DNA from: a virus | Taxonomy: Duplodnaviria; Heunggongvirae; Uroviricota; Caudoviricetes | Length of the DNA: 10,060 nucleotides | Direction: 5' to 3' (one strand) | IMG/VR virus record: IMGVR_UViG_2695420540_000013 | Part shown: positions 1 to 10,060 of the stretch, piece after piece | Layout: every line of letters begins with the position of its first letter | Position numbering within the stretch: the stretch's first letter is position 1 | Position numbers and translations under genes: made by a program | The notes under the pieces: generated by a model | Told to the model about the DNA's origin: nothing | Database searches by the model: none | What the model saw: the letters and a program-made list of their open reading frames with translations, nothing else

Positions 1-173
1 TGTCAGTTATCATCTTCGGTTACGGTTATCGGCAGAACGCCCTGCCGCTGACAAGAGCTTATTTGCCTGACCAATCTACTCCACATGATAGATAACTATC
101 ATTTATAGCATTTGGCTTATTAGCCTTTATTTTTCATTGAGTTGCAAACAATAAGCTCGTCAAAAACAGTAAA

Positions 174-230
174 ATTAACTACACCATTAACTACACCGTT
201 CCACGAACAATATCGAACAACCACGAACAA
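174..230. repeat. Tandem direct repeats: 2 x 12 bp ATTAACTACACC (174..185, 186..197) followed by 3 x 10 bp CCACGAACAA / TATCGAACAA / CCACGAACAA (201..230)
   Basis: Read directly from the sequence. Head-to-tail arrangement in non-coding DNA, typical of protein-binding arrays (recombinase arm sites, packaging or replication protein sites). Confidence 0.7.
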
Positions 231-570
231 AGATCAACACGCTTTAATCGTTATCATTTTCCGGCTATCAGTCATGAAACCAGTTATCGGCATCAGGCCC
301 ACCAGCGTGAAGCGTTTTTCATTTTTCGCGGGTATAAAAAATCGATGGGGCTGGCAGTCCGGAAGACGTCAGGGTACAGAGATTTGACCCGCCCCTCCCT
401 GTGCATGCGCACAATAAGTAACCGAAGGCGGAATTCCGCCCTCGGTACTCACATATGAGAAACGATATTTCTTCCACCGATACCCTTTATTTGGGTATCG
501 CGAGTAAGCCCCAAAATCTGGGTGTTACTCTTACTACCCAAACTACGGGTAGTTTCCGTAGTTTCATAGT

Positions 571-592
571 CGAGTTGCAGATCTGCAACTCG
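571..592. repeat. Perfect 22-bp palindrome CGAGTTGCAGATCTGCAACTCG
   Basis: Self-complementary over the full 22 bp, centred on AGATCT. Lies in non-coding DNA downstream of the 640..921 gene, next to GGGTAGTTT / CCGTAGTTT direct repeats (547..564) and an 8-bp-stem hairpin (478..500). Confidence 0.7.
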
Positions 593-639
593 CCACCAGT
601 TGCTAAGTGCATTTTTGCACTTTCGGTAATATCAACCAG

Positions 640-921
640 TTACCGCCGTAAGTGCTCCGGCTTCCTCCACTGGTAAGTATTTTTCGCGCTCTCCCTCCGT
701 TGTTGAGAACGGCGACGGTATGCCAGCAACTCAAGAACTCTGGTTCGTATGTTGCGCATATCCACGCCGTTAAGCTCAATACCGTCACGGCGCATTACCT
801 CATCCACCACACGCGCATAATTTTCAGCGGTCACGCTGTCCGGTTGCATGGCCTGTTCGTCAACCTGCTGGCTGATTCCGGCGACGCGGCGGATTAATCC
901 CAGTATTTCGGCTTCTGTCAT
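640..921 (-). CDS. Hypothetical phage-associated protein, 93 aa; function unknown (position downstream of capsid gene suggests a head-completion or packaging accessory role)
   Basis: ATG at 919..921 preceded by a GGGGG Shine-Dalgarno-like run about 4 nt upstream on the minus strand. Basic C-terminal tail. No family recognised. Confidence 0.5.
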   Translation of the reverse strand: MTEAEILGLIRRVAGISQQVDEQAMQPDSVTAENYARVVDEVMRRDGIELNGVDMRNIRTRVLELLAYRRRSQQRRESAKNTYQWRKPEHLRR

Positions 922-1149
922 TGTGCCCCCATCGCGCTGGTTAAGAAAACAAGCTCAGATTTTTTGTAAAGAATCTGTCACGCTAAAAGATGTCGAACAA
1001 AAATTAACCACAATCATCATCTTTTTTGCATCAACCACATTAAAAACAACAGGTTACACACATGATGATGATGACGATAAAACCACAAAAATGCGTTTTT
1101 TTCCGCGCCGACCCGCCCCGTGGACAGGCCCCCCCCACCAGGAGGACCC

Positions 1150-1179
1150 GCAAAAAAGGCGGCTGCTGCCGCCTTGTTC
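1150..1179 (-). terminator. Rho-independent terminator immediately after the protease-capsid gene stop
   Basis: Perfect 8-bp stem AAGGCGGC / GCCGCCTT (1156..1163 and 1168..1175) with a 4-nt loop; on the minus strand it is followed by a T6 run (complement of A1152..A1157). Sits 1 to 25 nt past the stop codon at 1180..1182. Confidence 0.6.
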
Positions 1180-3060
1180 TCATGAAGAAATCGCTCTGAC
1201 CATTCCGCGATAATCCAGAGCAGCAACGCCAGCATCAATGCGGACCTTCCAGGCCACACCGTCAACAATAAAGCCCTCCTGCTGCTCAAGGTAAGGCTCG
1301 TCATTACCGTCAAGATAAGCCACCTCAATTGTGTCCGTTCCCTGTGCTGAAAGCATGTACCATTGCTTATCACTGACTTCATCAAGGCGGGGATCGACAA
1401 TAATATCCAGTTGTTTGTGGTACGGGTTATATGAACCACTGTTTGTATCGGCACCGAAAGGCGTGGTTGAGTTAACCATTTGCAACGCTCTGTCTTCCAG
1501 AGCCGCAGGAACAAGAAGGAATTTTGGCACAATATTCAGCACCTCACCGTTTTCATCCCTCTGTGTGCGCATTGCACGGCGTGCAATGCCAAGCCCTGTA
1601 GTGCTGACTCCGTTATCAATATCATTTCCGTGTTTTTTGCTGAACAGCGGTATACCGTCAGAAAGCTTTGTGTTTCCTGTCAGCACCAGATGAACCAGAT
1701 TACCCACCGTTCTGGCGGCTGCTCGCCCCATTGCCTGTGGGATAACTGTTAACTGATTCAGGTCATCGTTAATAATCGCCTGTCGGGTAATGCTGAAAAT
1801 ATTTCCGTAAGTTGCCAGCGCGATTGGTTCGCCACGGTCACTGGTGGTGATGTATTTATATTCCGCGCCTTCCGGCACTTTGTTTAATGTAGAGAAGCCA
1901 TTCAGGCCAACACGACGTGCCTCATGGAAGTTTGACAATGAACCTTTTTTCGTCCACTGGCGGAACGTTTCGCCGCTGTGTTCCCATCCGGCAAGCACGG
2001 ATTTTTCAGCACCACCAGCAAGGATATAAGTAAAATCGCTGCTGCTGTGGGTGAATGCCGCGTTTACTATCTGCGAGCGTGTGCTGTAGCTGCCTGTGCT
2101 TATGCCGCGATGGGTTAATGATGCCTGTGCCATATCGAAAAGGCTCATCATGGCGTAAGGGTTGCCGCGTTCTGCCTGTTCATGTCCCAGACGCGCATTA
2201 AGCCCCTGACGCATTGCATCGCCGGTTATGTTGCCGTTATCCGTGTACGCGTAGTAAAGATTTGCGGGGGTGGTTTTGTTTGTCGGTGTCGATTCTTTAC
2301 CCATAGTGAGTAAAAGGCGTTCGCGTGCATCCTCAACGCTACAGCCTGAATCAGCAAGACAACTTATAGCCAGGTCGTTATATCTTCCATTGAACGTGCC
2401 AAACAATTCACGTATCCCGTTGAGTCGTTCCTGTTCTCCGCTGCCAGTTTTCTGGCTGATCATGCTTTTAATATTTTCCGGCATATTCGAAAAATCTCCG
2501 ATTCGTTTTGATTCAATTCTGGCCATTGCTGTAATCGCGGGTATAACCTCATCTGCGAAGCCATTAGCCTTACACTCATTGCCATCCATCCAGGTTTCCG
2601 CCTCCATCATGGCGGTGATTTCCTGTTTGCTCCTGCCCGTTCTTCCGGCGTAGGTTTCCGCCATCGTGTCGCCCAGCTTGTCCATCAGGTCAGCAAAGCG
2701 GCGAACGTCGCCCGACACTCCGGCAGTAACACCACGGGGGGCATGTATCATCATCATCGCGTTTTCAGGCATAACGATGTGATCGCCACACATGGCAATA
2801 AACGAGGCCATAGAAGCCGCCATGCCTTCAATGTGTACAATTTTCTTTGCCGGATGATTTTTCAGGGCGTTATAGATAGCCAGCCCTTCAAAGATGTCGC
2901 CACCAGGTGAATGGATGCGAAGATGGATTTCAGGCACATTACCGCACGCGTTGATCTCGTCAGTAAGTGCCGATGCTTTTACACCGTACCCGCCGATCTC
3001 GTCATAAATGCGTACATGTACAACATCAGCCATAGCCTTAATGGAAAACCATGTTTTCAT
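1180..3060 (-). CDS. ClpP/S14-like prohead (head maturation) serine protease fused to an HK97-fold major capsid protein, 626 aa
   Basis: The N-terminal ~190 aa carry ClpP-family signatures: HSPGGDIFEGLAIYNAL (cf. ClpP INSPGG..IY), EGMAASMASF (cf. GQAASMG, catalytic Ser) and MMMIHAPRG (cf. MIHQPLGG, catalytic His). The C-terminal ~430 aa resemble phage major capsid proteins (assigned from context and general look, not from a specific motif). ATG at 3058..3060 with AGGAG 7 nt upstream; an in-frame ATG at 3031..3033 is an alternative start. Confidence 0.85.
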   Translation of the reverse strand: MKTWFSIKAMADVVHVRIYDEIGGYGVKASALTDEINACGNVPEIHLRIHSPGGDIFEGLAIYNALKNHPAKKIVHIEGMAASMASFIAMCGDHIVMPENAMMMIHAPRGVTAGVSGDVRRFADLMDKLGDTMAETYAGRTGRSKQEITAMMEAETWMDGNECKANGFADEVIPAITAMARIESKRIGDFSNMPENIKSMISQKTGSGEQERLNGIRELFGTFNGRYNDLAISCLADSGCSVEDARERLLLTMGKESTPTNKTTPANLYYAYTDNGNITGDAMRQGLNARLGHEQAERGNPYAMMSLFDMAQASLTHRGISTGSYSTRSQIVNAAFTHSSSDFTYILAGGAEKSVLAGWEHSGETFRQWTKKGSLSNFHEARRVGLNGFSTLNKVPEGAEYKYITTSDRGEPIALATYGNIFSITRQAIINDDLNQLTVIPQAMGRAAARTVGNLVHLVLTGNTKLSDGIPLFSKKHGNDIDNGVSTTGLGIARRAMRTQRDENGEVLNIVPKFLLVPAALEDRALQMVNSTTPFGADTNSGSYNPYHKQLDIIVDPRLDEVSDKQWYMLSAQGTDTIEVAYLDGNDEPYLEQQEGFIVDGVAWKVRIDAGVAALDYRGMVRAISS

Positions 3061-3251
3061 AGCCAGGCTCCTAACGTTGCCCTGTACCAGTATTCAACCG
3101 CGCTTCTCGCAATCTGCCCTTTCGTGGGTACTGGCATTCCAGGGTGATGACTTTTAATGAACTGCTGATAGCGTTCGAGCTTCTCCATAGTTCCGGCGTC
3201 TATGTGCACTGTTGCACTTTTATCCGGTTTTCTGCTGTTGTTCTCTGGCAT
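3057..3251 (-). CDS. Small hypothetical protein, 64 aa (75 aa if started at the ATG at 3282..3284), first gene of the capsid operon
   Basis: ATG at 3249..3251 with a GGAGG Shine-Dalgarno 7 nt upstream; the upstream ATG at 3284 has no RBS. Its stop overlaps the capsid start in an ATGA junction (3057..3060). Confidence 0.5.
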   Translation of the reverse strand: MPENNSRKPDKSATVHIDAGTMEKLERYQQFIKSHHPGMPVPTKGQIARSAVEYWYRATLGAWL

Positions 3252-3324
3252 AAGTCTGCCTCCGTTATGATTAACGGGCATCATTATTGATCGATAAAAC
3301 TGGTAAATAAATCATTTTCTATCT

Positions 3325-3354
3325 AAAAATCAGATTATGTGTTTTCTGATTTTT
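3325..3354. promoter_or_regulatory. Perfect 10-bp inverted repeat AAAAATCAGA-N10-TCTGATTTTT in the capsid-operon promoter region
   Basis: Read directly. Lies 40 to 70 bp upstream of the first start codon of the minus-strand capsid operon, in an AT-rich stretch with weak -35/-10-like hexamers (ATGACA ... TAATCT on the minus strand). Confidence 0.45.
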
Positions 3355-3432
3355 GTCATACCAGCAAAAGAATTGACTAATTATTGCCACGCCAGCACAA
3401 TTAAGACTCATCATTTCGGTAGTGGCAGTATC

Positions 3433-3496
3433 CTTTGTCGCTGACAAAGCGCCTCCGGTGGCACCATCGGGGCGCTTTTTTTTGCGCCTGTTTTTT
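3433..3496. terminator. Cluster of overlapping hairpins with U-tracts (terminator or attenuator-like), orientation ambiguous
   Basis: Hairpin CTTTGTC-gct-GACAAAG (3433..3449); GCGCC (3449..3453) pairs with GGCGC (3471..3475), followed by T8 (3476..3483); GGCGC (3471..3475) can alternatively pair with GCGCC (3484..3488), followed by T6 (3491..3496). Strong terminator shape on the plus strand, weaker on the minus. Directly abuts the masked block. Confidence 0.45.
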
Positions 3497-3498
3497 GT

Positions 3499-3749
3499 NN
3501 NNNNNNNNNNNNNNNNNNNNNNNNNNNNNNNNNNNNNNNNNNNNNNNNNNNNNNNNNNNNNNNNNNNNNNNNNNNNNNNNNNNNNNNNNNNNNNNNNNNN
3601 NNNNNNNNNNNNNNNNNNNNNNNNNNNNNNNNNNNNNNNNNNNNNNNNNNNNNNNCGNNNNNNNNNNNNNNNNNNNNNNNNNNNNNNNNNNNNNNNNNNN
3701 NNNNNNNNNNNNNNNNNNNNNNNNNNNNNNNNNNNNNNNNNNNNNNNNN
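3499..3749. other. N-masked / undetermined sequence block (251 nt, with an isolated CG at 3656..3657)
   Basis: Run of n characters; nothing inside can be interpreted. The six-frame ORFs crossing it (3401..3790, 3422..3880, 3435..4034) are artefacts of translating N. Confidence 0.99.
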
Positions 3750-3755
3750 CGTTGC

Positions 3756-4178
3756 TTAAAACGGTATGTTATCCCCGTACGGATCATCATTCCCCGCCTG
3801 TTGTTTGGCCCTGTTCAGTGCATCAGTGGCCTGCCCCTGTTGGCCTTTTTTACCGCCCGGTCGCGCCGTTCTGGCACTGATTACACTGTCTGCGATAACC
3901 TGCCAGCCCTGCCGCGTTTCTCCGTTCTGGCCTGTCCACTGGCTTACCTGCATGTTACCCGCCACGCTCACCAGCTCGCCTTTCTGGTGCTTTGCCAGTG
4001 CGTCAGCCTGTCTGCCAAACGCCAGGACGGATAACCATATCGTCGCCGTTCCGTCATCTGCCTGGCTGCACGGCAGGGGAACCGCCATACTCGCCATCGT
4101 CATTTGCGTACCCTTGCTGGTGGTCTTTAACTGCGGGTCAGCCACCAGCCGCCCGTAAGCCGCTATCTGTGCTGTCAT
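3756..4178 (-). CDS. ssb: Single-stranded DNA-binding protein (SSB), 140 aa
   Basis: N-terminal OB-fold-like region (AAYGRLVADPQLK ... WLSVLAFG ... GELVSVAGNMQVSQWTGQNGETRQ), a Gly/Gln-rich linker, and an acidic C-terminal tail ending DDPYGDNIPF (cf. E. coli SSB DDDIPF). Start ATG at 4176..4178 overlaps the upstream gene stop (ATGA). Confidence 0.85.
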   Translation of the reverse strand: MTAQIAAYGRLVADPQLKTTSKGTQMTMASMAVPLPCSQADDGTATIWLSVLAFGRQADALAKHQKGELVSVAGNMQVSQWTGQNGETRQGWQVIADSVISARTARPGGKKGQQGQATDALNRAKQQAGNDDPYGDNIPF

Positions 4179-4420
4179 GCTGTCTGCTCTCCGGTTTTAA
4201 CGTTGATGGTTGTCACCTGTTCCGCTTCGGCAATCTCCCGTTCTGTCAGCGTGGCAAAGTTTGCCGCCGTCGTGGTCATGAATGCGCTTATCAGTTCGGG
4301 ATGTGCTTTCGCGTATCCTTCCCCGGCGTTGCGGTCGATGATTTTTATCGCCACCCTCAGCCAGTGTTCTGTCAAATCAAGGGCGTGAGATTGTGGTTTT
4401 TTGGCGTGCTTCGTTGTCAC
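4175..4420 (-). CDS. Hypothetical protein, 81 aa, GTG start; translationally coupled to ssb
   Basis: First codon is GTG (complement of 4418..4420) with a GAGGT Shine-Dalgarno 7 nt upstream. No family recognised. Confidence 0.5.
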   Translation of the reverse strand: MTTKHAKKPQSHALDLTEHWLRVAIKIIDRNAGEGYAKAHPELISAFMTTTAANFATLTEREIAEAEQVTTINVKTGEQTA

Positions 4421-4472
4421 AGGCTTTACCTCACAGCAATAAAATAAAATTTTTGCATTTTAACCCTTCACC

Positions 4473-4693
4473 TGTTCACCTTTTGCAATTTTCCCTTTTT
4501 ATTCATGATGTTAATGGGTTAACAGTTTCACAAAAACTATTCACCAACTGTTCACCACTGTTCACCCTTAAAGCTCAATAAAGAATCAAAAAGGTGAACA
4601 GTGAATAGTTTGGTGAACAGTTCATAAATAACTGTTCACCCTATAATATACTGATATAAAAGACATTTATTGCAGGGTGAACAGTGGTGAACA
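4473..4693. repeat. Iteron cluster, putative P4-type origin of replication (ori/crr-like): 8 perfect TGTTCACC/GGTGAACA octamers plus degenerate copies
   Basis: TGTTCACC at 4473, 4549, 4559, 4633; reverse complement GGTGAACA at 4593, 4612, 4676, 4686; variants TATTCACC (4538) and GTGAATAG (4601). An AT-rich stretch CTATAATATACTGATATAAAAG (4641..4662) sits inside. Located just downstream of the primase gene. TGTTCACC is the octamer I recall as the P4 alpha-protein binding iteron in ori and crr. Confidence 0.75.
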
Positions 4694-4734
4694 GTTATTC
4701 CATAAGTTTAATTTTTTCCATCGTCATTTGTGAC

Positions 4735-6525
4735 CTATGCACATGATGGCATCCAGTCTTCTGAATCCTCTGTCAGGGTCACATTTGAACGCAAACCGTG
4801 CTTCGTTTTCCGTTTCATATACTCCCTGCCATATTCCGCCATTGCCCCCGGCATATCTTTACCGAAGCGCGTCAGTGTTACAGGTTTACCGAATCCGTGT
4901 GCCCTCATATATGCCAGATAGGCGTGATAAAGATACCTGCGCGGACTGAACGGAATAATTTCGGCATTACCCACTAACAGACCATCACACATTACCGACG
5001 ACATGAGATAGCCGCAGAAGTCCACCAGCGAATCGCCCTCGCGTTTTATCACCAGAGCTTCTTCTGATTTCTGCTGCTCATACAGCAGGCGTTTAGCTTC
5101 GTCCTGGTCAGAAAAACGAGTAAGCAGGTGGCGAATCACAACCGCCAGCTCTCCTTCTATTTTTTCTGCCAGCATGGGGTCGCGTTCGTTCTCCGGTACA
5201 ACTTCCGAAAAATTGAATATCACCCGACGACGTGAGATCCCCCCGCTGCGGTCACTGAATGACATGGCGTTATTGTTAACCGCCAGCACTACTGCCGGAA
5301 TACGCGTTGAGTAGGGGGCTTTGTGTTTCGGGTCAATTGCCACCTTGTCACCGCCTGTAATGGCCTTAATCCCTGCCCCATCACCAGCGTAGCGGGTCAT
5401 ATCCGGCATGATAATCAGCGAAAAGCCAACCACTAACGCGCGTTCCCTTGCATCTTCCAGCGCCTTCATGCTTGCCGATACTGTGTTGGCCTTACCCGCC
5501 AGCATGGTGCAAATCTCCGCCATCACGCTTTTACCACTTCCCCCTGGACCTGTTACCTCAATGAATAACTGCCAGTCGTACCGGTTCGCCAGCACCATGA
5601 ATAATACAGCCAGTACGCGATCCGCCTTGCGGTCATTCTCAGCCACCGAACGGCGTAACCACTTCCAGAAATTCGGCGCATGTGTTGCCAGCGTTTCCCC
5701 CTCTGCTGGTGGGCTGAAAGGTAATTCACTGGCAATTAACAACCAGTCGTTTTTGTTATGCTCCCGAAAATTACCTGTTCTGGTATCAAATACCCCGTTA
5801 CTGAATCCAATCAGGTTACGGGCTGTATTCCCCATTACAGGCAAACTTAACTTCATGGTATCGACCGCCGATTTAATGGCGTTCTGCGAATAGCTGATCT
5901 CCGCATCAATGAAAATCTGTGCCATAGCTCGCTGTAATTCTTTATCCTGTACTGGCTCCCATACAACGCCGTTGTAATGGTGAACAGTGTCAGAGTCAGC
6001 ATGAATCGCCAGTTCACCGCCATAATGTGCCAGGAGAACTTCGCCGCGTTGACTTGCTCCCATCTGGTTAAGCGCCAGTGATGAAGCGTTATCGTCTTTT
6101 ACCCGCTCTTTTTTCTTTACAGGCAGTTCAACTACCTTTTTCTTTTCCGCCTGCTCTGCCCGTTCACGTTCCAGATATTCGCGCCAGTTCTCCCGTTTCT
6201 GGCTGTGCATTCCTTCAGGGTAATAATCAGCATCCCTGACACCTGCCACTGCCAGTTTCTGCCCGATGGTATTAACAAGCCCCGGACGCAATAACCCCGC
6301 CTGATAGAGACGCACGCGATAGCGTCCGTCCGGTACGATTTGCAGGTTGTCCAGTTCGGCAAGTTGTTGCTCTCCAAGCCAGACAGGTGGCACGTTATCG
6401 CCAGCCAGTCGCCCGTCCTGTTCCTGCCACTGTTTCGCATGTGCCCACGCATCACTACCCGCAAAAATGATGACTTCCGTCATTTTGTCACGCGGCTGGT
6501 GTTTTAAATTTGGCGCTTTTTTCAT
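4735..6525 (-). CDS. P4 alpha-like replication primase/helicase (N-terminal primase region, Walker-A P-loop NTPase), 596 aa from the preferred start
   Basis: Walker A GPGGSGKS; overall resemblance to the phage/plasmid primase P4-family C-terminal domain. Preferred ATG at 6523..6525 has a GGAGAGA Shine-Dalgarno and forms an ATGA overlap with the upstream gene stop; the ORF track's longer start (6540) and a shorter one (6483) lack an RBS. Confidence 0.88.
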   Translation of the reverse strand: MKKAPNLKHQPRDKMTEVIIFAGSDAWAHAKQWQEQDGRLAGDNVPPVWLGEQQLAELDNLQIVPDGRYRVRLYQAGLLRPGLVNTIGQKLAVAGVRDADYYPEGMHSQKRENWREYLERERAEQAEKKKVVELPVKKKERVKDDNASSLALNQMGASQRGEVLLAHYGGELAIHADSDTVHHYNGVVWEPVQDKELQRAMAQIFIDAEISYSQNAIKSAVDTMKLSLPVMGNTARNLIGFSNGVFDTRTGNFREHNKNDWLLIASELPFSPPAEGETLATHAPNFWKWLRRSVAENDRKADRVLAVLFMVLANRYDWQLFIEVTGPGGSGKSVMAEICTMLAGKANTVSASMKALEDARERALVVGFSLIIMPDMTRYAGDGAGIKAITGGDKVAIDPKHKAPYSTRIPAVVLAVNNNAMSFSDRSGGISRRRVIFNFSEVVPENERDPMLAEKIEGELAVVIRHLLTRFSDQDEAKRLLYEQQKSEEALVIKREGDSLVDFCGYLMSSVMCDGLLVGNAEIIPFSPRRYLYHAYLAYMRAHGFGKPVTLTRFGKDMPGAMAEYGREYMKRKTKHGLRSNVTLTEDSEDWMPSCA

Positions 6526-6821
6526 TTCTGCTCTCTCCACGCGGCAATCATGTTTTTTAGTTCCTGTAGTTTTTTATCAACATCCATACATGACACATGG
6601 TTATTTCTGGAAAGCGGGATTTCCCGACTGAATCTGCTAATAAAGATCTCCACGTTCAGCGAACTAAGAAATGAATAGCCATCACGGATAAAATACACAC
6701 GGTCAAACATCAGTTCTTTTACCGTTACTCTGTTACCGTTCTTATCCAGATAAATAGCGCCGGGGATAATTTGGGGGTGTGCATAACCGCTGGCAGTCAA
6801 GCCAGATAAATACGTTCTCAT
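6522..6821 (-). CDS. Hypothetical protein, 99 aa (second gene of a low-GC two-gene cassette)
   Basis: ATG at 6819..6821 with GGGGA upstream; stop overlaps the primase start. Sampled 60-nt windows here give about 35-43% GC versus about 52% in the primase gene. No family recognised. Confidence 0.55.
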   Translation of the reverse strand: MRTYLSGLTASGYAHPQIIPGAIYLDKNGNRVTVKELMFDRVYFIRDGYSFLSSLNVEIFISRFSREIPLSRNNHVSCMDVDKKLQELKNMIAAWREQK

Positions 6822-6827
6822 GATTAT

Positions 6828-10060: not shown

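Follow-up and report, generated by a model that had tools for sequence, protein, structure and literature searches.

A tandem-repeat array at the int-distal end of an Escherichia coli phage satellite as a probable arm of its attachment site

In the lambda intasome, arm-type sites (P1, P2 and P'1-P'3) are combined with excisionase sites (Xis X1-X2) and with IHF sites, and those of the excisionase lie on one arm only. In Gram-negative PICIs, the master activator is AlpA, which is induced by the helper phage. Among the described systems closest to the locus studied here is satellite phage P4, whose record annotates a 12-bp 'attP arm sequence repeat' as two co-oriented tandem pairs (NC_001609; Pierson and Kahn 1987). 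The proximal pair (3942-3965) occupies the interval 16-39 bp from the int ATG, its distance from the 20-bp core being 112 bp, and the distal pair (4151-4174) is 54 bp past the core (NC_001609). The P4 genome also contains, after the proximal pair, a triplet of short units in 10-bp phase (GGACAA/GGAAGA/GGACGA), the only such cluster we found in it; near the P4 late promoter, P4-type short units form no cluster.

Doubled motifs were also described in helper-embedded PICIs (HE-PICIs), where tgTGTATTGCantgTGTATTGCa, that is TGTATTGC x2 at a 12-bp period, occurs twice in the same orientation, at 81 and 132 bp from the centre of attP (PMC10111431). Binding of its four half-sites by an Int tetramer, through the arm domains, was proposed, with AlpA as the alternative binder, and the motif was reported to be absent from other PICIs (PMC10111431). 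In KplE1/CPS-53, which uses IntS and TorI, the int promoter was shown experimentally to overlap the attL arm sites (PMC2951348), and in both P4 and KplE1 the proximal sites overlap the int control region (PMC7286903; PMC2951348). Here, we analyse a tandem-repeat array in a window of 10,060 nucleotides, the whole stretch of DNA available for this element, and compare it with these systems.

The island and the array at its boundary

We assign the element in the window to the PICI/cfPICI-type phage satellites. All the listed island genes are on the minus strand: int, alpA, a DUF4222 gene, and those encoding a D5-type primase, an SSB, a protease/capsid fusion and a 93-residue protein. The int gene (8822-10060, minus strand) encodes a 412-aa tyrosine integrase of the P4 family (PF13356, PF22022, PF00589), which aligns end to end with P4 Int at 24% identity. 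Its N-terminal arm-DNA-binding domain, Arm-DNA-bind_3 (PF13356, E = 1.2e-16, residues 8-95), matches the solved N-domains of CP4-like integrases (PDB 3JTZ/3RMP and 3JU0). The alpA gene (8193-8402, minus strand) encodes a 69-aa protein of the Phage_AlpA family (PF05930, E = 3.8e-16), which is 43% identical to the P4 excisionase Vis (BLASTP, E = 4e-19) and has the PHROG annotation 'excisionase and transcriptional regulator'. Just downstream of the primase gene (4735-6540, minus strand) is a probable replication origin (4473-4693), where TGTTCACC, known from P4 as the 'ori type 1' iteron, occurs nine times, in both orientations.

The late genes are few. The only recognisable head gene of the window island encodes a ClpP-like prohead protease/HK97-type major-capsid fusion of 626 residues (1180-3060, minus strand), whereas sister islands at the same site have full head and terminase sets. 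CLP_protease genes of this type are themselves targeted by helper-embedded PICIs (PMC10111431). The gene of the 93-residue protein (640-921, minus strand; phrog_1561, no Pfam family) is conserved in all related islands, irrespective of their late module, as the last one beside the int-distal arm, and its product could be another DNA-binding or packaging factor. A terminator-like hairpin with an 11-bp GC-rich stem (421-446, minus strand) follows this last gene and sets the leftward late operon apart from the att arm. At 3499-3749, 249 N interrupted by 'cg' at 3656-3657 mark a masked or gap stretch, which inflates naive repeat counts; we left it out of the repeat counts and shuffle statistics, and rejected as artefacts the ORFs that span it (3401-3790, 3422-3880 and 3435-4034).

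The window starts directly after the clpS start codon, and its positions 1-102 are host chromosome from the region upstream of clpS, including part of yljB (megablast and alignment with the empty site of K-12). Positions 1-106 are present at ~99% identity in 5425 of 5426 complete E. coli genomes, and homology with the empty K-12 site ends after position 102, whereas the segment with the array (150-290) is found in only 206 of the 5426. The array is thus island DNA, 72-137 bp inside the int-distal junction. These alignments place the insertion between clpS and yljB/cspD of E. coli. The putative att core is the identity block TGATAGATAACTATCAT at 86-102 (plus strand), of which ATAACTATCAT at 92-102 is perfect, and the boundary of the island is at 102/103. 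Both junctions have TGATA(G/A)ATAACTATCAT in common; in three relatives (L001, L004 and L016), TGATAAATAACTATCAT stands at the int-proximal junction, directly before yljB. The predicted crossover falls inside the perfect block at 92-102.

The original prediction, made from the letters of the window, had suggested that the repeats may lie near the left boundary of an island, had proposed to locate it by comparison with an empty site, and would have yielded to the finding of the repeats in conserved host DNA. The empty K-12 site indeed puts the boundary after position 102; host DNA ends at ~102-106 and the array starts at 174, in a segment that most E. coli genomes lack. With the array, the int-distal limit of a satellite island common in E. 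coli can be set exactly, at 102/103. Strain 7-58 72A has a second integrase-bearing island across clpA (L001 1-9000, with YfjI/DUF3987, an IS1 and the remnant of a TOTE system), which makes the clpA/clpS neighbourhood of that strain the place of two separate insertions.

The array itself consists of two classes of repeats. It starts with a tandem pair of 12-mers, ATTAACTACACC x2, head to tail (174-197, plus strand; TRF period 12, 2.0 copies, 100% match), separated by GTT from three 10-mers, CCACGAACAA / TATCGAACAA / CCACGAACAA (201-230, plus strand). The motif CGAACAA begins at 204, 214 and 224 (204-210, 214-220, 224-230), hence with a 10-bp phase, or one helical turn. Direct reading and TRF confirm the coordinates that had been given for the 12-mer pair and the three CGAACAA units (174-230), and a degenerate fourth unit, AGATCAACA (231-239, plus strand), which directly follows them, extends the array ~9 bp further right. 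The window has only three exact tandem duplications of 10-14-bp units, namely this pair and the tandems of origin iterons at 4547 and 4676, and the CGAACAA set is its sole 7-mer tripled at a 10-bp phase. Dinucleotide-preserving shuffles produced any such tandem in 9 of 500 cases and such a triplet in none of 500. The 8-mer ACTACACC has no copy in the window outside the 12-mer pair.

Conservation is equally uneven. In 16 distinct distal arms of the clpS type, none of the 24 columns of the 12-mer pair varies and 3 of the 39 columns of the 10-mers do, whereas the proportion of variable columns is 61% in the adjacent spacer, which separates the pair from the core, and ~99% past position 300. These near-invariant columns amid variable flanks indicate that pair and 10-mers are under selection: the array at 174-239 is a real, selected feature and not a product of chance. 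The alignment of the same arms shows a moderately conserved tail of this end module at 240-295. Past ~295, islands at the same site are unrelated to one another in the noncoding DNA that precedes the last gene (240-640), where there are also large indels, and positions 285-420 of the window have separate matches elsewhere; the stretch beyond ~295 looks like a putative recombination hot spot or mosaic joint. Between core and pair, the variable spacer (103-173, 70% A+T) is the expected place of an IHF-type bend site. A perfect IHF consensus occupies the equivalent position in islands of the phoQ, allC and tqsA types and a one-mismatch version does so in L001; the distal spacer of the window contains no IHF consensus at up to one mismatch.

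The second arm and related islands

The window ends at the int start codon, and the int-proximal arm of its own island is thus unreadable. We infer this arm from L004, whose Int is 99.8% identical and whose DNA is 98% identical over 3750-10060; L001 is a close relative with 92% DNA identity. In both, ATTAACTACACC ATTGACTACACC begins 23 bp from the int ATG and is followed by GCGAAC / ACGAACAAGG / GCGAACAAG, an A/T-rich stretch, two more units (ACGAACACCCACGAACAC), CACTAACTGATAAATAACTATCAT and yljB. The pair NNTRACTACACC x2 is present on both arms in L001, L004, L002 with L016, L017, L018, L019, L020 and the Shigella islands L005/L013, always co-oriented, 68-75 bp past the core on the distal arm and 23 bp from the int ATG on the proximal one. 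In these islands ACTACACC is essentially confined to the arm pairs, with a single stray copy in L004. The original prediction had called for a search for the same repeats near the int-proximal end, and they are there in every related island that can be read past int.

These islands occupy several chromosomal locations. A distant search with the int N-terminal region and the arm, combined with a pattern scan, revealed further insertion sites at phoQ/roxA (L017 and the Shigella islands L005/L013), allC/allE (L018), tqsA (L019, L020) and rcnR (L022). The tandem pair is on both arms, at the same distances, at the clpS, phoQ, allC and tqsA sites; at rcnR, L022 was read on the proximal arm only. A search for related loci by Int alignment returned only relatives at least 76% identical, most of them ending at the int start codon, and no new lineage. 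When we scanned one genome per species with the 20-mer ACTACACCATTRACTACACC, related matches came only from Shigella (both arms) and Phytobacter (one arm, at fis); we attribute the eight others, which come from unrelated phyla, to chance or to tandem repeats of another kind. In Phytobacter massiliensis, an island downstream of fis (L007) has AATGACTACACC ATTGACTACACC at a distance of 71 bp from the fis identity block. Outside E. coli, arm motifs of the ACTACACC type are thus used at the fis site as well, whereas the fis-type element LR881103 has TGTTTATACA.

The conservation of the end module is independent of what the islands carry in their late region. The protease/capsid fusion stands alone in the window, L001 and L004; L002, L017 and L018 have a complete HK97-type head and terminase set with HNH, and L019 and L020 a lambda-like capsid with a decoration protein. 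L002 is identical to the window over 1-420 and differs in the rest. The two tandem 12-mer pairs, co-oriented and each at a fixed distance from the core, form a compact signature by which the limits of related PICI/cfPICI islands can be set and their integrase clade identified, whatever the late module. Neither the ACTACACC motif nor any arm sites of this integrase clade are described in the PICI and cfPICI papers that we consulted, and the 8-mer returned only primer noise in full-text searches.

Since the identity block is common to both junctions, the order of elements in the circular form can be predicted. After excision, attP would read int, 23 bp, pair, short units, ~60 bp, two units, core, ~70 bp, pair and three units. 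The two co-oriented pairs are ~130 and ~88 bp from the crossover centre. A search of viral contigs with the ACTACACCATTRACTACACC pattern for a contiguous attP of this clade (pairs ~220 bp apart) found none, all of the 56 loci being integrated; a contiguous attP was available only from the outgroup LR881103 (L021). This 16.5-kb induced element, recorded in its excised form, has an Int 48% identical to that of the window and a fis-type core. It has TGTTTATACA x2 at two places 233 bp apart in the contiguous attP, one of which ends 17 bp from the int ATG.

One further motif deserves mention. On the island side of the int-proximal core, CACTAANTGA(T/G)AAA abuts the site-specific core at all five insertion sites (L001 22243-22262; L017 18650-18670; also L018, L019 and L022). 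It is probably a conserved core-type half-site for Int, with variable, target-specific bases beyond it.

Candidate readers of the two repeat classes

The repeats are inside the element and outside its core, within ~150 bp of the crossover; the integrase has a separate N-terminal arm-DNA-binding domain, and in relatives the motif is on both arms. It is conserved relative to its flanks and changes together with the Int arm domain, a pattern drawn from few independent lineages. Given this position, geometry and covariation, the array most probably is the int-distal arm of the att site (attR, or the 'P arm' of lambda terminology, when integrated; one arm of attP when circular) of a heterobivalent integrase of the P4 family, to which we give a probability of roughly 0.88. 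The more general statement, that it is a recombination module in an att arm, can be made with great confidence. The possibility of integrase arm sites near an element end, raised among several in the original prediction, is the one that these observations uphold.

Under this reading, each 12-mer would dock one N-terminal arm-binding domain of Int, and the two co-oriented pairs would give four arm sites to an Int tetramer whose catalytic domains would sit on the core ~88 and ~130 bp away, with the A/T-rich spacers supplying the bend. The CGAACAA units would most likely be bound head to tail by the winged-helix protein of the AlpA/Vis type, which could shape the arms and set the direction of the reaction towards excision after induction by a helper phage. 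By analogy with P4 and KplE1, the proximal sites of window-type islands should overlap, by their position, the int control region, and their overlap with the int leader or promoter would probably also contribute to int autoregulation. A promoter scan of the proximal arm detected no convincing sigma-70 promoter.

Which protein reads which repeat is suggested by how the motifs covary with the two proteins. The 12-mer tracks that part of the Int arm domain which corresponds, in alignment with the solved N-domains of CP4-like integrases, to the beta1-turn-beta2 region. The strand RHSTSGL (NLSVRHSTSGLL) occurs with ATT(A/G)ACTACACC in the clpS, phoQ and allC types, KYLTSGK (NLSVKYLTSGKL) with AGTGACTACACC in the tqsA type, and GLEIKHSKGGK (GLEIKHSKGGKL) with AACTGACCACAC in the rcnR type. 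The short units track the recognition-helix region of AlpA: islands of the clpS and rcnR types combine the helix RTTRYELEKKG with C(G/A)AACA, those of the phoQ, allC and tqsA types combine R(S/T)CRYRLEK(A/T)G with G(A/G)AACA, and the fis-type outgroup has SRSSRWKMEQQG together with (T/A)AAACA and one GGAACA. Neither pairing had an exception in 23 proximal arms. Between the clpS and phoQ types, AlpA and units change while Int strand and 12-mer remain; between the clpS and rcnR types, Int strand and 12-mer change while AlpA and units remain. Yet other 12-mers are found in the outgroups L021 and P4. Because the two pairings assort independently, we assign the pair to Int, as arm-type sites, and the 10-mers to AlpA, as sites of an excisionase and activator. 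We consider this division of roles somewhat better than an even bet, and place it no higher because the covariation involves only about three variants of Int and about three of AlpA, which makes the observations non-independent.

Winged-helix RDFs bind head to tail, about one DNA turn apart (PMC11963761), and in EcCICFT073 both excision and replication require AlpA, which also activates its own promoter (PMC6092414); that it did not control the int promoter there counts against the assignment (PMC6092414). In the islands analysed here, AlpA is encoded by the element, direct repeats spaced by about one turn lie in the att arm, and the repeats covary with its helix among few independent lineages. 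Confinement to one arm, a feature that is not universal among RDF systems, is absent, as the units are found on both arms and beside the core. A further point for the assignment is a third phased array, of the same kind of unit, which type-2 islands have upstream of alpA, between this gene and the int stop codon, and which is made of five to six NRAACAA-type units (about 17170-17230 in L017 and the equivalent in L018-L020; CGAACAA, GGAACA, GCAACAA, GCAACAA and others on the alpA strand). The spacer of the type-1 window (8403-8821) has one clear unit only, at 8525.

These patterns lead us to a more specific proposal, which remains tentative and to which we would give slightly less than even odds: the two repeat classes would be read by two proteins, the 10-bp-phased NRAACA units on both arms and beside the core being AlpA sites, through which AlpA would directly license excision via attL/attR, with a specificity that the initial bases of the unit (C-, G- or A/T-type) would re-tune from one island lineage to another. 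If so, the question raised for HE-PICIs, of whether the Int arm domain or AlpA binds the motif, would be settled by each protein having a motif of its own. The natural variants of Int and AlpA, mixed and matched among these islands, offer a cheap test of which protein reads which motif in PICIs, a point left open in 2023 (PMC10111431).

The best of the alternatives retains the att-arm module and swaps the roles: the 12-mers would be bound by AlpA or by another protein of the island or host, and the CGAACAA-type units would be the arm-type sites of Int. Three ~10-bp direct repeats on one arm do resemble P'1-P'3 of lambda, and Int could track the short units, as its N-terminal 30 residues differ between the clpS type and the others; besides, the choice between Int arm domains and AlpA as binder of the doubled motif was left open for HE-PICIs (PMC10111431). 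Yet, the 12-mer changes with the beta1-beta2 strand of Int (tqsA, rcnR) and stays where only AlpA changes (clpS vs phoQ and allC), while the short units do the opposite. The equivalent tandem 12-mers of P4 are annotated as arm repeats, and two pairs provide four sites, which fits an Int tetramer. The swap is thus unlikely, and we keep the assignment of the 12-mers to Int and of the short units to AlpA.

The remaining explanations place the array outside recombination. The CGAACAA units might be crr-like iterons bound by the primase/helicase of the island, ~4.3 kb from the origin as in the case of P4 crr, which lies just beyond the distal arm repeats of P4; the origin iteron read on the other strand (GGTGAACA) has GAACA in common with the units. 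However, the true iterons, the nine TGTTCACC downstream of the primase, follow the primase type: they occur only in islands with the primase of the window (the window, L001, L004 and L018) and are absent from L017, L019 and L020, which nevertheless keep the arm module. L018 combines the iterons of the window with GAAACA/GGAACA arm units, and the units are also on the int-proximal arm and beside the core. A role in replication or partition, another of the options first put forward, is thus very improbable, as the array follows neither the primase nor the origin iterons.

Recognition of the array by the small terminase, as a cos/pac site that closes the late operon, was also among the options first considered, and we regard it as equally remote. 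In its favour are the location of the array, in noncoding DNA past the last late gene, and the fact that every cfPICI needs a packaging site at some place (bioRxiv 10.1101/2022.09.08.507074). Against this, the packaging module differs between islands that have the array: the identical end module accompanies three unrelated late modules, and the window island has no terminase genes where L002 has TerS/TerL/HNH. Furthermore, a second copy lies immediately upstream of int, and P4 has the same arrangement with its cos elsewhere. If the cfPICI relatives have a cos site, it may be in the 240-640 stretch.

Finally, that the array has no function, as a chance or slippage repeat or as part of a coding or RNA gene, has a negligible likelihood, since an 81-codon ORF with a TTG start (142-387, plus strand) does overlap it but the shuffle statistics, the perfect conservation amid variable flanks and the duplication on both arms all contradict this view. 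As a coding sequence, the ORF was discarded: it has no Pfam match, and its downstream part, with indels and unrelated sequence, cannot be aligned between islands. Likewise rejected was a structured RNA or DNA hairpin at the array (no Rfam match, no significant fold).

Comparison with described recombination systems

If the array is the int-distal arm of att, as we propose, its organisation can be compared with that of characterised systems. Like lambda, the island would use a heterobivalent Int with arm sites on both sides of the core, phased accessory sites and A/T-rich, bendable spacers. It differs from lambda in having two tandem pairs instead of 2+3 sites and putative RDF units on both arms and beside the core. 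The putative position of the int promoter is within the arm, an arrangement also seen in KplE1 and P4 (PMC2951348), and differs from that in lambda, upstream of xis. With KplE1 it shares an int gene that adjoins the att arm and arm-type and RDF sites that overlap the int regulatory region, an arrangement that predicts negative autoregulation of int. The two differ in that TorI belongs to another RDF family and that autoregulation is here suggested by position only.

The resemblance to HE-PICIs includes an integrase of a PICI clade and a doubled motif with a 12-bp period in two co-oriented copies, 81 and 132 bp from the attP centre there and ~88 and ~130 bp from the crossover centre here. The sequence of the motif and the clade of the integrase differ, and here there is a second class of repeats with a separate covariation.

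The similarity with P4 is the most extensive. Both elements have integrases of the same family with the same arm-binding domain and encode a protein of the AlpA/Vis family. The proximal pair is 16-39 bp from the int ATG in P4 and 23-46 bp here, ~110 bp from the core, and the distal pair is ~54 bp past the core in P4 and ~70 bp here. In both, a 10-bp-phased triplet of short units follows the proximal pair. The repeats themselves are unrelated (TTGGGGGCAT in P4 and GGTGTAGTTAAT here, on the int strand), and the window island occupies an intergenic site, whereas P4 inserts in a tRNA-Leu gene. In addition to its pairs, P4 has single arm repeats, and on its distal arm no triplet of short units is evident. 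Its crr adjoins the distal arm, in contrast to the origin of the window island, 4.3 kb away.

The array would thus be an expected part of a recombination module of the P4 type, a known kind of site. The occurrence of doubled repeats in P4, HE-PICIs and LR881103 makes this architecture a recurrent one in this integrase family, and we interpret the window as a further, clade-specific version of this recurrent architecture of tandem arm repeats.

Follow-up and report, generated by a model that had tools for sequence, protein, structure and literature searches.

Comparison across genomes shows that positions 472-592 of the DNA analysed here (the window, 10,060 nucleotides at full length) form a conserved, non-coding core at the att-proximal end of a packaging operon. 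Alignment further shows that this core is a head-to-tail array of four or five palindromes of ~21 bp, and that four of these are close copies of differing palindromes in the KilA-N genes of lambdoid phages. In the phages, the palindrome occupies one fixed position of a nin-region KilA-N gene (gene order RusA, KilA-N, DUF968, Q) and each allele has its own version, whereas the satellite holds several versions side by side, next to a cos copied from phages of this kind. An earlier sequence-only reading had taken the stretch for a cis-acting element linked to the helper phage, and in this it appears to have been right; its suggestion of a transcriptional control region may also apply. The array points to a route of satellite-helper recognition that would be previously undescribed.

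The window is a capsid-encoding phage satellite of E. coli that sits between clpS and cspD. It encodes an integrase, an AlpA-like regulator and a primase-helicase, contains helper-type cos, carries no tail or lysis genes and spans ~10 kb, and its predicted features place it in the class of PICIs or capsid-encoding PICI-P4 hybrids. A circular copy of the satellite, 10.79 kb long, is on record as NZ_CP148328. Positions 1-106 are host chromosome from clpS to the island junction (yljB/cspD region) and match essentially all E. coli genomes, whether or not the island is present; two annotated relatives (L003 and L004) have clpS on one side and int-yljB-cspD on the other. On the minus strand, positions 1180-3060 encode a fusion of a ClpP-like prohead protease and the major capsid protein (Pfam Phage_capsid_4, 1e-54; CLP_protease, 8e-33).

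The anatomy that the sequence-only reading had described between 380 and 600 proved accurate: an imperfect hairpin at 421-446 (an inverted repeat with 13-nt arms and one mismatch), an 8-bp-stem hairpin at 478-500 (arms 478-485 and 493-500), direct repeats at 547-564 (GTAGTTTC at 549 and 558, with an inverted copy, AAACTACGG, at 540) and a perfect 22-bp palindrome at 571-592 (CGAGTTGCAGATCTGCAACTCG). Within the core, the first unit is H2 at 478-500 (CGATACCC-TTTATTT-GGGTATCG), whose design of NNNNACCC, an AT-rich centre and GGGTNNNN is like that of the phage KilA-N palindromes; L093 and one of the L045 copies have sequence without any relation to H2 in its place. H2 is followed by H3 at 502-530, by two overlapping palindromes at 533-564, which are the GGGTAGTTT/CCGTAGTTT repeat noted earlier and of which a 9-nt copy-number variant drops one unit, and by H5, the perfect palindrome at 571-592. 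Outside the core, the GC-rich hairpin at 421-446 is terminator-like on the strand of the packaging genes (minus), with the tail TACTTATTGT; L009-type satellites have a different hairpin at this position, and L093 carries a hairpin of the 421-446 type also on the other side of the core. On that side the window has variable hairpin modules at 605-645 (605-622 and 624-645, the latter overlapping the p93 stop codon). One to four such modules lie between p93 and the core, and their stems differ by lineage with pairing kept (GTGCA/TGCAC, CGCAA/TTGCG, CCCA/TGGG, GGCG/CGCC).

The view that this stretch is non-coding also held. The overlapping plus-strand ORF at 455-676 has no ribosome-binding site, conserved ends or Pfam match; we reject it as a gene, given that its ends are not the same, or are absent, in other contexts and that the few core substitutions are mostly non-synonymous in its frame. 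Frame +2 is open in all variants, and only a variable segment of ~10-35 residues resembles KilA-N. A 26-aa minus-strand peptide, with neither conserved ends nor a ribosome-binding site, was likewise rejected. As previously noted, the stretch lies downstream of the head genes, and in fact downstream of both the head and the packaging genes, the last of which is p93 (640-921, minus strand; 93 aa, phrog_1561, function unknown). This gene is upstream of the core and on the same strand in all 79 loci with enough sequence, except L049; with L049 included, every core follows either p93 or TerS in the same orientation. Searches with p93 returned no Pfam, NCBIfam, PDB-sequence or fold match, and its AlphaFold model (three helices, pLDDT 70) likewise has no fold match; the possibilities of an Rpp-like or a DNA-binding protein were rejected on these sequence and fold searches.

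The core is strongly conserved. Across satellites it is 95-98% identical, while third codon positions of the neighbouring p93 are only 65-75% identical, and in 43 distinct variants positions 510-546 are almost entirely invariant, loops included. At least five contexts are known in which the sequences to its left and right have nothing in common. Of 5,426 complete E. coli genomes, 665 (12%) carry the core, in 755 copies that are never annotated. It sits at the att-proximal operon end in at least three satellite types, is common to satellites with DUF1441, P27-family and Nu1 small terminases, and has the same sequence in islands at three sites (clpS/cspD, tRNA-Ile and tqsA) despite their differing arm motifs; it is sometimes duplicated around an inserted cassette, and its flanks are mosaic. 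The 22-mer that the earlier reading had proposed to follow in related islands is conserved within E. coli, with 18-22 bp kept in every variant seen. A scan of species-representative genomes for divergent copies of the core found a single Shigella locus, three IMG/VR pattern scans for such copies returned the same E. coli family only, a plasmid collection contained the core only in satellite copies, and an exact-sequence search of the literature found nothing. A Klebsiella-phage homologue of p93 led to 45 related loci, none of which has the core; satellites recovered in this way have a plain terminator at its position, and since the array is absent from them it is not needed for the basic satellite life cycle.

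The core as such is absent from phages. A BLAST search of a phage collection with positions 380-640 gave no match at E<=0.01, and the similarity to KilA-N genes was seen only after this limit had been relaxed to E<=10; phage matches to 505-600 fell only inside KilA-N genes. Among 26 alleles of the KilA-N variable segment sampled, 22 have a palindrome, with arms of 6-11 bp and nearly all at the same gene position. Alleles a1, a3, a2 and a4 align successively to 510-526, 533-553, 542-562 and 571-592, with scores reached by none of 300 shuffles and none of 32 other chunks of the window, and all four matched units share codon phase with the phage genes. The inner part of H3 (510-526, CCCAAAATCTGGGTGTT) matches a1 (CAACACCCAGAATTTGGGTGTTG), with 16 of 17 bases shared with the KilA-N gene of prophage L008 at the homologous gene position. 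In the overlapping pair, 533-553 (ACTACCCAAACTACGGGTAGT) resembles a3 (ACTACCCAAAATTTGGGTAGT) and 542-562 (ACTACGGGTAGTTTCCGTAGT) resembles a2 (ACTACGGGAGATTCCCGTAGT). H5 matches a4 (CGAGTTGCAGATTTGCAACTCG, codons ELQICNS): 21 of its 22 bases match SfII, Stx2a phages, Kati and 2H10, the 20-nt stretch 573-592 is identical in Pasteurella phage Pmp14, and both 8-bp arms are intact in Yersinia phage YeP1. The arms of the satellite units are well kept, with centres that differ from the phage alleles in three of the four copies; in the a1 copy the left arm is degenerate. No H2-like allele was present in the KilA-N loci searched, a permissive pattern scan for H4 gave no KilA-N context among the matches listed (112 loci), and alleles a5, a8 and a9 are not represented in the core. 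The satellite itself encodes no KilA-N domain; its 272-aa protein (7364-8182), considered as a KilA-N relative, is unrelated.

In the phages, the palindrome is evidently under selection at the nucleotide level. Each KilA-N gene has exactly one, compared with 2 of 300 shuffled genes that have one, and phages of E. coli, Yersinia and Pasteurella have all retained it. In Pmp14, where the third-position G+C of the KilA-N gene is only 0.27, each of the six palindrome codons nevertheless has G or C as its last base. One phage allele has two units in tandem (..TQNLGVGSFNETTQNLGS..). In the PhiR40_1 genome the allele palindrome is unique, with no second copy, so that a regulator reading it would have no other operator. 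We found no description of this intragenic palindrome in the searchable literature. Phages of both cos types discussed below carry such alleles: SfII combines the cos type of 317-399 with a4, prophage L008 combines the same type with a1, and PhiR40_1 has a lambda-like cos, a DUF1441 TerS, a capsid-protease fusion and a1.

These observations suggest, with a probability that we put just short of even, that the array is a fixed 'identity panel' by which the satellite would detect or disarm whichever helper allele is present, be it through protein binding or RNA pairing. For its mode of action, we tentatively prefer a double-stranded-DNA recognition platform for a helper-derived factor that reads the palindromes, a preference that could easily prove wrong. 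The palindromes would be allele-specific sites for a dimeric, helper-encoded factor, the simplest candidate for which is the KilA-N protein of the same allele, acting within its own gene; this is a guess. Having collected several specificities, the satellite could bind the factor of whichever helper is present. Binding might sense the helper and provide a cue for late events of the satellite or, alternatively, titrate the factor away from the helper and thereby interfere with it. For the hairpins flanking the core (421-446 and 605-645), the most likely role is to stop packaging-operon transcription or to insulate it, and for the adjacent Chi sites it is to protect the DNA end that cos cleavage leaves. 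Several features argue for recognition as DNA: the allele palindromes mostly total 21-23 bp (range 14-28) with centres of 0, 1 or 6 nt, and some alleles are perfect palindromes without any loop. Against the platform count the differing centres and the degenerate a1 arm of the satellite copies, the want of an allele matching H2, the unrepresented alleles a5, a8 and a9, the related satellites that do without the array, the uniqueness of the palindrome in PhiR40_1 and its absence from HK022 roi.

An action as RNA, by mimicry or antisense pairing, is unlikely but accounts for part of the data. The core would then be the 3' untranslated end of the packaging-operon transcript (minus strand), with hairpins identical in sequence to those of the helper KilA-N mRNAs. 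Satellite RNA could then influence nin-Q expression either by pairing or kissing with the helper mRNAs of several alleles or by competing for a factor that binds RNA. Because the core sequences are palindromic, each is also complementary to its own target, which makes pairing with helper mRNA conceivable, and base pairing would be the simplest route to several specificities from an array of differing sequences. The constant orientation of the core downstream of p93 or TerS favours this reading; as regards the DNA platform, the same co-orientation fits an RNA role equally well. Both strands of 400-645 fold far better than shuffles: the plus strand at -98.2 kcal/mol against a shuffle mean of -54.6 (z = -9.9; among 200 shuffles, none folded as well), the minus strand at -105.5 against -64.3 (z = -8.4). 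The flanking hairpins fold better on the minus strand, a difference accounted for by base composition. After the core on the packaging-gene strand comes the terminator-like hairpin (446-421), the sole one to pass the terminator scan, with a weak tail; it is also the only hairpin with a U-rich tail, and no U tract follows the core palindromes on either strand. In H2, five of eight pairs change on both sides across the 43 variants (CG to TA in six, for example), and AGATCT has become AAATTT in L010-type copies. Immunity RNAs of P4 and P1 are known in genes of the Bro family (bioRxiv 10.1101/2022.07.18.500453).

Other features speak against an RNA. Rfam 15 gave no match: a search of the whole window at E<=1 found none in the region, and a permissive search of 280-700 gave chance hits only (E 2-9). 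A promoter scan of 1-1300 found no sigma-70-like site in either direction. (A sigma-54-like match can be read on the minus strand, with the right spacing in some variants only.) Covariation gives a mixed picture: it is seen in H2 and in the flanking hairpins, there is hardly any variation in H4 and H5, and wobble-compatible changes point to differing strands at different pairs. Where only one side of a pair has changed, some pairs fit the plus strand better and others the minus strand, so that neither strand is consistent throughout. The H3 helix is lost in L010-type copies, loops are as invariant as stems, and in variants with the 9-nt deletion the arms of the remaining inverted repeat are 2 nt apart (AAACTAC-NN-GTAGTTT), from which a hairpin cannot form.

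Quite doubtful is the view that the core is a relic, namely an expanded fragment of the KilA-N variable segment that was acquired by recombination, spread from satellite to satellite with the help of Chi and now serves only as hairpins that end or insulate transcription before attP and int. The four units share one reading frame, which is also that of the phage genes, and tandem units occur in one allele; Chi sites flank the core and are enriched island-wide, the flanks are mosaic with the core sometimes duplicated round a cassette, and a plain terminator suffices at the same place in the satellites recovered with the Klebsiella homologue. Against this, the core diverges by 2-5%, compared with 25-35% at third positions of p93, in at least five unrelated contexts, and to explain this one would have to assume that it was transferred recently and repeatedly, with breakpoints placed tightly round 80-120 bp. 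The core is present in 12% of complete genomes, the U-rich tail is found on the 421-446 hairpin only, and a pure terminator would not keep invariant loops.

It is very improbable that the palindromes themselves serve in packaging, as a site of recognition or cleavage (cos/pac, or cosB-like), or in site-specific recombination; a packaging site and a recombination site had both been put forward in the sequence-only reading. The palindromes do lie beside a real cos (317-399) and come after the terminase genes, and GTTTCCGT in the repeat resembles the core of the lambda R site, CGTTTCCGTTCT. But homology to phage cos stops at 399, and phage genomes end inside 317-399; the core lies 500-1000 bp from the lambda-like cosN, and in phages the palindrome is found only inside KilA-N genes. 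Satellites with small terminases of three different families have the same core, which makes a terminase-specific, cosB-like site unlikely, and the core is also present where no cos is nearby (L003, L009). Likewise, it is conserved across islands despite different integrases and att sites and is thus not an arm-type site. The arm repeats proper are at 175-197, where the attP arm has a doubled motif on the plus strand (TTAACTACACC, at 175-185 and 187-197), followed by three CGAACAA repeats at 204-230. The 29-bp segment 171-199 is seen again beside int at the opposite end of the island (L002, 136-164; L003; L004). At the equivalent position, the cf-PICI L009 has a GACTACACC doublet and the tRNA-Ile island L001 a different one, TAGGATACC; a doubled attP motif has been described for the integrase clade of this satellite (bioRxiv 10.1101/2022.07.18.500453).

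The candidate packaging sites of the window are, by homology, 317-399 and ~1085-1150, rather than the palindromes. The first, on the minus strand, is of the SfV/SfI/SfII/ST64B/phiP27 type (HNH-dependent, P27-family terminase) and is 91-95% identical to the HNH-TerS intergenic region of SfII, ST64B, SfV and SfI, and 82% to that of phiP27. The SfV and SfI records begin or end inside its equivalent, with the SfV boundary at 363|364; the annotated 10-nt cos site of phiP27 equals 347-356 of the window, and in prophage L008 a cos of this type occupies the HNH-TerS gap. Island copies carry CTGCCAGCCCC where phages have CTGCCCGCCCC. This cos overlaps the interval of the sequence-only reading by 20 bases only and contains none of the palindromes. 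The second site, also on the minus strand, is lambda-like (cosQ-like GGGTCCTCC at 1141-1149, cosN-like ACGGGGCGGGTCGGCGCGG at 1103-1121) and lies directly upstream of the p93 gene; it aligns with the Rz-TerS intergenic region of the DUF1441-TerS phages L005 and PhiR40_1, and relatives have it immediately before the gene for the satellite's own DUF1441 TerS. A third lambda-like cos falls inside an N-masked stretch of the window. The earlier remark that no lambda cos could be recognised therefore holds for 380-600 and fails for the window as a whole. The placement of cos in this satellite type matters for predicting which phages mobilise such satellites.

Three further readings of the core were rejected: attP arm-type sites (it does not co-vary with integrase or att), a Xer site, and replication-origin iterons. 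The iterons of the predicted origin, of P4 type, are GTTCACC repeats just downstream of the primase gene (4522-4635), and the core is common to satellites with other modules. Inspection by eye gave no convincing match to LexA, CRP, SlmA, MatP or IHF consensus sites, and a tRNA/tmRNA scan found none.

Gram-negative PICIs are known to carry cos sites of their helpers, such as cos1 and cos2 of EcCICFT073 (Fillol-Salom 2018, PMC6092414; 2019, PMC6739421). Like EcCICFT073, the satellite studied here has short, cis-acting sequences copied from helpers, sometimes several and of different kinds; in this window they comprise one SfV/P27-type and two lambda-like cos copies (one N-masked), beside the array. 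Unlike those cos copies, the array has its models in a helper early gene (KilA-N, nin region) rather than at genome ends and keeps several alleles side by side, and p93 is not an Rpp by sequence or fold. Promoters of satellite P4 are bound by P2 Cox and Ogr, so that a helper protein acts on satellite sites and the satellite senses its helper. In contrast, there is no evident promoter at the array, which consists of copies of intragenic helper palindromes with several specificities. Clerget and Boccard reportedly found in 1996 that HK022 Roi, a relative of P1 KilA/Ant1, binds a site in its own gene next to an IHF site. Roi would thus be a similar case of a nin-region protein of the Bro network with a cis-site within its own coding sequence; it has a different N-terminal domain, the HK022 roi gene has no comparable palindrome, and we know of no satellite copy of the Roi site.

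Immunity RNAs located in Bro-family genes (P4 CI/seqA, P1/P7 C4 and IsrK; bioRxiv 10.1101/2022.07.18.500453) share with the array the principle of nucleic-acid signals for phage-satellite control hidden in Bro/KilA-family coding sequence. The array differs from them in having no Rfam C4 or isrK match, in lying at the far end of the late zone rather than in the Bro zone, and in its palindromic units. It also recalls CRISPR arrays, in storing in tandem a set of short sequences taken from several variants of an invader or partner, but it has no separating repeats or cas genes, its units are palindromic, and it is fixed and near-identical between elements rather than acquisitive.

Recognition of helpers by Gram-negative PICI-type satellites is only partly known, and according to the paper that reported these PICIs their activator 'remains to be identified' (PMC6092414). 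The array offers a concrete and testable handle on this question: an element of 80-120 bp in about one-eighth of complete E. coli genomes, in which each matched unit points to one allele of a helper gene. For the phages, it draws attention to a single, nucleotide-selected and allele-specific palindrome in the KilA-N gene upstream of Q. If our reading is correct, these intragenic palindromes would represent an unrecognised, diversifying regulatory site, possibly driven by conflict between satellites and helpers.

Chi sites are enriched over the entire island and also flank the core. A perfect Chi (GCTGGTGG, minus strand) lies directly right of the 22-bp palindrome in 30 of 65 unique contexts; in the window, this place is taken by a Chi-like octamer matching at seven of eight positions (ACTGGTGG, 593-600, minus strand). 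Just outside the cos at 317-399, the window has a Chi site GCTGGTGG at 299-306 (minus strand), found at that position in 21 of the 65 contexts.

The DNA is a ~10-kb phage satellite that sits between clpS and yljB/cspD; bases 1-106 are ordinary chromosome. Its genes, all on the minus strand, encode an integrase, an AlpA-like regulator, an Icd-like protein, a DUF4222 protein, a D5-type primase-helicase, an SSB, a ClpP-protease/major-capsid fusion and p93, a 93-aa protein (640-921). Between p93 and the attachment site lies a 530-bp non-coding interval containing the palindromes. The sequence-only reading had described 380-600 as non-coding, which is borne out: ORF 455-676 lacks a ribosome-binding site and a Pfam match, and its ends shift or vanish in other contexts. 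The inverted repeat with 13-nt arms (421-446), the 8-bp-stem hairpin (478-500) and the perfect 22-bp palindrome (571-592) reported there are likewise present. Folded as a single strand, 400-645 forms an unbroken row of hairpins, more stable than any of 200 shuffles (z = -9.9 for the plus and -8.4 for the minus strand). The 421-446 hairpin is the sole element passing the terminator scan (minus strand, weak tail) and is swapped for a different hairpin at the same place in other lineages; hairpins at 605-645 vary in sequence with pairing kept.

Conservation is concentrated in a core at 472-592. Among ~90 loci recovered by IMG/VR pattern scans and BLAST of complete E. coli genomes, this core is nearly unchanged in 43 distinct sequence variants, and 510-546 is almost entirely invariant, including its loops. 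It is flanked on the left by at least five unrelated sequence types and on the right by one to four variable hairpin modules, and its identity is 95-98% where third codon positions of p93 are only 65-75% identical. The core is found in 665 of 5,426 complete genomes (755 copies, none annotated) and resides in three kinds of satellite: those of the window's type, capsid-forming PICIs that encode HNH, TerS and TerL themselves, and satellites whose capsid genes are lambda-type E/D and whose TerS is Nu1-type. In each kind it lies downstream of the last packaging gene in the same orientation. Phage and plasmid collections contained no core except in satellite copies, and it was missing from 45 related loci retrieved by means of a short p93 homologue from a Klebsiella phage record, in which the interval from the p93 homologue gene to att holds just arm repeats and a plain terminator.

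Once the BLAST threshold was relaxed, the 22-bp palindrome was found to recur inside KilA-N domain genes. In SfII, Stx2a phages, Kati and 2H10 it reads CGAGTTGCAGATTTGCAACTCG and encodes ELQICNS; in Yersinia phage YeP1 the two 8-bp arms are fully preserved, and Pasteurella phage Pmp14 carries a 20-nt stretch identical to 573-592. Third-position G+C of the Pmp14 gene is 0.27, yet each of the six codons in the palindrome has G or C as its last base. A prophage with an SfV-type cos (L008) has a different palindrome, CAACACCCAGAATTTGGGTGTTG, at the same position of its KilA-N gene, matching core 510-526 at 16 of 17 bases. A degenerate-codon pattern was used to sample 120 loci whose product contains the conserved motif TYVCKELVYAYAMW (L426-L545). 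Among their 26 different variable segments, 22 hold a palindrome whose arms span 6-11 bp, almost always at one gene position. Each KilA-N gene has exactly one such palindrome, compared to any at all in only 2 of 300 shuffled genes. Many palindrome centres contain AGAT or GAT. We found no published description of an allele-specific palindrome within lambdoid KilA-N genes.

Alleles a1, a3, a2 and a4 of this phage nin-region gene align to successive, partly overlapping core positions (510-526, 533-553, 542-562 and 571-592, respectively), with scores reached by none of 300 region shuffles and none of 32 other window chunks. The units resembling a1-a4 keep the codon phase of the phage genes, in the sole frame open in every variant. 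A fifth palindrome, at 478-500, is built to the same plan (NNNNACCC / AT-rich / GGGTNNNN) and matched none of the sampled KilA-N alleles. Given that a3 and a2 align to overlapping units, the GGGTAGTTT/CCGTAGTTT direct repeat, present as originally noted, is in fact the overlap of an a3-like and an a2-like unit; the repeat GTAGTTTC occurs at 549 and 558, with an inverted copy, AAACTACGG, at 540. The rest of a KilA-N gene was not found in the satellite. The represented alleles occur in phages of both cos types: SfII combines an SfV-type cos with a4, L008 has a1, and PhiR40_1 carries a1 (palindrome at 11725-11747; gene order RusA, KilA-N, DUF968, Q) together with a lambda-like cos, a DUF1441 TerS and a capsid-protease fusion. 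The analysis demonstrates both the correspondence between core and alleles and the strength of selection on the two partners.

We favor a model, derived from sequence comparison, in which a helper factor, dimeric and allele-specific, would recognize the core as double-stranded DNA. Four features argue for this reading: the total length of the phage palindromes is nearly constant (21-23 bp for most alleles) with centres of 0, 1 and 6 nt alike, some being perfect and loop-free; satellite variants with a 9-nt deletion retain AAACTAC-NN-GTAGTTT, which is unable to fold as a hairpin; core loops are as invariant as stems; and one-sided pair changes would allow wobble pairing on the plus strand in some pairs but on the minus strand in others, pointing to no single strand. 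The simplest candidate factor would be the KilA-N protein itself, and a satellite that carries several sites could use them to sense, or to titrate, the factor of any helper that is present. HK022 Roi, a P1 KilA/Ant1 relative, reportedly binds a site inside its own gene. Counting against the model, no comparable palindrome was found in the HK022 roi gene, the PhiR40_1 genome contains the phage palindrome only once, three satellite units depart from the phage alleles in their centres, and the array is missing from the related satellites recovered via the Klebsiella homologue.

One rival places recognition at the RNA level: the core would be the 3'-terminal part of the packaging transcript, where it would mimic, or pair with, helper mRNA hairpins. 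The fixed orientation downstream of the operon, the terminator-like hairpin on the packaging-operon strand (446-421) and compensatory changes in 478-500 support such a role. Alternatively, the core might be a relic, that is an in-frame, expanded fragment of the KilA-N variable segment spread by Chi-stimulated exchange. The frame agreement with the phage genes and one phage allele that already has two tandem units are consistent with this origin, which however poorly fits a core divergence of 2-5% beside a gene with 25-35% third-position differences, in five unrelated contexts. The distribution of the core rules out a terminase-specific site (three terminase families have the same core), integrase arm sites (att sites and arm motifs differ, the core is constant) and origin iterons (located at 4522-4635 instead).

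The proposal that the palindromes form a packaging site did not hold either, as none belongs to either cos of the element and 380-600 overlaps the nearer one, 317-399, by 20 bases only. Homology to lambda-like and to SfV/P27-type cos indicates that two different packaging systems of helpers are each represented by cos sites in the satellite. The lambda-like cos (~1085-1150, minus strand, reading GGGTCCTCC...ACGGGGCGGGTCGGCGCGG) aligns with the Rz-TerS intergenic region of vB_EcoS-606R10 and PhiR40_1, which have a DUF1441 terminase and a capsid-protease fusion of the satellite's kind; we take it to be similar to lambda cosQ-cosN (GGGTCC...ACGGGGCGGCGACCTCGCGG). In close relatives, a DUF1441 small terminase gene lies between the capsid gene and p93, with this cos directly upstream of it. 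The window's island lacks this gene, which most close relatives have between cos and p93 (921-1180 versus 11625-12110 in locus L001), and its cos is ~185 bp upstream of p93. A second lambda-like cos falls in the N-masked part (~3499-3749); the identical contig L038, which is not masked, shows it at 3600-3665, upstream of the capsid operon. A '129-aa ORF' at 3401-3790 is an artefact of masking 3499-3749 with N. Segment 317-399 is found alone in well over a thousand E. coli genomes, and in a prophage it exactly fills the gap from an HNH endonuclease gene to a P27-family TerS gene. It is 91-95% identical to its counterpart in SfII, ST64B, SfV and SfI and 82% to the phiP27 one; database records of SfV and SfI start or stop inside the equivalent segment, and the annotated 10-nt cos-site of phiP27 falls within it. 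All satellite copies have CTGCCAGCCCC at 347-357, where phages have CTGCCCGCCCC, a satellite-specific substitution within the region that phiP27 annotates as a 10-nt cohesive end.

Helper regulator sites exist on P4. Satellites are also known to copy helper cis-sites, such as the helper cos sites in PICIs (PMC6092414, PMC6739421), and the array belongs with these helper-mimicking elements. Signals hidden within Bro-family genes are known from P4 CI/seqA and P1 C4 (bioRxiv 10.1101/2022.07.18.500453). Our literature search found no description of a satellite array collecting several KilA-N palindromes, and there is a substantial chance that it constitutes a new type of recognition system.

Chi (GCTGGTGG) occurs nine times in the window (0.31 expected from shuffles), six on the minus and three on the plus strand, at 299 (299-306, minus), 2012, 4116, 4142, 5022, 5705, 8088, 9169 and 9941. 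No gam-like gene was seen in the window, and this abundance may shield the satellite's DNA from RecBCD when it is concatemeric or cos-cut. A Chi-like octamer lies at 593-600, where 30 of 65 contexts have a perfect Chi. The 299-306 and 593-600 sites are so oriented that RecBCD entering at a free end from cleavage in 317-399 and moving into the island would meet the one at 593-600.

p93 is the last packaging-module gene in three satellite types and essentially absent from phages. Its product has a very basic C-terminus and gave no family or fold match, and the version in satellites recovered via the Klebsiella-phage homologue has 63 aa. A few elements (L028, 1060-1380; L020, L065, L045) carry two core copies ~435 bp apart, and the intervening cassette (GCGGGTTA x3, an AT-rich stretch, TAACCCGCAA x3; iterons) looks like an origin. 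GTTCACC repeats cluster in both orientations at 4522-4635, directly downstream of the primase gene; we take them to resemble P4 type-I iterons, and the cluster is therefore probably the origin of replication. An Rfam microRNA match there is false. A doubled motif, TTAACTACACC (175-230), followed by three CGAACAA repeats at 10-bp spacing, recurs beside int at the opposite island end, and these repeats probably serve as arm-type sites, either for integrase or for an excision factor. One complete satellite of this type (NZ_CP148328.1, 10,790 bp) was deposited as a circular 'plasmid', and the chromosome record of its strain stops at the island junction; the circle reflects either excision as an episome or an effect of assembly. 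Finally, a small palindrome between cos and the 421-446 hairpin, CTGTGCATGCGCACAA (400-413), is loosely LexA-box-like (CTGT-N8-ACAA) and differs in its centre among copies.

Follow-up and report, generated by a model that had tools for sequence, protein, structure and literature searches.

The Salmonella phage Gifsy-2 encodes a ClpP-like protease, a central scaffold-like region, and an HK97-fold coat in one open reading frame, termed a "tripartite capsid gene," and its particles have been imaged (Effantin et al. 2010, Virology 402:355, as summarized in PMC12315714 and PMC8538268). The same type, covered by the curated NCBIfam model NF045540 ([quoted passage not shown] cutoff 475 bits), is also found in CP-1639, Stx1/Stx2 lambdoid phages, mEp460, mEp213, cdtI, and the Pseudomonas phage LESphi3.

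Capsid genes are also known from phage satellites. Reports on PICIs include elements "bearing a CLP_protease gene," PICIs embedded in a helper at site C:CLP_protease:110, and EcCICFT073 with c1499/c1500 (PMC6092414, PMC6739421, PMC10111431). In SaPIbov5, the satellite-encoded Ccm protein, a homologue of HK97-type coat proteins, occupies pentameric capsomers and changes the shape of the capsid (PMC8569155). The cf-PICIs (EcCIEDL933/EcCI2; PDB code 9gyi) encode all capsid and packaging proteins and steal only tails (bioRxiv 10.1101/2022.09.08.507074).

Here, we analyzed a 10,060-nucleotide stretch of DNA (IMG/VR record IMGVR_UViG_2695420540_000013, hereafter the window) that carries a fusion gene of the Gifsy-2 type. 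The fusion family is known; the point of interest is its setting in a phage satellite.

Architecture of the fusion protein

The gene had initially been annotated as a prohead protease and a major capsid protein in a single uninterrupted 626-aa frame. This frame is borne out, with 626 codons from ATG to TGA at exactly the coordinates in Table 1; the minus strand was missing from the earlier description. NF045540 matches the whole fusion (863.2 bits, full-length), as does PHROG 133 in a profile search (E = 1.2e-272). Both expected folds were recovered by profile search, the ClpP-type protease in the N-terminal part (Pfam CLP_protease, residues 44–173, E = 7.9e-33) and the capsid fold further downstream (Pfam Phage_capsid_4, residues 331–623, E = 1.1e-54). 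The proposal that the entire remainder is capsid holds only in part, as residues 176–277 comprise a linker, a helical domain, and a disordered stretch. The AF2 model of the fusion (mean pLDDT 87.6) provides the domain boundaries and the candidate cleavage region that the initial annotation had left to structure prediction.

Table 1. Features of the window and of the fusion protein
Feature	Position	Strand	Basis or remark
Integrase	8822-10060	minus	
AlpA	8193-8489	minus	
D5/P4-type primase	4735-6540	minus	
SSB	3756-4178	minus	
N-masked stretch	3499..3749	minus	N runs 3499-3655, 3658-3749
64-aa satellite-specific partner gene	3057..3251	minus	ATGA overlap with fusion start
Fusion ORF, 626 aa (NF045540 family)	1180..3060	minus	ORF call, Pfam, NCBIfam, PHROG, AF2 model
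Protease domain, aa 1-175	2536..3060	minus	ClpP-like
Predicted catalytic Ser83; His106	2814-2812; 2745-2743	minus	
Candidate internal start	2482..2499	minus	GGAGA (2499-2495), 10 nt, ATG of Met193 (2484-2482)
Linker, aa 176-206	2443..2535	minus	Low AF2 model confidence
Three-helix scaffold-like (delta-like) domain, aa 207-255	2296..2442	minus	AF2, PHROG
Disordered segment, aa 256-277 (ESTPTNKTTPANLYYAYTDNGN)	2230..2295	minus	pLDDT <50 for aa 263-275
HK97-fold major capsid domain, aa 278-626	1183..2229	minus	
Terminator-like hairpin GGCGGCAGCAGCCGCC + TTTTTT	1152..1173	minus	7 nt past fusion stop codon
cos-like repeat copy B (…CTCCTGGTGGGGGGGGCCTGTCCACGGGGCGGGTCGGCGCGGAAAAAAACGCATTTTT…)	1061..1146	minus	cosN-like core GGGCGGGTCGGC at 1118-1107

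Ser-83 and His-106 of the protease domain are intact and conserved among homologues, and Glu-155 (2598-2596) occupies the position of the ClpP aspartate. The protease is assumed to be active. The clade to which the window fusion belongs shows the motif HAPRG beside the catalytic histidine, and other members show HKPWG, a difference that counts against the model favored below. The scaffold-like domain is modeled as three helices (residues 207–221, 228–236, and 242–255; pLDDT about 88–92). Two profiles annotated as head maturation protease, PHROG 94 (residues 9–294) and PHROG 53 (residues 37–285), run past the protease domain, and the similarity therefore reaches the three-helix region. By analogy to Gifsy-2, this domain would serve as a scaffold. 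The disordered segment sits between the helical domain and the N-arm of the capsid domain, and maturation cleavage would most likely fall within it.

Superficially, a frameshift or assembly error that artificially joins two genes would fit the organization of HK97 and lambda, which keep the protease and capsid functions in separate genes. However, the index of the assembly collection lists the identical fusion protein in 196 blocks. The architecture recurs in the best 150 cluster representatives, is found in 75 phage records (74 with a query coverage of at least 80%), and is unchanged in all 83 relatives compared. Because it recurs in each of these relatives, and the family is curated and includes the imaged Gifsy-2 particle, the fusion is not a sequencing artefact; we regard the likelihood of an artificial junction as negligible. 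The view that the fusion is unusual had to be given up for the same reasons, the phage form being present in about 2,000 of 5,426 complete Escherichia coli genomes. The gene is a genuine NF045540/Gifsy-2-type protease–scaffold-like–capsid gene, and its product is, as a protein, ordinary.

The window fusion shares its layout with the Gifsy-2 type. Over 99% of its length, it is 51.1% identical to the CP-1639 protein, 49% to that of mEp460, and 48.4% to that of Gifsy-2 (range 47–51%), and its architecture is thus already known from the Gifsy-2 gene product. In contrast to the Gifsy-2 type, it lies outside a head module, with no portal gene upstream and without terminase, head-completion, and tail genes. 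Further differences are a linker that is 20–40 residues shorter, an asparagine in place of aspartate at position 377, and a small satellite-specific gene upstream.

Genomic setting on a PICI-type satellite

The initial annotation had assumed a phage setting. The island instead encodes an integrase, AlpA, a primase, and an SSB, together with Icd-like and DUF4222 genes, and portal, terminase, and tail genes were absent from the window in ORF, Pfam, NCBIfam, and PHROG searches. The window is a ∼10-kb PICI-type phage satellite of Gram-negative bacteria and not a phage. It follows the PICI plan: it belongs to the 10–20-kb class, with an integrase at the end, alpA, a replication zone, and genes that mostly run in one direction. 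It also combines cos-like repeats of the helper type with the lack of terminase and tail genes of its own that characterizes PICI packaging. Between SSB and the island end, there is nothing but the fusion gene and small ORFs. The same island is located between cspD and clpS in two related loci from other strains (L001 and L006). The DUF1441/TerS-like gene of sister islands is absent from the window, and our literature search found no direct description of this island family. By analogy, induction, packaging, and transfer of the island would depend on a helper.

Like PICIs with capsid genes, the island possesses an integrase, alpA, a primase/SSB replication zone, a late zone, and two cos sites. 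It also shares with them a homologue of the helper coat protein, and two relatives (L014 and L068) are situated within the ClpP-domain codons of a helper. EcCICFT073 differs in that it carries a lambda-E-type homologue and a separate D-like gene and no protease fusion. Compared with cf-PICIs, the window island provides only the shell/protease gene and its small partner and lacks the complete set of coat, protease, portal, head–tail connectors, and small terminase/HNH that serves capsid formation and packaging. Both a full prophage and a cf-PICI were considered as identities of the island and rejected, as it is without portal, terminase, and tail genes. As in SaPIbov5, the coat protein of a cos-type helper has a diverged homologue on the satellite (PMC8569155), and the likely functional parallel lies in mixed or alternative shells and in interference. 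The organism and the sequence are unrelated to those of Ccm, for which the abstract of that article describes no protease or scaffold fusion. The effect on capsid size and shape was shown for Ccm and is hypothesized, by analogy, for the window fusion.

A distinct satellite lineage of fusion genes

In phages, TerL, a W-like gene, and the portal gene immediately precede the fusion gene, and a capsid gene of its own is missing. In our survey of 80 species-representative loci, 65 have the portal gene as the immediate upstream neighbor, whereas the window and 12 other loci lack an upstream portal and feature integrase, AlpA, or primase instead, a distinction of setting and not of protein family. 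The satellite copies form two satellite-only clades (bootstrap 192/200 and 189/200), which were not resolved in a tree of the protease domain only (0 and 5 of 100 bootstraps). They span Escherichia, Yersinia, Rahnella, Kluyvera, Pseudomonas, Halomonas, and others, including Oceanisphaera.

The satellite form can also be recognized by its linker, from which the Pro/Ala/Thr-rich segment of phage-type homologues is missing. Between the positions of window residues 175 and 210, all 15 satellite copies have 34–45 residues and all 68 phage-type copies have 52–83. Asn-377 (1932-1930) is aspartate in 68/68 phage-type copies, and a one-residue insertion at position 326 is a further signature of the satellite form. 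Together with a dedicated partner gene, these features set the satellite fusions apart as a distinct lineage, as judged from their sequences. The dN/dS of the fusion is 0.13 relative to a 92%-identical copy and 0.19 relative to a 62%-identical copy, with 0.10–0.20 in each of its three domains. On these values, the fusion is under purifying selection, which speaks for a retained function.

It has to be considered whether the fusion is a captured late gene of a helper, a passive "backup copy" with no role of its own in transfer or interference. Capture of late genes by PICIs is documented, and EcCICFT073 tolerates the knockout of its lambda-E-type capsid homologue, which is not needed for transfer and whose deletion does not restore normal plaque formation of the phage; this one tested E. 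coli PICI is packaged in full-size capsids (PMC6092414, PMC10111431). These findings also count against an active part of the window gene in transfer. Furthermore, dS relative to L001 is 0.045 in the protease part and 0.70 in the capsid part, a contrast that shows recombination within the gene. However, the satellite fusions are only 50–55% identical to the co-resident helper genes and fall into satellite-only clades across many genera, and they are therefore not recent captures. Selection on all domains and the conservation of partner gene and linker length among satellites likewise argue against a passive copy, which we consider quite unlikely.

A candidate internal start at Met-193

The claim of a single polypeptide stands with respect to the reading frame. 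A conserved Shine–Dalgarno-like core and ATG at Met-193, however, suggest a nested product without protease. The ATG is found in 71 of 83 homologues and the core at equal distance in 70 of these 71, and in none of the seven aligned homologues that have another codon at this position. Scored on alignment columns in the same way, the other 18 conserved methionines show the core at frequencies of 0–40%. The residues encoded by the core vary (EE, ED, QE, GD, KD, and KE), and the purine core itself is kept. This pattern suggests that initiation at Met-193 would yield a 434-aa scaffold–capsid product of about 47 kDa. No account of internal initiation within the fusion emerged from a literature search. 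If real, the conserved internal ribosome-binding site would explain how phages carrying this fusion avoid one protease per coat subunit.

The upstream partner gene

The reported ATGA coupling of the fusion to a 64-aa gene is real, the ATG of the fusion (3060-3058) overlapping with the TGA of the upstream gene (3059-3057). The partner comprises 64 aa from the ATG at 3251, which has GGAGG 8 nt upstream, or 75 aa if the first ATG is used; in a related island, RefSeq annotates the shorter form. Each of the 15 satellite copies of the fusion directly follows a small ORF, with an ATGA overlap or a gap of at most 11 nt. In 13 of them, from several orders, this ORF is a recognizable homologue of the partner, the distant ones having been identified by inspection of the ORFs upstream of satellite fusions. 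The gene occurs in 0/65 phage-type loci, and a large-database search with the 64-aa protein returned only six close relatives.

The AF2 model of the partner (pLDDT 70) shows an extended segment (residues 1–18) followed by two helices (19–35 and 44–63), and the conserved motif T-V-H-I-D ... R49 ... W55 corresponds to a short polar/hydrophobic strand (T-V-H-I-D), a helix, and a second helix with the R and W residues. The best PDB matches of the family profile are CopG/Arc/MetJ antidotes (E = 0.097–0.11, sub-threshold), and Pfam RHH_1 was found in 2 of 12 family members (best E = 0.011, also sub-threshold). Pfam searches with the 64-aa protein alone gave nothing useful at E-values up to 10, and Foldseek of the monomer model against the PDB gave no match with E <1. 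A PDB sequence search did not detect an Rpp homologue in the window, and an Rpp-like identity of the 64-aa protein and of a 93-aa protein (640-921) was accordingly rejected.

The partner had been proposed to be a scaffold, decoration, or size-determination factor, and a structural, size-determining or scaffold-like partner comparable to SaPI CpmB or P4 Sid would be in line with a small, mostly helical protein, like CpmB, that adjoins the fusion only where the latter resides in a satellite. This proposal has gained no positive support. Neither scaffold nor decoration proteins showed similarity to it in sequence, Pfam, and fold searches, and the motif pattern and the sub-threshold profile matches point to ribbon-helix-helix proteins, which commonly regulate their own operon from its first gene. 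We thus hold a structural role to be rather improbable; most likely, the partner is a ribbon-helix-helix regulator of the two-gene operon. The regions preceding the partner gene in different satellites revealed no operator in common, the 10-nt inverted repeat of the window (3325-3354) being specific to it. A promoter scan upstream of the operon in the unmasked locus L006 revealed no σ70-like site on the coding strand, which counts against the model favored below.

Packaging-site repeats and helper phages

The fusion gene is followed by a terminator-like hairpin and a cos-like repeat (copy B), and a hairpin-plus-T arrangement also precedes the second repeat (copy A). An equivalent hairpin was not listed on the fusion strand in a consensus scan of L006. 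Copy A would fall into the N-masked stretch; in L006, where the equivalent interval is unmasked, the SSB gene ends there and is followed by a terminator and copy A of the repeat (L006 9356-9480). The two copies are 83% identical over 64 nt at a spacing of 2,530 bp. The cosN sequences used for comparison are those of lambda (GGGCGGCGACCT) and LLS/mEp213 (GGGCGGCGCGCT) (PMC12315714). In CP-1639, the interval from Rz to the DUF1441/TerS-like gene is 88.6% identical to copy A, for which further matches lie in VT1-Sakai, in Stx2 phages, and at the genome end of mEp460. Both sites resemble the cos of CP-1639/Stx-type lambdoid phages. The presence of two cos sites 2.5 kb apart is not accounted for by the model proposed below.

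The helpers are probably lambdoid phages with a head of the CP-1639/Stx/mEp460/Gifsy-2 type, in which a homologous fusion (∼50% identical to that of the window) is the only coat protein. Genomes such as NZ_CP028607.1 and NZ_CP077585.1 harbor both the island and a CP-1639-type fusion with 100% identity. The insertion site of the satellite in L014 and L068 is the fusion gene of the helper prophage itself, at residues 104–109.

Proposed role of the satellite fusion

On balance, we favor that the fusion is a functional tripartite capsid gene carried by a PICI-type satellite that works with lambdoid helpers. Upon induction of the helper, the operon of the 64-aa protein and the fusion would be expressed. 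The fusion and, probably, the protease-less Met-193 product would assemble on helper portals, either on their own or together with subunits of the helper, in the manner of Ccm in SaPIbov5. The tethered protease would then cut the disordered segment, thereby removing the protease and scaffold parts, and the helper terminase would package satellite DNA from the helper-like cos sites of the satellite. The expected outcome would be a capsid assembly redirected in size or composition, to the gain of the satellite and at the expense of the helper. Shell assembly, the position of cleavage, and any effect on size are inferred.

Alternatively, the fusion could act solely as a weapon of interference that poisons helper capsid assembly, either by joining the head proteins of the helper or by cleaving them, and has no place in satellite particles. 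Interference with helpers is general in PICIs (PMC6739421). A diverged homologue of a helper subunit has the classic make-up of a dominant-negative protein, and the altered linker and D377N could disturb lattice contacts. However, a poison needs neither an intact protease nor a scaffold nor a complete capsid fold, all of which are under purifying selection here, and the satellite still needs to be packaged in some capsid. We consider this alternative unlikely.

Implications for satellite biology

Extending the favored model of a functional capsid gene, it is conceivable, as a tentative reading to be taken as a whole, that a widespread class of satellites supplies the capsid shell only, with a self-processing fusion plus partner building satellite-specific capsids on stolen portals, terminase, and tails, with the short tether, D377N, and the Met-193 product as parts of the system. 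If true, the shortened tether and D377N would be adaptations that determine size or specificity, and the nested Met-193 product would set the dose of protease throughout the family. The signatures of the satellite lineage (short linker, Asn-377, and dedicated partner gene) are testable, and the identifiable helper type includes Shiga-toxin-converting phages. The only tested capsid gene of a Gram-negative PICI, that of EcCICFT073, is dispensable, and the island is a convenient system to ask whether a satellite can redirect assembly with a self-processing coat protein of its own. Shell-only satellites, if true, would stand midway between classical PICIs, for which everything is stolen, and cf-PICIs, for which only the tails are.

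Architecture of the fusion protein

The 626-aa frame reported in the initial annotation is correct; it lies on the minus strand and runs uninterrupted from ATG to TGA. Its ATG (3060–3058) overlaps the TGA (3059–3057) of the upstream ORF, and it possesses a ribosome-binding sequence of its own (AGGAG, 7 nt 5′ of the ATG). The upstream ORF encodes 64 aa if the ATG at 3251 is the start, and the RefSeq annotation of a related island has a 64-aa gene at the equivalent place.

Features of the window and of related loci
Feature	Position	Strand	Remarks
Fusion ORF	1180–3060	minus	626 codons, ATG to TGA, no interruption
Protease domain	aa 1–175		AlphaFold2 model
Low-confidence linker	aa 176–206		AlphaFold2 model
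Confident three-helix domain	aa 207–255		AlphaFold2 model
Disordered stretch	aa 256–277		AlphaFold2 model
Capsid domain	aa 278–626		AlphaFold2 model
Met193 ATG	2484–2482	minus	GGAGA upstream at 2499–2495
64-aa upstream ORF	start ATG 3251	minus	GGAGG 8 nt 5′ of ATG
GC-rich hairpin and T-run	1173–1152	minus	downstream of fusion stop codon
cos copy B	1146–1061	minus
cos copy A	within N-masked 3499–3749		read in unmasked L006, 9380–9480
Integrase	8822–10060	minus
AlpA	8193–8489	minus
DUF4222 protein		minus
P4/D5-type primase	4735–6540	minus
81-aa protein		minus
SSB	3756–4178	minus
93-aa gene	640–921	minus	last gene of island; PHROG 1561
YlcI-like gene	7542–7847	plus
Interrupted helper gene, L014	2642–2968
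Interrupted helper gene, L014, second interval	14124–15782
Interrupted helper gene, L068	897–1277
Interrupted helper gene, L068, second interval	12179–13825

The protein matches Pfam CLP_protease (aa 44–173, E 7.9e-33) and Phage_capsid_4 (aa 331–623, E 1.1e-54), PHROG 133 (E 1.2e-272), and the full-length NCBIfam model NF045540, named [quoted passage not shown] (863 bits; curated cutoff 475). An AlphaFold2 model, with 74 diverse homologues as input, has a mean pLDDT of 87.6. These matches and the model bear out the proposed one-frame fusion of protease and coat protein. Lack of a capsid fold in the C-terminal part, which would have refuted the initial annotation, is excluded by the same matches and model. 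Ser83 and His106 are nearly invariant across the family alignment, and Glu155, which aligns with the Asp of ClpP, is kept in all five sequences compared. Beside the catalytic His (window 2743–2736, aa 106–109), the sequence is H-A-P-R-G in the window-type clade and H-K-P-W-G in the four other sequences of that alignment.

The fusion also appears to harbor an internal start. The column of Met193 is ATG in 71 of 83 homologues (a gap in five), and 70 of these 71 carry a Shine-Dalgarno (SD)-like core at the same distance, as opposed to none of the seven aligned homologues with a non-ATG codon. At the 18 other conserved Met columns, the fraction with such a core is 0–40% and usually <5%. The residues over the core vary (EE, ED, QE, GD, KD, KE, and ME) while the purine core persists, and wherever a listed context is EE or ED, GAG encodes the first Glu, compared with 39% GAG elsewhere in these genes, which together argues for nucleotide-level selection for an internal ribosome-binding site. 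Judged from sequence, the probable nested product would be a protease-less scaffold-coat protein (434 aa in the window), a logic also seen in the nested gene pairs C/Nu3 of lambda and I/Z of Mu.

The fusion belongs to a widespread family

The protease/coat fusion defines a family that is already known, has been curated, and is widespread. In the index of the assembly collection, the identical protein appears in 196 blocks; 5,605 cluster representatives match at E ≤ 1e-30, and the best 150 are almost all full-length fusions of 610–795 aa. Among the 74 phage records covering at least 80% of the query are CP-1639, VT1-Sakai, several Stx2 phages, mEp460, mEp213, mEp043, cdtI, Gifsy-2 (48.4% identity to the window fusion), and Pseudomonas LESphi3. 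An artefactual fusion is ruled out by the identical blocks, the full-length representatives, and the phage records. The phage-type gene order is TerL, a small W-like gene, the portal gene, and then the fusion; those phages have no separate coat-protein gene. About 2,016–2,070 of the 5,426 complete E. coli genomes contain the phage form. The fused gene of Gifsy-2 has reportedly been studied structurally by Effantin et al.

The window is a satellite island

The phage setting assumed initially did not hold: the window carries satellite genes, all main genes being on the minus strand, and no portal, terminase, tail, or lysis genes were found in it. The window is thus a satellite, not a phage. Its gene plan is that published for Gram-negative phage-inducible chromosomal islands (PICIs), of which 21 of 29 reference members have a capsid gene and some are described as "bearing a CLP_protease gene" (PMC6092414, PMC10111431). 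In other strains, cspD and clpS flank the same ∼10-kb island.

Related islands of E. coli type (L001–L009) keep the 93-aa protein (640–921) at the equivalent place; similarity of this protein to Rpp or TerS was not detectable. In sister islands with a 62%-identical fusion, a DUF1441 (Nu1/TerS-like) gene (12171–12656 in the island L002) separates the fusion from the 93-aa gene. The DUF1441 gene is absent from window 921–1180, where only cos copy B is found; other relatives have a 74–85-aa HTH protein in that gap, which resembles the TerS N terminus and is possibly Rpp-like. A 272-aa ORF (7364–8182, minus) overlaps the YlcI-like gene and an Icd-like region, lacks a family match, was called in one assembly, and is probably not a gene.

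Two direct repeats of ∼130 nt, 2,530 bp apart, bracket the module of 64-aa gene and fusion, each composed of a terminator hairpin and a cos-like sequence. N runs (3499–3655 and 3658–3749) mask 249 bases of the window; the unmasked equivalent L006 (∼9312–9562) reveals the 3′ end of SSB, the terminator hairpin, and cos copy A. Copy A shares 88.6% identity with the part of CP-1639 that lies between Rz and the DUF1441/TerS-like gene, and this is the location of cos in lambdoid phages. Copy A also matches VT1-Sakai, Stx2 phages, and the genome end of mEp460. The cos-like cores GGGCGGGCGGTT and GGGCGGGTCGGC resemble those of lambda (GGGCGGCGACCT) and LLS/mEp213 (GGGCGGCGCGCT) (PMC12315714), and EcCICFT073 possesses two cos sites as well (PMC6092414, PMC6739421). 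Cleavage at both cos-like sites would split the capsid module from the remaining island.

Satellite fusions form distinct lineages

A survey of one genome per species yielded 80 loci, of which 65 are of prophage type, with the portal gene directly upstream of the fusion, and 12 of satellite type, with integrase, AlpA, or primase instead of head genes; the contigs of three were too short for classification. In a neighbor-joining tree of 83 fusions, all satellite copies fall into two satellite-only clades (bootstrap 192/200 and 189/200), one from Enterobacterales, including the window, and one from Halioglobus, Oceanisphaera, Pseudomonas, Halomonas, Halopseudomonas, and Thiopseudomonas. It is the capsid domain that carries this signal; a tree of the protease domain alone leaves the clades unresolved. 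The linker is shorter in every satellite copy, with 34–45 residues between window aa 175 and 210 versus 52–83 in all 68 phage-type copies, and position 377 is Asn in satellite copies but Asp in 68/68 phage-type copies. Satellite copies also share a one-residue insertion at aa 326.

One rival explanation is that the satellite gene is a passive captured copy of a helper gene. Compared with a 92%-identical island copy, the fusion has a dN/dS of 0.13; the value is 0.19 for a 62%-identical copy and 0.10–0.20 in each of the three domains. Therefore, selection maintains the whole protein in satellites. In L014 (Rahnella) and L068 (Kluyvera), the fusion gene of the helper prophage itself is interrupted by the satellite at aa 104–109, in agreement with the published helper-embedded site C:CLP_protease:110 (PMC10111431), and the satellite's fusion is only 54–55% identical to the interrupted gene. 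The crossover core ATGATGATCCA encodes Met-Met-Ile-His, including the catalytic His, and the window fusion's own version (ATGATGATACA) differs by one base. This insertion directly ties the satellite family to helpers with the phage-type fusion.

The fusion gene is itself mosaic: between the window (1180–3060) and the O111:H8 island copy (L001, 10367–12256), synonymous divergence is 0.045 in the protease part versus 0.70 in the capsid part, indicating recombination within the gene.

The 64-aa partner

The 64-aa protein has only six close relatives in a large protein database and neither a Pfam match nor a PDB sequence match. Of the 15 satellite copies, 13, drawn from both clades, have a recognizable homologue (59–74 aa) directly 5′ of the fusion, with either an ATGA overlap or a few nucleotides in between; the two Halioglobus loci have a 92–96-aa ORF of uncertain relationship at the equivalent place. 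His16, Asp18, Arg49, and Trp55 are invariant. AlphaFold2 predicts an extended N terminus and two helices. The best PDB matches of the family profile are CopG/Arc/MetJ antidote proteins (E 0.097–0.11), aligned on the second helix, and 2 of 12 family members match Pfam RHH_1 (best E 0.011), all below significance. Based on these matches and a T-V-H-I-D strand pattern, the protein is best read as a putative ribbon-helix-helix DNA-binding protein. Typically, such a protein is encoded by the leading gene of its operon and is autoregulatory. Less probably, the 64-aa protein may have a structural, CpmB-like role; the scaffold, decoration, or size-determination function initially suggested is not supported. 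No homologue was found in the 65 phage-type loci.

A perfect 10-nt inverted repeat (AAAAATCAGA N10 TCTGATTTTT, 3325–3354), located 75–100 nt upstream of the 64-aa gene, is a candidate operator; it is not kept in the other satellites examined.

Proposed function of the capsid module

The best-supported reading is that the fusion is a functional, satellite-adapted one-gene capsid module. Upon induction of a CP-1639/mEp460/Gifsy-2-type helper, the fusion and the small regulator would be expressed; the fusion would form shells on portals of the helper, either by itself or together with helper subunits, and process itself, and the shell would be filled by the helper terminase from the satellite's cos sites. 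Mixed assembly would be comparable to SaPIbov5 Ccm, which occupies pentameric capsomers (PMC8569155). We hypothesize that the satellite fusion alters capsid size or composition. Alternatively, it could be a poison that acts by interference only. The main evidence against a functional capsid module comes from E. coli PICIs: only one capsid homologue has been tested there, and it proved dispensable (PMC6092414).

Beyond the known fusion family, this locus adds its setting in a satellite and the signatures specific to satellite copies; they are of modest interest to specialists in phage satellites and are open to clear experiments.

Follow-up and report, generated by a model that had tools for sequence, protein, structure and literature searches.

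The late promoters of phage P2 and its satellite P4, which answer to Ogr/Delta, carry a TGT-N12-ACA dyad near -55, and the staphylococcal SaPIs keep their packaging operon (operon I) under the control of LexA. Elsewhere, the ribbon-helix-helix (RHH) repressors Omega, Arc and CopG bind short repeats, with WATCACW as the heptad of Omega. In the Gram-negative PICIs, the role of master activator of the cycle falls to AlpA (PMC11773190). The inverted repeat described here lies in an element of this last kind, and resembles each of these systems in part.

The window, as we call the whole stretch of 10,060 nt that was analysed, is an integrated, ~10-kb PICI-like phage satellite of E. coli, recognisable by its integrase, AlpA, primase/replication module and helper-type packaging site, and by having no lysis or tail genes. 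Pfam searches returned AlpA (E = 5e-16), SSB and DUF4222, the island also has a primase and iterons, and its RefSeq homologues are annotated as tyrosine recombinase, helix-turn-helix regulator, Icd-like protein, primase, SSB and protease/capsid fusion; the gene set is that described for Gram-negative PICIs, with a capsid gene in addition (PMC11773190). Positions 1-106 belong to the E. coli host core and occur in 5425 of 5426 complete genomes; the clpS start codon directly adjoins position 1, and with the junction at ~106 the insertion falls ~106 bp upstream of that gene, in the 3' end of yljB. The same site holds a cfPICI-like element in strain FFFEB2 and islands of the class B described below in L151, L165 and L169, and relatives at other sites are found at tqsA or within the large-terminase gene of a lambdoid prophage. 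Iterons of the form GGTGAACAG(T) lie in both orientations at 4440-4700, beside the primase gene, a cluster that is presumably the satellite origin. Between the left junction and a 93-aa ORF are two palindromes, one perfect (11/11, no spacer, CGAGTTGCAGA/TCTGCAACTCG) at 571-592 and one of 14 nt at 421-446, which could serve as terminators or as arm sites for the integrase. A C-rich element (1040-1180) lies downstream of the capsid gene and shares ~90% identity with the Rz/terminase intergenic region found in Stx phages and in VT1-Sakai; its paralogue occupies 3499-3749, which is N-masked in the window and was read from the near-identical L088 (8533-8783). Each of these cos-like copies, 2.5 kb apart, follows a terminator, and given the match and the paralogue the helper's cos region appears to be duplicated in the satellite. 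The genes to which the argument refers are these:

1180-3060, minus strand: ClpP-like prohead protease/major capsid protein fusion (626 aa), from the ORF list and the RefSeq annotation of homologues
3057-3251, minus strand: gene for a 64-aa protein, first in the capsid operon, family phrog_4934, predicted ribbon-helix-helix-like fold
8822-10060, minus strand: integrase, from the ORF list

The repeat itself occupies 3325-3354 and reads AAAAATCAGA-TTATGTGTTT-TCTGATTTTT, exactly, in the window. A repeat-finding program returned two 10-nt arms, 100% complementary and 10 nt apart, in agreement with the perfect 10/10 inverted repeat of the preliminary description. It lies in a 120-bp non-coding stretch that separates a predicted leftward promoter from a predicted rightward promoter and its terminator:

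3262-3277, minus strand: palindrome CCGTTA-N4-TAACGG at the predicted mRNA 5' end, adjoining the GGAGG at 3259-3263
3283-3311, minus strand: predicted capsid-operon promoter, with -10 AATAAT (3283-3288), a 17-nt spacer and a weak -35 TTTATT (3306-3311)
3289-3292: GATC (Dam) site adjoining the predicted capsid-operon -10
3325-3334, no strand: left arm AAAAATCAGA, within the conserved upstream block of the capsid-operon promoter, at ~-49 to -58
3335-3344, no strand: spacer TTATGTGTTT, 10 nt
3345-3354, no strand: right arm TCTGATTTTT, found only at loci that also carry the divergent small-RNA module
3373-3401, plus strand: divergent sigma-70-type promoter TTGACT-17-CACAAT, 9/12 matches in a promoter scan
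3406-3485, plus strand: putative small RNA (sRNA) of ~75-80 nt, unannotated, from promoter and terminator prediction
3449-3475, plus strand: intrinsic terminator (GCGCC...GGCGC), strong, with T8 at 3476-3483

That the repeat belongs to the promoter region of the leftward operon, made up of the 64-aa ORF and the protease-capsid fusion gene that it overlaps, was correctly recognised at the outset. Its distance of 40-70 bp upstream is right when counted from the longest-ORF start of the 64-aa gene (3284, with the repeat 41-70 nt upstream), but not from the ATG at 3251-3249, which has a GGAGG Shine-Dalgarno sequence at 3259-3263, is the start used by RefSeq in most homologues and leaves the repeat 74-103 nt upstream of the coding sequence. 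Read from the sequence, leftward transcription would begin near 3275-3277 and the repeat would then cover ~-49 to -78, upstream of the core promoter; such a position points to an activator or auxiliary site and not to a classical repressor operator. The leftward promoter scores 8/12, under the scanner threshold of 9, as expected of a promoter that depends on a factor. Nor is the repeat an element of the capsid promoter only, since it lies equally upstream of the divergent sRNA promoter, belonging to a gene that the preliminary description had missed: the dyad centre (3339.5) is at ~-63 from the predicted leftward start and ~-68 from the predicted rightward start, and the two promoters would see the site 5 bp out of phase.

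Two further elements sit on the leftward side. The GATC beside the -10 recurs in class B, in the Buttiauxella locus L046 (CGATCAATGAT) and in the Yersinia locus L003 (TTGATCATATGAT), and could link promoter activity to replication or hemimethylation. The palindrome at 3262-3277 could be a 5'-UTR hairpin or an operator at the classical repressor position, a more classical operator position than that of the repeat. In class B its position is taken by CAGTAA-N7-TTACTG, whose loop contains the Shine-Dalgarno sequence (L082, 3955-3995), and CTG-N9-CAG is found in L010 and L003 (~2295-2320), so the palindrome between -10 and Shine-Dalgarno sequence differs by lineage.

Set beside the described systems, the locus resembles the P2 and P4 late promoters in that a satellite's morphogenesis genes have a weak promoter to themselves, with a dyad upstream at a similar distance, but the Ogr/Delta site TGT-N12-ACA is absent from both strands of 3252-3420, no Ogr/Delta-like zinc-finger gene was seen in the window and the cos copies match lambdoid Stx-type phages, not P2. 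With SaPI operon I it has in common a satellite capsid/packaging operon, a dedicated promoter and a cis-acting dyad, but no LexA box lies in or near the repeat: no CTGT-N8-ACAG with two or fewer mismatches overlaps 3325-3354, and the only LexA-like match in 3252-3420 (CCGTTATGATTAACGG at 3262, CCGT-N8-ACGG) has its 2 mismatches at LexA-critical positions. Like class I-type activator sites (CRP at -61.5) and UP elements, the repeat is a dyad ~60-70 bp upstream of a promoter whose -35 is poor, and divergent promoters share the stretch, rich in A/T tracts, in which it lies; unlike the CRP site, it consists of TCAGA/TCTGA pentamers with N10, a spacing that fits neither TGTGA-N6-TCACA (CRP) nor TTGAT-N4-ATCAA (FNR). 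A sequence overlapping the right arm, TCTGATTTTTGTCATA (3345-3360), matches the CRP site with 2 mismatches. At that place the majority E. coli allele has a perfect TCTGA-N6-TCAGA, so that its right arm also pairs with a third pentamer, as TCAGA-N10-TCTGA-N6-TCAGA (e.g. L002, 7345-7360); this second pair has the 5-6-5 geometry of the CRP/FNR family and is conserved in neither the window nor the L085 allele. The IHF site WATCAANNNNTTR has no match with one or fewer mismatches in 3252-3420. RHH operators offer another likeness, in short A/T-rich inverted heptads beside the gene of a small RHH-like protein, but here the heptads are 10 bp apart instead of contiguous and lie upstream of the core promoter. 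Finally, the AlpA-driven PICI operons belong to the same kind of element (int, alpA, primase, cos), but no AlpA binding site is defined for these islands (PMC11773190) and a search of the window for the motif close to alpA or int found no copy; a link between repeat and AlpA would be conjecture by analogy. The Pseudomonas AlpA antiterminator element (GGGACG) belongs to a different protein family and is not relevant.

How far a perfect repeat of this kind needs explaining was gauged with dinucleotide-preserving shuffles, scored for perfect 10-nt inverted repeats with a spacer of at most 20. Whole-window shuffles hold 0.25 such repeats each, with one or more in 16%, and shuffles of the 247-nt intergenic region 3252-3498 contain one in 0.7%; set against each other, these frequencies make the perfect repeat moderately improbable by chance. 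A dyad with 7-nt arms, which is the form kept in relatives, arises in 25% of shuffles of the same intergenic region and is not significant by itself. The core AATCAGA-N8-12-TCTGATT has one copy in the window and none in 200 shuffles, and no second copy of the motif was found in the window at other promoters of the island. An apparent array of TGATT boxes (4 copies in 109 nt, P = 0.008) fails a multiple-testing control in which 43% of shuffles hold some 5-mer at four or more copies.

Relatives of the region are abundant in E. coli. Megablast placed it in 151 complete genomes at 84-87% identity, and a more sensitive search in 318, of which 144 cover the whole query and ~170 match 3282-3337 alone, that is, the promoter block as far as the middle of the repeat. 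A further 86 loci came from IMG/VR and metagenomes, by an exact-pattern scan with 3282-3311 as its anchor; in these, conservation of the anchor is by construction and the repeat lies outside the pattern. The loci fall into a class A, which has this small ORF together with the repeat and sRNA module, and a class B (~48 loci), in which a divergent homologue of the small ORF (both classes match phrog_4934) accompanies the same promoter block; there the block runs on into ...AAAAATAGATTAAT(N)AGATTCAGAC, with the upstream operon's terminator immediately after. Class B keeps a left-arm-like sequence (AAAAATAGA / AAAAACAGA) and has no sRNA gene and no right arm, none of its loci rising above the background of 6/10. 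Hybrids (L078, L114, L124) combine a class A ORF with class B upstream sequence. Beyond these classes, a contig search with the capsid N-terminus yielded 75 loci, all at most 57% identical and mostly true phages, among which the small-ORF architecture appears only in L003, the Moellerella locus L010 and L046; L003 and L010 have the same gene order and different promoters, and L046, which a protein search found independently, has a promoter block that can still be recognised. A contig search with the 64-aa protein gave no confirmed locus, and a word-indexed protein search with its ORF gave 6 matches, whose named sources are all E. coli. The promoter region had no blastn match among 50,697 phage records, which argues that the promoter was not copied from a sequenced helper.

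The symmetry that first drew attention to the repeat is less constant than its setting, and the weight given to it in the preliminary description was too great. Among 50 loci with a class A ORF, 10/10 symmetry is seen in five (this window and four that are identical to it in the region), 9/10 in three and 8/10 in 32, typically as GAAAATCAGA / TCTGATTATT; six reach 7/10, four of those only in a shifted register, and the remaining four, hybrids in which the right arm is absent, have no repeat at all. Perfect symmetry is thus private to this allele among ~100 related loci, and, as class B keeps the promoter without a right arm, the complete dyad is not a conserved requirement for control of the capsid operon. 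In the majority allele, moreover, a direct-repeat reading of these bases (TCAGATTATG / TCTGATTATT, 8/10) scores just as well. In 29 unique class A sequences, 3326-3334 and the AATCAGA/TCTGATT cores are nearly invariant and variation peaks at the dyad centre (3339-3341), with arm changes confined to 3325 (A/G/T), 3331 (C>T, three unique sequences), 3348 (G>A, one) and 3352 (T/A). From the ORF through the right arm (3252-3354), identity is 85-100% across three divergent sRNA alleles and is ~90% inside the repeat; over the next 18 nt (3355-3372) it falls to 50-67%, so that the end of the conserved block coincides exactly with that of the repeat. Class A and class B resemble each other only as far as ~3337, the dyad centre. 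The distance from the -35 to the start of an AGATT/AATCT box upstream of it is 26 nt in the window, in class B and in L046; in the last two, a second AATCT, directly repeated, lies another 10 bp upstream. Conservation thus reaches deepest in AGATTA (3333-3338), made up of the end of the left arm and the first bases of the spacer, and not in the dyad as such.

Lying upstream of two back-to-back promoters, the repeat is probably an ordinary protein-binding control site. The explanation that we put first, as a tentative choice that falls short of an expectation, is that it is an upstream protein-binding dyad common to the two divergent promoters (capsid operon and sRNA) and placed as an activator or auxiliary site would be. 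The leftward promoter, with its good -10 and poor -35, would drive the 64-aa RHH-like gene and the protease-capsid operon, and the rightward promoter a short RNA ended by a terminator; the left half of the repeat would be part of the capsid promoter's upstream block, with the AGATTA box at a fixed distance from the -35, and the right half would travel with the sRNA module. We infer a dimeric or multimeric regulator that reads boxes of the TCWGATT type and would determine how active one or both promoters are while the satellite goes through its induced cycle; the candidates are AlpA, the RHH-like protein of the operon itself and a helper-phage or host factor. Invariant arm cores around a variable centre are typical of a site read by a symmetric protein, a protein of DNA-binding (RHH-like) type is encoded immediately downstream, an exact repeat is rare in intergenic shuffles, the conserved block stops at the right arm, and the AGATT/AATCT box keeps its distance from the -35 as far as Buttiauxella. 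Against this binding site count the scarcity of the perfect form (5/50), the loss of the right arm in class B, a 10-bp spacer that is unusual for simple helix-turn-helix dimers, the direct-repeat reading, the 5-bp phase offset, the single copy of the motif, the predicted nature of both transcription starts and the ease with which a 7-nt dyad arises in shuffles. The relatives are also close (85-100% identity), so that conservation could reflect inheritance and not selection.

A serious contender, though we consider it unlikely, is that the symmetry is incidental, each arm being an A/T-rich (UP-like or curved) segment upstream of its own promoter and the two modules having been joined by recombination. 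The end of class A/B similarity at ~3337 and the strict co-occurrence of the right arm with the sRNA module are what such a junction would leave. Furthermore, the T5 tract of the left arm (~-49 to -53) and the A4 at 3317-3320 (~-41 to -44) lie about one helical turn apart upstream of the weak -35, at the right UP distance and in the place of alpha-CTD/UP contacts, but the best matches to the UP element AAAWWTWTTTTNNAAAA (~-59 to -38) carry 4-5 mismatches, at best 13/17 specified positions. A/T richness also leaves the exact TCTGA/TCAGA match and the 10/10 repeat unexplained, and the right arm is 5 bp further from its own -35 than the left arm is from its.

Ranked below it, and again unlikely, is the absence of any function: a chance feature of an AT-rich spacer, perfected by drift and shared by recent relatives. 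The frequency of comparable repeats in whole-window shuffles and of the 7-nt dyad in intergenic ones, the uncompensated variation of the arms (3325, 3331, 3348, 3352) and the TGATT enrichment that does not survive multiple testing would all be expected of such a feature, but not the sharp drop in identity at the end of the right arm across three sRNA alleles, nor core heptads that stay invariant beside a neighbouring 3355-3372 at 50-67%.

Lower again we place autoregulation, a doubtful explanation in which the 64-aa product binds the AATCAGA/TCTGATT heptads and represses or tunes its own operon. In the AlphaFold model of this protein an unstructured N-terminal part precedes two helices, which is what an RHH monomer would show, and AATCAGA is one base from the Omega heptad; a DNA-binding role is plausible for the protein, but the mean pLDDT is just 69.5 and no Pfam (also at E <= 10), PDB-sequence or Foldseek match was found. 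Also against it are the position of the repeat, upstream of the core promoter and not over it, with the 3262-3277 palindrome at the transcription start as the more conventional operator, and the relatives: the three named hybrids have the class A protein and lack the right arm, and the presumed DNA-reading strand (T/S-V-H-I/L-D) is the same in class A and in class B, which is without the dyad. As for the proposed separate regulator of the capsid module, the repeat does differ in sequence from the dyad at 7429-7489 (TGTGTTTCATG / CATGAAACACA), and such a regulator is possible, but that difference was its sole basis and no binder could be assigned.

The least probable explanation, an RNA hairpin transcribed by read-through (e.g. 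from the upstream ssb operon) and serving as terminator, processing site or stabiliser, is one that we consider very improbable: the repeat would fold as RNA at -9.7 kcal/mol (+ strand) or -7.8 kcal/mol (- strand), with z ~-3.7, but it lies upstream of both predicted starts, is absent from the terminator-like sites in 3000-3500, has 2/10 G-C pairs and a T run inside the stem, has no Rfam match, and shows four variable arm positions with no compensatory or double change in 29 unique class A sequences, single transitions giving G-U wobbles on opposite strands (the L090 type and L128), which does not support an RNA helix.

The rightward module also has features of its own. At least 144 complete genomes of E. 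coli have a conserved, putative sRNA gene divergent to the capsid operon; the TTGAC of its promoter is invariant in class A, and the rightward promoter of the majority allele falls under the scanner threshold. The stretch folds with an MFE of -32.3 kcal/mol (z = -3.0), and in relatives it occurs as three divergent alleles, among which the segments AGACUC...UCAU and UCCUUUGUCG (anti-Shine-Dalgarno-like) and the terminator are conserved. No ORF, Rfam family or feature in RefSeq homologues was found for it, and Rfam in E-value mode over the whole window gave only two spurious plant-miRNA matches, over the ori iterons. Known RNAs that were considered and set aside are Esr41, which is located on SpLE1, and the Pas sRNAs, which adjoin phage structural genes and are not described from a setting like this one; searching the consulted literature for the literal sequence found nothing.

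The 5' part of the putative sRNA (3404-3449, + strand) is predicted to pair at -44.6 kcal/mol with the minus-strand RNA of 9-55, which is the clpS leader from -55 to -9 relative to its AUG, through two complementary blocks beside the insertion site. None of 6000 shuffles reached this energy, the other alleles give -21 to -26 and the next-best site in the window -38. As the whole window was scanned, the pairing is a lead and not a result, and the complementarity could reflect trans-regulation of clpS, captured host sequence or chance. The majority sRNA allele, set against host DNA at its own insertion site (L001, L002), gave background duplexes only, at -34 kcal/mol; the contig of the other candidate for this comparison, L104, ends in IS21. 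That the dyad is a common control point, coupling the capsid operon to a satellite-encoded trans-acting sRNA that in this allele is complementary to the clpS-clpA leader, is a long shot. If true, the satellite would reprogramme the host protease-adaptor system in step with capsid production.

How Gram-negative satellites switch on a capsid gene of their own has not been worked out, and a cis-element upstream of a promoter that appears factor-dependent would provide a handle for the regulator, whether satellite-, helper- or host-encoded. Taken alone, the repeat is an ordinary candidate operator; its surroundings, with the sRNA, the predicted clpS-leader pairing and the two cos copies, hold more potential.

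Follow-up and report, generated by a model that had tools for sequence, protein, structure and literature searches.

The hairpins at positions 3433-3498 of the window, by which we mean the whole 10,060-nt stretch of DNA analysed here, on balance appear to form the 3′ half of an independently transcribed small non-coding RNA gene that is read on the plus strand and carries its own terminator. The hairpin at 3449-3475, together with the U8 tract behind it, is a canonical intrinsic terminator on the plus strand, in antisense orientation to all island genes, and the unit that it closes is conserved among relatives. We infer that the promoter-like site upstream fires and that the RNA accumulates. 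We present the locus as a candidate satellite small RNA with its terminator; the island type, the two cos sites and the capsid gene were already known. The preliminary description of these hairpins had proposed a regulated attenuator that gates read-through from early into late genes. Its view of the element as an RNA-level signal holds, but the strong hairpin with its U8 tract serves the plus strand and not that of the genes, and the gating role is not borne out.

The island and the masked block

The window is a Gram-negative PICI, or helper-embedded satellite, of the EcCICFT073 kind. Its integrase gene (int), alpA, primase-type replicase, unidirectional genes, helper-like cos, late-zone capsid gene and length of ~10 kb agree with the published descriptions of such elements (PMC6092414; bioRxiv 10.1101/2022.07.18.500453). 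All genes of the window are carried by the minus strand. They encode a tyrosine integrase (8822-10060), AlpA (8193-8489), a repressor-like/Icd-like ORF, a DUF4222 protein, a D5-type primase (4735-6540) and SSB (3756-4178; Pfam SSB), followed by the capsid operon. The latter is headed by a small ORF at 3057-3284 (PHROG 4934, of unknown function and annotated as a hypothetical protein in relatives) and continues with a fusion gene for a ClpP-like prohead protease and a major capsid protein at 1180-3060 (Pfam CLP_protease and Phage_capsid_4). A 93-aa ORF (orf93) occupies 640-921. The hairpins thus lie where the preliminary description had placed them, between the ssb gene and the capsid operon.

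Relatives in E. coli share ~90-95% identity with the window in the genes and only ~78% in the intergenic stretch 3285-3499. In strain E2855 the island adjoins a tRNA-Ile gene. O145:H28 strain RM13514 is a further carrier. In the O157:H7 strain 3-5-1 it sits inside terL of a lambdoid prophage, in the same orientation as the prophage, and this one locus holds both the island and an Sp15-type helper. Sp15 of strain Sakai was ruled out as a site of the island, as its terL is intact.

Positions 3499-3750 of the window are masked (252 N), and their contents were read from relatives only. Four IMG/VR loci (L090, L115, L116 and L136) are identical to the window along 199 nt on the left flank of the block and 350 nt on its right flank; in place of the block they have 216 nt, against the 252 masked positions of the window. 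In the gene direction, these begin with a canonical ssb terminator (AGCCGGAGCAATCCGGC-T6), which is followed by a cos-like region with 83% identity over 95 nt to the sequence upstream of terS in the helper prophage that hosts the O157 island. On the minus strand, this region has a lambda-like cosN (ACGGGGCGG..CGCGG) and a diverged cosB; its core in the relatives, ACGGGGCGG..CGCGGAAAAAGGCG, resembles lambda cosN (the lambda left end). A second helper-like copy was located on the minus strand at 954-1175, with the terminator of the capsid gene before it and orf93 after it. This copy (954-1156) is 85% identical to the helper cos region over 204 nt and is more phage-like than the first. By homology, then, cos1 occupies the masked block and cos2 follows the capsid gene, which tells annotators what the relatives carry in place of the masked positions.

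The homology with the helper does not stop at the mask. It runs as far as TTTACAAAAAA(A)CAG, which is window 3486-3498 in reverse complement, and therefore the second T-run (3489-3498) belongs to the cos region. The minus-strand sequence of this edge, TTTACAAAAAACAGG, is homologous to the end of the helper cos-to-terS region; in the helper prophage, the corresponding CTTTACAAAAAAACAGAG lies ~45 nt ahead of terS, and the cos2 counterpart is CTTTACAAAAAATCTGAG. As far as homology can tell, the downstream GCGCC with its T6 is best explained as the junction with cos1, and not as a second regulated terminator. The preliminary description had also considered that the unmasked sequence might reveal simply the 3′ terminator of a gene within the block. 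No gene was found in the unmasked block of the relatives (IMG/VR loci and E. coli counterparts), and so none ends here; the hairpin is a plain terminator all the same, but that of a predicted small antisense-oriented transcript.

The terminator and the predicted transcript

The motifs named in the preliminary description could all be read in the sequence where it had located them: GCGCC at 3449-3453, GGCGC at 3471-3475, T8 at 3476-3483, a second GCGCC at 3484-3488 and TGTTTTTTGT at 3489-3498, with N from 3499, as well as the hairpin at 3433-3449. The pairing of the first GCGCC with GGCGC is present, although it is more than the 5-bp stem first described and forms the outer part of an 11-bp hairpin (3449-3475, plus strand) with nine G-C pairs, a bulged U3454, a 4-nt loop GCAC and a pair probability of 0.99. 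The U8 tract (3476-3483) follows the stem directly, and the T-run comprises 6-9 T across all variants. A GC-rich stem with a short loop and a U run directly after the stem, as in intrinsic terminators, are therefore both found on the plus strand. A terminator scan of 1.5 kb of the window found four candidates against 1.9 ± 1.3 in shuffled sequence, which alone is not above chance; in the 550-nt unmasked relative, three were found against 0.5 ± 0.7.

The hairpin is not symmetrical with respect to strand. Its energy was −18.6 kcal/mol on the plus strand vs −14.5 kcal/mol on the minus strand, and the E. coli-type hairpin, with two G·U pairs, had −19.2 vs −12.8 kcal/mol. In all 19 sequence variants it was 4-6 kcal/mol more stable on the plus strand, because the G·U pairs become C·A mismatches on the minus strand. 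For the RNA of 3405-3498, we obtained −32.3 kcal/mol on the plus strand (z −2.7, with 1 of 200 shuffles as good) and −23.8 kcal/mol on the minus strand (z −1.2). After the big hairpin, the minus strand continues with UUUGUC in the window type and with UUUUAC in the E. coli type, and no U-tract was found behind either hairpin on that strand.

The mutually exclusive pairings of the preliminary description proved to be real on one strand and only formal on the other. The alternative hairpin GGCGC-T8-GCGCC (3471-3488) has an energy of −9.1 kcal/mol in isolation. In a 150-nt plus-strand read-through RNA, built from the identical relative and extending 70 nt beyond the U8 tract, its probability was 0.003, compared with 0.99 for the terminator. 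The minus-strand RNA is truly bistable, with 0.59 for the alternative and 0.41 for the big hairpin. We infer that the alternative helix cannot affect termination on the plus strand, since its 3′ arm is made after the polymerase has passed the U-tract. Likewise, a T-run was said to follow each alternative; the U8 tract does follow the big hairpin, whereas the second run is the end of the cos region already described. The third hairpin, CTTTGTC-GCT-GACAAAG at 3433-3449, is there in the sequence and reaches a probability of 0.51 on the minus strand, but on the plus strand it has only 0.002, being displaced by the pairing of 3421-3428 with 3435-3442. Its right arm is not kept in the main E. coli clade.

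Upstream of the terminator, on the same strand, lies a sigma-70-like promoter at 3373-3401, with a −35 element TTGACT (3373-3378), a 17-nt spacer and a −10 element CACAAT (3396-3401). With 9 of 12 matches it is the sole promoter-like site in 2900-4400, and it was also found in the identical relative L090, although the scan of shuffled sequences also returned about one match per 1.5 kb. In the commonest E. coli variant the −10 element is CAGTAT, which matches at only three of six positions and falls below the scan threshold. The site is located 47 nt before the terminator hairpin. Judged by sequence only, promoter and terminator bracket a short non-coding transcript.

Transcription from this promoter would start near 3404-3408 and would end within the U8 tract, at ~3480. 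From the promoter geometry and the terminator, we predict a non-coding RNA of ~75-80 nt (3404-3483), and no ATG or ORF was found on the plus strand of this segment. The RNA would consist, in order, of a single-stranded 5′ tail, a stem-loop with an anti-Shine-Dalgarno-like loop, an A-rich linker, and the 11-bp hairpin with U8. The predicted tail (AGACUCAUCAU..., 3404-3420) has an unpaired probability of ~0.9 and is the best-conserved part of the RNA body; AAGACUC-R-UCAU within it is common to both clades of relatives, and all seven inter-clade differences in the first 20 nt of the RNA are transitions. In stem-loop 1 (3421-3442), residues 3421-3428 pair with 3435-3442 and enclose the loop UAUCCU, with a probability of 0.98 in the window type. 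The E. coli type has an equivalent 8-bp stem-loop 1 with a wholly different 5′ arm (GCGAUAAA) and a probability of 0.80. RNAalifold on six variants recovered only the terminator, not stem-loop 1, with one compensatory pair; covariation is weak and almost uninformative because only two clades exist. A search of Rfam, at the gathering threshold for the whole window and at E ≤ 10 for the region and its E. coli relative, returned only generic terminator-like noise. A small protein encoded by the minus-strand ORF 3319-3447 was also considered and rejected, because the commonest clade has a premature stop and the spacing between Shine-Dalgarno sequence and ATG is wrong.

The predicted RNA gene would be read divergently from the control region of the capsid operon, and its terminator would also keep plus-strand transcription out of the adjacent cos1. 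Between the divergent promoter and the capsid operon lies an operator-like 10-bp inverted repeat, AAAAATCAGA-N10-TCTGATTTTT (3325-3354). Its TCAGA/TCTGA arms are kept in the E. coli relatives, and EcCICFT073 has a 14-bp palindrome at the matching position.

The unit was examined in 45 fetched copies (E. coli genomes, IMG/VR and a few metagenome contigs), which comprise 16-19 distinct sequences in two clades. It is present in 267 of 5426 complete E. coli genomes, in 144 of them at ≥ 80% coverage. More divergent copies were sought in IMG/VR and JGI metagenomes, where only the same two clades turned up. In the window and seven E. coli relatives, TTGAC of the −35 element is invariant and positions 1, 2, 5 and 6 of the −10 element (C, A, A, T) are kept. 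Also kept between the clades are TAAGACUC-R-UCAU, the block UCCUUUGUCG and the terminator stem, while the promoter spacer, the middle of the RNA with the 5′ arm of stem-loop 1, and the hairpin loop vary. The GCGCC/GGCGC/GCGCC arrangement is invariant in all relatives, and as this sequence never varies the alternative hairpin has no covariation. Capsid-module relatives from Kluyvera, Yersinia, Buttiauxella and Moellerella have neither cos1 nor the unit; at that position they carry a plain gene-strand terminator and replication iterons. The unit is therefore a discrete insertion together with cos1.

An RNA gene located between cos1 and the capsid operon has, as far as we could find, not been described for such PICIs. 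The list of Hfq-CRAC sRNAs and EcOnc RNAs of Tree et al. 2014, for strain Sakai, where carriage of the island is not established, has no entry at the locus and none in Sp7/Sp8, and a full-text literature search with the RNA sequence returned no paper. Two known RNAs were rejected as the same RNA: Esr41/EcOnc14 sits on SpLE1, a different locus, and the Pas sRNAs are located in lambdoid structural operons, in a paper that is silent on satellites.

Other explanations for the hairpins

The element could also be a plain insulating or bidirectional terminator, which stops stray transcription from either side and yields a short plus-strand product without function. It would then block transcription from the capsid control region into cos1, and from ssb and cos1 into the capsid operon. 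Such an arrangement has parallels, because EcCICFT073 has at the same position an A7-hairpin-T4/A4-hairpin-T7 element, back-to-back with the PerC terminator and with no recognisable promoter, and the distant relatives have a simple terminator here. The promoter, moreover, is of only modest quality, and in the main E. coli clade the scan did not detect it. Nevertheless, the −35 element and the key −10 positions are kept, and the 45 nt from promoter to hairpin hold blocks conserved between clades of only 78% overall identity. A bidirectional function also fits poorly with the gene strand, where the stem is followed by no more than UUUG or UUUUAC and is less stable by 4-6 kcal/mol. The complementarity to sense-strand RNA of the helper, described below, exceeds that of shuffled sequences. 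We therefore consider a mere insulator rather unlikely. Even if the RNA proves functionless, the "alternative hairpins" would still be a terminator abutting a cos site.

Another explanation places the signal in the DNA, with the repeats as binding sites (cosB-like, IHF or Rpp-TerS type) of an island-specific cos1. The region abuts cos1, whose cosB has diverged from that of the helper; it resembles the cos1 of EcCICFT073, and 3486-3498 is homologous to cos. The hairpin, however, begins where the cos homology ends, ~175-215 bp from cosN and at the position of the phage terS ribosome site. The palindrome is imperfect in DNA exactly where RNA wobble pairs fit, and a promoter, a GC stem and then T8 are the anatomy of a terminator. 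The small ORFs tested for homology to Rpp, orf93 and orf75, gave no match in a PDB sequence search. A packaging signal is thus very unlikely.

The attenuator of the preliminary description would operate on the minus strand, where an antiterminator GGCGC-A8-GCGCC would compete with the long-hairpin terminator and gate read-through into the capsid operon from the replication genes or cos. Overlapping alternative helices with one shared arm, bistable on the minus-strand RNA, are indeed what this element has in common with leader-peptide, T-box and riboswitch attenuators. The two minus-strand structures are near iso-energetic (0.59 vs 0.41), the small hairpin is transcribed first, GCGCC/GGCGC/GCGCC does not vary among the relatives, and late transcription of the helper would cross here in islands that are inserted in one of its late genes. 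Unlike those attenuators, the element has no U-tract on the regulated strand after either structure, no sensor, no feeding promoter and no covariation. In the relatives, ssb ends ~230 nt upstream at its own canonical terminator, with the cos site in between, and a scan of the relatives found no sigma-70-like promoter on the minus strand between the ssb terminator and the hairpins. No leader ORF (it is broken in the main clade) and no Rfam riboswitch or leader family were found, and the G·U pairs favour the plus strand. Polymerase modified by a Q protein, as in lambda, ignores terminators, so a Q-modified helper polymerase would pass these regardless. Regulated attenuation strikes us as very improbable.

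Possible helper targets and relation to known systems

Late mRNAs of the lambdoid helper may be targets in trans of a small RNA at this position; the candidate sites are the ribosome-binding site of the protease-capsid gene and a site in the tail-terminator gene. In the E. coli-type RNA, 12/12 nt (ACGACAAAGGAG) can pair with the Shine-Dalgarno region of the protease-capsid (lambda C-like) gene of the helper at the O157 locus. The window-type RNA has a 14/15-nt match (GUCAaCGACAAAGGA) over the same Shine-Dalgarno region, with further pairing across the GUG start of the gene. The GTG start and AAGGAGG of this gene are kept in five phages, and Sakai prophage Sp15 is identical to the O157 helper at the junction. 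Among 52 translation-initiation regions of Sp15, the C-gene site ranked first with both RNA variants (−38.6 and −31.1 kcal/mol), which are not independent tests, and these energies were reached by none of 300 shuffles on that site. The best-of-52 energy was reached by none of 300 shuffles for the window type and was not unusual for the E. coli type (p = 0.18). The initiation regions of the island itself score far worse than the helper C-gene site. In an ungapped scan of the whole of Sp15, the best sense match of both variants was found in the 3′ part of a gpU-like gene and involved RNA nt 1-20 (p = 0.003 and 0.010; 1000 shuffles); the antisense strand gave only background.

The putative pairing segments are CUCCUUUGUCG (the RNA seed) and CGACAAAGGAG.

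Three further searches were negative. In phage mEp460, no significant target was found (p = 0.67 and 0.14) and the gpU site is absent; none of 50,697 phage records has a perfect partner for the window-type RNA; and the antisense hairpin of EcCICFT073 has no significant target in its neighbouring lambda-like prophage (p = 0.43). The complementarity to the helper could be a relic of captured phage sequence. If the pairing does occur, it would lower the synthesis of helper head and tail proteins at the ribosome-binding site and start codon and within the tail-terminator gene. The island capsid gene would be spared, and so favoured, because it starts at about helper residue 19 and has no targeted leader or ribosome-binding site; the island protease/capsid fusion is otherwise 51% identical to the C-like fusion of the helper. 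On these predicted pairings, an action against the helper in trans is a tentative proposal, a lead and not a finding. It would, if true, give E. coli PICIs and helper-embedded satellites a post-transcriptional mechanism of interference that has not been described in these elements, and the interest of the locus lies in this testable possibility of an anti-helper RNA.

The closest known island is EcCICFT073, which carries a capsid gene of its own as well as two lambda-like cos sites (PMC6092414; PMC6739421), and whose cos1 is recognised by RppA-TerS through a PICI-specific cosB (PMC6739421). The window shares with it int, alpA, the D5-type primase, an own capsid gene and two lambda-like cos sites, one with a diverged cosB, and the terminal 93-aa ORF occupies the same position as an ORF of EcCICFT073 (L202 3374-3655). 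The capsid gene of the window, however, is a ClpP-protease/MCP fusion and not lambda E-like, and cos1 lies directly upstream of the capsid operon. In EcCICFT073, only an antisense-oriented hairpin with T7 is found there, with no promoter match and without a conserved promoter or RNA body.

As a gene, the unit resembles those of the enterobacterial trans-acting Hfq-type sRNAs, with which it shares a sigma-70-like promoter, a length of ~75-80 nt, the lack of an ORF, a conserved single-stranded 5′ end, a GC-rich 11-bp terminal hairpin and a U8 tail. It differs from them in having no Rfam family, in being encoded in a PICI between cos and capsid genes, and in being known from sequence alone.

Small regulatory RNAs do occur in satellites of this broad group. 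Some PICIs and helper-embedded satellites carry the immunity RNAs P4 CI, P1-P7 C4 and IsrK in their Bro zone (bioRxiv 10.1101/2022.07.18.500453). These immunity RNAs are encoded on the gene strand within that Bro/immunity zone; they arise by processing of a leader and act in cis by premature termination, whereas the unit described here is antisense-oriented and sits between the replication and late zones. The Rfam C4 and isrK models did not match the whole window at the gathering threshold, nor the region or its E. coli relative at E ≤ 10.

A functional parallel may be the sRNA SviR from the PLE satellite of Vibrio cholerae; SviR represses the translation of an ICP1 structural gene and has been experimentally validated (bioRxiv 10.1101/2022.04.08.487710). 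Like SviR, the candidate RNA is satellite-encoded, conserved in its lineage and predicted to be complementary to the mRNA of a helper structural gene, including the ribosome-binding site. The satellite family, host and helper are unrelated, no sequence relationship is established, and the targets of the RNA described here are predictions that were not replicated on mEp460. Phage parasitism has been well studied with E. coli PICIs and helper-embedded satellites as a model, and these elements also move virulence genes in Shiga-toxin-producing strains. The tools of interference known from them, Rpp and capsid homologues, are proteins. A conserved small RNA gene between the packaging site and the capsid operon would add an RNA layer, which so far is known in one satellite only, the Vibrio PLE with SviR.

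Copies of the helper cos region and the capsid module

The cos region of the helper, the lambdoid phage parasitised by the island, is present twice in the island. The second copy, cos2 (954-1175), follows the capsid gene and shares 85% identity with the helper over 204 nt; the next ORF, orf93, occupies the place held by terS in the phage. The first copy, cos1, was assigned to the masked block (3499-3750) from the content of this interval in relatives, where it is located after the ssb terminator and its cosB is diverged. The masked block covers 252 positions in the window versus 216 nt in the relatives.

Across the E. coli relatives (L079-L084), the order of cos1, the RNA unit (a predicted plus-strand non-coding RNA) and the capsid module is constant, and the gene upstream of cos1 varies, encoding an SSB, a PerC-family regulator, a primase or a RepA-type helicase. 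Cos1, the RNA unit and the capsid module seem to move between replication modules as a single block. In the IMG/VR contig L090 (1-5500), a second, different island fragment is joined to a late region of the window type. This fragment includes a protease-capsid gene distinct from that of the window-type region, a gene with a HEPN domain, GGTGAACAG iterons, a primase truncated at its 5' end and a third copy of cos, together with a DUF1441 terS; such an arrangement suggests tandem or recombinant satellites.

Island insertion sites and the helper protease-capsid gene

In the O157:H7 strain 3-5-1 (L194), the island in its E. coli form lies within terL of a lambdoid prophage, in the same orientation, and is thus a helper-embedded satellite. 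The portal-capsid junction of this prophage is identical to that of VT1-Sakai/Sp15. In strain E2855, an island of the same type adjoins tRNA-Ile, near mug/rpoD.

For the start of the helper protease-capsid gene (L194 3581-3534, minus strand; also L198-L201), RefSeq gives an ATG. An in-frame GTG preceded by AAGGAGG lies 45 nt upstream of the annotated ATG, is conserved in five phages, and is the start used in the Sakai annotation. The GTG is probably the true start codon.

Probable capsid-operon control region and comparison with EcCICFT073

Between the putative plus-strand promoter and the capsid operon lies a 10-bp inverted repeat, AAAAATCAGA-N10-TCTGATTTTT (3325-3354). It adjoins the block ATTGATCGATAAAA.TGGTAA.TAAA (3287-3312), which is kept even in the Kluyvera and Buttiauxella islands. 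The repeat probably represents the capsid operon's operator/promoter region; a search of this region for a sigma-70 consensus promoter on the gene strand found none. A minus-strand ORF of 31-42 codons (3319-3447), partly conserved in appearance, spans the promoter and the RNA region. It is probably not a gene, as a stop codon breaks its reading frame in the commonest E. coli clade.

The corresponding spacer of EcCICFT073, the prototype PICI (L202 209-462, on the CFT073 chromosome), is without a cos site, and a 14-bp palindrome adjoins the small ORF. An antisense-oriented hairpin with a T7 tract occupies the same place, upstream of the capsid operon of EcCICFT073, back-to-back with the PerC-gene terminator and with GGGCGC between the two.

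Follow-up and report, generated by a model that had tools for sequence, protein, structure and literature searches.

What is the function of the dense array of short repeats that lies immediately 3′ of a helicase gene in this viral DNA? The stretch analysed here, which we call the window, is 10,060 nucleotides long, and the repeats occupy positions 4473–4693. An earlier note, made from the sequence alone, suggested that they form a replication origin recognised by the element's own primase/helicase and that they also overlap the likely promoter of the genes that follow. From the repeats, the neighbouring protein and related loci, we conclude that the array is very probably the vegetative replication origin of a Gram-negative PICI, bound by the island's own P4 alpha-like helicase, a protein of 601 amino acids.

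The island and its iteron array

All substantial genes of the window are on the minus strand. They encode a tyrosine integrase (8822–10060), an AlpA-family regulator (8193–8489), the product of an Icd-like/repressor-like ORF (7141–7434), a DUF4222 protein (6522–6821), the 601-residue P4 alpha-like SF3 helicase, which is the presumed initiator (4735–6540), an 81-residue protein assigned to phrog_1231 (4175–4420), the island SSB (3756–4178; Pfam SSB) and a ClpP-protease/major-capsid fusion (1180–3060). The 81-residue gene is directly downstream of the array, and a 75-residue ORF, also on the minus strand, is found between a masked run of N (3499–3749) and the gene for the fusion protein.

In its best match in E. 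coli, the whole window lies between clpS and cspD, and the att core ATGATAGTTAT of the cspD–clpS PICIs is present at 92–102, 4.4 kb from the array. The cspD–clpS site is listed as the attachment site of the PICIs EcCIIHE3034 and EcCI18098 (PMC6092414, Table S1). Because of this placement and the att core, the window is essentially a complete PICI, comprising nearly all of a ~10-kb Gram-negative island between one copy of att and the point where int begins. The features expected of a PICI are all found, namely a size of ~10 kb, int, alpA, a one-way operon and a specific att site, and a full set of phage genes is lacking. The genes sid, delta, psu and epsilon are absent among the ORFs of the window, in contrast to the true P4-like locus L007; Pfam and PHROG searches of the window gave no partition genes, and a search of the whole window against Rfam gave no RNA family. 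Regions homologous to the intergenic array, situated beside a gene for a 'DNA primase family protein', are found in 669 of 5426 complete E. coli genomes.

A recount of the octamer TGTTCACC gave eight exact copies in 221 bp, four in each orientation, just as the earlier note had reported. The same was true of the degenerate copies that it mentioned: two copies differ at one position, and we found two more with two mismatches, both of which align with true iterons of relatives or of P4. When the sequence was subjected to 200 dinucleotide shuffles, the number of TGTTCACC copies expected by chance in the whole window was 0.31 (sd 0.56, maximum 2); a chance repeat is thus rejected, and the density is beyond chance as had been claimed. 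The repeat unit is in fact 9–10 nt long and reads (A)CTGTTCACC. A ninth exact copy is isolated and lies on the minus strand at 5979, within the helicase gene, so that the array is the single iteron cluster between the att core and the start of int. The octamer is also not enriched in the host: one copy occurs in 23.8 kb of E. coli chromosomal DNA around a sister island, which is about the chance level, this background being confined to the chromosomal flanks of locus L003. A count over all retrieved loci was uninformative as a host background, since those loci are enriched for small arrays.

An alignment of 16 TGTTCACC-type origins from about nine genera shows that the iteron columns are more strongly conserved (0.90) than the spacers (0.73; Mann–Whitney p = 3e-11). 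The iterons fall into two sets, 4465–4566 and 4593–4693, with AT-rich spacers at 4481–4516 and 4641–4675, respectively. The left set opens with a degenerate plus-strand iteron, CCTTCACC (4465–4472, two mismatches), which aligns in relatives with an iteron that is exact or has one mismatch, and in P4 with the repeat that comes first in each crr unit. It stands in tandem with the leftmost exact copy (4473–4480, plus strand; conservation 0.91). A T-rich spacer (4481–4516), which aligns with the spacer of the 120-bp crr repeats of P4, separates this pair from a minus-strand copy with one mismatch, TGTTAACC (4517–4524), which is exact in an O111 relative. Three plus-strand iterons complete the set: TATTCACC at 4538–4545, which has one mismatch and is the commonest secondary variant among related origins, and exact copies at 4549–4556 (conservation 0.97) and 4559–4566, the latter being the least conserved copy (0.65).

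The right set begins with a block of three minus-strand iterons, of which the first (4593–4600) and the third (4612–4619) are exact and the middle one, TATTCACT (4600–4607), has two mismatches and falls on the second iteron when aligned to the P4 ori core. Next comes an exact plus-strand copy (4633–4640; conservation 0.98), which converges across an AT-rich spacer (4641–4675) with two exact minus-strand copies at 4676–4683 and 4686–4693 (conservation of the last, 0.98). The helicase gene has its stop codon (4735–4737) 42 nt from the final iteron, and the array is therefore placed downstream of the 'primase' gene as the earlier note had it.

The intergenic region (4421–4734) has a G+C content of 33%. 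Among 30-mers in the interval 4300–4800, DNA stability is lowest for those starting at 4641–4642, which are 80% A+T; this minimum, which agrees with the AT-rich stretch noticed before, is located between the convergent iterons 4633 (plus) and 4676/4686 (minus) and marks the spacer as a candidate DNA-unwinding site. A 36-nt imperfect inverted repeat (4533–4568 and 4674–4709) is present within the array as well. No DnaA box was detected in 4400–4760.

Correspondence with the P4 origin and alternative roles

According to the GenBank annotation of X51522 and to general knowledge of the system, the type 1 repeats of satellite phage P4 are bound by its alpha protein. In a distant BLAST search, the intergenic region matched the P4 origin, at features labelled 'ori type 1 repeat', and TGTTCACC is identical with this annotated repeat (X51522). 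The ori of P4 (9310–9413) contains six exact TGTTCACC copies, and crr (4291–4590), directly 3′ of the alpha gene, contains five exact and five degenerate copies in its two 120-bp repeats.

We aligned the two halves of the array to both P4 elements, a comparison that the earlier note had proposed and that proved to be the right one. The right half (4593–4693) is collinear with the P4 ori core, every iteron being in register: three sites on one strand, the middle one degenerate in the island, one site on the other strand, an A/T-rich spacer of ~35 bp and two further sites. The 43-bp and 10-bp iteron-to-iteron spacings are identical in the two. The left half (4465–4566) aligns with a crr unit: a tandem pair of sites is followed by a T-rich spacer and one site in the opposite orientation, and the distance from the plus to the minus iteron is 44 bp as compared to 43 bp in P4 crr. 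The significance of these similarities was assessed by fixing the iterons and shuffling the spacers alone 500 times. Left half and crr repeat 2 gave a z of 6.1, with none of the 500 shuffles reaching the score, and lower values were obtained for left half and crr repeat 1 (z 2.9, 6/500) and for left half and ori (z 0.2, 207/500). The right half gave z 3.5 with ori (1/500) and z 2.9 with crr repeat 1 (9/500). The likeness of the left half to crr is moderate, and on these alignments the array is most aptly viewed as a crr-like module joined directly to an ori-core-like module, both of them arranged as convergent iterons around an A/T-rich spacer.

The position directly 3′ of an alpha-like gene is that of crr in P4, and this, together with the crr-like left half, might indicate that the array is an auxiliary element equivalent to crr, acting as an enhancer or second loading site, and that replication truly starts elsewhere in the island. 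However, the island has no second cluster between the att core and int, the isolated copy within the helicase gene being the sole other site, and a sister O111 island has no copy in its remaining int–att segment. The collinearity of the gene-proximal half with the P4 ori core, which extends to the AT-rich spacer, also argues against this. Moreover, in the PICI EcCICFT073 the equivalent region and the gene suffice for replication: a pri-rep-ori fragment maintains a plasmid, and deletion of either the gene or ori abolishes replication (PMC6092414). We consider a purely auxiliary role very unlikely.

A different question is whether the iterons control transcription. The earlier note placed them over the likely promoter of the downstream genes. 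A standard scan of the minus strand over 4150–4800 revealed neither a sigma70-like promoter nor a terminator-like site, and promoter-like sites are no more numerous in the region than in shuffles. Under relaxed settings, the minus strand has one weak match of 8/12, TGAACA-N18-AAAAAT preceded by TG, which has its −35 element (TGAACA) inside the leftmost iteron and its −10-like element in an A/T-rich flank to the left of the array (4438–4456); comparable matches (8–9/12) are present in 9 of the 16 related origins. The A/T-rich block at ~4438–4456 is kept in different genera, including cases with other downstream genes, and is thus at least as compatible with an origin element as with a promoter. 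Coupling between replication and ssb expression is possible but unsupported, and downstream expression is more simply read as transcription running through from the upstream operon.

The weak promoter match and the lack of a terminator-like site between the helicase gene and the downstream genes would both be compatible with iterons that serve mainly as an operator, either for the 81-residue/ssb promoter or for autoregulation, with replication as a secondary function. The missing terminator, however, fits plain read-through from upstream, and the empty standard scan and the shuffles weigh against the promoter. For an operator one iteron would suffice, which leaves 8–12 oriented sites, AT-rich spacers and the collinearity with P4 ori to be accounted for. 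In addition, the array is kept where the downstream genes are different, as in vB_KppS-Ant, where a capsid gene follows ~600 bp on. Regulation as the main function is therefore improbable, although an operator could coexist with an origin.

The 601-residue protein and the iteron classes

The helicase most probably starts at the ATG at 6525, as its homologues begin with MKKAPN. Pfam identifies the domains D5_N, DUF5906 and Pox_D5, together with a weak match to PPV_E1_C. The protein is 50% identical to residues 320–771 of P4 alpha, which comprise the helicase and the C terminus, and the C-terminal domains of the two proteins are 49% identical. Residues 502–598 (4747–5037, minus strand) match the solved P4 origin-binding domain (PDB 1KA8), a winged helix placed behind the SF3 helicase (PMC2777425), with an E-value of 2.3e-24 in phmmer and hence represent the predicted C-terminal winged-helix origin-binding domain of the island protein.

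The N-terminal part is different. Its first 130 residues (6136–6525, minus strand) form a TOPRIM-like domain without a Zn ribbon and without the canonical acidic residues. The N-terminal 174 residues have no match in Pfam at E ≤ 10, and the Pfam families Zn_Ribbon_Prim and Toprim_3, which match P4 alpha, match neither the 601-residue protein nor the Pri-Rep of CFT073. In an alignment of the N-terminal domains, an invariant A-G-S-D is situated at the end of a strand where Toprim has E-G, and the third strand ends with Y-Q-A-G where Toprim has D-x-D; this assignment of TOPRIM motifs is a reading of the sequence rather than a residue-level structural alignment. Since the Zn ribbon, a Pfam Toprim match and the expected acidic residues are all missing, primase activity of the protein is doubtful. 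It is probably a TOPRIM relic or adaptor that lacks catalytic activity, and since the domain looks inactive, primers are probably supplied by host DnaG. Of the 'primase/helicase' named in the earlier note, the P4 alpha-like SF3 helicase is thus retained and the primase is doubtful. This N-terminal domain also occurs in fusion with helicases of the RepA family (AAA_25; P0010 and P0061).

To relate the protein to its sites, we scanned Enterobacterales using one genome per species. The scan yielded 80 loci, nearly all of which have an over-represented short repeat within 500 bp 3′ of the gene. A set of 41 loci was analysed in detail: to 37 of these 80 we added the window, P4, EcCICFT073 and vB_KppS-Ant. 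In these 41 loci, the central triplet of the iteron (TCA, CTA, CCA or CCG) is perfectly predicted by one segment of the C-terminal domain. The TGTTCACC class, to which the window and P4 belong, has [TS]K.G[ILM][RQ][ST]N at this position (TKHGLRSN in the island protein). The TGTCTACC class has either DKGR..[ST]N with a five-residue insert or [IV]KG..QTN. TKGN[MI]RSN accompanies TCTCCACC and TGTCCACC, with SKGNYQSN at one TGTCCACC locus (L036), and TRGRIQSN accompanies TGTCCGCC. Some proteins have helicase domains that are 95–98% identical and C termini that are ~64% identical, and these are associated with different iterons (e.g., L011 and L018). Judged from their sequences, such pairs are natural domain swaps.

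A single-sequence AlphaFold model of the C-terminal domain had a pLDDT of 38.7 and could not be used to place the co-varying segment. From the homology to 1KA8 and the description of the winged helix in PMC2777425, we infer that the segment sits on the 'wing'.

The co-variation also bears on whether the array could be a site for packaging (cos or pac), partition or recombination, roles that intergenic repeat clusters of mobile elements can have. Here the repeats are known binding sites of a replication initiator and co-vary with the initiator. The window has no partition genes, the att core is 4.4 kb away, and the cos sites of EcCICFT073 (PMC6092414, supplement) are different sequences. We give such roles next to no weight, and att or arm sites were likewise rejected as the identity of the array.

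We return, then, to an origin recognised by the island's own helicase. That part of the earlier note has gained in strength: it is now backed by sites identical to those of P4, by the homology to 1KA8, by the collinearity with P4, by the co-variation of iteron and protein, by conservation across genera and by the experimental data on EcCICFT073.

Proposed mechanism and comparison with known systems

In the mechanism that we propose, the island would be induced and excised, and the 601-residue protein would then bind the (A)CTGTTCACC iterons via its C-terminal winged-helix domain. It would encounter two iteron modules, in each of which convergent sites flank an A/T-rich spacer at a distance of ~43 bp from one another, the gene-proximal module (4593–4693) being the presumed counterpart of the P4 ori core and the distal module (4465–4566) that of one crr unit. 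Helicase rings, assembled by oriented binding to the left and right of the weakest duplex (4641–4675), may melt and unwind it. The island SSB would coat the single strands, and a host polymerase would copy the circle, with host primase probably providing the primers. Binding by the 601-residue protein and firing of the origin are predicted by analogy to P4 and to the sister allele, whose C-terminal domain is 34% identical. The proposed melting site and double-ring assembly follow from the same analogy and from the SF3 paradigm. Since the protein has no recognisable primase, the origin may need host or helper factors.

These results locate the origin of a common E. coli satellite precisely and tie the replication module of a PICI directly to the well-studied P4 alpha/iteron system. 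This tie makes the island allele a candidate for a second, orthogonal conditional replicon consisting of an initiator in trans and an origin. For the CFT073 allele, a conditional replicon composed of the protein in trans and its 'Primase-Ori' is known and has already been used for non-replicative DNA payloads (PMC11338833). The four iteron classes, the domain swaps and the degenerate TOPRIM domain provide rules of origin specificity that can be tested, and they lead one to ask whether P4-like satellites and PICIs engage in cross-talk. The current understanding stands, and the findings should be modestly useful to specialists.

A more general proposal, which we put forward tentatively, is that the PICI origin is a compact fusion of a P4 crr unit with the ori core, read by an initiator that carries the recognition segment of P4 alpha. 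If this were true, two satellite families that are thought to have evolved independently would have one replication specificity in common. P4 alpha and the PICI protein, when present in one cell, could each activate or block the origin of the other, which would lead to cross-activation, competition or incompatibility between satellites. The tip of the wing would read the central three bases of T.T...CC, making origin specificity re-programmable, and the PICI 'primase' domain would be a catalytically dead TOPRIM adaptor common to unrelated helicases.

How does the array compare with other origins? Iteron plasmids of the pSC101, R6K, P1 and F type have direct repeats of 17–22 bp, a Rep protein that is not a helicase, DnaA boxes and loading of host DnaB. 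The island is similar in that repeated initiator sites lie beside an A/T-rich unwinding region and the initiator gene. Its sites, however, are 8–10 bp long and occur in both orientations, its initiator is a helicase and a DnaA box is absent. We therefore rejected a classical iteron-plasmid origin because of the short bidirectional units, the SF3 helicase initiator and the missing DnaA box. The origins of papillomavirus E1 and SV40 large T antigen offer a working analogy, with inverted short sites around A/T-rich DNA and an SF3 helicase as initiator, and the island protein has its weak match to PPV_E1_C. They differ in that their origin-binding fold is N-terminal, in contrast to the C-terminal winged helix of the island protein, and in that their sites are unrelated in sequence. 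The double-hexamer assembly of these viral initiators extends to P4 alpha and the PICI proteins as an analogy only.

P4 is among the closest known systems. The octamer is identical and used in both orientations, the helicase and winged-helix domains are ~50% identical, both proteins have the segment TK.G.[RQ][ST]N, and the crr-like left module is 3′ of the gene as crr is in P4. In P4, however, ori and crr are ~4.7 kb apart and both required, whereas the island has a single cluster of ~230 bp. The island mechanism may therefore differ in detail, one compact cluster taking the place of two separated cis elements. Three type 2 repeats, CACTTAAAGT, accompany the P4 ori core but not that of the island, where one-mismatch matches to CACTTAAAGT are scattered and no more numerous than expected by chance. 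The P4 t-alpha terminator has no counterpart in the island, and no Cnr homologue was found among the two genes upstream of the helicase gene. P4 alpha has a Zn ribbon and a Toprim primase, neither of which Pfam detects in the island protein. Finally, the island is a PICI and lacks the sid, delta and psu genes of P4-like satellites.

Within the PICIs, the origin has been described as lying immediately 3′ of the rep gene, where iterons in two sets surround AT-rich DNA (Fillol-Salom et al. 2018, ISME J, PMC6092414). The array has these same features: it is 3′ of the initiator gene, has two iteron sets around AT-rich DNA and resides in a PICI. The one-way gene order of the island is also that of PICIs (int, alpA, icd-like, DUF4222, primase-family gene, ori, small ORF, ssb). 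The order of gene, ori, small ORF and ssb is shared by EcCICFT073, EcCIIHE3034 and EcCI042, and EcCIRM13514 has gene, ori and ssb, the small ORF not being annotated. The origins of EcCICFT073 and EcCIIHE3034 have site for site the same layout as that of the island but are built of TGTCTACC iterons. Compared with the 601-residue protein, their initiators are 66–68% identical in the N-terminal domain and 34% identical in the C-terminal domain. EcCIIHE3034 differs further in carrying capsid, decoration and small-terminase genes at the same att site where the island has the ClpP-protease/major-capsid fusion. PICIs with a RepA-family helicase have different repeats at this position. EcCIRM13514, a PICI of the same catalogue (PMC6092414), on the other hand, carries nine exact TGTTCACC copies at the equivalent position. 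A full-text literature search for TGTTCACC matched primer sequences only, and a broader one on P4 and crr gave nothing relevant. Since the EcCICFT073 origin has been tested and the catalogued EcCIRM13514 carries the TGTTCACC type, both the kind of feature and this iteron type within PICIs are already in the literature and databases. Set beside the tested EcCICFT073 origin, the array represents a new specificity allele within an origin class already described; set beside P4, it has the same sites gathered compactly at a single locus.

Iteron classes and the initiator C-terminus

The octamer repeats of the origins that we collected from Enterobacterales (L010–L089) fall into four classes, distinguished by the central triplet TCA, CTA, CCA or CCG inside T.T...CC. 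When the C-terminal domains of the associated initiators are compared, one short protein segment, situated past the predicted recognition helix, tracks the iteron class; it corresponds to residues ∼570–598 of the window's helicase (4747–4830 region). In the same set of loci, different C-termini together with different iterons are found joined to near-identical helicase domains. From this pairing of iteron class with C-terminal segment, origin specificity looks like a modular, swappable code.

The mechanically called helicase ORF starts at GTG 6540 (VERAEMKKAPN...), but MK.APN is the start in all homologues. The true start is probably the ATG at 6525, which would give a protein of 596 amino acids. 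A single isolated exact copy of TGTTCACC lies within the helicase gene (5979–5986, minus strand) and is probably due to chance. The same copy is present in the O111 relative, but its retention is uninformative because the coding sequence there is ∼98% identical.

Gene order of the replication module

The order initiator, origin, small ORF and ssb (window 3756–4420) is shared with the islands EcCICFT073, EcCIIHE3034 and EcCI042. In EcCIRM13514, the order is initiator, origin and ssb, and no small ORF is annotated between origin and ssb. Among the islands that keep the four-part order, the iteron class and even the helicase family differ, and this conservation of gene order suggests that the island SSB is functionally part of the replication module. 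The same is perhaps true of the 81–85-aa protein (phrog_1231).

Two runs of N (3499–3655 and 3658–3749; 249 bases in total) hide the stretch from the ssb gene to a 75-aa ORF, and ORFs called across them (e.g., 3401–3790) are masking artefacts. A 272-aa ORF of odd composition (7364–8182, minus strand) is probably spurious. It is overlapped by a 101-aa ORF on the plus strand (7542–7847), which has strong PHROG support (phrog_6522) and occupies the position of the YlcI/YnfO family in relatives; this is the sole convincing divergently transcribed gene of the island.

Matching origins in other elements

A TGTTCACC origin is also present in the 16.5-kb record LR881103.1 ('Escherichia phage vB_KppS-Ant'), which was submitted as the sequence of an induced prophage; there it lies at 4600–4828, 3' of an alpha-like gene. 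This element further encodes an integrase, capsid, portal, head–tail connector and tape-measure protein. It does not look like a complete phage, but more like a satellite that forms capsids, or else a mixed assembly. A near-identical origin is found in Klebsiella pneumoniae ATCC 13883. Some E. coli genomes have up to six places matching the origin region, and the weaker matches include true P4-like satellite origins, e.g., that of L007, which carries psu, delta and a gene resembling sid. Single cells thus harbour more than one element with these iterons, which raises the question of replication cross-talk or incompatibility between them.

Island ends and morphogenesis genes

The att core listed for cspD–clpS islands, ATGATAGTTAT, occurs once in the window (92–102, minus strand). 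The window therefore begins in chromosomal DNA beside clpS and stops at the int start codon, and the second att copy is outside it.

The 626-aa product of the gene at 1180–3060 (minus strand) is a fusion of a ClpP-like prohead protease with a major capsid protein of HK97 type; no portal or terminase gene is present within the window. EcCIIHE3034, which uses the same att site, has a separate capsid, decoration protein and small terminase instead of the fusion, so morphogenesis modules have been exchanged among islands with a common att site and backbone.
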